From Scyliorhinus canicula (lineage: Eukaryota), in the NCBI RefSeq assembly GCF_902713615.1, contig NC_052162.1:61309913-61373912 (forward strand): DNA of 64,000 bases, read 5' to 3'. How positions within the stretch are numbered: the stretch's first letter is position 1; each line of letters opens with the position of its first letter. A program made the translations under genes and the position numbers. The notes beneath the pieces were generated by a model. The model worked only from the letters and a program-made list of their open reading frames with translations, searched no databases and was not told the DNA's origin. Positions 1-64,000 of the stretch are shown one piece after another.

Positions 1-411
1 AGCTTGTCAAGATTATTAGTAGCAGTTTATTCTCTAGGCTCTTGTCCTAATAGGGTGACCATGAACGGTTCACATGGGGAGTCTTCTGATTGGAGAAAGC
101 ATTTATCTCTCGTTTGGATTGCGACTTGAACTACGATCCTTGCCGTTTACTATTGAAATCTAACTAGTTTCATCACCCAACACTCCTGTTCCAATATATT
201 TCTTATTGTAAATATTGGTAGCTACATTCTGATGAGAAAAAGTAAATGGAGATTGATGTGCTGTGTGGAATGGTCTCGTTAATCAATGTTTTTAAAAAAT
301 GACCCAAACAGTGGAACTTAATGAATTTGCCGTGTTTATTTCATTGTTACTAATCGTTTTAAAGGCTAATTTGAACAAATGTTAGAACCAGCAGGGAAAT
401 TGCAAACTTAA

Positions 412-804
<393 letters not shown>

Positions 805-910
805 TAGAAGCAGGTGGAAACCATATGGCCCATCAAACCTGCTTCACCTATCCATTCAATCATGGCTGACTTCTTCAACTCCATTTCCCTGCTCACTCCC
901 TGAATCCTTT

Positions 911-1445
911 GGGTGGGATTTTCCAGTCTCCAATGCAAAAGCGCAAACGGCGGAGAACCCCATTGGCGCCGAAATGGGCAGCACCGCTTTGCGATACTCT
1001 GCCTCTTCCAAAAAGTCCGCCGCACGCTGACTGGATGGCCTCATGAAGTCATCGGAGGCCCTCCTCAATGCTCCTCCCTGATGGGTTGAGTTCCCGACAT
1101 TGATCTTATTTATTTGCATGAACCCGCCGCTGCCACAGTCGGGTGGGAGTCGTTCGGGGGGGGGGGGGGGTGTTTGGCAGGGGCTGGGGCACTGGTGGGG
1201 GTGGTTCAGGGGCGAGCCTGGTCAAAAGGGGGCAGTTTTTGACAGACCAGGTCCATGTTGCATAAGCGGCCACTTAAGCTGCCGCTGTGCACATGTGTGG
1301 CCACGGACCAGGCCATGCCCGCAGCTACCAGGGGCTCTTGTGCTGCGTGCCTGCTAGCTCTCCACCAGACACAGGATCGGTGGAGGTTTTGCGCCGTTTT
1401 CCCCAATTTTCTCCGATTTTATTCCTAAATCGGAGAATCCAGCCC
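911..1445. mobile_element. Non-autonomous PIF/Harbinger-type element (MITE)
   Basis: Terminal inverted repeats GGGTGGGATTTTCC...GGAGAATCCAGCCC; GC-rich interior; same TIR type recurs in the window. Confidence 0.6.
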
Positions 1446-1454
1446 CTTATTTCC

Positions 1455-1890
1455 CCGAGAGAGCAAATATCTGTTGATCTCAGCCTTAATTATATTCAAC
1501 AATGAAACAATCACACCCTCTGGGATAGAGAATTCCAAAGATTCACAGCTTATTTTTGAGTCAAGAAATTTCTCCTCCTCTCAGTCCTTATCTCGAGACT
1601 GCTCCTGTTTACTGTATTTCCCAGCCAAGGGAAATAACCTCTGTCTACCCTGTTAACAGAATCTTGTGTTTCAATGAGATCACCTCATTCTTCTAAACTC
1701 CAGAGACTGTGGGCCCAATTTCATCAGCCTCTCCTCATAGGACAGCCCTCATCCCAAGGACCTGTTTAATGAATCTTCACTGTACTGCCCCCCAGACAAG
1801 AGTATTTCATTCCTTGGAAAAAGGAAACCAAAACACACACTCTTACCAAACCCCTGTACGAAAGTAGCAAGAATTCCATATTCTTGTATC
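1455..1890 (-). mobile_element. Decayed CR1 LINE 3' fragment
   Basis: Similar to the ORF2 3' end of the CR1 at 54211-58761. Confidence 0.65.
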
Positions 1891-1987
1891 TTATATCAGT
1901 GGCTGTACTTTGAGATTGCAATTTGCTGAGGGAGAAGAGAAACAAAAATGTACTTGTTTGTGGAACTATTGTGCTTTATTTTTAAAG

Positions 1988-2293
1988 GTCTTCGTCAGGA
2001 TTATGCCTCAAGTTCAGCATCAGCTTCCCGCCGTAGCTCCAGTGCCTCTCTAAATTCCCTGAGGAGAGGTACTTACAGTGATCAAGAGTTTGACACTTAT
2101 AGTCTGGATGATGAAGATGAATGTGATTACGCTTTATCCCAACATAGCATGCACAGATATTCACCTTCTCCACGAAATTCACCTCGATCGCAGTCTCCAG
2201 TTAGAGGAGCAGCAACTGCTGGCAGAGCTCGCGCTTCACGACGCTGTTTACAAGGTCGCATGTCTGAGCTAATGAACTACACGAAAAATCAAG
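1988..2293 (+). CDS. SLAIN-family protein, coding exon B
   Basis: aaag|GTCTTCGT...CAAG|gtacca, phase 1-1. SLRQDYASSSASASRRSSSASLNSLRRGTYSDQEFDTYSLDDEDE is in frame with exon A. Confidence 0.92.
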
Positions 2294-2662
2294 GTACCAA
2301 ATCTATAGTTAAATTGAAAGGTTCCTGGAATTTTTATTTCAAGGGAGTAAAAATTTACACAAATAGTTTTCAGTATAATTCTTCCTTTCTACATTGGACT
2401 TGTCATTACGTAATCTGAGATGCACTTATCTATATTAAACACCCCCACTTTTGAATTATTTTATGGACAAACTGCTCTTTTACCCTAGGTTTTTTATATT
2501 GCATGTTTAAAATGTCACACTTTTTTTAATGGAAAGTAGGCAACTCTGTCATGGTAGCATTTATTGTCCATCTCTGATCACCTTGAGAGCATTAAGATAC
2601 ATGGTCTTGGACTGGAGTTAGGCTGCATTAGCTAAGTCTTGCTTTGCTTCATTCCATCGCAG

Positions 2663-2800
2663 AGGAAATGCGTCGCAGTATGCCCAACCTGGCTAAGTCT
2701 GGAATTCGTTGCTCTGACCCGGGCAGAAACAGTCGAAGCTTTGAATCTAATTTGCAAGTGCCTGGCAGTCGAATTTCAAGGTTACAGCAGTCTCCTTCTG
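2663..2800 (+). CDS. SLAIN-family protein, coding exon C
   Basis: gcag|AGGAAATG...TCTG|gtacgt, phase 1-1. EEMRRSMPNL...RNSRSFESNLQVP matches SLAIN motifs. Confidence 0.9.
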
Positions 2801-3539
2801 GTACGTTACTTTGGATCTATTCCGAGGAATAGGACAAAACTGTAACTGATCAGCTAAGCGAAAACAGTTTTCTCAAACATGAAAGTAGTCTAATAGATTA
2901 AACTTGTGGTATGTTTGACTTCCTTGCCTTCTGTTTTAATGCTGAAAATTTCAAATTAAGGTTAAATATCAAAAAATGTTCCTTTTTCATCTCCATAACA
3001 ATGATCAATCCAACCAAGTCAAGACTATCCGTCTATTTGTGGTGTCTTAGCGTGGAGTCGATATCTGAAGGATCTGGGGCTGTTGTGCAGCTTCAGGTTT
3101 AATATGGTCTTCTCTTCCTGTAGCAAAGCTTATTCTTTAGTTTTCCTTTCCGCAAAGCTAATAAATATTGCGCTGACTAAATTTGCATCAAACAATTGCA
3201 AAGAGTTCTGAATATCTCCCTTGTTGATGGACTAGGTTTTTTTTCGGGCAAAACTGGCTCAGCATTATTGTGTGCCAAATGAGAGTGCAAAGTAAGGCAC
3301 TATGCCAGCTGACATGGCAACTTTAGTTTGGATGGTGTGTTCAAGGCATGGTATCTAGTTACCACAGCAACTAACTTGTGATCTACAGAAGAATGTGTGC
3401 AGCCTTGGTATCAGCTAGTGGCTCACATTGCTGTGCAAATATATTTGAAAAGATATTGGATATCAAATTGGAGAATGCAGGGTGTGGTCAAATTAAATTT
3501 GAAAAAATAAAATGTGGCAAAGGGAATGTTTTTGAAATA

Positions 3540-3700
3540 GAAACAAAATGCTCAGCATGTCGGGCATCATCTGTGGAGAGAATCAGAGTTAACACTACAT
3601 ACTCCTGAGGAAGGGTCATCCACCTGAAATTTTAACCAATGCTGCCTGACCTCAGTATTTCTGGCTTTTAAAATTTCAGATTTGCAGCATCTGCAGTATT
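3540..3700. mobile_element. Degraded Penelope-type short element with hammerhead remnant
   Basis: CTGAGGAAGGGTCATCCACCTGAAA at ~3605; flanks gcatctgtggagaga...tttcagatttgcagcatctgcagt recur at ~21540 and ~33610-33760. Confidence 0.45.
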
Positions 3701-4937
3701 TTCCTTTCTTTCTCCTAGTTGTCACCTTAAAAAGTTTATACTTAACTGTCATTCTGTATGTTTCCATAGACAAATGCACTTCTTCATCTCTTGCCCCAAA
3801 AAACTGTTGAAACTAATTCTCAACTGGGAATGTTCGATTTGTGCGAGGGTATCGAGGTATGGAACTAAGGTGGATAAATTGAGTTGAGATGCCATTCATT
3901 TGAATGATGGAACAGGCTTGAAGGATTGAATGGGGCTTTTCTGTTCCTTTATGATGAAAGCAAAATACTGTAGATCTGAAATAAAAACTGAGAAAGAGAT
4001 AACATTTTGGGTCCAATATGACTTTCGGAACCTCTTTTCTTTTCCTATGTTCTGTGATTATCACATTCTTTGCATTCTGCCAATTGTATAACCACAGTGA
4101 GAAGGACTCCCTGTCAGAATTATTTTGCATCAGAACAGGTAGTGAGACAAACCACGTCAACAAGGTTGCAGATGGCAATTCTAGATGGATTTGAGAGAAT
4201 GACAAACTGCCTTTTGAAATTTTGCAACAAAAAAAACAGTACCTATCTATAATAATGAAAAGATCAGGATAAAACCAATTGACCATTCTAACCAAGAAAA
4301 ACTACACTGTAAATAAATCTATGTACTATTAATAATTGAAAATGAGGATCAGCAACATCAGTGGAGAGAGAAACAAAGGAGTCTCAGGCCAATGGCCTGT
4401 CATCGCTTTATCTTGTGCTATAGTCAATGTTGTGCCGTGAAGCCACACCCACTGAGCTAGCAATGGGAGTATCACCTCGCTGATTTGTATGGATTCAAAT
4501 TCAGCTCCCTCGTAACCTATTTGAGTAACATTTGTGATAGTATTTCAGATATTATCGGCATGTATTTATATAACATATTCAAAATAAAATAGTATGGTTG
4601 TAATATGGGAAACAGTGCTGGCCAGGTGAAGAATAGTTTCAGGAAGACATGCGTGTAAAGCAAACATTTTTTTTGTACTATTTTTGCAAAGACGCGACAA
4701 GACCCTACTCTTGAAAATTTAATTTCAAATTGTGCGGAAGCAGCATATGCTATCTAAATCAGTAGAGCTGAACGGATACGTTCAATTATGTTTGCCTTAT
4801 TTATGGTGGGGGTGGGACTTTAAAATTTTTTAGTTCTTTGATCCATTTATTTTTGGCTTTAATGTTCAAAATTATGCGAACGGTGCTCCTATGGAGAACA
4901 ATAATGAATGCCTTGTTAATCATTTCTTTATGTCTAG

Positions 4938-5271
4938 GTCCATCTGCTGGTAAGCTCAAGTACACTACTGGTAACAGCAGCCAGATTTCCCCCTCAAACA
5001 GACAGCCAGTGAAAGCTATAGCAAACAATAACTCTCCCTTGACGACAAGGCATCCAGTGAAAACAACAGGATACCCAAATTCCGGAAGCACTGTTCGTAG
5101 AATCCAATCTCCCACTTGCTCAAGCACTTCACCAACTGGCATTGCCTCAACTGGGAGATCCTTTAGCTCAGCTCCTATCCTTCGGAACACCCCCACAAAG
5201 TCCCGAGTTACTAGCACTTGCACTGCCACTACCACTGTTTCCAAGAGCAAGCTTTTGCAGCCAGCAAGGAG
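4938..5271 (+). CDS. SLAIN-family protein, coding exon D (S/T/P-rich), ending at a GC donor
   Basis: ctag|GTCCATCT...AGGAG|gcaagt. Ends SKLLQPAR; phase 2 matches the next exon. Confidence 0.85.
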
Positions 5272-5774
5272 GCAAGTCTAATATATTGGTTATTTCAGAT
5301 TAAAGATAAAAGGAATATAACTGGATGGTGGAAGCTCTTGGGGAATACCTTTCAGTGTTGTCTATTATTTAGATGTCCTGATTGAAGCCATTTTACCTTG
5401 TTTTCCTTTTGTTACAGTTGCCTTTCTGATACTAGCTTTATTAAAGATTGTGAATAACATGCTAAAATGTCTCTGTTCTTGGGAATAAGAATAGGAAGCG
5501 ATAATTTTATTCTAGATACATTTGGTGAATAGCAAATTTCCAAATCTTTCCAAATAAATATTTTGGTGACTAACTTGAGCTTAAGTAGTTAAAAGTTAAC
5601 TATATTCATTTTTCTGTCTTGGTCAAAAACAACTGGAATACCCAGGGATACTTTTTCATTTAGTGCATGATGTGAATTCTTGGAGAACATTGTAGTTTTC
5701 CCATATTAGCCCAGCTGGACATTCTTAAAATACAACCTCCTGGATCCAACTGCTTAGATAAGCGGAACAGCCTG

Positions 5775-5975
5775 TTTATTGTCTGCACGTTCTCCCGGCC
5801 AAGGGGTGCTCCGGTTTCCTCCACAAGTCCCGAAATGCGTGCTTGTTATGTGAATTGGACATTCTGAATTCTCCGTGTACCCGAACAGGCGTTGCAGTGT
5901 GAAGACAAGGGGATTTTTACAGTAACTACATAGCAGTGTTAATGTAAGCCTACTTGTGATAGTAATAAAGATTAT
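5775..5975 (+). mobile_element. V-core SINE fragment with Rex1-like tail
   Basis: V core gtgctccggtttcct; tail ttttacagtaac...cctacttgtga..aataaagatta. Confidence 0.65.
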
Positions 5976-6062
5976 AAAAATATTATAATGATCATTGATG
6001 CATTGCCACTTTTTATAGACATTTTATCCAAGTAAGCATGGGGCTCTTTAGAAAATCACCAC

Positions 6063-6222
6063 ATGGGGGTGGTATGGTGGCAAAGTAGTTAGCACTGCTG
6101 TCCCGGGTCAATGTCCTTTGAGTTTGCACATGTGTGGATGTGCAGGATAGGTGGATTGGCCACACTATGTTGCCCCTTAATTGGGGGTGGGGGGAAGAAT
6201 TGGGCACTTTAAAATTTATATT
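6063..6222 (+). mobile_element. Short tRNA-derived SINE (internally deleted)
   Basis: A-box-like head, ggattggccac..ttgccccttaattgg tail, similar to 55693-55923. Confidence 0.55.
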
Positions 6223-6363
6223 GAAATCACATGGAAACTCTACTTTCCAAAAGACTGCTCAATTGATAATTTCAAAACATCAGTATACTTGATACTAGCA
6301 AATAATTTCCACCTTTCAGTGTGCATAACACTTTTTCCCCCTTGTTTGTTCTGAGCCATTATT

Positions 6364-8133
6364 TAAAAAAATAAATATTTATTCTCTTTTACATTTTCTC
6401 CATTTTTTACAACAAATTAACAATAACAAACAATAGCAATCCCCTTATCACCCACCGTCAAACAGCTCCCAACATTTCGAATACAAAACACCAATGGGAA
6501 AGAATCATCCACCTTATTCAATTCAAACCTCTGCCCTCTGAATGTTCGATGTCATCCAATTCATGAAAATGTATGATGAACAAGGCCCATTAGTTGTAGA
6601 ACCCTTCCATCCTCCCCCTCAACTCAAACTTTACTTTCTCTAGCGTTATGAACTCCAGCAGGTCCCCCTCCACACCAAGGCACAGGGCAGAAAAGCCAAC
6701 CTCCATCCGAACCCACCTTCGGATCAGCGAGGCGATGGCCAAGACATCTGCCTCAACACCTGCTTCCATCCCCGGCCGATCTGAAACCCTGAATATGACT
6801 TCTTGGGGAGATGATTAGAGTCTCACGTGCACCATCTTTGCGATTACCCTAAAGACCACCCTCCAATACCCCTCTAGTTTTTGGCAGGAGCAAAACATAT
6901 GAACGTGATTTACGGGCCCACCCCACAGCATTCACAAACGTCCTCCATCTCCTCAAAAAGCCAGCTCATCCTCACCCTTGAGGTGCGCCCTATGCACCAC
7001 CAGCAACTGTATCAGCCCCAACCTCGCGCACAAAGTTGCCGTATTTCCCCTCCGTAGCACATCACAATAATACATAAATTTTGGGAGAACCAACCCCCCC
7101 TGACTGCTGTCCTCTCTGCAACAGCACCGTAATCCGAGCCACTTTAAATCCCCTCCCATCTCAAATAAACAAGGTGATTATTTTATCTACTTCCTTAAAA
7201 AACACCTTTGATTTTTTTAAAAATCGTCAGGCACTGAAAAATGAACAAACACCGCAGCAATACAGTCATCTTAATTGCCTACACCCAGCCTGCCAGAGAT
7301 AGAGGAAGACCATCCCATCTTGCCAAATCCACTTTTTCATCCTCTCCACCAAACCCGGAGCCCCCCCCAATCTCGTGCCACCTGCACCCCCAGGTATCTA
7401 ACCCACCCGACGGAATGGCAGCCCCCACCTCTGCTCTCACCCCCGGCCGGGACACAATATTTGCTTTGGTCCAAATTTAGTTCATACCCACGAAAGACCC
7501 AAACACTTGAAGCAGCTCCAGTATACCACCCATCAACGCACTCAGTTCCAGCAAGTGATACCCTCTGCTCCACCCCCACAACGTAACACGATGACCAAAG
7601 GCTTGATCGCAAGTGCAAACAACAGGGGGTTGGACATAGGACACCTCTGCCTGGTCCCTTAATGTAGAGCAAAATACTCAGAATTCATATTATTCGTGCA
7701 GACACTTGCCCACTGCTTCCAGTAAAGTAATTTTACCCAATCCACAAATTGTGGGCCAATCCCAAACCGCCATCAAATACCTCCACTCCATCAATGCCTT
7801 CTCGGCGTCCAGTGCCACTACTACCTCTGTCTCCCTCCCCTCTGCTGGTGCCATAACTCTGTTTGAAAAAAGCTGCCCCCCTTTTACAAACCCTGACTGA
7901 TCTTCCCATATCACTTTCAGGAGGCACTTCTCCAACCTTCACTGGTACCTTTACATCCATATTCAAGAGTACTATGGGCCTATATGATCCACACTATCGG
8001 ATCCTTATCCTTGAGCAACGATGCCTGCCTCAGTCAGTGGCAACACCCCCCCCTCCCCTGTCGCCTCCTCAAACATCCCAACCATCAGCAGCACCAACTT
8101 ATCCCTACATTTTTTGAAGTACTCCACTGGAAA
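6364..8133 (-). mobile_element. 5'-truncated L1-clade LINE with 15-bp TSD
   Basis: RT remnants (EDQSGFVKG, LDAEKA), QLLVVHRAHL C-terminal region, AATAAA near the 3' end; TSD TTCTGAGCCATTATT at 6349-6363 and 8134-8148. Confidence 0.85.
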
Positions 8134-8486
8134 TTCTGAGCCATTATTGGTCGATAAAAGTTTTTACATAAATGGAGATTAAGGAAGGTGGAATTCAGAA
8201 ATGGCAAAGAATATAAAAGGCTCTAACTGGGGAATATCCAGATTAGTCATGTAATTGATGTACAGCAAGTTGCTTTGAGATGCAAGGAAAAGTAATCCAG
8301 CAGGTAATTGCAGGAGGGGCTGTGGTGGCTCAGTAACAGACTATCCCCAGTGGCTTACGACAATACTGTATACTGGACACGCTTTGTTTATTGAAGCCAG
8401 ACATGCTTCTTTCAAGTCTTTTGAACTTGTCTTTTTTTGTTCTAATTTTAATATAATTGAAACTAACTGAACTACTCTATTATCAG

Positions 8487-8553
8487 AACTCTGCAACTAC
8501 CGAAGACACACAGCACTGTGACCGAAGATAAGTGGAAAGAAGGCTGCTATTGA
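8487..8553 (+). CDS. SLAIN-family protein, terminal coding exon
   Basis: tcag|A ACT CTG...TGG AAA GAA GGC TGC TAT TGA gives RTLQLPKTHSTVTEDKWKEGCY*, the family C-terminus W(K/R)(D/E)GCY. Confidence 0.93.
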
Positions 8554-10860
8554 GGAAAGCCCAAAGATCCACAAACTGCTGGCACCTGATGGAAGTAAAA
8601 GCCCAGCTGGCTGGGCAGAAGTCCAATTTAAATCAAACACCGTAAAGAACATTCCATTTTCTGGCAATGGAACAATATTTTGTAAAGACTGGTTTTAAAT
8701 GCTGGTGGCCATCTGTGCCAGGACTTTGACAGCTGGGCTATTGTTGATTTGTATCAGCCCAGTTGTATAAAGCAAGTTGTGCCATGTATATACCTTCAAT
8801 CTACTAGTTTACATATTTATGCATTGCAAATCCAAACTCTCCAACTGACTGTGAACTTGAGGTGAAATTATGTAACAATCAAAACCTTTAAATAGCAAAA
8901 GCAATCACTAATTGCCTTGATGCTTTATCATCTAAATCTTTTTTCATTCCTTTTTAAAATGAAAGTGCATAACAGGACAAAATAATTGGGGTCAGGGCTT
9001 GGAGGTGTCTGTAGTTGCCAAGTGCTTGAACATTCCCTTTCTATGAGGCTTGCGATTTATGTAAAGATTGTTTCACAAAAGCCACAGCATTCTTTGGTAA
9101 GTGTTAGTGTTGCAATTAGCCAGGATATGTTTCATGAACAACAGGACTTTATGTTCGAATGTTTGTTACATTGTACAGGAGCAACTGGGAACATTCCTTA
9201 ACTTTCACAAAGTTGAGGCCTATGTAATAACATACTTTCAATGCACAAGACTTACAATGTTTAATTCAACTGTTGACCACTTCCTTGAGGTATAGAAAGT
9301 GTGAAGAAGTTCAAAAAACAGTATTCATTGAGAGAAATGGTGCAGTAAATTTGTTCAAAAACATTAAACTACTGACCTCCTTAGTGATTCCAAGGGCGCT
9401 TAAATCTACTGAATTGTTAAATAGGGGATTAAATGATGTATTATATCCTGAATTCTGTGGTGACCAATCGAAGTTAGTTATTTTACACTTCCAAGCAACT
9501 GTTATTTTTATTTGGCATGGCAGGAAAATTAGCCTCTGGTTTTCCTCATGCCAAGACCCTTGCTCCACAAACAATTAAGATGTTTCATGTTTGTAGACCA
9601 TTTTTGTGAAGTTGTTTTCAACCCATGGGGAAATTGACTGCATCACACATCTTAAGTTGGAACACATCTGGGGAAGATCAGTTGGGATAACAAATAAGGT
9701 TAGGGTTGAATGAAGAATTGGGAAAGATCGAGAGAAACTCCAGCCCAACGGTCTTAGTGTTAAAATTAAATTACATTTAAACTCAAGTAATTGACCCAAT
9801 ACCATTTCAGAAAATAACAGTCCAACATCAAACTTTTGTTGTTTTTGGCAAATATTTAGACTGTTTCTGAAATGGGCTGTATTAAAGCTTTGTGACTAAT
9901 GGACTGTCAATTTGGTATCCAGTTTGAGGTACTTTGTCCTGTTTGAAGATGCAATATTTTAGACGGCCTCTCTATCCCATCTCCTCTTCTCCACCCCCCC
10001 ATCACCACATTCCCATCTCCTCCAACCAACATTTTCACAGGATTATTTACAGGATTTGATGCAAGAACCATTTTCAAGCTCATTTGTTGTCTCCTACACT
10101 TAGGCAGTCGAAGAAGCTGTTATAAGTTTGGGAATGAGTAATGAAATGCTGAAAATATCTCGTTAAAAGCACTGGTGCTGGACTTGAGCCATTAATGAAC
10201 TTGACAAGGAGTCTGTCAAGCAGACAACTTGCTGCAGTTGGGAAATAGTGCAGCTACATTGCTTAGTGATTTTGAACTTTTCAATCAGCTTGGCAGAAGA
10301 GAATATTTTTGATGCAGGAGTCTATAGCAGGTAATCCTAAACCGATCAACACAGGCTTTAATTTGGTCATTATGGCTGTTCACTTTCAACTTGTCTAGTC
10401 GGGTTTGAAGGGTAGACTGCCTCAATTACACTATTTCCTTGAAATCGGGAAGTATTAAAGTTGTGTTGGCCAGTAGCAAATTAGCTGAAATATGGGATCC
10501 AGTCTTAAACTGTTTCTTATGCAACTAATCCCCCTTGTGAGTTAGTAGTAAGGTCTGTGCTGTGATGTGAATTCTATTATTGCCACTCCCAAACAACTGA
10601 CTTACCCAACTAGCTTTGTTTTCTATTTTAGTTCTTAAAGGACGTTATTGAAGAATCTTTGAATGTGTATTGCAGAGTCTTTATAAGATAGAAGCGTTAA
10701 CCGTTTGCTTACATTCAGTTGTATACTAGCATGAGGTCATGTATGTTTTTATTTCTTCACTATGCTGGCATTGATTGGGTAAATGTCAATAAGTGTAAAC
10801 TGCATTCCACTTCAATTTCTTAATTAAATGAACTTTTTAATTAAAATTTTCTAATTGGTC
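8554..10860 (+). other. Probable ~2.3 kb SLAIN-family 3' UTR
   Basis: AT-rich, free of recognisable repeats. ATTAAA at 10823 and 10840 followed by T-rich sequence. End position inferred. Confidence 0.5.
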
Positions 10861-11150
10861 TGCCTTTTAATTTGACGTACAGCAATGACTTTTCACTCTT
10901 TCGAACCCTTCAGTTAGACTGACAAACCCAATTTCCACATGACGATGGGAGCAAACAATAACTCTTCCCACTTATTCTCTGGTTACTGCTAACACTGGAA
11001 AGGCTGCATTTATTGCCCAAATCCCGAGCTGCCTTTGCAAAGCTTGTCTTTGCCTTGAACTGCTTCAGTCACTGGAGCTCCCAGTATGTACGGTTGGATA
11101 TTTACCCTAGAAGTTATGGTCTTTGAGCCAAACCTGCAATATCTACCAAC

Positions 11151-11458
11151 TAGAATCATAGAATCTACAGTGCAGAAGGAGACCATTTGGACCATCGAGT
11201 CTGAACCAGCCCTTAGAAAGAGCACCCTACTTAAGCCCACTCCTCCACCCTATCCCTGAAACCCAGTAACCCCCACCTAACTTTTTGGATACTAAGGGAC
11301 AATTTTGCATAGCCAATTCATTTAACTTGCATATCTTTGGACTGGGGAAGGAAACTCCCAGAGGAAACCCATGCAGACATGGGAAGACTCCAGTCACCCG
11401 AGACCGGGATTGAACCCAGATCCCTGGAACTGAGGCAGCAGTGCTAACCACTGTGCCG
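11151..11458 (-). mobile_element. HE1-like V-SINE (tRNA head, V core, CR1-type tail)
   Basis: Head with A/B boxes, V core, tail ending in ttctatga repeats. Confidence 0.8.
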
Positions 11459-11528
11459 ACCAGGGAAGCCGCATGTATCCGAAAAACATCTCCTGCATAT
11501 TTCCCCCCCAATTTTGACTTGGAACTAT

Positions 11529-11850
11529 CATACGAACCAAGGAGTAGGCCATTCAACTGAGCCTGCTTCTCATTAAGATCATAGCTGATCTGATAGTAAC
11601 CTCATGCATCGTGCTTGCCCCAATAACCTGTTACCCCCTTGCTTACCAAGAACCTATCAACCTCTGCCTTAAAAATATTCAAAGATTGCTTCCACCAACT
11701 TTTCAGGAAGAGAGTCCCAAAGACAATGGTCCTCAGAAAAAATTCACCCCTCCATTTTAATTAGGTGACCCACTTATTTTTAAACAGTGACACCTTGTTC
11801 TAGATCTCCCACATCAAACCCACTCACAATCTTAGGTTTAATCAAATCGC
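11529..11850 (-). mobile_element. CR1 LINE 3' fragment
   Basis: ggagtaggccattc...gatcatagctgatct 3' UTR motif and ORF2 end. Confidence 0.65.
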
Positions 11851-12067
11851 CATTCCTTCAGTCACTGGGTCAAAATCCTGGAACCTTTTAAAGCACTATG
11901 AATGTATCTAGAAAGTGAAGTATGTGGAAAAAGCTCGCTAGTAATATAAATGGAAATAGGAGTCTATAAAAATATTTAAACAGGAAACTATAACTAAAGC
12001 TAATGTTGGTCTTCTGGTGCAAAGTGTGTGTGGGGGGGGGGGGGGGGGGGGGGGGCAGGAAAAAGGT

Positions 12068-12505
12068 TACAATCGCAGTTCTTATACAGGATGGGAGGTC
12101 CCAGAATGGAACCCTGATTCAAAAGACTACAACTTTAATTTTTTTGAGTGTGGATGAATTGAGTCCCAGGACGCCAATTGGCTTTTTACAAGACAAAATT
12201 AAACAGAGGTTTGACTAAGTCCTTCACTTGTATTTATCTTCGCAAAAGGATTACAAAAATATCATATAGCTATGACGTTCTCAGTAAATACAGTCCCTGT
12301 AAACCAACAGGCCAACTGTGGTCCGATACACCCACTCTGAAACCAAGTAGCAGATGCCATGCAATCAGTCTTCTGTGAATTCTCTCCCTCCTGCCACCCA
12401 GGTGATTGCACAAAGCCAACCACACACCTCTTCCGCATGAGTGTTTCCAAACTCTGCACTCAAAACGAAATGACATGCCTTGGAATCTTCTATCAAACAA
12501 TTTTC
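12068..12505 (-). mobile_element. LTR-like fragment related to the element ending at 40414
   Basis: Start (ggttacaatc...cccagaatggaaccctgattcaaaagacta) resembles the reverse complement of 40345-40414. Confidence 0.4.
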
Positions 12506-12509
12506 TTCC

Positions 12510-14110
12510 ACTGTTTTAGCAAGTAATGACTATACAGGATTGTTTTCTGGACAAATACATTTGAGGAACCATCAAGAGAATCAGCCATCCTAGATTGGTG
12601 TATTGTGTAATGAGAAAGAAATCCTTGCAATCCAATTGTAAGGGACCACTTGGGAATGAGCAACCATAACATGATAGAATTATTCATCAAAATGGAGAGT
12701 GGCTTGTAAACCATGGCTTACAAGGACAATTAGAGATAGTTTTCGATCCAAGGAAGAGGCATATAAATTGGCCAGAAAAACAGCAGACCTGAGCATTGCG
12801 AGCAGTTTAGAATTCAGCAGAGGGGGGAAAAAGTGTGAATGGAACGTTGTCATTTAAAGCTAAAGGAAAAGAGTATAAACTATACAAGTTGCTGGTGAGA
12901 CCACCTGGAATATTGTGCACAGTTTTGGTCCCCTTATTGAGGAAAGATCTAGTGGCATTGGAGCAGTTCAGGAGAGGTTCACTGGGTTAATTCCAGAGAT
13001 GAGGGGTTTGTCGTATGAGGAGAGATTTGAATAATTTAGGCCAATACTAGAGTTTAGAAGAATGAGGAAAGATGAAATTGAGGTATACAAGACAATAAGG
13101 GGTATGGATAAAGGAGACTGAGCGGATGCCTTCTCTTATGGGACATTCTAGAATGAGAGGTAGCAAACTTAAAACTGAGTTGAGTAAAAAAAACTACTTC
13201 CTAAAGGGTTGTGAATCTGGAATTTTCTACCCCAGAGTGCCGGCGGGGGGAATGCTGGGATAGCGAGTTGAAGACATATAGGTCCTTTACTGTCAGAAAC
13301 AAGGGAATTTATAACAGGAAACAAAAATTACTGACCAACGAAATACATACCTTGGTCTGTCTTCACAAAGGAGGATACAAATAGATACCAGAAATGTTGG
13401 AACACTGGGTTTAGAGAGAGGAACCGAAGGAGATCAGTACTGATGGGATTGCAGGCCGATAAATCCCCAGAGCCTGATAATCTACATCCCTGGGTGCTTA
13501 AGGAAGTGGCTCTAGAAACTGGTTGCATTGATGGTCATCCTCCAAGATTCTATAGACTCTGGAACAGTTCCTGCAGATTGGAGGGTAGCTGATATATTTT
13601 CACAATTTAAAAAGAGCCAGAGAGAAAACCGAATTATAGACCAGTTATCTTAACATTATAGTGGGGAATGTTCTAGAATCCATTATCAAAGATTTAATGG
13701 CAGAGCACTTGGTAAACAGTGGCAGGACGCATAAAGTCAGCATGGATTTATTTATTTAAAATTTAGAGTCTCCAATTCTTTTCTTTTCCAATTAAGCATG
13801 GCCAATCCACCTACCCTGCATATCTTTGGGTTGTGGGGGTGAGACCCACGCAGACACGGGGAGAATGTGCAAACGCCACACGGACAGTGAACCAGGGACG
13901 GGATTGAACACTGGTCCTCAGCACAGTGTGGCAGCAGTGCTAACCACTTTGCCCCGTCAGCATGGATTTATGAAACTCATTCTTCGAGGCAACAACTAGA
14001 GTTGATGATGGGGAGCCTCTGGATGTGGTTTATTTGGACTTTCAGAAGGCTTTCAAGAAGTCCCACAAAATAGATTAGTGTCTAAAGTTAAATTGCATGG
14101 GATTAGGAAT
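12510..14110 (+). mobile_element. Decayed CR1 LINE ORF2 fragments
   Basis: Remnants of LVRPHLEYC, DKSPGPD..HP.VLKE, VP.DWR.A, NYRPV, SQHGF and VYLDFQKAF. Confidence 0.75.
13752..13955 (-). mobile_element. Short A-tailed SINE with 16-bp TSD, inserted in CR1
   Basis: TSD GTCAGCATGGATTTAT at 13736-13751 and 13956-13971. Confidence 0.85.
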
Positions 14111-14114
14111 GGTG

Positions 14115-14862
14115 GCTGGAATTGGATTGGATTTGTTTATTGTCACGTGTACCAAGGTGCAGTGAAAAGTATTTTTCTGCGAGCAGCTCAACAGATCATT
14201 AAGTGCATGGGAAGAAAAGGGAATAAAAGAAAATACATAATAGGGCAACACAAGGTATACAATATAACTACATAGAAATCGGATGAAGCATACAGGGTGT
14301 AGTGTTAATGAGGCAAGTCCATAAGAGGATAATTTAGGAGTCTGGTAACAGTCTGTTCGTGCGTGTTCAGGCTTCTGTATCTCCTGCCTGCTGGAAGAAG
14401 TTGGAAGAGTGAGTAAGCCGGGTGGGAGGGGTCTTTGATTATGCTGCCCGCTTTCCCCAGGCAGCAGGAGGTGCAAATGGAGTCAATGGATGGGAGGCAG
14501 GTTCGTGTGATGGACTGGGTGGTGTTCATGACTTTCTGAAGTTTCTTGCGGTCCTGGGCCAAGCAGTTGCCATACTAGGCTGATGCAGCCAGATAGGATG
14601 CTTTCTATGGTGCATCTGTAAAAGTTGGTACGGGTTAATGTGGACATGCCGAATTTCTTTAGTTTCCTGAGGAAGTATAGGCGCTGTTGTGCTTTCTTGG
14701 TGATAGCGTCAACGTGGGTGGACCAGCACAGATTTTTGGAAATGTGCAGCTCTAGGAATTTGAAACTTAACCATCTCCACCTCGGCCCCGTTGATGCTGA
14801 CAGGTAGTGTACAGTACTTTGCTTCCTGAAGTCAATGACCAGCTCTTTAGTTTAGCTGGCAT
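14115..14862 (-). mobile_element. Rex1/Babar-type LINE 3' fragment
   Basis: LYFLRKL..FGMS...[29 protein letters not shown]; (CCAAT)n tail. Confidence 0.75.
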
Positions 14863-15568
14863 TGTCAGCCGGTTGGTAAAAATGGGTCCCCAGAAGAAAA
14901 GTTTGAAAAACACTGGCCTAGACGATTGCGAGTGGTCCTGGCTTCCTGCCATATGCTGACAGATATCTGGCCTAGTGGACTCTGTTTTTGGTTGGTTGCT
15001 CACTCACCGTCCTCAGCAGCCCTGGAGATCGAGAGTTGTCCTGTTGCTCCATGGATGGCTGTTGGCCAGAGTCTCCTCCTCGCCTCACTCAGGCTTCAAG
15101 GCATCCACCCCGATTTCAGTCGGCAATCTCACTTTTGCCTCAGGCTGCCCACCAGATAGCTGGCTGCTGCTTTGAACCTTTACTCAATGTAAGTTAGAAT
15201 TTCAGAATTTCAGAAATTTCACACTAATTCCGAAGATCTGTGTCTGAACTGTTACAAGTCTCCACCATCTCTCAACACCTGGCAATACCCATTTTCCTGC
15301 TGTAAAGAGGAGTCCACGAATGTTAGCCCGATGTTGTTCTGTATTGCCTGATGGGCTTGTTCAAATGTCTTGAGCTATCAGGCTCGGATCGGAGCGCTGA
15401 TGGCAACCCCACCACAATAGTCACTACTTCATATGGGGCCCCCCAGTGACCAGGTCCCTGCACTGTATGTTTCACTAAAAATCCACTTCTGCCTGTTAGA
15501 GCCAGCAAGGGTAGCTCCACAGAAATCAGGGTATGTTTATAAAGAGCACTCTGATCAGCACTGAAGTG

Positions 15569-15788
15569 TGTGGTAAACCGCTGTATTGTATTATACCTGC
15601 TGTATGTAACATGCCTGGGCTTGCCCCTGCTGGCTCCGCCTGTGGCCCCTCCCCTCAGGCTCTGGTATAAAGGTGGCCAACCTCCGGCTCTGCCTTCAGT
15701 CTGGGGCCGGCTGCCAGCAGGTATCTTTAAGCTAATTAAAGCCACAGTTTCACTCAACTCGTCCTCTGTCGTTATTGATGGTACGTCA
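15569..15788 (+). repeat. Gypsy 5' LTR
   Basis: 220 bp, TATAAA at 15667, ATTAAA at 15735; direct repeat of 18585-18803. Confidence 0.92.
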
Positions 15789-18584
15789 ATTTAATTAGCT
15801 TGAAGTTTTAAGATGGACCAATCACGCAAACCTGATTGCCTGGAGCTGGACCCCCAAGCAGCCACGCCACTACCACGTTCGAACACTGGCTACGCTGCTT
15901 TGAATCCTACATCGAATCCTCCGCTGTCTCAGAGACCCACAAGCTGCGAATTCTCAACTCTTGGGTGAGCCCGCAAGTATACCTTATTATCAGGGACGCT
16001 GCCTCGTACGCAGATGCGATAACGCTGTTGGAAGGACAGTATGTCAGGAAAGTCAACGAGGTGTACGCTAGGCATCTTGCCACGAGGCGACAGCGTCCCA
16101 GAGAATCACAAGCTGAACTTCTGCGTGCATTGCGGGTACTTGGCCAGAACTGCAATTGTAAGGCGGTATTGGTTGTCTAGCACAGAGTTGTTGATCCGGG
16201 AGGCCTATGTCGCAGGCATAAATTTAAATTACACCCGCCAGCGCCTACTCGACCTCCAAGAGACAGTATAGCTTTCGGACTCGTTAGAAGTGGCTCTCCA
16301 CAACATGGATGCCCACACCTGACCATGCGGCACCCTCGTGGATGTCGTGGGCGCCGCCATCACCCGACCCGGGGGCGCCACAAGCCTGGGCTGTGCAGCA
16401 ACCTGCCAATTCCGGTGACCTAAAGTGCTACTGGGGCTCGTTTTCCAGTGCCATCTCAAAAGTGTTACCTTGGAGTTCAATGGACCCCTGCCCACCCCCA
16501 CCATCTGTAGCCTCTCGACCCTTAAGATCGCCCCACCCCCGCTCTTCGCTAACCTCACCCCGGACTGTAAGCCCGTCGCCACGAGGAGCAGACAATAGAG
16601 AGCTTTATCAGGTCGGAGGTCCAGTGACTCCTGCGGGAAGGGATCATAGAGGCCAGTACTAGCCCCTGGAGAGCCCAAGTGGCGGTCAAGACTGGAAGAG
16701 AAACACCGGTTGGTCGACTACAGTCAGACCATCAACCAGTACACGCAGCCCGATGCGTACTCCCTCCCCCCCGCATATCTGACATGGTTAATCAGATTGC
16801 GCAGTACCGCGTCTTCTCCACCATTGATCTGAAGTCCGCGTAACACCAGCTCCCTATCTGCCCGGAGGACACCCAATACACTACCTTAGAGGCAGATGGC
16901 CGCCTCTATCACTTCCTCAGGGTCCTCTTCAAAGTCACCAATGGGGTCTTGGCCTTCCAACGGGAGATGGATCAAATGGTTGACCAGTACGAGCTGCGGG
17001 CCACGTTCCGGTATCTGGAAATGTCCCCATCTGCGACCATGACCTGGAGGACCAGGACGCTAACCTCCAAAAATTCTTCCTTTACAATAAAGGAGAAATG
17101 CGTTTTCCGCACAACCCACCAAGCCGTCCTTGGCTACATTGTGGAAAACGGAGCCTGACCCCGACTGCGTGCGCCCCCTTCTGGAACTTCCCCTTCCCTA
17201 CTGCCTCAAGGCCCCGAAGAGATGCCTGGGGTTCTTTTCCTACTACGCCCAATAGATCCCTAATTATGTGGATAAGGCCCGCCCACTCATTAAATCCACC
17301 CTTTTTCCCCTGACAGCCAAGGCCCATCTGGCCTTCAACCACATCAAAGCAGATATTGCCAAGGCTGTAATGCACGCAGTTGATGAGACCATCCCGTTCC
17401 AGGTGGAGAACGATGCATCGGACTTTGCTCTGGCTGCTACCCTCAACCAGGTGGGCAGGCCTGTGGCTTTCTTCTCCCATACCCTCCAGAGCTCCGAAAT
17501 GCGACACTCCATCGAAAAGGAAGCCCAAGCCACTTTGGAAGCTGTGCGACATTGGAGGCATTATGTGCCAGCAGGCGATTCAGTCTCCTCACTGACCAAC
17601 GGTCGGTTGTCTTCATGTTCAATAACACACAGCGGGACAAGATCAAGAATGACAAGATCCTAAGATGGAGGATGGCACTCTCCACCTATAATTATGATAT
17701 CTTGTATTGACCTGGGAAGCTCAATGAGCTCCCAGATGCCCTATCCCGCAGTATATGTGCCAGCGCCCAAGTAGAATGACTTTGGGCCCTCCACAATGAC
17801 CTCTGTCACCTGGTTTTTCCATTTTATCAAGGCCCGCAACCTGCCTTACTCCATCGAGGAGGTCAGGACCATGACCAGGGACTGCCAGGTCTGCGCGGGT
17901 GCAAACCACACTTCTGTCAGCCAGACTGAGCACACCTGGTAAAGGCCTCCGCCCCTTTGAGCACCTCAGCGTCGATTTCAAAGGGCCCCTCCCCTCCACT
18001 GACCGTAACGTGCACTTCCTCAGCATCATTGAGTACTCACGTTTCCCTTTCGCCATCCCATGCCCTGACATGACCTCTGCCACAGTCATCAAGAGCCTGC
18101 ACGGCCTCTTCACCTTGTTCGGTTTCCTCAACTCCATCCATAGTGTTCGGGGTTCCTCCTTCATGAATGATGAGCTGCGTCAGTTCCTGCTTAGCAAGGG
18201 CATCGCCTTAAGCAGGACTACCAGCTACAACCCCCGGGGGAACAGACAGGTGGAGAGGGAGAATGCAACGGTCTGGAAGGCCGTCCTTCTTGCCCTACAG
18301 TCTAGAAGTATCCGTCTCCCGCTGGCAGGAGGCCCCCCCCCCCCGATGCGCTCCACTCCATCTGGTAGCTCCTGTGTACCGCCAGGCACTTATCTACTTG
18401 GTGAAGCAAAGACAACACACTCCTGGACACGTAGGCCTCAACACTTCATCCGACACCAGCATCCACACCACAGCCGGGACTGCGACGGTCACAGCGGAAA
18501 GTCAAAGCCCCCGACAGACTGATATATAATTCAACCCATCCACTTCACCCCCACTGGACTCTTTTTTTAAAAATAGGGGGTGAA

Positions 18585-18803
18585 TGTGGTAAACCGCTGT
18601 ATTGCATTATACCTGCTGTATGCAACATCCCTGGGCTTGCCCCTGTTGGCTCTGCCTGTGGCTCCTCCCCTCGGGCTCTGGTATAAAAGGTGGCCAACCT
18701 CCAGCCCTGCCTTCAGTCTTGGGCCGGCTGCCAGCAGGTATCTTTAAGCTAATTAAAGCCACAGTTTCACTCAACTCGTTCTGTCGTTATTGATGGTACA
18801 TCA
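18585..18803 (+). repeat. Gypsy 3' LTR
   Basis: About 11 substitutions and 2 small indels versus the 5' LTR (manual count). Confidence 0.92.
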
Positions 18804-18827
18804 GAGAGCAACTCTTCATCCCCTACC

Positions 18828-18850
18828 CCCTCTCCTCTCCTCCTCTTCTT

Positions 18851-18881
<31 letters not shown>

Positions 18882-18900
18882 ACCACCACCACCACCACCA
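18828..18900 (+). repeat. (CCT)n/(CCA)n microsatellite
   Basis: Directly visible. Confidence 0.85.
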
Positions 18901-19370
18901 CAGCCCCATAAAGATATCAGGGGCTTCCTACCCACCCTGCACCATTATTGGGGACCCTCTCTTTCTCCCCACCCAAGCACCTTGATATCACGTCAGCAGA
19001 GTTCGAGTATTCAGTGAGTGGATCATGTAGAGTGTAGACCATTTAATAATTTGTAAATTAATTAAAATGCATTTAGATGGGCTTCCTGCCCTTTGTGGGC
19101 AGGAATCTCGCTAAGTCACCAGCAAGGAAAGGGAAAATCAGGAAATGACCTCACATCGGCTGAAATCCTGTTCCCGACTCTTGGGGAGATTTTGTGCCAG
19201 TGCCACAGTTTAGGTTCACAGGGAACGCAAGCACAAAATCATCGTCGTCATCACTATTGTAATGTAGGAAACATGGGAGCCAACATTTGAACAGAACAAG
19301 GCCAAAATGATCAATTAACATTGCCAAAAAGAAAGAAACCAGATTGAGTGATAGATTTTGATTTGGACAT

Positions 19371-19763
19371 TGTCATAATATACACACAAGTATATGATGG
19401 TGCATAGACAGACACACTGAATGACCAATGAGCACACAGAACACAGCAGCCAATCACCAGACAGGACACGGACACTATAAAGCCAGAGGGCACTAGTTTT
19501 CCCACTCTCTTGGGATGCAGCCTCTGAGACAGCCAGAGCCCGTGATCAGCAACACAAACATCTACCATGTGCTAGTAGTATAGTCTGGTCAGGTTAGCCT
19601 CAGGTCTCCAGTCAACCTAACAGTGTCAACCCACAGTGCTACTATGTTTAACAGCTCATAGTTAAATAAAATAGAGTTGTACTTCTATAAGTGTTGGTAG
19701 CCTGTCTCTCTCACTGCTATGGTAAATGCAGTCCTCACAGACCCCAGCATACCCAACACATCA
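19371..19763 (+). mobile_element. Solo LTR, 393 bp
   Basis: TGTCA...CATCA ends; CCAAT boxes, TATAAA ~19476, AATAAA ~19665; flanked by GACAT/GACAC (5-bp TSD with one mismatch). Confidence 0.75.
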
Positions 19764-19795
19764 GACACAACTGCTCTTCAAAATAGTGCCATGGA

Positions 19796-20190
19796 ATTTC
19801 ATAGAATTTACAGTGCAGAAGGAGGCCATTTGGCCCATCGAGTCTGCACCGGCTCTTGGAATGAGCAACCTACCCAAGCACATACCTCCACCCTATCCCC
19901 ATAACCCAGTAACCCCACCTAACACTAAGGACAATTTGGACCCCGAGGGCCCTGAGATCCTGCTCCTAGTTATTTCCACAATACAGGCAGGCTGTTGGGG
20001 CCTTGGTTTAATGATACGGCGCTGAGGACCCGGGCTCAATCCCACCCTGGGATACTGTCCGTGTCGTGTTTGCACATTCTCACCGTGTCTGTGTGGGTCT
20101 CGCCCCCACAACTTAGAAGATGCGCAGGGTAGGTGTATTGGGCACGCTAAATTGACCCTTAATTGGAAACTCTATTTTATTTTATTTTTT
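19796..20190. mobile_element. Two SINE pieces: HE1-like tail (-, 19796-19940) and short SINE (+, ~19985-20190)
   Basis: Similar to 45510-45865 and 55693-55923 respectively. Confidence 0.65.
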
Positions 20191-20599
20191 TAAAAAGGGC
20201 ACCTCTAATAATGCAATATTCCCTCAGTCCTGAACCAGAATGTCAGGCCTAATTTTGGTACTCAAGCCCTTAAGTGGTAGTTGAACCCAGATTTTTGTGA
20301 CTCAGTCAAGAGAGCTACAAACCAAGCCACAGGCAATTAAAGACATAAAAACAGTAAACAGCCAACTGTCAGATATTTTCCTACCTTTTTCCGACATTAT
20401 GAATAACAGGCGGAGAGATCTTGGCAGGAGTTGAGATATGGAGAAGACTGACAGTCATACTGTGAACTTGTTTGGACCGTCTGCAGTGCGCACAAAGTGA
20501 AGTTCTGTTTGTGGACGAATGTCTCCCGAGACCACAACAACCACTGGAAACAGGGTGATGTTCTGGAGGTTGATTGTGAAGGGTTCATCTGGCTCTGGG

Positions 20600-21450
20600 G
20601 CCAATACTTTCAGATGTTGATTGCTCCAGTAAGGAGTGCAGCACAGGAATGGAGGTGTAGATACATGAAGTGGCTGTGCATTGGACAGGGCATCTCCAGC
20701 GAGTTGAGGATGTGGATTGGAAGGGCATGCTGTAGGGGATCGAGTGGGAATGTTAAGAGAGCATCTCATAGGCAGAGAAGGTATTACCCAGTTGAAAGAG
20801 AAAAGGGGTAATGTCAGAAGTTCTGCTTTGTTGAGACGTCTTAAACATCCATGCCCTCAAAGGCAGTACCTATGGTGTAGCTGTGGTGGATCTGTGAAAC
20901 ACTACAACAGGAGTTGATGCCAATGATAAGTGACACACATCCAATGCCTATAGCATTAAAGATGGTGTTGATACTTAACTCTTTATCTGTGATTAGTTCT
21001 GTGGATTGTCTAGAGAACCACGTGGCATGGCTGCTCACGGCCCGTTGCCATATGAAGGAGTATATGGGTGCCATGTACCGTTGGGTTGGCCAATATATCA
21101 TGTTCGCAACCAATCAGGCCAGACGGCTTCAGGGCCAAGGCCGGATTTTCCTACATGTAGTGGATCATTGTTCGCTCTCATGTGCTCATCACGACTCCCT
21201 CAGGGTGATTCTTGCGAACAAGAATTAGTTCAACTCCCTGAATGTTAAATTTAACAGGGTCCAAAGTGGTTCATGCAGGTGTGTGTGTTCGGGGTTTCTG
21301 GGAAGCTGCCATGATTCTGTAGGCCACCCAAATGCCATCGTAACTGGATCCTGGGGACAAGGGGTATCCACTTAAATCATGGCGAGAATGTGCAAGAACC
21401 CTTAGGCAAAGGACACATACAACCATTGAGATGTGGCTTTAAGTGGCATT
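20600..21450 (+). pseudogene. Decayed PIF/Harbinger DDE transposase
   Basis: Remnant motifs NSLNV, GSCHDS and WILGDKGYPLKSW (HARBI1-like), with stops and frameshifts. Confidence 0.65.
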
Positions 21451-21736
21451 ATCAAGCACAATCACCACTTCAGCAAACCTCTCTCCTTCAGGGAGAGGCA
21501 GTGGCATAGTGATATTGTCAGAGACTCAGGATAATGAAACAAACACAAAATGGTGGAAAATCTCAGCATGTCTGACAGCATCTGTGGAGAGAGAACAGTG
21601 TCTGGATGACACTGGGGAGTGTCAATATCAGCCCCTTTCATATCTCGCTTGCAGGTGACCTTGCAGCAGAGGTATGAATGCTCAGGAGATCATGACACAG
21701 TGGCCAAATTCACCACACAGGAAGTCTTTGCTGTTA

Positions 21737-23520
21737 CATAGGAATTAGGGGAAGTAGGCAATTCAGCCCTTCGAGCCTGCAACACCATTTAATCAGATCA
21801 TGGCTGATCTCTTCCTGGTCTCACATTCACTTCCCTGCCTTTTCCCCATATCCCTTGAACCAGTTTAAAAAAAAAAAAAATCAGAAATATATCAATCTCC
21901 TTCTTGAAACCATTTAACGATTCAGATTCCCTGCACTATGGGGCAGCGAGTTCCACAAACCCACCACCCTCTGCGAGAAGTATTTCCTCATCTCAGTTTT
22001 AAATCTACCACATCAAACTATATTCGTGACCCCTCATTTTAGATTGCCCCACAAGGGGGAACATTTGGTCTACGTTGTAGCCACCTGGGGTGGCCACTGC
22101 CCAACACAAAATGGAAGATTGCAAGGAATGCAGGGAAAATGGACATGTTGTAAAGCAAGCAGCTTGCAAAGCGATTGTATATTGGGACGACTGCAGAAAC
22201 CAGTTTTGACTGTTGCAGAAACCAGACAGCACTGTGAAAAGAAACCAGTTAACATACTAATGAGGCGATACCAGGCGATCCCCAGATACAATGGAAACAA
22301 GTTAAACACAGATCGATACATTCTATGGAAGGCCAGACCCTTTGGCGCCAGAGGAGCCCAAAACAATAAGTCCCAAGAACCGCCCCAGTGACCGAGGAAC
22401 TGCCCCATGATTGGGGGATTGGGAAGAGACCCAATCAATTCCAAGCAGGTAAAGGAATCCGCCCAAAGGGGCGCGGATCCCCTGGGACCTATAAAAGAAA
22501 GGTCCCACACATGGTTCAGTCTCCTGTTCCAGCCTTCGGACAGCAGCCACCAACAAGTAAGTGCCTCCCAACGACCGCTACCAGAGATGGGCACTCCTGA
22601 CCCCCTTTTTAATTGATACCAACCTGAAGTCTGAAGACCAGAGCAGAGCAAGAGGCCTTGTTCCCTGACCCAGCAATTCCTTCAAAATAAGTATTAGTTG
22701 TTTAGCGGTAGGAATAAGTTTAATCCTTTTAGCGTGTGCATGGGTAGTTATTATAATTGTATTATAATAAACTCTAGTTGTTTGGACTTACTAATTGGTG
22801 TACGGTTTTATTGCTTTGAACTTCACCTTTAAGCTTGTGGCGGTGTCTTAACGACACCTGGCGACTCCAGAGCTTAGACAAGAAACAGAGCCAAATTGAG
22901 TGTTCAGCACACTCACCACAGAACAACGTTTACTTTATCAATCCCTTTTAGTATCTTATATACCTCGGTCAGATTCCCTCTCATTCTTATAAACTCGAGT
23001 GTATAAGCCCAAACTGTTTAATCTCTCCTCATAAGTCAATCCTTTCATCCCTGGAATCAATCTGGTGAACCTTCTCTGAACTGCCTCCACATCCTTCCTC
23101 AAATAAGGAGACCAAAACCGGACACAATAATCCAGATGTGGTCTCACCAAACACACTATACAATTGCGACATTTTTCTACTGCAGCTCTTTTGCAATAAA
23201 TGCCAAAATCCCATTTGCCTTTATTAGCTACTGTATCTGCATACCGACTTCCTGAAATTCATGAACAAAGACACCCAGGTCCCTCTGCCCAGACACATTT
23301 TGAATCTGCTTTCCATTTAGCCAATAATTTGCCTATTTTTTCAGCCAAAATGGATAACCTCACACTTACCCACATTAAACGCCATCTTCCAAATTTGGAT
23401 CCATTCTCCTAGCCTATCCAAATCCATCTAAACTCTATGTCGCCTCTTCACTGCCTGTTTGCCCACCTATTTTAATATCATCCACACATTTTGCTATGTC
23501 ACACTGTCCCTTCTTGCAGA
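21737..23520 (-). mobile_element. CR1 LINE 3' part, split by a solo LTR
   Basis: LVRPHLDYCVRFWSPYLRKD...VQRRFTRLIPGM; 3' UTR at ~21740. Confidence 0.8.
22076..22925 (+). mobile_element. Solo LTR, 850 bp, 4-bp TSD (ERV1/epsilon-like or Gypsy)
   Basis: TGTAG...GAACA ends; TSD ACGT at 22072-22075 and 22926-22929; TATAAAA at 22490, AATAAA at 22766; CR1 sequence resumes across it. Confidence 0.85.
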
Positions 23521-23801
23521 TAACTTATACATGTTACCGTATGCATTTAGGTTATCTACAGAGGGTGTCTACTTACGTAACAGAACTGATGGAAAGTTGT
23601 TCAGCTTTGTCTTGGATCTCAGCCGTGCAAAGGAGATAATGCACTAACATTTCAATGTAATTAGTCCAATAATTGCTAACAATCAATAAGTCTCCAATGG
23701 TATATTGCCTAATTATGTAACCTAATTTAATCTAAGTTATTGGTGCAAGTAGACACAATGGTTCATTTGCTTTGTTAAATGTAACATATAAATGCAATGT
23801 T

Positions 23802-24017
23802 TTAAAAAAAATATACATTTAGATTGCCCAATTCATTTTTACCAATGGGCAATTTAGCATGGGCAATCTACCTACTCTGCACATCTTTGAGTTGTGGGGG
23901 AGAAACCCACGCAAACACGGGGAGAATATGCAAACCACACGGACAGTGACCCAGGCCCGAGATCGAACCTGAGACCTCGGCACCGTAAGGCAGCAGTGCT
24001 ATCCACTGCGCCACCCT
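23802..24017 (-). mobile_element. Short SINE with 15-bp TSD
   Basis: TSD TATAAATGCAATGTT at 23787-23801 and 24018-24032; B box ggttcgatc. Confidence 0.85.
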
Positions 24018-24289
24018 TATAAATGCAATGTTAAAGGCAATAATAAATCCTACTGTAAGCATGACATATTCAATACACAAAACATCACTGTTAATGTTAA
24101 AGTGCCTTAATTGATATTTTAATTACTATAAATTATCAATAATCAAATAAAAATATAGATAGTAATAATTACTGAAAAATTGAGTCCAGATGGGGCTATG
24201 CTCTGTAACTTCACAAACACTTACTTAAATGCTGTGCAGCATTACTTAACAAATAAAATGTTTTCAAATTTAATGCACATGAAATTCTA

Positions 24290-26667
24290 TGTTTAAACAA
24301 TTTATTTTTACCATTCAATATAACGCAAAGTACAAGAGCGAAAGCTTCTTATACACTGCCACAATTTATAGATAATTACAGTTGTGATTAATACACTTTA
24401 CCAAGAGCAAGATTCTATGATTTTATTTAATACATTTCCATTTTATGCAGTTTGAAAACTTGGACAGTGATCTGAATATGCATCCTCTCTGGGAGCCTGG
24501 TGTGTGATGGATGCAATTTGTTTAGAGGCCAGTATTTCACATGAATCTTCGATTAGCAAGACGACCATACTCTATAAACCATGGAGTCTATTGGAAAACG
24601 TTAGTGAAGATTGTGGGCATATCAGCAAGGCGAGGCATGGGACGTACCAGTGAGCTACTAGAGCTATTACCCAATTAATTTAAAAAAAGGACAGCTTTCA
24701 TTACACCTAGGGATGTTTTAATCTACACAAGTGCTCTGGAAGTCAAGTATGAAGTGACAACATAAAGGAACCAAAGAATATATCTTGATAAAATATATAA
24801 TAGTCACTAAGTATCACTTGCTCCAGAAATCATATACCAATTCAAAATCCTCCTTCTGTAAATTTATGCTTAAAGGAAAGATGTGACAGCACAAATGCAA
24901 GTTGCAACACTAATGACTGCCCATTGAGCAGACTCTTGGGAAGTGGGTGTTCATTAACAGATTTGCCGTAAAAACACCAAACTAAAATACTAGCACAACA
25001 TATTTGTGAAAAAGTGTTGTTTTAGCTCCAATTGTGACAACCCAGTTGCAGGAGGCTATGTTTATACTTGATGATAGCTCTTAAAGAAATAATGTCTATA
25101 ATCACAGGTTGATACTTGGATATAACCCTCCCATCTTGCTCCAATATTGGTAGAAAACAGTATAAATGCTACAATTCTTACTGGACATGGGCAAATTGAT
25201 TAATAGAAGCTATCCTGCACAGCATTTTTATCCAACAATTGGCACAACTGTGACCCAAGTGTTTGGCGATACAAATCAAATGAACAACAACAAAAAGACT
25301 TTCTTGCATTCTTGGGCCTGATTAGATTCCAGCATCAGCGTCAATATAAGCACTGAGAATTGGACAAACTGTCCAAAGCTCACTCTAGCCAAGAGCCTTA
25401 CTAGTTTCACTTCATGGAGCTGAGCTAGACACAAGTCCATATCCCATATATTTGAGCAGCGTTCTTATTCACAGTCACCCAGTCCTTCATGTCGGAAAGA
25501 ATGGGAGGTGAAGAGAGGGATGACCTTTGTTTATATTTAAATGGATGCAAATCTAGATCTCAGACATGAAAAGGCAGTGCCATTGTTTTTATCTAAAAAA
25601 AAACATGAAACCATGGGCCCCTGCGAACCCGAAGAGTCAAGTCCGTGTAATGACAGGAACTTATAGTTTTACAATTTTTAAAAGCTTGCTGCCTCTGGGT
25701 TCAGAAACTGCATCCTGGAGGCTGCCCAAAAAGCCGGTAGTTTAATTTAAATTGACACTCATGCATCTGCAAAGGGATCAAACTTGTACAAGCACACACT
25801 GTGAACCATCAAAAAAAAAAACAAAAGAAGTCTGGCTAACAAAACCTCTATATAGAGTAGTGTAACTAGTGACCAATTGGGAACACAATCACCATGGTAT
25901 TTGTACCACATCTGCTATGATTTGTTTGCTGGGATGTACTGTACATAAATACTGGCCACATGACTGGCATAATAAACATATTTACATTTTTTACATTGGT
26001 CCAGTAAGGATTTCCTTTAATTACGGCTCCATTCCACACATCCCTACTTTTGCATCTCAGTTGTGAAGATTTGCAACACTTATACACTTTCCAAACTGTT
26101 GAGAAATGGAGCAATTTGGCATAGAGAGGTGGATAGATGGTCAACACCCTGGATGCTCCAGAGGAAGCAGTGGCATCATCAGTTCCAACGTGGACAACCC
26201 AAGTTGTTGCATTCTTCTCAGATTTTACCAGGGGTACGGAGGAATCACCAAACAGAAAAGGAAGGCAATCGCAATTGACCTAGTACTACTCTAAATGGGT
26301 GATGACAGGAAAGTGTTCCTGCACACAATTTTAGAAAGTGCTCAACAGGTTGATTCAAGTCACTCAAAATAATGCACTATATTAATTTTAAAAAGTTTTT
26401 AGAACAATTATTTCACAATCACTGAATGCTCAAGAATAAAATATGGTTTTGTATTTCAGTTGTAATGCAGTAACTCCTTCAATTAATATGAAAGTATAAA
26501 AATGTCTGAAATATAAGGCAAGCAGAAACTATAGCCTTTCAATGCATGGTATTTGGAGGCAGAAAAGATGAAATATTACACGCAGACCTCCATTGAAATC
26601 CTCGTGCCAGTGGTTAAAACTAGATTTCTTCATTTTTCCTTCCGACGAACAGAACTATGGCTCTTAC
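24290..26667 (-). other. VAMP7: Probable VAMP7 3' UTR (~2.3 kb)
   Basis: AT-rich tract without recognisable repeats; minus-strand AATAAA at 24427-24422 and 24306-24301. Confidence 0.5.
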
Positions 26668-26736
26668 TCATTTCTTGATGCAAGTTGGCCATGAAAGACC
26701 TCCACATGCTGCTGACAAAATGATGTAAATGACAAC
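26668..26736 (-). CDS. VAMP7: VAMP7 terminal coding exon
   Basis: VVIYIILSAACGGLSWPTCIKK then TGA; acceptor cag. Confidence 0.97.
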   Translation of the reverse strand, partial: VVIYIILSAACGGLSWPTCIKK

Positions 26737-29700
26737 CTGCAACACAAGATGTTAAGTTGGTATTACAAAGTAGATTTACTTGTCAGGTTTCTTTCTCCTC
26801 TACCCACCCTACCATCTTCACTAAACAATATATTTAACAGCAGTTAGAACAGATGAACACACACTGGAGAGAAAAGTCGGAGCAGGAAAGTATATACCAA
26901 CAATACATCTAATAGAAACAAATTGTATACATGGAAGTTATAGGATTGTGTAACTTTAATATAATACCAAGGTGCCACAGCACTAATAATTTGTGAAATT
27001 CTAGCAATATTTTGCTAGAGTCTGATGAGCAATATTACCGCATGTCCTGTCTTCTTAGACATAGACGTGGATTTTGCAGTGCAGAAAGAGGCCATCTGGC
27101 CCATCGAGTCTGCACCGGCCCATGGAAAGATCACTCTACCCAAGCCCACACCTCCATCCTATCCCCCTAACCATTGTATGACAGAGAGCATCCTATCCGG
27201 CTGCATCACAACCTGGTATGGCAACTGCTCGGTCCAAGATCGCAAGAAACTGCAGAGTGTGATGAACTCAGCCCAACGCATAACACAAGCTTGCCACTCC
27301 CACATTGATTCTGTATACACCTCCTGCTGCCTCAGGAAGGCAGACAGCATTGTCAGAGACCCCTCCTACCCAGGCATTGTCTTCTTCCAGACCCTTCCAT
27401 GAGGCAGAAGATACAGAAGTCTGAAGACCCGCACATCCAGACATAGGAACAACTTCTTCCCCACTCCCCCTCGGACTGATCTGGTCCCTGTAAGAACACC
27501 CTTCACGATGCTCATGTGTGTATTTGCTTTGTTTGGCCCCATGTTCTGCACTGTAACCAATCACCGTTTGTCGATGTACCATTTGTCAATGTTCTCTGTT
27601 GATTATTCTTTTTGTTTAATATGTACATACTGTGTATGTTCCCTTGGTCGCAGAAAAATACTTTTCACTGTGCTTCGATACATGTGACAATAAATCAAAT
27701 CAAAATAACCCCATCTAACCTTTTTGGACACAATGGGCAATTTAGCTTGGCCAATCCATCTAACCTGCACATTTTTGGACTGTGGGAGGAAACCGGAGCA
27801 CCCGGAGGAAATCCACGCAGACACGGGGAGAACGTGCAGACTCCATACAGACAGTGACCCAAGCCGGGAATTGAACCTGGGACCCTGGAGCTGTGAAGCA
27901 ACTGTGCTAACCACTGTGCTAACGTGCCACTCGACTTTTCCCTAAAAAAAAACCATCCCTGATAAAGAATGTAATTAGTTGAAAAAATACTTTCAATGAA
28001 CCACTGGTTGTTTCTACCACTAGAAGTTAAGAGTGAATTGACACTTCTTTGAGGAGCTGAATGTTAGATCAAGAGCTGACAAGCTTGGTGAGCTGAAGGG
28101 CCTTTTAAAATCTTTTTTTAATGCTCTTTTGTTTCAGTTGTAGTTCAAAATATGCAATCAATACCGATTACACCCGAGGAAAGCCAACATTTTGAACAGA
28201 TGCTCAACTAGTATTTATGTGGCTGAACACTAAATTTAAAGAGCTTTCACTATCAGCAAGAATTTTTCTTAACATTTTTGGAAATTTGGCAGTGGTAAAA
28301 ATCAATATTCCTTTGGATACTTTTCTCTATGTTGTCTTACTTACTTTCCCCATCCCACTCCATTTAGCGCAAAGGAAATCAGTCTTAATTTGTAAAAGGG
28401 GAAAATACCACTTCTTAAAGGATCAAAGCAATTCCATAACAAGAAGGGCTCAAATATAAGTTATGAAGTGTGAATGCACGAGACGTCTTATATAAAATAA
28501 CTAGCATTTTGCCAAGGAGGTTCTCACTTGCAGCAAGCAGTGTTTTGATCAATGCAAGGTGGCTCTTATTTAAATCTCCACCTGCCCTCCACCACCCAAA
28601 CATTTTTGTTGAAATCCCACTTGTCCATAAGTCATTAAATATTGGAACATAGGAATCAGAAGCAGAAATAGGCAATTCAGCCCTTCGGGCCTGCTCAAAC
28701 ATTCAATTAGATCATGGCTGATCTCTTCCTGGTCTCAAAGCCACCACCCTATCTGTTCCCCATATCCCTTTAACCTGTTGGATTTTGAGCTACAAACACA
28801 AGGAAATTAAAATTACATGAAAAACATCCAGAAACTCACATTGTGAATTTCATGATCTCTGGAAATCCCAAATTTTTAAACACCCAATGCTCTTGACGAA
28901 TGGAAATTGATTGGACTGTAGATTTCTTCCTTGAACATATGATAATTGTACAAATTGGGAGGCTGTGAATCTATGACCATTAGTCAAAATTAAATTCATT
29001 CCTTTTTCGCCACCAGCAACTCGATTTCTTTTGCAAGTCATAAAGCAGAAAGATGCATTAGCTGTTTTGTAATTCAGCTGAGCAATCATTTTAAATTTTG
29101 TGTGTTAAACATCACGTACAGGGCCCCAGTCAAAACTTTTTAAACAAATGAATTTCAGAGCAGAGAAGCATGGCCTGGTATGAGAGTTCATTAACGTGCT
29201 TTTTTAAACCCTAAAGGCACATTACACAGAAGAGAGAAATATACTTACGATCGCTACAATGACAATAATGATTGTAAGCTTGAGGTTTTTCATACACATC
29301 GCTCTGGCCAAGTTTCTACTGGTAGTTTTAAATGTGACTGACTAAAAAAAATAAAAAATAAATGCTGCATGTGATTTTTGATTCCAAACAGAGCAGAGAA
29401 AATGTAACACAAGTGCTTTGGAGGGAAGTAGTTGAGGTGGGAGGAGGTGGTTGGCGAGGGTCTCTATTTTTGTTTATAGAATAAAATAAATAAACATTGA
29501 AAGATAAATACTTGCATTTAAAAAAACACATTTTACAATCACTGGATATCTCTATGCACTTTAAAAAAGACCAAAGTACCTTTCGATGTGCAAGTCAATG
29601 CTGTAAAGTAGGAAAGGGGGCCTCCAATATCAGAATAAATAGCTCCAACAAACAACATTGTGGTAATGACCAGATAATTTGGTTTTGCAATGTTGATTGA

Positions 29701-32700
29701 GGGATTAAATATTGGGCAGGGCACCAGGGACAACTTCAAAAAGTACTATGGAATCTTTTACATCCACTTGACCAGGCCCCAATTTAAAGTCTCATCCAAG
29801 AGACAGCACTTTGAAATGAAATGAAATGAAAATCGCTTATTGTCACGAGTAGGCTTCAATGAAGTTACTGTGAAAAGCCCCTAGTCGCCACATTCCGGCG
29901 CCTGTTCGGGGAGGCTGTTACGGGAATCGAACCGTGCTGCTGGCTTGCCTTGGTCTGCTTTCAAAGCCAGCGATTAGCCCTGTGAGCTAAACAATGCAAA
30001 GCTGGAGTGGGACTTGAATCCAGAATCCTGTGACTCAGATGAGAGTGCTACCCATTGAACCATGGCAGACATTCAAGGAGAGAAAAAGAAATCCAAAGAA
30101 TCAGTGCACAAATAAACAGCAGAAATAGCTGCAGTCTCAAGCTCTCTCTTCTCACCCACAACTCCCACTTCTAGAAGAATTCACTTCAAAATAATTGAAA
30201 AAAGGTAAATACATAGACAAATGTAATATTTATACAGATAGATTATGCAGTTGCTTGGTTGCCTCAATACATGGATTTGATTCTGACAAATGTCCGAAGT
30301 CGGAGGGGAGATTTGGAAACTAGTACGATCTTTGTACCTTCAGGTTGCTTGATTTTTTTGGGGGGGGGGGGGGGGGGGGGGGGGTGAGTCATGGGTTCCA
30401 TCTCCTTACATTGGTAGCAGCTGACATTCTAATGGACAGGGCCATAAAAACAGATGTCATTATAAATGTTCTCCATCTACACAAAATAGGTTTTTAGTGG
30501 GGATCAGAGAATGTTTACCGAGGAACTTTCGAATTGAAAACAGAATTGGCCCAAACCCATTAATGCCCTTCACGAATATTACACTCAACTCTCACAATTA
30601 GACACAATTCACCCAGTTTTAGAATATACTTACCAAATGAAATAATTTTAGAACACAAATGTTTGCTTTGTATTTTTAATGCAAGAAAGACACTGGATAC
30701 TCACAGAATCCACTAGGTTCTCAGTTTTGTCGATCAACAGCTCTAATTTTTCTCCTCTTTGTGCCACCAAATCTATAGATTGGAAAAGTTGGCAGGTCAA
30801 GCCATGTCACAAAGAAATCAAAGCAATGAACTTTCAGGCAATGTATGTTAACACATTTCAGGCTGAAATCCAATTTTATTCCTGTGCAGTGCATAATTTG
30901 CAGCAACTTGTTCAGGGTAATCAGCTTTCAAAATTACTTTTAAAAATTATCTTTAACGTAAGAAACATCCAACAATACCCACCTTGGTTAGCGGTGTTGG
31001 GGGAAGAGCAGGGGAACATTGAAGGGTGCAGGACAGGATAGAAAGTGAGATTGTGTGGGGCAGTGGAGGGGTTTAAAACTTAAAACTGGAAAGTAGAGTC
31101 GGTAAGGGTAGGAATGTGCCCCAAGTGTTGGAGAGATGATGGGCAGATTTTGACGAGGGTGAAACAGCGTCGTATTAAGTCAAAAGAGGAGGGAGGTGAT
31201 GATTCACCATTGGACATTGCAGGAAATATGCTGCTTAAGTTTAGATACACAGAAGTGGAACAATGCCAAATCAACACAACGCAATTGGACAACATAGGAA
31301 GACCAAATGGTGGTTGAATTTATTAAATGCTGTGGACAAGTCAGGAGGATCAAATGCCGATGGTAATCTTGGTGCTTTAAACAGGACAGGGCCTGAGTGG
31401 AAATGATCAGAACAGAGTTTGAGAGACAATGATGGAGCTGGGCAATAACACATTAGAGGGCCTTAGTGACAGAAGGTCTTAGTGGTGGCATCCTAATTAG
31501 ACTGCATGGATGCACGAGAGTAGGCTTAAGATTGGGTGAATACCCTAATTTTAAAAAGGGAGATGTTCACGAGTTCAATGCAGAAACGAATAAGAGAACA
31601 GGAGGCAAATCGTAGAAGAGACAAGCTCAGAGAGAATGGCGAGGAATAAACTGAAGATAAATTGCAGAGTTATAGAAGAATTATATAGATAGGTAAGGTA
31701 AGTCAGGAGGATTGGTGAGAGGAAGAAAAGACAGAATGCAGATTGCTTCAATAGAGGAAAATATGCACTTTGCTTTGAAGGGGAAGGTGTAGAGATAGGG
31801 ACAAACAAGTTTGAGTTAATGTTTCATCCTGTTGAAGAAGAGCTATAACATTGTCCTTCCCCTTCAGGATCATCCAGAGAGAGGTCCAGTAGCAGTTGAG
31901 ACAAGCCTGACCATGAAGAATTGAGAGAGAAAATGGGGACTGTAGCAGAGGAAACAGTGAGCGTAAAAGATAATCTGTTGGATATAAAGAAAAGGCATTG
32001 AGCGAACACAGCAGTGTGAAGATGGATTTTAAAAATATATTTTGGGGATATTGTGGTATTCTTTAAAGTGTGTGTATATTTAACGAAGCTGGGGAAGGTT
32101 AATAGAGACAGCCAGTCTATGAGAAGTGCGGGATAAAAGGGGTAAAAGTGAAAGATGCATGCATTTGTAATGAGAGGCTATGGTGAAGTGGATTTACAAG
32201 TTAATAGGTTGGGTTTGAAAAATGTATGAGGAGATAGATAGGGTTTTAAAAGCTGTTAAAAGGAGAGTTTAAGGGACGTTCACAATTTACAGAGGTTTCA
32301 TAAATAAACCAGGGAAGGTTAAGTTTATTTGACCCTAAAAGTGGAAGCGATTGGAAAACATTTTATACTTTGGAAACGTTGAGTTCAAAGATATGCCAAG
32401 GACAATGGAATCGGGAGATGATAGAGGAAAAGTATATTCAGGAAAGACGCTGAACTGAATTGTGGTCACTGCATGGGGGAAGATGTTCTTCGACCAGGAT
32501 GGTGCTGAGTGGTGCGAAATCTGAAGCAGACATTCACTGAGACCATAAAAGTCTTTGTTGCAGAAAGCAATTTGTTTTCTGAGCTTTCTTGGATTTCCTC
32601 AACAGAGTGGGAGAATTTGAGTAGTGTGTTAATATCTTCACTAAAGTGACAGCAGTTCTTGCCTTGGCTAATATTACTGGATTTCTATAGTTAAAAATAT

Positions 32701-35700
32701 AAGCGTTGTTGCTAAGTAATTTACTTTGTACCCTGTCCAAGTGTTTTTTTTTTTGTAAAACCATTTTAACTGTCAATCTTCAATCTTGTGTGCGTAAGCT
32801 TTTTTTCCTGGTAACAAATCTTTGAAGTCCTAAAGCATTAGAGTTTAATGCTTCTGGGATTAATTTTTCCTCATTTTGAAATTACAAATAATAGTGATCA
32901 ATAAGACAAGTTTCCCTACAGGATTTGGCTTGTTCAGCAAACAACATCCGCTGTGGTCATAACAGTAACAAAGTATTGCGTGGACAATCTGAAAGGGGTG
33001 GCAAAGTCATGACTGAATGAATGAGGGCATTCATTGATGGGGTTGTTACTAGGACAGATGTTGGGGTTTGGGGAAGTTAAGACTTCAACACTAGCCAAAA
33101 GTCAGAGACGACAACCTCAGGTGATTAACAGCAAAGAGGTCACCAGAGATGGCAAAGTTCAGGGGCTGATCACGGGTGGGACAGTTTATACGAATGGGGA
33201 GATTAAACAAGGACAGACGAGAAGTTGGATCAATCTTACATAACAAGAGGCAACTTGGCAAGTATCTACTTGTGGTTTGTTTTCCAACGTCCAACAAATC
33301 ATAGCAAGCTTTAGAGTAGTTCCTCTTTCATATTTACTTAATTTTCCTTGAAGTAATAATAAGTAGTCATGTTGCATGATGCAACAGTAAAGAAAATTGA
33401 TTCAATCTTGCAACTGTGGCCATAGATGTCAGCCTCACATTAATACAAATACCATTTCACTTGCATGAACCACTAAGGTCTGTGGTTAACATCCGTGATG
33501 CAGTAATATTAGCCAAGGCAGCAACTGAAGTCACTTTTAGTGATACACACTGCTGCCCAGTTTCTAGGAACATTAAAATTTATTTTAATTAAAAAATTGA
33601 CTTAAACGCAAAATACTGCAAATGCTGGAAACATTCAGGTGAGGTGCATCTGGAGAAAGGGTTAAAGATGAAATGTCATCAATTTGCAAAGTTAACTTTA
33701 CCTTCCTCTCTGCAAAGAGCTTGCCTGACATGTTCAGTGTTTCCAGCATTTTGTATTTTTGTTTAATTAAGCCAAAAGCAGATTGGTGTGAACATAGAAG
33801 TGTGTTTTTTGAGGATTGCAATCATACAAGATTAAATAACAGGTTCACAATCAACACTAGAATCTTGCAATGGTACAAACCAATAGCAACTGATATGCAA
33901 ATGCAACATTTGACTATCAATATTGGGTTGAAGGGTGGCAGTATTGGAATATCAACACACCAGAAGTTTAACAGCTCCCTTGGGGCAGGGGTACTGGTGT
34001 ATTCCAATGAGTTATCACAAATCTTGGTGTTTAGTTATAAAACAATCAATTTGAGAGAACCTGGTATGCAATAACTGGAAAGAGAAAATGGGATTTTCAA
34101 AAATTGAGGCTCTGTATACATCTCTATTTTCATACGTACCAATATTTCGGACCATGATTCCTTTCAACTCATCAACTTGTGCTTGAGTCTCCGAAACGCG
34201 TTCAGAGTTCCTGTTTTCTGACAAGTGTTTCTGAAATCATGTGTGACAAGCTCAACATTCACTATTTCTAAAGGTCAGATGCACATCCACATGACATCTA
34301 TGTAGGTTTACGTTCAAGCTATTTATTCAGACACCCAATTGCAGAAAAACGAGATGGAGTGACTGCTAGGCTAGAATTTGAACTCCGCATCAACATGTCC
34401 TCCTGTTTCCCTTGTTCTCTATGTTCAAGGTTCAAGAATGTTTCTCACATAAAAATCCAGAGTAATTGTAGGAATTTGTTCCACTAGATGAAAGCACACT
34501 TAGTAGGTCAGTGACATTCAATCGTGACAACTTAGCAAATTCACAACTTCACCGTCAATGTCTTTATACGAGACCATTTTCTGAAACAAAGCAAACTTGG
34601 AAGTATAGAGACTACAAGGGTCAATAATTGGACATTGCCCAGCTCTGAACTAAATTGCATACCATGGTTGGTATTCTCCGACCCAAGTTCGTCTCACCAC
34701 CGCTGCCAGCGAGAAAGGAGAATATGGCGCTCAGCCAAAACTCCATTCACTGTCGCGGAACCGGAGAATCCCGCCTTCGTGAATGGACGGAGAATTCCGG
34801 ACTGTGTGTTTGAATCACAAATATTTTTCTCAGTCTATTAATGCCATCTGTTCCTCACACCACTCTTCCTTGTTTTTATCATCCTACTCCTCAATGCTCA
34901 TTTCCCCCAGTTTGTGGCATCCTGTTTATACATTGCACACAAAACGACTATGCTATTGAACTAAAATGGGTGATTAACAGACATTGTACAAAACAGTTGA
35001 GTTATTAGACTTCAAATATAGGGAAATAAAGGTAACACATTCAAGTAGGACAATTATAATTCTCTTCACACTTTTTGGTCAAGTTATATTGTGTCACACT
35101 TTTTGGTCAAGTTATATTGTGTCAGGAGGTCTCTGGACCTGTTCTCCAATGTGTGATGAGTCTGGGTATGATATTTAACTATGTGGAGCATCTGTCAGTC
35201 ATGGTTCTAGCCTCATCTGCACACATTCTATGTGAGGGGTATTAGTGGATAACATTGAAGAACATGGAAACCCAAGTCATTGCTTCCCTTCCCAGATGTG
35301 CCGAGGCTATTCATAGATCTTCAATTACTGCCATAGCTGGGTTGGACAGAATGGTAGTACAGTGGTTAGCACTGTTGCTTCACAGCACCAGGGTTCCAGG
35401 TTTAATTCCAACTTGGGTCACTGTCTGTGCAGAGTTTGCACGTTCTCCCTGAGTCGATGTGGTTTCCTCGGAGTGCTCCGGTTTCCTCCCATCAGTCCTG
35501 AAAGATGTGCTGTTAGGTGAATTGGACAATCGGAATTCTCCGTGTACCCGACAGGCACCGGAGGGGATTTTCACAACTTCATTGCGATATTAATGTAAGT
35601 CTACTTGTGGCAACAAGATTATTATTCAGCTCACTCAATATAGTATTAGGAAAACAAAGTAGTTTTAAGGGATTTATATTTGTATTGGTAAACATTAGAC

Positions 35701-38700
35701 ATATGGTATAGTTTTAAGTAGGTTTGACTTAATGCCTGGAAGGGTAAAACCTATAGTTAGATTCACGCTGAACAAAGATGTTTATATGTGTGGGGGTTAG
35801 TCGAGTTCCAACTGTGTTTCTTTTGTGCTTAGAAGGGGTTATGGAAAGGATAATAAATAGGCAGTAGAGTATGCAGGCATTGCTTAGCAACTGGAGCCTT
35901 GCAAGGTAGAGAAGCTTTTAAGTTCTAGTTTTGCTAATTTGATTAAGGTTGGAGATAGGTAGTGAGAGAGAAGAAAGCTCTCACAGGTCTGCTAGAAGCA
36001 GTTGGTTTAGAAGGCTAGAGGGAACATTTCTCAGCTTTGGCGAAGAGGAAAGCCAACCCATGGATAATGATTGAGAAAACAAGTGCAGCGATCTGAAGAG
36101 CAGCAACTATGGCAAGGAGAGTGGATGCAGTGCAAGAGTGAGCCTCCATTTGGCCCAGATTGAATTGGGATTACATCCACAATAAGAATTTTTAGATATT
36201 GACAGTCCAGTAATTAACAATAAGTTTGGGAGGGCCAAGCCTCTGTCCATCTATCCTCTGTGGATTCTGGGATTCTTACCTGCCAAAGTAAAAGCAGATA
36301 TCAATTTATTAATCTAAATAAAAAAGATTTGGACAGGAAAATGGGGGGGGGGGGGCATTGCAAGATAAATATAAACCTCGGGAGAATGTTCATTTTTGTT
36401 CATTAACTCCTGCCCGCCAACAATAAAGGAAGGTTGCTCCATCTCTGTAGGTCCATTTTGACAATATTGATCAGGCTTGAATAATTAAATTTGTGGAACA
36501 AGGCCCAGTTATGGGCCACCCTGACCCCCAAGTAACGAACATTTGTACAAGAGACACTGAAGATTAACCTATCTAAATAGGCTAGTCTTCCAGCGTGGTT
36601 GATCGGAAAATATTCGCTCCCACCTAGAGATTTACTTCTAGCCAGAGAAGGAGCCGAAGGTATTAAGTGTCTTCATTATGCCATTGATGGAGGGAGTTGG
36701 GTCTGCATAAATAGATAACCAATGTTCCACCCCATCCCAATTAATACTCCTCTATTGACTAGAAGCCCTCAGGGCTATAGATGGCAACAGGCAAATAAAA
36801 GTGAAGAGGACAGCCCTGCCTAGTGTCCCCTATTCGAGGGGATATAGTCTGAATACAGATTGTTCATGTGACCGCTGGGCATTATATAACAAGCTGCAGC
36901 CAAATCTCCAGAGAATCTCAAATACTCCAATATCATCCTGTCAAAAACTCTCAGCATCGAGAGATATCACCCCTGGTTTGGGTGCAGGAGAGGGGAAAAT
37001 AACATTTAAAAAGGTAACATATATGGGCTGATAACTGATGGACCTTTACAAAGACTGTTTGTTCCTCTGAAATTATACTTGGAAGTCAAGGCTCCGACCA
37101 GAGTGTCAGAACCTTAGCAAGCAGCTTAGCACCCATGCTTGAAAGCGAGAGGAGTCGGTATGACCCGCACTCTGTCAGCTCCCTGTCCTTCTTAAAGAGC
37201 AAGGAAATAGAGGCAATAAACCGCAGGAGGGAGTCGTTAAACATATCGGATAACAAAGGTGAGAGCTGTTCATAGAACTGCTTATAAAATTTCATTGGAA
37301 AGCCATCTGGGTCAGAGGCCCTTCCAGCCTTCATCAACATTTTAAAATCTTGTCTGGGCATAACGGGGAGTCCAACTCGTACCTCTTGTCTGCCTTGACA
37401 GTTGGGATGGGCAGGTTATCCAGAAACTCAGACACAATTGACTTGTCCAGAGGAAGTGGGGGGGGGGGGGGCTCAGATTTATAGTGGCCAAAATAATCAG
37501 ATTTAAAAGCCGCATTGTCCTGGCAAGGAGCGGAAACAAGGTTGCCCCGCCTGGGTTGAGTACCTGGGGGATCTGATGTGAGGCCGCCTGGCGTTTAAGA
37601 CGACAACTGGTTTTATTCCCAGATTCTTAAAAAGTACCCCTGGAGCACAGTATCTGATGTATGGCCAGTGGCTCGAACTGGGTCTGCAACATTTTTCTGC
37701 TTGGATCGAGCGAGTACTGGTGACCTACCTCTAAAATGGAATCCACTATTCATCAATAGAGGTGGCTAAGCACTTGCAAAATGTTATTTAAAAAAAAAAA
37801 ATCAGACAGCAAAGTAGTATACAACCTTCAGGGTAGACGTTGGGTGGGATCAGATTCCAGCAACAGATTAACAAAATGTTGGGTGTGGTCAGAGATTACG
37901 ATTGCTGAGCACTCAGCCGCCACTACCGAAGGGAGGAGAGCCCCATTTAAAAATGAAAAAAAAAAATCAATGCGGGAATACACATGGTGAACATGAGAAA
38001 AAAAAAGAGAAATCCCTGTCATCCAGGTGCAATAAATGCAAGGGATCTGCCCCCCACCTGGTCCAGAAAAAGCAAAGCCCTGGCCATCGTCAATGGGACA
38101 AAGATTTGGGATTAGAATGATCCAATTTTGGTTCCCAAACACAGCTCAGATTACCCAAATACGGTGGTATTGAGTCGAGCTTGGGGAGGAATTAATGAAT
38201 CCGAGTTAGGAGCATAAACGTTGACCAGAACTATGGGGTGCTGGACTGGGAGCCAGAAATGATTATGTTATCGACCATTGGGGTCAGCCATGATCTGAGG
38301 AGAGGAGAACTGAACTTGTATTAATTAGAATTGATGTACTATGGCCCTCCTATTGAAACTAGAATGAAAACTTGTCCAACCCAACCTTTGCGTAGCCTGG
38401 TTTGATCTTTATTACCAAATTGGCTTCTTGGAATAAAAGAATGAGATTTTAGGCTCTTAAGATGAGCAAATGCTCTTGACCGTTTTACATGCCCATTTAA
38501 AACCCATAACATGCCAAGTAATCCGTTGGATTGGAGGTCGACCTCAAATTGGAGTCAGCTATTCCCAAGGGGCGATGTTAAACAAGGGACATAGCTAAGA
38601 CAAGGCAAGACGACCACTCACAATGGCCATCAGACCAAGTTGGATGACTCGACAAAGAGACAGTCAGCAAACGAAAACTCACCCCACACCGCCCTCCTCC

Positions 38701-41700
38701 CCATCCCAAAAGCACCATCATAGTTGTTAACCACACCCCCAAATCAAAAGGAATGATGGCAAACAATGAACTTAACAATTGGCAAACATAACTAAACACA
38801 AACTCCAAGCTCATTAAAAAAACTATTAGGAGCTGCAGAAAGTGCTTCAATATCACTCCCGTTAACTAACATTCTTTGTTAGCAGGAAGACTCCCAATTG
38901 GAGAGTAAAACCGTATTCAGCAGCAATCTCAATATAAGTAAGAGAATTAAGAACAAACCCAAGCAATGAACATGAAAAGAAAGAAAATGCAAAGTGCCCA
39001 TACACAGAGCCATGTAACAAATCAAACAGAACGCAACTTTTGCTTCTTGACAAAGGAGTCAGCATCTGCCAGTGAGTCAAAGTGGTCTTTTTCATGGAAT
39101 GTTACTCGAAGGCGAGCTGGATAGACATCCCAACCTGGACTCCAATTGTACAGAATGGATTTCACTATAAAGAGGCTCTTTGCTAGGTGTGCACTCATGT
39201 CTTGGTATAGCCAAATGAGTGGCCTTCCCATTTGAAATTACAATGCTCCCTTACCCATCAAACAACCACCTCCTTCTCTTTGAAAAAGTGAAATCTTGCG
39301 ATCATTGCACAAGGAGGATGTCCCGGGCGAGGCTTAGGTCGAAGCGAGTGATGGGACGGTCTAATTCTGGCTGTGATTGAAGTACAACCCCACACACCAT
39401 CTTGTGGAATATGTCCGAGAAATACCCAGTAGGGTGCAGCCTTCTATCCCCTCTGGTAACCCCACGTTATGAATATTCTGTCTTCTGGATCTATTCTCCA
39501 GGTCATTTGACTAGTTGTTAAATGTTTGTTAACTTCAACCACAGAAACAAGGTTGGATTCCGGGGAGGTGAATCGATCGCTGTATTCTGACAAAGCCATC
39601 TCCATGTCTTTAATTGTGGTTCCATGAGCTTTGATGGTCTTACTGGTGGTTTCAAAAGCCAAACGAATGGGAGCCAAGGCCCCTTCAACTGATGTTTTAA
39701 AGATCAACTGACAAGTTGTCAATGTGCATCAAGCTCTATCACCAAAATATTAGTGAGAGCGATCTCGACATGACTGCAGAGCCAGTCGATGAGTTTTGGA
39801 CAAATTCATTTTTGGGGTCTGCCTCCCTTGTGCATTTCAGAGAAGAGGGAACTCCACTCAACCATATTTCAGGATTTTGCCAAGATGTTAAAGATCTGTG
39901 GCATCGGGAAAAAGGGCTAAAAAAAAAAAGAAGTCAGGTTTCCAGCAGGAGCCACCTTGTGCGCGTTCCCCCTCACAACACGCCACCGGAAGTCCATGAG
40001 AAGATTTTAACGGCTGTTTTTTGGGGAGTCGAGTTTGCAAACGGCCATATAACAGGAGGGGGGGGGGGAAGGAAGAGATTCTGAGGAGACATCCACAGAC
40101 ATTCACTTGGGGTTCAGAGTGAAGAGTGTATTTGCCCACAGTCATGTTGTATGAGATGGTGTTGGAAACCATTGTAGATTAATATGTACTTTGTAATCCA
40201 AGTTAATCCTAAAACCCGAGAATAATTGTTAAATTAACAGGGAGTAAAAGCAACTACGTCATAACCCAATTTTTTTCATATTTAATCTTTTTTTTCTTGC
40301 AGCAGTCCCGTGACGCTGTTCCTCCAGGCTTTATTTTTTTTTAAAGTTAGTCTTTTGAGCCAGGGTTCCATTCTGGGATCTCCTTGTCCAGTTATATCAG
40401 ATGGGATCGTAACAATAGAATTTAGCAATGTGTTCACTGGAGACTTTAGCTACCATACCTAGGGAAGTGATTACAAGCCTCAGATCATCAAGATACCCAG
40501 AAACTAACAGTTAAATCTATGTATTGTGTTGAGGGATAGATGAGATAAAGGAAGCAATTACAGTACAAAATTAAAAACTTCAGTACTAAAATACAAATGT
40601 TACTCATTAGAACTTCTGGAATAGAGGCAAAAGATACTGTCTGAATTGAGTCACAAAAAGATATCAAACAATTTTCCTTTTGTCAGAAAGTAGCGACACA
40701 CAAAGTTGGAAAGATAGGATGGATGATATGACCAGCCTCTCTGCATTTTTAACTAGTGCAAGAACAAGCTGTCTTTTTTTGTTTTAAATACGAGGTAATG
40801 GTTTCTCGGAACACAACTGGCTTTCCCCAGTTCCTATGTATCATTTGTACTTAAAAAGATTGAAAATTGCTACACACTCACCATTTGTGCTGCCAACACA
40901 TTTGAGAATTCACTGTTCATTGCATAAGGCAACGCTGTCTGTGCTCTTGAACCATACGTCGTTTGAAATCTTTTCTTTATTTCATTTAGAAAGGTAAAAG
41001 CTCGTGATCGTTCAAAATCCTTAAATGTGAAACAGAGTACCATTTCAACTAATTAAATGAAGTTCTAACATTCGAGATAAAAATCTAAATTTCACAGGAC
41101 TAAATACATGTAACATAAAAGGCACAAGAACAAGTATCGACAGGACTTCCTCAGCAGCAACTTATACCGCTTCTCCTTCCTCTCCTTAACATTATCATTA
41201 CAAATCAGTCATAAGACTTGAAATGTCTAATGTCTAGAGACTGAAATCTAGATTAAAGTGCATTCTTATAACATACAAAGAAAGCAATCAATGTAAAATG
41301 TTCATTAAAAGCATTATCTCATTGTACAAATTGCACTCATTTTTGGTTTTACAAATCTTCACACCATGTTTAACCAGATGCTCCTAATCCCCCAAAGATT
41401 ACTTGTTTAGATTTCATACTCACATCATCTGTGATACACAGGTATATTATCCTCTCTTGACAAATATAATGAAATAAGTAACTGTGGAAGAGAAGAAATT
41501 GGTTAATGTTCAAAAGCTGGTTAGGTGCAACAGGTTATAGCAATGATTCTAGCATGTTCTGAGATTAACCACTTGCAGCTGACAATGGGGAGAAAATATT
41601 TGTAACTGGGAAGCATATGACTACATGACATAACATATTGATACACCTGTGTTACAGCAATATCTGCAGAAGCTTCTATAGTTCACATAAAATTCCTCAA

Positions 41701-43362
41701 AAGCAATAAAGTAAAGTAACCATAGTCCAGATGACCATAGGCTGCTTCCCCTTTGAAGGGGAGAGCTGACTGGCGATGGTTTAACCTGAGGATCACCACA
41801 CCAGGTGGTGAGGGGCAAGGTTGAGTCTTCATGAATAACCTGTGCCAGTACGGGAATTGAATGTGCGATGTTGGCCTCGCTCTGAATCACAAACCAGCTG
41901 TCCACCCAACTGAGCTAAACCTGCTCAGTACAACGTATGCACATTAAGTGAAGAAATTTAATTGGGGTGACTGGACATGCAATGAGAGATAGGATTTAAA
42001 ATTTTGATGGCAGAGAGATGTAGAAAGATTAAGTGATTTAGAGAGAAATAATAATTGGTAGAAGCTCAAATATCAATCTTTGGTGGTGGTGGCTGTGTGA
42101 GGAAGAGGTGGATAGACTTGTAGATTGATTCACTAGGGCTCAAGGGATCAGTAGAGCCTTTGAGGAATGAGTTAGAGTTTTTAGAACTCAGTATAGGAGG
42201 AAACTGCAGACACTGAATTTGAGTACATGAAATTTGGGTCAGGTGGAGGTGGCAAGTGAGGAAATGCTTGAGAAAACAGATCAGGTAATGTAAAGTATTG
42301 AAGGTGGTAACAATAAAGCTGATCATTTTCCAAATGTGGAAGGCCTTGGTGACAGACCAGATGTAAGCTGGGAAGGAGTGTGGTATAATGTTGTGACACT
42401 TGTTGTGAAGGGGTTAGATAACACGACGCATATAAAGACAAAGCTGCTGTAAAAGCCACAAATGCAATTAATACAGGCCAGCTTGCTCAAATCTATCCAG
42501 ATTTCCACCACTCTGTTACAACTTACAAACTAACTTTTACCTGACACCTTCAAGCTATAAAACATTATGCTTAAATGAGATTTATTGTGCAGTGTCATGG
42601 ATTATCCTTTCTCCTCTGGGTCCAGATTCAATCTCAGCTCAGATTGTGTGGATGAGATCTTACCTATCAGATTCCTATGTAAAATTAATTTGATATATAT
42701 TATAAGTTCAGGATGAACATGGCATTGTTACTCAAAGGCCACAGATAAACTGATTATGGAAATGGAAAATGTTACTGTGCTACTAAAAGGGTGTGTTTCC
42801 AATGCTGAGAAATACTATGAAGCAGAGTAAAGACAACTTTATTCTGCATCCAACATCTGTCATAAGCTCAGACTGGCTCTCAGGTGCCCAAGTATTCGAA
42901 TTCCTTCACTAATAAGCAATGAGCGCGGTTTTCATGTTAACAAGTCATTCCACTATGGCACAATATCCTCTAAAGTAGTGTGAAAATACAAAAACAAGAT
43001 CAAATTAGTAGACATAAAAACGATAAAATAAACCTAGTCTAGGATCATAATGAGGTTAGCTTGGAGCAACAGGGGTTTCTGTTGGAATGAAATGCTCACA
43101 AAAATGCAAACACATACCGGAAAGAATAATTTATCACCTGAACAGTCTTTCCATATATATTGTACTGCTGATCTTAGTACTTGCACAATTAACAGACACA
43201 AGATTTTCACACTTACTTTCCATGAGAATAGGTCAGTTTATTATTTTCAGATGGAATCTTTGATAGTATCTGCTCAGTCACTTCTAAGAAATTCCCTCCA
43301 CACCAGGCATTCTTTGCAAGGATGGTCGTGCCTCTTGCAACTACTGCAAACAAGATAGCCAT
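26668..43362 (-). CDS. VAMP7: Vesicle-associated membrane protein 7 (longin R-SNARE), complete spliced CDS, 220 aa
   Basis: Exons 43362-43217, 41481-41424, 41019-40882, 34230-34140, 30772-30705, 29341-29249, 26736-26668 (146+58+138+91+68+93+69 = 663 nt), all introns GT-AG. Protein runs MAILFAVVARGTTILAK...CGGLSWPTCIKK*. Confidence 0.98.
27060..27930 (-). mobile_element. HE1-like V-SINE split by a Rex1 fragment
   Basis: Tail at 27060-27170, head and V core at 27705-27930. Confidence 0.75.
27170..27704 (+). mobile_element. Rex1/Babar-type LINE 3' fragment
   Basis: [24 protein letters not shown]; tail gtgacaataaatcaaatcaaa. Confidence 0.75.
29249..29341 (-). CDS. VAMP7: VAMP7 coding exon 6
   Basis: SVTFKTTSRNLARAMCMKNLKLTIIIVIVAI; acceptor tag, donor gtaagt. 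Confidence 0.97.
29575..30070 (-). mobile_element. DeuSINE-like element containing a nested SINE
   Basis: aatgaccagataat...gattgagggattaaatattgg...ttttacatccac body; tRNA-like head near 30000-30070. Confidence 0.6.
29812..29993 (-). mobile_element. Young short tRNA-derived SINE with Rex1-like tail and (TTTCA)n end
   Basis: B box ggttcgattcc; tail ttttcacagtaacttcattgaagcctactcgtgacaataa; CpGs retained. Confidence 0.75.
30705..30772 (-). CDS. VAMP7: VAMP7 coding exon 5 (SNARE motif, zero-layer Arg)
   Basis: DLVAQRGEKLELLIDKTENLVDS; acceptor tag, donor gtgagt. Confidence 0.97.
32052..32964 (+). mobile_element. Possible old solo LTR
   Basis: TGTGG...GTCATAACA ends; no clean TSD. Confidence 0.35.
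34140..34230 (-). CDS. VAMP7: VAMP7 coding exon 4
   Basis: KHLSENRNSERVSETQAQVDELKGIMVRNI; acceptor cag, donor gtacgt. Confidence 0.97.
34665..34803. mobile_element. Small Harbinger-type MITE
   Basis: Degenerate TIRs gg..ggtattctccg...cggagaattccgg. Confidence 0.5.
35066..35121 (+). repeat. Perfect 28-bp tandem duplication
   Basis: TCACACTTTTTGGTCAAGTTATATTGTG twice. Confidence 0.9.
35345..35625 (+). mobile_element. V-core SINE with Rex1-like tail
   Basis: tRNA head, V core, tail ggattttcacaacttcattg...ctacttgtg...gattattatt. Confidence 0.75.
36240..39995 (-). mobile_element. Decayed L1-clade LINE with 5' end, ORF1, endonuclease and RT; 3' end missing
   Basis: 5' end GGACTTCCGGTGGCG; ORF1 remnants (SRRQNI, YPARLRVT); EN remnant (VYSRIDFF, ISDH); RT remnant (PDGFP..FYK, SYRLLSL). 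Confidence 0.75.
40882..41019 (-). CDS. VAMP7: VAMP7 coding exon 3
   Basis: DFERSRAFTFLNEIKKRFQTTYGSRAQTALPYAMNSEFSNVLAAQM; acceptor aag, donor gtgagt. Confidence 0.97.
41424..41481 (-). CDS. VAMP7: VAMP7 coding exon 2
   Basis: NYLFHYICQERIIYLCITDD; acceptor cag, donor gtgagt. Confidence 0.97.
41706..41925 (-). mobile_element. Old tRNA-derived SINE, same family as the one split by the CR1
   Basis: agctcagttgg A box; aggttattcatg...cttgcccct...tgtggtgatcctcaggttaaacca body. Confidence 0.65.
43217..43362 (-). CDS. VAMP7: VAMP7 coding exon 1 (transcript exon 2; acceptor at 43369)
   Basis: GCCATGG Kozak context; MAILFAVVARGTTILAKNAWCGGNFLEVTEQILSKIPSENNKLTYSHG; donor gtaagt. Confidence 0.97.
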
Positions 43363-44490
43363 GGCTCCACTGAAAAGGTGCTACAAGATAAAATGACCTT
43401 TTCAGTTAATATACAATTACCATACTTCAGAATAAATACTCCCACCATCAACATAATCTTATTGTACAATCAGAGTTTTACATCACATCTCAATGGATGT
43501 AACTGGTTTTAAACTCACCGCTTGGTGCCTATCCAGGAAACCGGGGGGGGGGGGGGGGGGCTGGGGTGTAGGGCAGAATTCTAGAATGCAAGGGTCAGGT
43601 AGTTAAAGGCACAGATGAAACAATGAGCAAAGGAAGGAGTGTACAAAAGTCAAAACAAGGTGGTAGAAGGTTTTAGGAGCAGTAGTAACAATTTCAAAGG
43701 GTTTGATCTACACCATGTCGGATTCAAAATTGGATCTTAAAATTATAGCTTGTCTTGATTGTTCTCTGAAAATGTACTTATTTATTTCAACATATAGACT
43801 GATGTAACCCAAAAGAGAAAGATAGCTATCCATCACAGTATTTACACGCCCTGACAATGCTGCCCTAACACCAAGCTGTAATACGTCATACAAATTATAG
43901 TAAAAATTAAATTAGAAAAAATAGGGGTGATTGTACAAACCTCACCCTTCCTCGACAATAGGTCTATGTAACATATTTCCACTAAAACGAAAGTAATTGC
44001 ATTTATACATAAGGCACAATAGAATACTCAAATATCTCCAGCGACAGACCTATAACTATCTGCAGCTCACTTTTATCTGATTCAGCTCTAACGGCTCTTC
44101 GCAACACGTCCCAAGTTTCAAGACTCTGTAACAGATCTTTCAACTGATTTCTCTTTCGAGTGTCAGCTTCCTTGATGAACAACCAACCCGCATTTCGTAA
44201 CATGCAGTCAGCTCATCAGTCAGGTTTGGTGGCAGGTCTCACGCAGCTGAAAGGAATTCCCCTTCTCCCCATGTCAGCCACATTAATAAATACAGGGCAG
44301 CTGACCGAGTCTGCGAGCTAAACAAACATTCCCCACACTAGAAGCCCCGTCGCAGAGACAGACATTTACACTGTTAAAGTGGATCCAATTGGTGGCGGTG
44401 GGGGACTCACACCCAGTACTGTACTTGGCTAAAGTCTGGTGGCGACCCCCGTCAGCCGGGACTCTCGCATTCTCTCCTGAGGATACTTAC

Positions 44491-44565
44491 CTCCCGGAGC
44501 CTCCTCCTGTCCAAGGCCTTGTTGTCCTCAAACAAATTCCCCTCTCGCTCTCTCTGCACACTTCC
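44491..44565 (-). other. VAMP7: VAMP7 non-coding exon 1 (TSS approximate)
   Basis: Strong donor GAG|gtaagt at 44490-44485 on the minus strand, at the edge of the CpG-rich promoter next to an ETS site. Confidence 0.7.
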
Positions 44566-44937
44566 GGTCAGCTGAGCCCTGTTCACCGCGCATGCGCCTG
44601 TGGGCGGGGCCTGCCCGGATACAGGGCGCATGCGCAGGTCGAGACCGGCCCGATGGGAAATGTAGTTTGGGCTGGGGACCACGAGAAAGGGTAACGGAAG
44701 AAAAGGTGGATCGGAACCTCGCTAAACTGCGAAGGCGGCCCACAAGGAAACTTTTGTTTCGGGAATGCGAATATTTTATTTTCCAATGTCGCTGCCCCGT
44801 GAGCTGTATGGAGAGGTTCTCTGAGTCACCGTAGCCCCAACGGAGACTATATCTCCCGGCATCCCGTGCGGGGTGACGTAATATCTACGCGACGCTAATA
44901 GCGGGCCGGGCTCCAGGCTGAGAGCGACGGCGTGAGC
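44555..44937. promoter_or_regulatory. CpG-rich bidirectional promoter shared by VAMP7 and POLR1D
   Basis: ETS/GABP CACTTCCGG ~44559; NRF1-type GCGCATGCGC at 44588 and 44626; GC box at 44602; ZNF143/SBS-type ACTACATTTCCCA (minus, 44666-44654) and ACTATATCTCCCGGCATCCC (44846); CRE-like TGACGTAA at 44874. Confidence 0.85.
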
Positions 44938-44979
44938 ATGGCAACGGCCGAGGGAGCAAAGAAACCTGTCTTGGAAGTG
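44938..44979 (+). CDS. POLR1D: RNA polymerases I and III subunit RPAC2 (AC19), coding exon 1
   Basis: AGCATGG start; MATAEGAKKPVLEV|gtgagt; phase 0 joins exon 2; aligns with the vertebrate RPAC2 N-terminus. Confidence 0.85.
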
Positions 44980-45509
44980 GTGAGTATATGGTCTTGATGC
45001 ACTGCGATAATCCGGTCCTCTCGCTTGATCAACCTTATTGACGTTTTGGAGGTGATAACAGATAGATTGGTCAGTGCAGTAGATGTAATATGTCTGGATT
45101 TTCAAAAGATCCTCGAGAAGGTTTCCCATAATAGACTATTGAATGAGGCCAGAGAGTATGGAATCAAGAGACCAGGGGCAGAATTGATGACCAACTGGCC
45201 CAAGTTAATCACTCTACATCACTGCAGAAACGAGAAAAATACTTACAACTCAAATTCTGCTAGTCACCAATAATAAATGGTGGGTAGAGAAGACCAGCTA
45301 AATCTATAGCACTACGCAGACCTATGCTTCTCCTTACAGGCCACAAAGACGGGATGGGGTGTTACACGTGAATAGTGCGGAAACCATAGCAGATCATAAT
45401 TTCTATTAATACTTTGGAATCAAAGCGCAATTTACAAATTTGCGTATAATACAAAATTTGGGGGAGCAGTCAGTATGGAAGAGGCAAATTACATAACATT
45501 AATAAAAAA

Positions 45510-45865
45510 GGGCAGCATGGTAGCCTTGTGGATAGCACAATTGCTTCACAGCTCCAGGGTCCCAGGTTCGATTCCGGCATGGGTCACTGTCTGTGTGGAG
45601 TCTGCACATCCTCCCTGTGTGTGCGTGGGTTTCCTCCGGGTGCTCCGGTTTCCTCCCACAGTCCAAAGCTGTGCAGGTTAGGTGGATTGGCCATGATAAA
45701 TTGCCCTTAGTGTCCAAAATTGCCCTTAGTGTTGGGTGGGGTTACTGGGTTATGGGGATAAGGTGGAGGTGTTGACCTTGGGTAGGGTGCTCTTTCCAAG
45801 AGCCGGTGCAGACTCGATGGGCTGAATGGCCTCCTTCTGCACTGTAAATTCTATGATATCTATGA
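45510..45865 (+). mobile_element. Full-length HE1-like V-SINE
   Basis: tRNA head (B box ggttcgattcc), V core ggtttcctccgggtgctccggtttcctcccacagtccaaag, CR1-type tail ending ttctatga. Confidence 0.9.
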
Positions 45866-45879
45866 AAACAATGGTCCCT

Positions 45880-46420
45880 TCCCCCTTCTAATCAAAGACA
45901 GGAATACCTATCCCAAAGTTGATGCAGCCACAGGCCGTTGGAGTGAGCATGACCAGAACCTTCTCAATCAGGAGTGCACAGTATCACACAATTTCATCAA
46001 ATCAATCATCAACAGCTAGAGAGATAAAATTTGGGTCTGCTGCTTGCTGAGATACAAGAGATCCATCAAACGAAGAACAACGAGGTGTGCGGTACAAACA
46101 ATATTTCCAGGGGTTGAGAAGATGGTTGTCACAAGCACTTGCTCAAACTCTCATCTTTTTGCAAAAATCTGGGAAGAATAAGAATGACCCCTTTTTTAAA
46201 GAAGAGTGATAAATCAATTTGAGGGAACTATGGAGGCATATCTCTTCTGTCGACCCTGGCGAAGGTTTTCACATGAATCCACTTGAACTATCTACTCTCC
46301 GTCAGTGAAGATAGCCTTCCAGAGACCCAATGTGGTTTCCTGCCATCCATGGGAATCACAGATATGATCTTTGTCATTCGACAAAACCAAAATAATTGTT
46401 TGGAACAAAGAAAAAAGCTT
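45880..46420 (+). mobile_element. Decayed RTE-clade LINE fragment
   Basis: GNY.GISLLS, LPETQCGF, DMIFVIRQ. Confidence 0.6.
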
Positions 46421-46696
46421 TACATAGAAAATAAGTGCAGGAGTCGGCCATTCGGCCCTTCGAGCCAGCACCACCATTCGATATGATCATGGTTGATCAT
46501 GCAAATTCAGTATCCCTCTCCTACTTTCTCTCTACAACCCTTTAGCTGTAAGCGCCACATCCAGCTCCCTCTTGAATATATCCAATGAGCTGGCCCTAAC
46601 AGCTTTCTGTGGTAGAGAATTCCACTAGTTCACAACTCTCCGAGAGAAGAAGTTTTTCCTCATCTCAGTCCTAAATGGTGTACCCCTTATTCTTAG

Positions 46697-46784
46697 TAAG
46701 AAGTCTTACAACACCAGGTTAAAGTCCAACAGGTTTGTTTCAAACACGAGCTTTCGGAGCGCAGCTCCTTCCTCAGGTGAGGAA
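46697..46784 (-). mobile_element. 88-bp Penelope-like (pLTR-derived) insertion with 13-bp TSD
   Basis: TSD CCCTTATTCTTAG at 46684-46696 and 46785-46797; interrupts CR1; contains a hammerhead core. Confidence 0.75.
46745..46780 (-). ncRNA. Minimal type I hammerhead ribozyme
   Basis: UCAC-CUGAGGA-A-GGAGC(UGC)GCUCC-GAAAGCUC-GUG: stem I CAC/GUG, CUGANGA and GAAA cores, 5-bp stem II, palindromic AGCU stem III. Confidence 0.7.
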
Positions 46785-48174
46785 CCCTTATTCTTAGGCT
46801 GTGACCCCTAGTTCTGGACGTCCCTAACATCAGGAACATTTTTCCCGCATCTAGCCTGTCCAGTCCCATCAAGATTTTATATGTTTCTATGAGATCCCCT
46901 TTCATTCTTCTAACACCAGTGAGTACAATTCCAGTCTTTCTTCCTATGTCAGTCCTGCCATCCCGGGAATTAGTCTGGTGAACCTTCGCTGGACACCCTC
47001 AATAACAAGAATGTCCTTCCTCAAACTAGGAGACCAAAACTCCACACAATATTCAAGGTATGACCTCACCAAGGCTCTGTATAACTGCAACAAGATAACT
47101 CTACTCCTATACTCAAATCCTCTTGCTGTGAAGGCCAGCATGCCATTATCTTTCCTCACTGCCTCCTGTAGCTACATGCCAACCTTCAGTGACTGTTCCA
47201 ACATGACACCCAGGTCTTGTTGCACTTCCCCGTTTCAGATAACTGCCACCATTCAGATAATAATCTGTCTTCCTGTTTTTGCCACCAAAATGGATAACCT
47301 CACATTTACCCTTAATATATTGTATTTGCCCACTCAGCCAGCCTGTCCCAGTCACCCTACAGCCTCTTGGCATCCTCCTCACAGCACACACTGCCACCCA
47401 GCTTAGCGTCATATGCAAATCTGGAGATATTTCTAGACTCGGAAGGCATCAAGGGGTACGGGGAGAGAACGGGAGTGTGGTGTTGAGATATAGGATCAGC
47501 CATAATCATATTCAATTGTGGAGCAGGGTCGAATGGCCTACTCCAGCTCCTATTTTCTGCATTTCTATTATTGTGTGTGACCTGTTGCTAATAAGTTGTG
47601 CTGACTTAACATAAGTTTGTTACAACTTCGATAATCTAGTGGGCTGTGATCCTGGTGTATGGAAAACTGTATAATAATCTTTATTAGTGTCACAAGGAGG
47701 CTTACATTAACACTGCAATGAAATCATTGTCAGAATATCAAATAGTGATGCAGGATATACTGGTGAGACATTCATTGTGTATTTGAATAGGTTATGTACA
47801 GGATGCCCCATGCGTAACATTTGTTATAAAATAATAGGGGAGTTTTAAGGCAAACTGAGGAATTAGCTATGGTCAAGTCTGGGATTTTGAAGTATACAGC
47901 AAGACTTTATTAGTTCAAGATTTCAGGTCCTGGCCCTGTCACGCTATTCTGGTAGATACAATATGGTTGCCCTCTGTTTTGTTCTCTAGTTATTCTGTTG
48001 TACTTTAATTCGATGACTCCTGGATAGCTCATTTTTTATCTACGTACCATTTTATCTCTCTCCAATTTGGGACATCTGTGGAGTGGCGCCCAAAGGCAGA
48101 TTGATGTCTAAATATGCCTGCAGCCAAGGCAGTGCCAAACGTATTGCTTGCCATTCCTTTGAACTCAACCATGG

Positions 48175-48547
48175 AAGCGTTGATGTAGTGGTAATAATGT
48201 CACTGAACTAGTAGTCCAATGGCTAAGGCTAATGCAGTGGGGACACAGATTCAAATCTTACCACTGCAGGTGGTGGAATTTAAATTCAACCAATAAATCT
48301 GGAATTGAAAGCTAGTCTCAGTAATGGTGACCAAGATCAATTGTTGAAAAACCCATATGGTTTATCAATGACTCGTAGGGGAGGAAATCTGACTTTACCC
48401 ACTCTGATCTGGGTATATTGGTTTCAGAATCTCATCAATGTGGTTGACTGAGATGGGCTAGCAAGCCACTCAGTTCAAAGTCAATTAAGGATGGGCAACA
48501 AATGTTGGCCTTGCCAGTAGTGACCACGTCCCATGAAAGAATGAAGA
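48175..48547 (+). mobile_element. Old tRNA-derived SINE with L2-type tail
   Basis: A/B-box-like head; tail ggatgggcaacaaatgttggccttgccag...cccatgaaagaatgaa. Confidence 0.65.
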
Positions 48548-49910
48548 CAAAAAAAGCTCCACTGGCAAAAGATACATAAGTAAGGGTATACCATTGCCAA
48601 ATGCAAAACGTGAATTCTGTAGCTTAGGTTGAAGTTTTGTGCCAGATGCACTGTCTACAGTTAGGGAAGTGAGAAAGCTGGTGTTGGAGAGTAACTCTAA
48701 AACCGTTTAACATAAATAACTGGGCTCGTGCCTGTGTTCAATCTATCAATGTTCCCACTAAAGTTTTGTGTAACCTTTCCACATCATTTGATGATGGGTC
48801 TCAGAATGCAGGCAGCACGGGGCCAGTGACATTTTAACTTCTGCTCCAGGACAACACAAATCACATTACGGTCACATTTTAAACCATTTCATTTGCTACC
48901 GTCTACAAACAAAACTATTATGTTATAATCCTGTATTATGTCACAGTTACTTGTAAAATTTTTAACAAGGGTCCTTTTCTTGACTATTGCCTTTCTTAAG
49001 TCTCAAATGCTACAATAGGATACATCATGGAGCAATGAAAAAATGGGTTTGTGTACAGCGATCTCCTTTTACCCATAGGACCGTGGATAGTGGCTGGAGA
49101 GCAAAAAAAGACCGCAGAATCTGCTTTACTAAACCCTGTCACGTGTTCAGTGCTAACCGGGATTACAATCTTCCTTCCTTTTGTAGAGCAAGTTAAGAAA
49201 AAACAGTGGTTCTAAATCCCACATTGATCATTATCCCACAGATTGGTAGGCCCAGAAATGCACAGATCAGCAAATGTGCACAGAGCCACAAGCAGAGCAA
49301 CTATGGGGCAGTTAGAGTCTGTGCCGGAAGGATGGTAGGATTGTTATTGGAAGGATGATATTAAATGGCCAAAGGTCCTTTATCTTCTCTTGTGATATAT
49401 TGCACAATGGCATTGAAAACATGCAGACTGTGACACTAGTAATATGATTAACTTTATTTTGCTGCCTGACAACTCCGAATCATTCTTGTTTTGCAGCAAA
49501 ACTTTGCTTTGCTAGTGTCCTTGTAAGCTTTGTCAACAACATTTAGTTACGTGTAACACCTTTTAACATTGGGAAAACTTTCAAAATTTGGCACAAGAAG
49601 TGGGATGTGAAGTCGTCATCAAGCATGAGCCAGGGAGATGACTGAAGTTGTATTTCAATCGGTAGAATTTTAAATTACTTTTAAATAGGGGAGACAGAAG
49701 GAACAAGGTGAAAGGATTAGATATGTTTACCCAGAGAACATAGTGGAGGGCACTAGCACTGGTGGCTTAAGAAAACCAATGCAGATATTGCAGTGAAAGT
49801 TGTGGTGCATAATTTGAAGCAGAGGGAAACCGTGGGCACATTTTCTTTGGCTGATATTTCAAAATAGAAGATGTAAAAGGGAGCAGACATGCTCAGGAGT
49901 ATAATGTTGC

Positions 49911-51195
49911 TGTGTAGAAGGGAGGAGGTGAAAGGGCAGGTGTATGTAGAAGGGAGGAGGTGAAAGGGCAGGTGTGTGTGGAAGGGAGGAGGTGAAAGGG
50001 CAGGTGTGTGTGGAAGGGAGGAGGTGAAAGGGCAGGTGTGCTTGGAATGGAGGAGGTGAAAGGGCAGGTGAGGAGGTGAAAGGGCAGTTGTGCGTAGAAG
50101 GGAGGAGGTGAAAGGACTGGTGGATTGGATTGGATTTGTTAATTGTCACGTGTACCGAGGTACAGTGAAAAGTACTTTTCTGCGAGCAGCTCAACAAATC
50201 ATTAAGTACATGGGAAGAAAAGGGAATAAAAGAAAATACATAATAGGGCAACACAAGATATACAATGTAACTACATAAGCACTGGCATTGGATGAAGCAT
50301 ACAGGGTGTAGTGTTAATGAAGTTTCTTACGGTCCTGGGTCGAGCAGTTGCCATACCAGGCTGTGATGCAGCCCGATAGGATGCTTTCTATGGTGCATCT
50401 GTAAAAGTTGGTAAGGATTAAAGTGGACATGCCGAATTTCCTTAGTTTCCTGAGGAAGTATAGGTGCTGTTGTGCTTTCTTGGTGGTAGCGTCGACGTGG
50501 GTGGACCAGGACAGATTTTTGGAGATGTGCACCCCTAGGAATTTGAAACTGCTAACCATCTCCACCTCGACCCCGTTGATGCTGACAGGGGTGTGTACAG
50601 TACTTTGCTTCCTGAAGTCAATGACCAGCTCTTTAGTCTTGCTGGCATTGAGGGACAGATTGTTGTCGCTACACCACTCCACTAGGTTCTCTAACTCCCT
50701 CCTGTATTCTGACTCGTCGTTATTCGAGATCCGGCCCACTATGGTCGTATCATCAGCAAACTTGTAGATGGAGCTGGAACCAAGTTTTGCCACGCAGTCG
50801 TGTGTGTACAGGGAGTAGAGTAGGGGGCTAAGTACGCAGCCTTGCGGGGCCCCGGTATTGAGGACTATTGTGGAGGAGGTGTTGTTCATTCTTACTGATT
50901 GTGGTCTGTTGGTCAGAAAATCGAGGATCCAGTTGCAGAGTGGAGAGCCAAGTCCTAGGTTTTGGAGCTTTGATATGAGCTTGGCTGGGATTATGGTGTT
51001 GAAGGTGGAGCTGTAGTCAATAAATAGGAGTCTGATCTACCTAGGAGTCAATAAATAGGAGTCTGGTGTGCCGAGAAGGGAGGAGGTGAAAGTGCAGGTG
51101 TGTGTAGAAGGGAGGAAGTGGAAGGACAGGTGTGCGTAGAAGGGAGGAAGTGGAAGGACAGGTGTGCGTAGAAGGGAGGAGGTGAAAGGGCAAGT
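49911..51195 (+). repeat. ~32-bp purine-rich minisatellite (49911-50115 and ~51069-51195) split by Rex1
   Basis: Unit GTAGAAGGGAGGAGGTGAAAGGGCAGGTGTGT on both sides of the insertion. Confidence 0.85.
50120..51036 (-). mobile_element. Rex1/Babar-type LINE, 5'-truncated
   Basis: ORF 50889-50314: [18 protein letters not shown]...KFADDT...[21 protein letters not shown]; (CCAAT)n tail; internal deletion relative to the 14115 copy. Confidence 0.85.
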
Positions 51196-51479
51196 GTTGT
51201 ATCAGCTGCAGCCGAATATTCGGCCACCCTAACCCCAGCCAGCAGAGATCGACTCCTAAGGAAGTAATCAACTCGTGAATACACTTTGTGTATTGTGGAG
51301 AAAAATGAGAACTTCCTCCCTCCTTGGTGCATGAACCTCTAAGGGCCCACGCCTCCCACCTCCATGAATGTGGGCAATACTTTCGCCATTGCAACCGGGC
51401 CCAGCTATCTCTGCCTAGATCAATCCGCCTTTGGGTCCAGCATATCTTTCATATTGCCCACACAATAAGCTGGTGAGTC

Positions 51480-51710
51480 AAGGGCTGCATGTGGTGCAGT
51501 GGATAGCACTGGGACTGCGGCACCGTGGAACCGGGTTCGAATCCCGGCCCTGGGTCACTGTCCGTGTGGAGTTTGCACATTCTCCCCATGCCTGCATGGG
51601 TTTCACCCCTACAATCCAAAGATGCGCAGGTTAGGTAGATTTGCCACGCTAAATTGCCCCTTAATTGGGGAAAAAAAATAATTGGGTACTCTAAATTTAT
51701 ATAAAAAAGA
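51480..51710 (+). mobile_element. Short A-tailed SINE with 15-bp TSD
   Basis: AATAAG(C/T)TGGTGAGT at 51464-51478 and 51711-51725. Confidence 0.8.
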
Positions 51711-52031
51711 AATAAGTTGGTGAGTGTCCAGGTCTGGCACCGTCATCACCAACCGCTTCATGAACGACACATTGTCCCAATTTGGGCATATACGTTTATT
51801 AGCATCACTGGTTTCCCCTCCAAGATTCCTACCACTATTGCATATCTCCTTACCCCTCCCGGGGATCTGCCTTCACCTTCTCCACATGGAACCAAAGCCA
51901 TTTGTTGATAAGAATCGTCTTCCCTTGAGACCTTCTGCCAAAGCTCGTGCGGACCCCTTCACCTCGGCTTCTATTGCAGGGCCAGCGTCTGTCGCACTGC
52001 GCCCTATTTTATTCTGGCGGAGCAAATACCT

Positions 52032-52901
52032 TGGCTAGATTCTCTGTTTGCAAACGGCGAAATCACAAAACGCAATTGGTTGGAGAATAGGTTCCAACAG
52101 CAAAATTGTGGCGGGTGCCGATTTCATTCTTCGTCACCTCGACAGCGGCATCAATGTGTACCGGAACGCAAGTGCAGGAAATAACGTTTGCATATCATCA
52201 ACGGACCCAACCCACTATTATCCGGGGCCTCCATGGTTCTCCAAAGATGGGCTGAGTACCCGAGTGCGCGGTTCACTTGTGCTTTTAAAAATCTTGAAAC
52301 CGGCATTGGGGCTACTGAAGGAGAGAGTGGGGTATGGAAAGTGCCCAACATCTCCATAGTTTGCTGACGGTTAAACCGCTGGCTGGGGGGGGGGTGTTCT
52401 TCCAGGGTTGGGGGGGGGGGGGGGTGCTAGGAGATTGGGCTGTGGGGCCAGGGTGGGTGGGAACACCATTGCTGCAGCCTGCAAGGCAGCCATGCAATTG
52501 TGGACACCGCTGACAGCCCACTGTGAACCTAGGGCCACGGGTCGTATAGGTGTACCTCCAGGGCACCCCCCCTCTAGGTGCCATATGGCTCCAGCCGACC
52601 CATCAACTGTATGGGCATGCTTCAGCACAACCAGTGCTAACTTGATGGCTGGGATGAGTGTGTGTGGGAATTATAATGTGTATATGCGGCTGCAGCTTGT
52701 CAGCCTCCCGAATGTCAATCACAGACCCGGTGAATCCCACACCGTTTTCCATTGGAATCCATCATGTTCCACGTGGCGCTGGTGCTAGCTCCTTAAAAGT
52801 CGTGGAATCAATCCAGGTGTGGCGCCAGTTTTGCTGTCATGAAAGTCCACGAATTCTGAGTTGGCGCCAACACTTAGTCTCAGAAGCGGAGAATCCTGCC
52901 A
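52032..52901. mobile_element. Non-autonomous Harbinger-type element inserted in L1 ORF1
   Basis: TIR-like ends GGCTAGATTCTC...GGAGAATCCTGCC. Confidence 0.6.
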
Positions 52902-53986
52902 CCGGCCAAATTGTCGAAAAATATTCTGCCGGCTCCACGCCCTGCAATCCCTCCGGCAGGCCCATGATTGAGGTTCAAACACTTCGACCTATTTTCCATA
53001 TCATCTACCTTGGCTTTCAGGCCCTTGGTTTTATCCGTCAGAATCTACACTTCAGCCTCCAATGAAACCGGTCAGTCGATGTCTTTTGACAAGGCCTCCT
53101 CAACACCCTTTAACATCTCACCTTTCTGCCTCACAGCCATGACAGTTTTGACAAGCTGCTCCCGAAGCTGGCCCTGCCCCTCCTCGACAGAGGCTTTAAG
53201 CGACTCCTTGTTGCTCAAATCTGTCCTCCATTTGGCGTCTGAATTTTTCAAGCTCCTGCGCCATCCCCCTCGACAAGGTTTCCAGCTTGACGGGCACGGC
53301 CGCTTCCTCCGTTATCTTGTCTCCCTCTAGTTCTTTTTACTGGGCTCCCTTCCTGGGATTTCTTCCCTGCTGCCGCCTTCAATGCCTATTTCGACATTCT
53401 CTCCATACATTAAACTCCCGACTAAACTACTGAATTAAAACCCTAAAAAACTCCAGACAAAAACGGGCAAAAAGACCAAAATATCAGGACCTTAGCGGGA
53501 GCCACTTTTTGTCCGACTTTCTTCTACATCGCACCGGAAGGGTCTTGTTGCAATACCTTTAGTACATGTTTTTTAATTGTGTTGACAGCGGTGCTGCGTC
53601 AAGCACTTTTTGAAAATCCTGAAGACAACATTCACAGCATTCACCCTTCCATTGATTATTTTGTTAATGCAGTTCCTCATTGCTTATTATTAAAGGAGTT
53701 AGAGATGTTTCAGAATTGTGCACTTGGGGATATCTGCTGTTTTGTGGACAGGTGTTTGTGTTATGTTGCTGTTTTGCAAAAGTTGATGCTGTTTTTGCCA
53801 GGAGAGGGTTATGGGGAATTTTGTTGACATCCTGACAGATTTGTTGTAATCCAAAAAGTGAGAAATAATTATGATGGGGTCAGGGAATTTTTTTGCTGTT
53901 TTTGCAATAGGTGGGAAGAAGGAATCAACACTGTCTTGTGTTCATGGTTAATTTGCTGTATGACTGACGGTCTCCATTTCTTCCAG

Positions 53987-54084
53987 GTACAGGCAGAAGG
54001 TTGCGATGACTCCAGCGTCACATTTGTGTTGCATGACGAGGACCACACTCTTGGGAATGCCCTACGATACATGATTATGAAGAA
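53987..54084 (+). CDS. POLR1D: RPAC2 coding exon 2 (later exons not found in window)
   Basis: ttccag|GTACAG...AAGAA|gtaggt. [32 protein letters not shown] contains the RPB11/AC19 EDHTLGN signature. Confidence 0.95.
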
Positions 54085-54302
54085 GTAGGTAGTTTCTCTT
54101 TGTGGAAAAAAGTAGTTGAAAATACACTCTTGGAAAGAAAAGGCCAAGGAGCGATCCTTCTACCAATAGGAGGTTATTCATGGAGGCCCGCCTTCTCAAT
54201 CTTGCCCCTTAGAGCATAGAGCATAGAACACTACAGCGCAGTACGGGCCCTTCGGCCCTCGATGTTGCGCCGACCTGTGAAACCATCTGAAGCCTATCTG
54301 AC

Positions 54303-57300
54303 CTACACTATTCCATTTTCATCCATATGTCTATCCAGTGACCACTTAAATGCCCTTAAAGTTGGCGAGTCTACTACTGTTGCAGGCAGGGCGTTCCACA
54401 CCCTTACTACTCTCTGAGTAAAGAAACTGCCTCTGACATCTGTCCTATATCTATCACCCCTCAATTTAAAGCTATGTCCCCTCGTGTTGGTCATTACCAT
54501 CCGAGGAAAAAGACTCTCACTGTCCACCCTATCTAACCCTCTGACTATCTTATATGTCTCTATTAAGTCACCTCTCAGCCTTCTCCTCTCTAACGAAAAC
54601 AACCTCAATTCCCTGAGCCTTTCCTCGTAAGACCTTCCCTCCATACCAGGCAACATCCTAGTAAATCTCCTCTGAACCCTTTCCAAAGCTTCCACATCCT
54701 TCCTATAATGTGGTGACCAGAACTGCACGCAGTACTCCAGGTGCGGCCGCACCAGAGTTATGTACAGCTGCAGCATGACCTTATGGTTCCGAAACTCAAT
54801 CCCCCTGCTTATAAAGGCTAGCACACCATATGCCTTCTTAGCAGCCCTATTAGCCTGGGTGGCAACTTTCAGGGATTTATGTACCTGGATGCCGAGATCT
54901 CTCTGTTCATCTACACTACCAAGAATCTTGCCATTAGCCCAGTACTCTGCATTCCTGTTACTCCTTCCAAAGTGAACCACCTCACACTTTTCCGCATTAA
55001 ACTCCATCTGCCACCTCTCAGCCCAGCTCTGCAGCTTATCTATGTCCCTCTGTATCCTATAACATCCTTCAGCACTATCCACAACTCCACCGACCTTCGT
55101 GTCATCTGCAAATTTACTAACCCATCCTTCTACACCCTCTTCCAGGTCATTTATAAAAATGACAAACAGCAGTGGCCCCAAAACAGATCCTTGCGGTACA
55201 CCACTAGTAACTGAACTCCAGGATGAACATTTGCCATCAACCATCACCCTCTGTCTTCTTTCAGCTAGCCAATTACTGATCCAAACCGCTAAATCACCTT
55301 CAATTCCATACTTCCTTATTTTCTGCAATAGCCTACCGTGGGGAACCTTATCAAACGCCTTACTGAAATCCATATACACCACATCAACAGCTTTACCCTG
55401 ATCCACCTGTTTGATCACCTTCTCAAAAAACTCAATAAGGTTTGTGAGGCATGACCTACCCTTCACAAAACCGTGTTGAGTATCTCTAATCAACTTGTTC
55501 TTTTCAAGATGATTATAAACCCTATCTCTTATAACCTTTTCCAACATTTTACCCACAACCGAAGTAAGGCTCACAGGTCTATAATTACCAGGGTTGTCTC
55601 TACTCCCCTTCTTGAACAAGGGGACAACATTTGCTATCCTCCAGTCTTCCGGCACTATTCCTGTCGACAAAGACGACATAAAGATCAAGGACGGGGCAGC
55701 ACGGTGGCGCAGTGGGTTAGCCCTGTTGCCTCACGGCGCTGAGGTCCCAGGTTCGATCCCGGCTCTGGGTCACTGTCCGTGTGGAGTTTGCACATTCTCC
55801 CCGTGTTTGCGTGGGTTTCACCCCCACAACCCAAAGATGTGCAGGCTAGGTGGATTGGCTACGCTAAATTGCCCCTCAATTGGAAAAAAATTAATTGGGT
55901 ACTCTAAATTTGAAAAAAAAAAAATAAAGATCAAGGACAAAGGCTCTGCAATCTCCTCCCTGGCTTCCCAGAGAATCCTAGGATAAATCCCATCTGGCCC
56001 AGGGGACTTATCTATTTTGACATTTGCTAAAATTGCTAACACCTCCTCCTTTTGAACCTCAATTCCATCTAGCCTGGTCGACTGAACCTGAGTGTTCTCC
56101 TCGACAACATTGTCTTTCTCCAGTGTAAACACTGACGAAAAATATCCATTTAATGCTTCCCCTATCTCCTCTGATTCCGCACACAACTTTCCACTACTAT
56201 CCTTGATTGGCCCTAATCTTACTCTAGTCATTCTTTTGTTCCTGATATGCCTATAGAAAGCCTTAGGGTTTTCCTTGATCCTATCCGCCAACGACTTTTC
56301 GTGTCCTCTCCTCGCTCTTCTTAACTCTCCCTTTAGGTCCTTCCTGGCTAACTTGTAACTCTCAAGTGCCCTAACTGAGCCTTCATGTCTCATCCTAACA
56401 TAAGCTTTCTTCTTCCTCTTGACAAGTGCTTCAACTTCCTTAGTAAACCACGGTTCCCTTGCTCGACAACTTCCTCCCTGCCTGACAGGTACATACTTAT
56501 CAAGGACACGCAGTAGCTGTTCCTTGAAAAAGCTCCACATTTCGATTGTACCCATCCCCTGCAGTTTCCTTCCCCATCCTATACATCCTAAATCTTGCCG
56601 AATAGCATCATCATTGCCTTTCCCCCAGCTATAATTCTTGCCCTGCGGTATATACCTATCCCTGCCCATTGCTAAAGTAAACATAACCGAGTTGTGATCA
56701 CTATCACCAAAGTGCTCACCTACATCTAAATCTAATACCTGGCCGGGTTCATTACCCAGTACCAAATCCAATGTGGCCTCGCCCCTTGTTGGCCTGCCTA
56801 CATACTGTGTCAGAAAACCCTCCTGCACACACTGCACAAAAACTGACCCATCTATAGTAATCGAACTATAGTATTTCCAGTCAATATTTGGAAAGTTAAA
56901 GTCCCCCATAACAACTACCCTGTTACTCTCGCTCCTGTCAAGAATCATCTTTGCAATCCTTTCCTCTACATCTCTGGAACTATTCGGAGGTCTATAGACA
57001 ACTCCCAACAGGGTGACCTCTCCTCTACTGTTCCTAACCTCGGCCCATACTGCCTCAGTAGACGAGTCCTCAAGCGTCCTTTCTACCGCCGTAATACTTT
57101 CCTTGATTAACAATGCCACACCCCCCCCCTCTCTTTTACCATCTTCTCTGTTCTTACAGAAACATCTAAATCCTGGAACCTGCAACAACAATTCCTGTCC
57201 CTGCTCTACCCATGTTTCCGAAATCGCCACAACATTGAGATCCCAGGTACCAACCCATGCTGCAAGCTCACCCACCTTATTCCGGATGCTCCTGGCATTG

Positions 57301-57443
57301 AAGTAGACACACTTCAAACCAGCGTCCTGCTTGCCGGTGCCCTCTTTCGAACTTGTAACCCTATCCCTGACATCACTACTTTCAACATCCTGTACACTGG
57401 GACTACAATTTAGGTTCCCATCCCCCTGCTGAATTAGTTTAAA
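54303..57443 (-). CDS. CR1 ORF2 (APE endonuclease + reverse transcriptase), interrupted only by the SINE at 55693-55923
   Basis: NARS, ETW, YRPP, GDFN, SDH; GVPQGSVLGP, KFADD. Removing 246 bp (SINE + one TSD) rejoins EPLSLIF-MSSLSTG in frame. Confidence 0.92.
55693..55923 (+). mobile_element. Young short tRNA-derived SINE with poly(A) tail and 15-bp TSD
   Basis: A box tggcgcagtgg, B box ggttcgatccc; TSD ATAAAGATCAAGGAC at 55678-55692 and 55924-55938. Confidence 0.92.
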
Positions 57444-58376
57444 CCCCCCCCGAAGAGCACTAGCAAATCTCCCCCCCAGGATATTGGTACCCCTCTGGTT
57501 CAGATGAAGACCATCCTGTTTGTAGAGGTCCCACCTACCCCAGAATGAGCCCCAATTGTCCAGGAAACCAAAACCCTCCCTCCTGCACCATCCCTGTAGC
57601 CACGTGTTCAACTCCTCTCTCTCCTTATTTCTCTCTTCGCTAGCACGTGGCACGGGTAACAACCCAGAGATAACAACTCTGTTTGTTCTAGCTCTCAGCT
57701 TCCACCCTAGCTCCCTGAATTTCTGTCTCAAATCCCCATCTCTCTTCCTACCTATGTCGTTGGTACCTATGTGGACCACGACTTGGGGCTGCTCCCCCTC
57801 CCCCTTAAGGATCCCAAAAACACGATCAGAGACATCACGAACCCTGGCACCTGGGAGGCAACACACCAACCGTGAGTCTCTTTCTTTCTCACAGAACCTC
57901 CTGTCTGTTCCTCTAACTATGGAGTCCCCAATGACAAGTTCGCTGTTCCTCTTCTCCCTTCCCTTCTGAGCAACACGGACAGACTCTGTGCCAGAGACCT
58001 GTGCCCTATTGCTTACCCCTGGTAAGTCGTCCCCCGCAACAGTATCCAAAACGGTATACTTGTTATAGAGGGGAACGACCACAGGGGATCCCTGCACTGC
58101 CTGCCGGTTCCCTCTCCCTCCCCTGACGGTAACCCATCTACCTTCTTCTTTTACCTGAGGTGTGACTACCTCCCTATAACTCCTCTCAATAACCTCCTCT
58201 GCCTCCCGAATGATCCGAAGTTCATCCAGCTCCAGCTCCAGGTCCCTAACGCGGCTCTCGAGGAGCTGGAGTTGGGTGCACTTCCCGCAGATGTAGTCAG
58301 AAGGGACACTAGAGGTGACCCTTTCCTCCCACATTCTGCAGGAGGAACATTCAACTGCCCTAGCCTCCATTCCCAC
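57434..58376 (-). CDS. CR1 ORF1 (Zn finger / coiled coil / SGNH esterase); reads through into ORF2 in this copy
   Basis: MGMEARAVECSSCRMWE...YICGKC...IGDSIVRG...HIGTND...DGLHLN. Confidence 0.9.
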
Positions 58377-58541
58377 TGAACTAACTTCCCAACTACTGAA
58401 AAATAAAAATAAAAAACTTGTTAGTTTAGCAATCCAACAGACAGAACCTTTTTCTTGGTTAGAGGAGGAGGATGGGTGGGAGACACTACGTAAGTAGTGT
58501 TTCGGGTAAAGCTGTCACTCGAGAACAGCCCCTTCACAAAC

Positions 58542-58761
58542 CACCTTCAACTTACGCTGACCGCACTGCACGTATGCAAATCTCCCCGGAACAGCCAATC
58601 AGAAGCTCTGCTCTGCTGCCCTCTGCTGGATGCTCGCCTTCCGTCGAACTCCTCGGGTCACTGATGCAGGTGCACCTTCAACTTACGCTGACCGCACTGC
58701 ACGTATGCAAATCTCCCCGGAACAGCCAATCAGAAGCTCTGCTCTGCTGCCCTCTGCTGGA
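58542..58761. repeat. Two identical 89-bp blocks (131-bp period) in the CR1 5' UTR
   Basis: 58542-58630 equals 58673-58761; each has ATGCAAAT and AGCCAATCAG. Confidence 0.9.
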
Positions 58762-58906
58762 CCCTTGCCTGAGGTGTGGTGATATCAGGTTAAACCACAC
58801 CAGTCAGCTCACCCCATCAAAGGACAAAGCGGCCTCTTGTCTTCTGGGACTAAGGCGACTTTACCTTTACTTTACCTACCAACAACACACCTCAACCTAG
58901 ATCTAT

Positions 58907-59160
58907 GGACACGATTCTCCCAGCCCCGGGCCGGAGAATCGCCGCAACCGCGCCACGCCGCCCCAACGCCGGCGCACAATTCTCCGAGGTGCGGAGAATC
59001 GGCGCCATTTGTACCGCCACATTTGGCCGGGCTGCCGATTCTCCGGCCTGAATGGGCTGAGCGGAAACGGCAGAGTCCCGCCGGCGCCGTTCACCCCTGG
59101 TCGGTGTCGGCGGGAACTCTGCGCGAAGGATTGGGGTTGGCCTGTGGGGCGGGGAAAAGC
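58907..59160. mobile_element. Harbinger-type terminal fragment (CpG-rich)
   Basis: GG..CGATTCTCC TIR type and internal GGAGAATCG repeats. Confidence 0.5.
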
Positions 59161-59164
59161 GCTC

Positions 59165-60320
59165 CTTCACCGGAACCTTGGCAGCACATTCACCTTTACC
59201 ACCTGCACCCTCCCTGCCAATGTCAGGTGCAATGTGTCCCATCTCTTAAAATCCCCCCTTAATCGCCTCTACCAATGTTGTCAAATTCTACCTGTGCATC
59301 GTAGTCCACTCCCTCGTCACGTGAATCCCCAATACTGGAACTTTTCCCTAGTTACCTTGAATGACAACACCTCCAAGTTGGCCCCCCGCCCCGCCTCGTT
59401 CATTGGAAACACCTCAATCATCCCGACATTTAACTTATACCCAGAGAGGGCCCCAAACTTCGGCAATATTTCCATGATCCTACCCATGCTCTCCAGCGGG
59501 TCCGACACAAATAACAACAGATCGTCCACATACAACAACACCCTGTGCTCCCTGCTCCCCCTCATCACCCCCGCCACTCCAGAGACCCCCTAAGGGACAT
59601 TGTCAAAGGCTCAATCGTCAACTCGAACAACAACGGTGACAGCGGACATCTCTGTCCCATTCCCCTATGCAGTCCAAAATCCTGTGAACTCATCTCATTT
59701 GTACATACCCTTGCCACTGGGGCTACATACAACAGATGCACCCACGCCACAAACTTCGGGCCAAATCCAAACCTACCCAGAATTTGAAATAAATACCTCG
59801 ACTTCACCCGATCAAAAGCCTTCTCTGCATCCGCCCCCCTGACGGAGCCATAACCACATTTAACAGCCCCCTGATGTTGCTAGAGAGCTACCGGCCCTTT
59901 ACAAAACCTGTTTGATCCTCAGCGACCACTCCTGGTACACATCCCTCCATCCTCCCCGCCAATAACTTAGCCAACATTTTCACGTCTGTATTCAATAACA
60001 AAATGGGCCTTTGCAACCAACACTCCAACAGATCCTTTCCCTTCTTCGGGATTAACGTGATCGATGCCTGTGTCAACGTCTCTGGCAACTCCCCCTTCTC
60101 CAATGCCTCACTAAACATCCCCAACAAAAATAATGCCAACTCTGCCACAAACACTCTATAAAATTCCGAAGGGAAGCCATCCGGTCCTGGAACCTTCCCC
60201 GACTTCATCCCCTACAGCTGTCAATCACATCCCTCAGCCCCAGCGGGTCCTGCGACGTCTGCCTCCCCTCTTCCTCCAACCTTGGAAACTCCAACCCGTC
60301 CAAAAGGGGTTGATCCTGTA
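59165..60320 (-). mobile_element. L1-clade RT fragment
   Basis: GKVPGPDGFPSEFY, RPILLLNTDVK, EDQTGFVKGR, QRCPLSPLLF, LLYVDD. Confidence 0.85.
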
Positions 60321-61789
60321 TTGATACCAAATCAGGGCTCGAGGATGTCCCGTCTGGTCGTTTTCTCAAGTGATCCCTGATGTGAACAGTTGAATTGACT
60401 GCAAGGAGTTGGGGCCATGAAAATCTCCATATTACTTTTCGGTATTTAGCATGAGAGTCAAACATTGTTTTGAGGGATAAGTTACTGAAAAACTTGCAAT
60501 AACTTCCAGCTGTATATTTTCAGATATAATAGGAATTGATATGGCCTGAGGTGATTTATATTTCTAATTTCATTATTTTCATTGCAGGAAAAAACAATAT
60601 AAAGACATAATTAATACTAGAGAGAGCTGAAGTGTCTTTTAAAAATAGGTATGTAACGGAGAGGATAGATCTCTTAATGGTGCCGCTATTATCCAAGGTG
60701 GAGGAGAAAACAGTATAATGACCTCTTTAAATGAGGAATATACCATGGATATGTGCCATGGATTTAATTGAAACATTTAAGTTAGTTTTCAAGATAGCTT
60801 CATGCATGATGATTTTTCTTATTTCTTGCTGGTCTGCTACATATTCTTTTACTCCCTGTTTGAGGGAATAAACAAACAGTCTTTTGAGACTGTACCCAAC
60901 TTCAACAAAAATGGCTTTTATTCAACATGCATGAGGGAGAGCAGAACTTGGAGCTGTAATTCCAGCTTTCTTCAGAGCTACTCTGCTCCTCAAAGGTTCT
61001 TACACATTCTTATACTATCTTTGGGTTACAAAGTGTTACATTTACATTAGGTCATCATATTGTTACTTTGAATTTGTTATAGTTATGTTTTGATCACATT
61101 ATACGGATCCATTGTCCTGTGTGCTTTTAATTTTAATCGTTTTCTGGACATATCCTGTCTACCTGTTTACAATATCAAGTGTTGTGTTTGTCAAGTCGAT
61201 TTCGATGGTGTGTTATTTATTCCCATTTCCCTGATACTTGATTAGTTCCAGAGGCACAATGGCTCCTCTAGACATTGCGGAGTCTCGTTAAGCGGTATCG
61301 ATTCTCTTCCTGTTGCTGTAGCCTCGGAAAGATGTCAACTGAGGTGCAACTATGTTGGTGCTGTCTGGGATGTGGTAATTTGTCGTGTCTGTCCACAGTG
61401 AGTGTGGATACTACAGTTGGGCTGTCTATTTAACCCTTTCCATTAATTCCTCTCCTGCTGCAGTCCACACTCCCTGGGATTGGCCTCTCTCATTTTTGTT
61501 TTCCTATTTGATTTCTGTAGATAATTTGGTGTGATAATGAGCTAAGAAGAAGAAAGTGAATCATGGACCATGCATTATGTAGAGTTAGCTATAGGGGAGA
61601 AAAAAAAGTTAGGCTACTGGTCTGTGTAGTGTGAATGAACTGGGGAGGTGGGTGTCCGGAGAGATGGGCAAAGGGCATTGCGGAACGAAGAGACAGAGGC
61701 ATCATATTGGTCGTGTTTAATGTGTTGAACAAACCCCACTCCAGATAGTGCCCCCCCCCCCAAACAACCCTTGCCTTCCCCTGACCCGT

Positions 61790-62700
61790 GTACTGGCTGC
61801 AAGACATGACCTCATCAGATGGGTGGAACTCGTGGGAGCTGGTGGCCACCATCCCCAGTCCATGGTTTTCCACTGCGGTCTCCACCCTAGCTGTGTTGGC
61901 CTCGGTGCCATCTCCTGAGCCGTAGCCTCTGGGACTCCTCCAAGCGGCAATGGATCTGCTGGAGTGACGCTGACATCTCCCTCTGAATGCCCACGTTGAT
62001 CCCTGTCATCTCCATCAGCACCGGGGACCTCTGTACCACAGACTCAGCATCAGGCTGGGACCCAGCTGCGTCCTGGGATCCAGAAGCCCTCCGACTGCTG
62101 CCTTGCATGGGGATTCCTGCCTCCACCTGATGTGCATCATCAGGGTTGTGGTGCTCACCAGATTGTGCCCAGATACCTGCCCAATAACATGTCCCACCGA
62201 GCTGCGTATCAGTGCTGGTGGAAGGGGGGGGGGGGCGCAGCTGTGCCGCGACTATGGTTGCATCCTCGAAGCTCCCCTCAGGGTCAGGAGAGAGGGCCAC
62301 CCGAGATGGGCCGGTGCCGTCGGCTGGAGGACCTGCAGGAGAATGGACATGTGGTCAGTGGAAGGGATGGGTCAGTAGGTAAGGCAATCACTACTCGTAT
62401 TTGACAGGTCCCCCAAGTGGAGCCCGGTGGTTCCTCACCTTTGCAGTGTCCACCAGCCTCCGTGTGGATGACTGATCTGTCCTCGGCCACCTCCAGGGCA
62501 CGCTCCTTAAAGGAGGTGAGGATTCTTGTGTCCAGCACCGTCCGCTAGTCTGGGCCCTCTCCCGACGGTTATGGCCGAAGTTTTCCTGAGGAGACACATA
62601 GAGATCATTGTTAGCCACTCGCGTGGTTCACAATGGTGGGAAAGGTTCTGTGAAGGAGGGGTTAAGGGGGGTGGACGAAGGGCTGGGGGTCTCATGGGGA
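61790..62700 (-). mobile_element. Harbinger second-gene (Myb/SANT-like) remnant
   Basis: HNRRERAQTSG...ILTSFKERALE...EDRSV, with exon-like pieces. Confidence 0.5.
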
Positions 62701-62911
62701 GTTGAGTGGTGGATACATTTTAAAAAAAAAATTAACATGTATATTTACAGGCAAGCATCTTCATAATAACAACTGTGGCCACCCCCTTTAGCCGGCATAC
62801 ATATTTTACATTTCCCAATATGGCCGAGGCACATGTTTATAGGCATTTATTAACAATTTGGTTTTGGGCCTTAGCTTGCCATCAGACTGTCGCTTGCGGC
62901 TTTGTCCTTAC

Positions 62912-64000
62912 TTTTTTTTTTGGAATAATTTTTATTCAAGTTTTCAACAACAAATTTTATCACAACAGAGAAAAACAGTAACCCATCCCCTCCAATACAA
63001 AAACAATAAATTAACAAGAAAAAGAAATATGCATAAAACCGTGAGAACAAACCCCCATAACAAACCCGTAGCTCCTCCCCCCCCCCGATTCCTGTCCATT
63101 TTCCCCTGATTCTTGGCCACCCGACTATTCTTCGTCTTGTTCGTTGGCCACAAACAGGTCCCGGAACAATTGCATGAATGGCTCCCACGTTCTGTGGAAG
63201 CCGTCGTCTGACCCTCGGATGGCGAATTTGATTTTCTCCATTTGGAGAGATTCCGAGAGGTCGGACAGCCAGTCTGCAGCTCTGGGTGGTGCTGCTGACC
63301 GCCAGCCAAACAGGATTCTACGGCGGGCGATCAGGGAGGCAAAGGCAAGGGCGTCCGCCCTCCTCCCCAGGAATAGATCTGGCTGGTCTGAAACCCCGAA
63401 GACCGCCACTATCGGGCATGGTTCCACCCTCGCCCCCACCACTTTGGACATAGCCTCGAAGAAGGCTGTCCAGTACGCCACAAGTCTGGGGCAAGACCAG
63501 AACATGTGGGCGTGGTTGGCCGGGCCTCTTTGGCCCCGTTCACATCGTCCTCCACCTCCGGGAAGAACCTACTCATACGGTTTCTTGTTAAGTGGGCTCT
63601 ATGTACCACTTTTAGCTGCGTCAGGCTGAGCCTTGCGCACGTGGAGGTGGAATTGACCCTATGCAGTGCTTCGCTCCAGAGTCCCCACCCTATCTCAATC
63701 CCCAGGTCATCCTCCCATTTCTTTCTTGTTGCGTCAAGTATGGTGTCGGCCCTTTCTACCAGTTGATCATACATGTCGCTACAGTTCCCTTTATCTAGGA
63801 TACTTGCGTCCAGTAGGTCTTCCAGTAGTGTCTGTCGTGGCGGTTGTGGGTACGTCCTTGTCTCCTTTCGTAAGAAGTTTTTGAGCTGCAGATACCGTAG
63901 CTCGTTCCCCCCGGCTAGCTGAAATTTCTCTGTCAGTTCGTCCGGTGTTGCGATCCTGCCGTCCAAGTATAGGTCCCTGACTGTCAGTGCCCCTCCGTCC
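62912..64000 (-). mobile_element. Young L1-clade LINE 3' end (continues beyond window)
   Basis: QLKVVHRAHLT, HMFWSCPRL C-terminal motif; AATAAA and poly(A) at 62921-62912. Confidence 0.9.

What the first reader, a model, noticed from the sequence alone, without database searches (positions are those of the whole stretch)
57395..57460. Candidate -1 programmed ribosomal frameshift signal (U_UUA_AAC + stop) joining ORF1 to an AUG-less ORF2 in a CR1 LINE
Seen: the minus strand reads CTT C GGGGGGGG TTTAAAC TAA TTCAGCAGGGGGATGGGAACC. TTTAAAC (57443-57437) is directly followed by TAA. The ORF2 frame is open through it (FKLIQQG...) and has no ATG for 165 codons; the first Met (56948) lies after the NARS, ETW, GGGVALL and YRPP endonuclease motifs. 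With 7 G instead of 8, ORF1 would end ggT TTA AAC TAA (G-L-N-stop), placing the heptamer in exact X_XXY_YYZ register with ORF2 in the -1 frame. Established: U_UUA_AAC is the coronavirus -1 slippery site. Inference: this CR1 family makes a gag-pol-like ORF1-ORF2 fusion by -1 PRF, unlike L1 reinitiation. A G-rich tract and a TGGGA...TCCCA hairpin follow as possible stimulators, though the hairpin is further away (~16 nt) than the usual spacer. My recollection that other vertebrate CR1 ORF1s also end L-N-stop at TTTAAACTAR is unverified, and I have not checked whether PRF is already reported for CR1.
Basis: partly seen in the sequence, partly recalled or inferred. Interest (0 to 1): 0.85.

Follow-up and report, generated by a model that had tools for sequence, protein, structure and literature searches.

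The report
Conserved frameshift signal in CR1 LINEs
The first gene of this CR1 jumping gene ends on a classic ribosome-slip signal (UUUAAAC plus stop) that is kept letter for letter from sharks to birds, so these LINEs probably make their endonuclease/reverse transcriptase as an ORF1-ORF2 fusion by -1 frameshifting; this copy has one extra G that puts the signal out of phase.

Summary
In this copy the 8 G put ORF1 and ORF2 in one frame, giving an 852-codon ORF. The slip site is therefore out of phase here, and ORF2 is also broken by a SINE.

- The three closest relatives have 7 letters where this copy has 8.
- In 11 fetched junctions (sharks, ray, skate, teleost, frog, turtle, lizard, alligator, bird), ORF1 ends T_TTA_AAC plus stop, with one GTTAAAC variant. 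ORF2 is always in the -1 frame and has no conserved AUG.
- About 150 ORF1 proteins end in LN.
- Of 26 invariant amino-acid columns in ORF1, only the final Leu (TTA) and Asn (AAC) use a single codon in every sequence.
- In-frame esterase-endonuclease fusions are absent from the protein databases.

Against a canonical signal, no downstream hairpin is conserved or more stable than shuffled sequence. Only a linear G box (GGGGG..GGGA), 8-11 nt downstream in most junctions, is kept.

I found no paper linking CR1 to frameshifting, but the older subscription papers could not be read. The scan has already noted this signal at other CR1 copies of this genome. No experiment has tested it.

The parts
54211..58761 (-). 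CR1-clade LINE copy. The 5' limit is approximate. It has a 5' UTR with two 89-nt direct repeats, ORF1, ORF2 and a 3' UTR ending in TCTATGC-type short repeats.
   Evidence: Sequence; Pfam domains.
57444..58370 (-). ORF1 from its ATG: Cys-rich knuckle, coiled coil and a GDSL/SGNH esterase domain. In this copy it runs on in frame into ORF2.
   Evidence: translation. PF13472, E = 2e-14; about 170 homologues of about 305-330 aa.
57444..57451 (-). Run of 8 G. It is one letter longer than the 7-nt spacer in the three closest relatives, and it puts ORF1 in the ORF2 frame.
   Evidence: a 1-nt deletion at 57444 in 18 and 22 DNA contigs and in 3 and 3 contigs of putative RNA runs.
57437..57443 (-). Slippery heptamer TTTAAAC (U_UUA_AAC in relatives' ORF1 frame).
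   Evidence: It is nearly invariant in alignments A1 and A2. Codon test.
57434..57436 (-). TAA, the ORF1 stop in phased copies. It is read as part of CTA-ATT in this copy's fused frame.
   Evidence: A stop follows the heptamer directly in 12 of 12 junctions; TAA, TAG and TGA are all seen.
57416..57426 (-). Conserved linear G box GGGGGATGGGA, starting 10 nt after the heptamer. It is a candidate 3' stimulator.
   Evidence: the G columns are invariant or at least 90% conserved while the encoded residue at the preceding codon varies.
57398..57420 (-). It is local to shark copies and not conserved.
56694..57305 (-). ORF2 apurinic-type endonuclease domain.
   Evidence: PF03372, E = 1e-18, residues 47-250 of the piece that starts at 57443.
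56946..56948 (-). First ATG in the ORF2 frame. It lies inside the endonuclease domain, 165 codons after the heptamer.
55693..55923 (+). tRNA-derived SINE with an A tail, inserted antisense into ORF2. It is flanked by 15-bp target duplications (55938-55924 and 55692-55678) and breaks ORF2 at the 55820 stop.
   Evidence: Sequence; translations.
54915..55607 (-). ORF2 reverse transcriptase domain.
   Evidence: PF00078, E = 1e-36.
54303..54305 (-). ORF2 stop codon (TAG).

Best explanation
This is the ORF1/ORF2 junction of a CR1-clade LINE. In the family, and in vertebrate CR1 elements generally, ORF1 ends ...xxU UUA AAC stop, and ORF2 (endonuclease plus reverse transcriptase) lies in the -1 frame without its own start codon.

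The most likely mechanism is programmed -1 ribosomal frameshifting. With tRNA-Leu on UUA and tRNA-Asn on AAC, a fraction of ribosomes slip back one base to UUU AAA and continue into ORF2. This would make a Gag-Pol-like ORF1p-ORF2p fusion (...L-N-L-...). The remaining ribosomes stop at the adjacent stop codon and make ORF1p alone.

The directly adjacent stop and a conserved linear G-rich box, 8-11 nt downstream in most junctions, are the only candidate stimulators. No conserved hairpin or pseudoknot was found, so the efficiency may be low, which would suit a LINE that needs little ORF2p.

The window's copy carries one extra G before the heptamer. That fuses ORF1 and ORF2 in frame and puts the slip site out of phase. 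It also carries a SINE in ORF2 and is dead.

Shown: the anatomy, the conservation, the phase and the codon-level constraint. Inferred: that ribosomes actually slip, how often, and what stimulates it.
For: (1) Ten of the 11 fetched junctions have TTTAAAC directly followed by a stop in the ORF1 frame: two metagenomic or Logan sharks, Mustelus, Leucoraja, Paramormyrops, Hyla, Chelydra, Zootoca, Alligator and Lagopus. The Hemitrygon copy has GTTAAAC. All three stop codons occur.

(2) ORF2 is in the -1 frame in every case. That frame is open through the heptamer but for only 1-37 codons upstream. The first in-frame ATG is scattered between -1 and +166 codons, and is absent in one copy (same calls).

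(3) 81 of 89 C-terminally complete ORF1 homologues end in LN, as do 73 of 96 further hits, including about 20 bird species and alligator. The residue before LN lacks a U-ending codon in only 3 of 81, against a 14% background (P = 0.002).

(4) Codon test: of 26 ORF1 columns with an invariant degenerate amino acid, 24 use 2-5 codons. Only the terminal Leu (TTA in all 11) and Asn (AAC in all 11) use one. Other invariant Leu columns never use TTA.

(5) No in-frame esterase-endonuclease fusion appears among the 150 best of 15,326 representative hits, nor among proteins of 468-1488 aa. The window's fusion is therefore the exception.

(6) The nearest relatives have 7 nt where the window has 8, and 7-G contigs exist in runs of the same organism.

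(7) U_UUA_AAC is among the most shift-prone heptamers on mammalian ribosomes (PMC5009743).
Against: The 70 nt downstream fold no better than dinucleotide shuffles in 8 species (z from -1.14 to +1.23). RNAalifold finds 0 consensus pairs in 12 sequences. No G-quadruplex motif is shared. The usual structured stimulator 5-9 nt downstream is therefore missing or undetected; pseudoknots and long-range pairs were not excluded.

Human L1 can translate ORF2 without an AUG after ORF1 termination (discussed in PMC1965478), so the lack of an AUG is not proof.

In this copy the site is out of phase. One relative has GTTAAAC. There is no ribosome profiling, reporter or peptide evidence. The sequences are related by descent, so the counts are not independent events.
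Confidence: 0.75

Rival explanations
1. ORF2 is made by termination-reinitiation or non-AUG initiation after ORF1 stops, as in L1 or SART1. On this view the conserved UUUAAAC-stop-G box is a restart or tethering signal rather than a slip site.
For: ORF2 lacks a conserved AUG, as functional L1 ORF2 may (PMC1965478). SART1 couples its ORFs at UAAUG (PMC3708506). The G box contains (U)GGGA-like cores and is a linear element. One teleost copy has an ATG directly before the heptamer in the ORF2 frame. No frameshift-type structure was found.
Against: Reinitiation gives no reason for an exact X_XXY_YYZ heptamer in the ORF1 register, or for conservation of the synonymous sites of the last two ORF1 codons only. 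Restart codons are absent, and the -1 frame can be closed 1 codon upstream of the heptamer (Leucoraja).
Confidence: 0.12
2. The conservation reflects something other than recoding. Examples are a required C-terminal Leu-Asn on ORF1p combined with an overlapping RNA motif, such as a packaging or RT-recognition signal.
For: LN is nearly universal at the protein level. The G box is conserved as a linear sequence.
Against: A protein-level need for LN would allow CTN or TTG and AAT codons. None is seen in 11 sequences, while all other invariant residues vary in codon. The phase relation to an AUG-less ORF2 would be a coincidence.
Confidence: 0.07
3. The family is designed as a single fused ORF1-ORF2 (8 G is the genuine state), and copies with a stop are the decayed ones.
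For: This copy has an uninterrupted 852-codon frame from ORF1 into ORF2. Most of the k-mer depth at 57444 shows no deletion, but that depth is dominated by short contigs that do not bridge the run.
Against: No such fusion appears in two protein databases. The three nearest relatives and all other lineages have the stop in phase. 7-G contigs have summed depths of thousands.
Confidence: 0.03
4. Polymerase slippage on the G run, during transcription or reverse transcription, makes the frame change at the RNA level rather than on the ribosome.
For: A 7-8 G homopolymer lies directly upstream in this shark family, and both lengths occur.
Against: The G run is not conserved outside this subfamily, where the spacer reads GGGAGGG, GAGGAATG or GAGGGC. 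The heptamer is conserved everywhere.
Confidence: 0.03

Closest known systems
Coronavirus ORF1a/1b -1 PRF (IBV, SARS-CoV), site U_UUA_AAC
   Same: It uses the identical heptamer in the identical register, with the downstream polymerase ORF in the -1 frame without its own start (PMC5009743).
   Different: Coronaviruses use a strong pseudoknot about 5-7 nt downstream, and the 0-frame stop is not directly adjacent. Here no conserved structure is found, a stop abuts the heptamer, and the host is a cellular LINE.
Gag-Pol -1 PRF of retroviruses and LTR retrotransposons, and the retrotransposon-derived vertebrate gene PEG10 (from my own knowledge)
   Same: The logic is the same: an abundant structural or RNA-binding upstream protein and a rare fusion carrying the reverse transcriptase.
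   Different: Those elements are LTR-type with a protease that cleaves the fusion. CR1 has no protease, so the fusion would stay esterase-EN-RT.
Luteovirus and dianthovirus -1 PRF (barley yellow dwarf virus)
   Same: From my own knowledge, the shift site there is followed directly by the 0-frame stop. The stimulator is not a simple local pseudoknot but needs long-distance pairing (PMC5009743).
   Different: I found no conserved long-range partner for the G box. A 12-bp match near the ORF2 end occurs in the turtle and lizard copies only.
Protein-dependent PRF with a linear or distant 3' element (arterivirus nsp1beta/PCBP; cardiovirus 2A)
   Same: [quoted passage not shown] The CR1 G box sits 8-11 nt downstream in most junctions.
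   Different: The arterivirus motif is C-rich, whereas this one is G-rich. No binding factor is known, and the role of the G box is only inferred.
L1 and SART1 ORF2 translation (unconventional termination-reinitiation; UAAUG coupling)
   Same: All are bicistronic LINE RNAs with very low ORF2 output. How ORF2 is translated is called 'not clear' or 'not known' for LINEs in general (PMC3708506; PMC1965478).
   Different: L1 ORFs do not overlap and yield separate proteins. CR1 has an in-register slippery heptamer and an overlapping -1 ORF2, which predicts a fusion.

Membership tests
CR1-clade LINE | ORF2 with an apurinic-type endonuclease followed by a reverse transcriptase | tested here: met
   PF03372 (E = 1e-18) and PF00078 (E = 1e-36).
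CR1-clade LINE | Esterase-type (SGNH/GDSL) ORF1 with an N-terminal Cys motif | tested here: met
   PF13472 (E = 2e-14). Homologues are the ORF1s of turtle, bird and crocodilian elements. PMC13343379 states that esterase ORF1 is the type found in CR1 and L2.
CR1-clade LINE | 3' end with a hairpin and short direct repeats instead of a poly-A tail | tested here: met
   GC-rich palindrome followed by TCTATGC repeats at about 54260-54211. Placement by an RT tree within CR1 versus L2 was not done.
Programmed -1 ribosomal frameshift signal | X_XXY_YYZ heptamer in the register of the upstream ORF | tested here: not met
   Not met in this copy: 8 G put ORF1 in the other frame, and the phased frame is open for only 19 codons. 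Met in 10 of 11 relatives.
Programmed -1 ribosomal frameshift signal | Downstream ORF in the -1 frame, open through the site and lacking its own initiation codon | tested here: met
Programmed -1 ribosomal frameshift signal | Purifying selection on the heptamer nucleotides beyond the protein code | tested here: met
   Only the TTA and AAC codons are invariant among 26 invariant-residue columns.
Programmed -1 ribosomal frameshift signal | 3' stimulatory stem-loop or pseudoknot 5-9 nt downstream | tested here: not met
   0 consensus pairs. MFE z-scores range from -1.14 to +1.23. Only a linear G box is conserved. Pseudoknots and long-range pairs were not excluded.
Programmed -1 ribosomal frameshift signal | Demonstrated transframe product at a defined efficiency | not testable with these tools
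   This needs a reporter assay, ribosome profiling or mass spectrometry.

The most novel reading that the evidence does not exclude
All jawed-vertebrate CR1 LINEs express their reverse transcriptase only as an ORF1p-ORF2p fusion, through a -1 frameshift that works without an RNA hairpin. It would be driven by U_UUA_AAC, an abutting stop codon and a conserved linear G box (GGGGG..GGGA), 8-11 nt downstream in most junctions, that acts through a host G-tract-binding protein, the ribosome entry channel or a G-quadruplex. That would be a stimulator class not yet documented in natural use.
Probability: 0.25. Interest if true: 0.85.

Novelty: new member of a known kind. Interest (0 to 1): 0.7.

Why it matters
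How LINEs translate ORF2 from a bicistronic RNA is an old open question, and it has been answered only partly for L1 and SART1. CR1 is the dominant LINE group of most non-mammalian vertebrates.

A letter-perfect coronavirus-type slip site at every ORF1 end, held for more than 400 million years, would make the question directly testable with a short reporter. It predicts a Gag-Pol-like esterase-EN-RT fusion as the active enzyme. That would change how CR1 ribonucleoprotein assembly and cis-preference are modelled.

It would also add a very large set of natural eukaryotic -1 frameshift sites that apparently lack a hairpin. For genome annotation, it explains why CR1 ORF2 has no start codon and why ORF1 proteins all end in LN.

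Tried and rejected
It is predicted, but it is not conserved and is no better than shuffles.
- **G-quadruplex.** A G3-type motif was found in one species only.
- **Long-range partner of the G box.** A 12-bp complement lies 74 nt before the ORF2 stop in Chelydra and Zootoca, but not in the window, Paramormyrops or Lagopus. I take it as chance or lineage-specific.
- **Read laying to count 7 G against 8 G in the family.** All runs are short contigs. The 1-nt-shorter form is present in 18, 22, 3 and 3 contigs, and there are loose ends at 57450. The number of 8-G contigs cannot be read from the table, and depth at the site is dominated by contigs that do not bridge the run. The ratio is therefore undetermined.
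- **Metagenome scan with the ORF1 esterase.** It returned six loci at only 25-33% identity, with no CR1 junction.
- **Apparent ORF1-ORF2 fusions among long database hits.** P0124, P0137, P0160, P0208 and P0257 have no esterase part.
- **tRNA scan of the SINE.** No tRNA was called.
- **TRF on the 5' UTR.** No array was found. The two 89-nt copies are 131 nt apart and were seen by eye.
- **Literature.** Nine full-text searches found no paper linking CR1 to frameshifting. The 2016 recoding review (as far as it is held), the 2014 CR1 survey and the 2026 CR1 survey do not mention it. Kapitonov & Jurka 2003 and Kajikawa 1997 are not held, and I did not look up Haas 1997, so an older remark on overlapping CR1 ORFs cannot be excluded.

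Full report
**Observation**

On the minus strand the window reads CTTC, eight G (57451-57444), TTTAAAC (57443-57437), TAA (57436-57434), seven letters, then GGGGGATGGGA (57426-57416). The frame that encodes the endonuclease reads F-K-L-I-Q-Q-G through the heptamer. Its first Met is 165 codons later at 56948, inside the endonuclease domain.

One point needs stating plainly. With eight G, ORF1 and ORF2 lie in the same frame. ORF1 starts at ATG 58370 and carries a Cys motif, a coiled coil and a GDSL/SGNH esterase (PF13472). Together with ORF2 it forms one 852-codon ORF, 58376..55818. The frame in which T_TTA_AAC would be phased is open for only 19 codons upstream. In this copy the slip site is therefore out of register.

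ORF2 is also cut at 55820 by a 231-bp tRNA-derived SINE (55693-55923). The SINE is inserted antisense and has 15-bp target duplications. The RT part continues after it to the stop at 54303, followed by a 3' UTR that ends in TCTATGC-type repeats.

**Is eight G the family state?**

The three closest relatives I could fetch are a Logan shark contig (86% ORF1 identity), Mustelus asterias and a JGI contig. All have seven letters between CTTC and TTTAAAC (GGGAGGG, GGGAGGG, AGGGGGG), against eight in the window. All end ORF1 as ...G-L-N-stop.

I laid contigs of two DNA runs and two putative RNA runs of the same organism on 57100-57800.
- A one-letter deletion at 57444 appears in 18, 22, 3 and 3 contigs, with summed word depths of 4,529, 8,346, 464 and 597.
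- Further contigs break at 57450 and continue with the window's own upstream sequence, which is again the seven-letter form.
- The table does not allow a count of contigs with eight G, so the ratio is not known.

Two protein searches address the same question from the other side.
- A junction-centred search of 1.84 billion representatives gave hits on the esterase side that end at the junction, or hits on the endonuclease side that begin after it. None of the 150 best was an esterase-endonuclease fusion.
- A search restricted to proteins of 468-1488 aa found a single hit, which is ORF2 only.

The in-frame fusion is thus peculiar to this copy. It may be a one-base gain in a homopolymer, or an assembly error in a homopolymer; I cannot tell which.

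**Comparative test of the signal**

The ORF1 search returned about 170 relatives, mostly 300-330 aa. Of 89 that retain the C-terminal region, 81 end in Leu-Asn, and 77 of those end exactly 26 residues after the start of the DGLHL motif. A second search from the snapping-turtle protein added turtles, squamates, frogs, alligator, ostrich and about twenty other birds. In that set 73 of 96 end in LN, mostly as R-A-L-N.

I fetched the DNA for eleven junctions:
- Sharks: Mustelus asterias and the two shark-like contigs (the Logan contig and the JGI contig).
- Ray and skate: Hemitrygon and Leucoraja.
- Teleost and frog: Paramormyrops and Hyla.
- Reptiles and bird: Chelydra, Zootoca, Alligator and Lagopus.

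Ten have TTTAAAC as xxT TTA AAC in the ORF1 frame, and the Hemitrygon copy has GTTAAAC. In all eleven a stop follows at once, and TAA, TAG and TGA all occur. In all eleven the endonuclease frame is the -1 frame. It is open through the heptamer but for only 1-37 codons upstream. The first ATG in that frame lies anywhere from -1 to +166 codons, often inside the endonuclease, and is absent in one copy. Four of these ORF2 frames run on for 955-978 codons after the heptamer, and a fifth is open for 897 codons to the end of its contig.

**Constraint at the nucleotide level**

I aligned the eleven ORF1 coding sequences by codon. There are 26 columns in which a degenerate amino acid is invariant. In 24 of them, two to five different codons are used, and the three other invariant Leu columns use CTN or TTG and never TTA. 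The only two columns with a single codon in all eleven sequences are the last two of ORF1: TTA and AAC.

The residue before LN varies (G, A, T, S, C, Y, D and others). It is one without a U-ending codon in only 3 of 81 cases, against 14% in the preceding 30 residues (P = 0.002). This is the pattern expected if the RNA sequence U_UUA_AAC is what selection keeps, rather than the peptide.

Under tandem slippage the -1-frame codons UUU and AAA are not translated as Phe-Lys. A dual-coding argument therefore does not explain the pattern, unless ORF2 starts upstream of the heptamer, and in the skate copy there is room for only one codon there.

**Stimulators**

- Across twelve junctions RNAalifold finds no consensus pair in the 90 nt downstream.
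- The 70 nt downstream of eight species fold no better than dinucleotide shuffles, with z from -1.14 to +1.23.
- A G-quadruplex motif of the G3 type occurs in one species only.

What is conserved is a linear G box, GGGGG, 0-2 letters, GGGA. It starts 8-11 nt after the heptamer in eleven of the twelve junctions and about 17 nt after it in the alligator copy. The G that precedes the first Gly codon is kept although the encoded residue there changes (Q, L, G, W, V, K). This suggests an RNA-level rather than protein-level constraint, though on a small sample.

The recoding review notes three relevant points (PMC5009743). Some 3' stimulators begin 12-15 nt from the site and can be linear mRNA with trans-acting factors. 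G-quadruplexes stimulate frameshifting in synthetic constructs, while natural use is not yet known. Barley yellow dwarf virus needs pairing over 4 kb.

I looked for a long-range partner of the G box. The only finding was a 12-bp complement 74 nt before the ORF2 stop in the turtle and lizard copies, with none in the other three elements tested. The stimulator is therefore unresolved, and efficiency could be low.

**Mechanism and rivals**

The best reading is -1 programmed frameshifting that yields an ORF1p-ORF2p fusion (0.75). The main rival is L1-like, AUG-independent reinitiation after the ORF1 stop (0.12). It is compatible with the missing AUG and the missing hairpin, but it does not explain an in-register slippery heptamer with frozen synonymous sites. 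Other functions for the motif (0.07), a genuinely fused single ORF (0.03) and polymerase slippage on the G run (0.03) fit the data less well. Their evidence is set out under the rival explanations.

**Comparison with what is known**

The heptamer and its register are those of the coronavirus 1a/1b site. The logic is that of Gag-Pol. The abutting stop and the lack of a simple local structure recall luteoviruses. A linear element about 10 nt downstream recalls the protein-dependent arterivirus and cardiovirus sites.

For LINEs, open-access sources describe ORF2 translation as unclear or unknown (PMC3708506; PMC1965478). They mention frameshifting only for HeT-A gag and, as a suggestion, +1 frameshifting in Paramecium LINEs (PMC5405496).

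Nine full-text searches found nothing that links CR1 to frameshifting. The 2014 survey (PMC4316615) and the 2026 survey (PMC13343379) of CR1 elements do not contain the words frameshift or overlap. The original chicken and turtle CR1 papers and Kapitonov & Jurka 2003 were not read: two are not held and I did not look up Haas 1997. An early remark on overlapping ORFs may exist in them. I put the chance that this has been explicitly reported at roughly one in four.

**Earlier notes of this scan**

At least nine notes describe the same U_UUA_AAC junction at other CR1 copies of this genome, several of them as 'in phase'. Two follow-ups reached the same conclusion, citing rays, eels, turtles and birds. 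A note on this window states that the copy encodes one ORF1-ORF2 fusion once the SINE is removed. I re-derived the cross-species conservation, the fusion and the SINE independently. Eels and the in-phase copies elsewhere in the genome were not checked here.

**Limits**

Everything about ribosome behaviour is inference.

Noticed in passing
window 55693-55923 (+), target duplications 55938-55924 and 55678-55692: A 231-bp tRNA-derived SINE with an A tail is inserted antisense in the CR1 ORF2 just before the RT domain. It has a perfect 15-bp target-site duplication (GTCCTTGATCTTTAT on the minus strand). ARAGORN calls no tRNA in it.
   Followed up: partly
window 58761-58673 and 58630-58542 (minus strand): The CR1 5' UTR holds two direct copies of an 89-nt unit, 131 nt apart. 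Each contains GATTGGCT (a CCAAT box on the other strand). This resembles promoter monomers of the kind seen in mouse L1. TRF did not report it.
   Followed up: no
window about 58920-59110 (minus strand): Just upstream of the CR1 5' end lies a GC-rich stretch with several copies of GGAGAATCG and its complement CGATTCTCC in both orientations. It may be another repeat family.
   Followed up: no
proteins P0006, P0288, P0334: Public records name CR1 ORF1 proteins as 'SGNH/GDSL hydrolase' of Pseudomonas aeruginosa (74% identical to this shark ORF1) and of Klebsiella pneumoniae (54% identical to the turtle ORF1). These are on contigs of 3-4 kb and are probably vertebrate contamination of bacterial assemblies. 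A Varanus CR1 ORF1 is named 'Replicase polyprotein 1a'.
   Followed up: no
L005:5924-5936 (Paramormyrops): In this teleost copy an ATG sits directly before the heptamer in the ORF2 frame (ATGTTTAAACTAG). Here alone, ORF2 could also start by a stop-start type of coupling.
   Followed up: no
L003 and L006, 74 nt before the ORF2 stop: In the turtle and lizard elements the junction G box is complementary over 11-12 bp to GUCUCCUUC(C/U)UUGG, which encodes the conserved ESPSL motif near the ORF2 end. This would be a possible BYDV-like long-range pair. It is not seen in the shark, teleost or bird elements.
   Followed up: partly
window 57100-57800, runs X9 and X11: Runs guessed to be RNA hold many contigs of this CR1 family. 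One is a near-identical 146-nt contig across the junction with one gap (depth 536). This hints that phased copies are transcribed, but the RNA label is only a guess.
   Followed up: no
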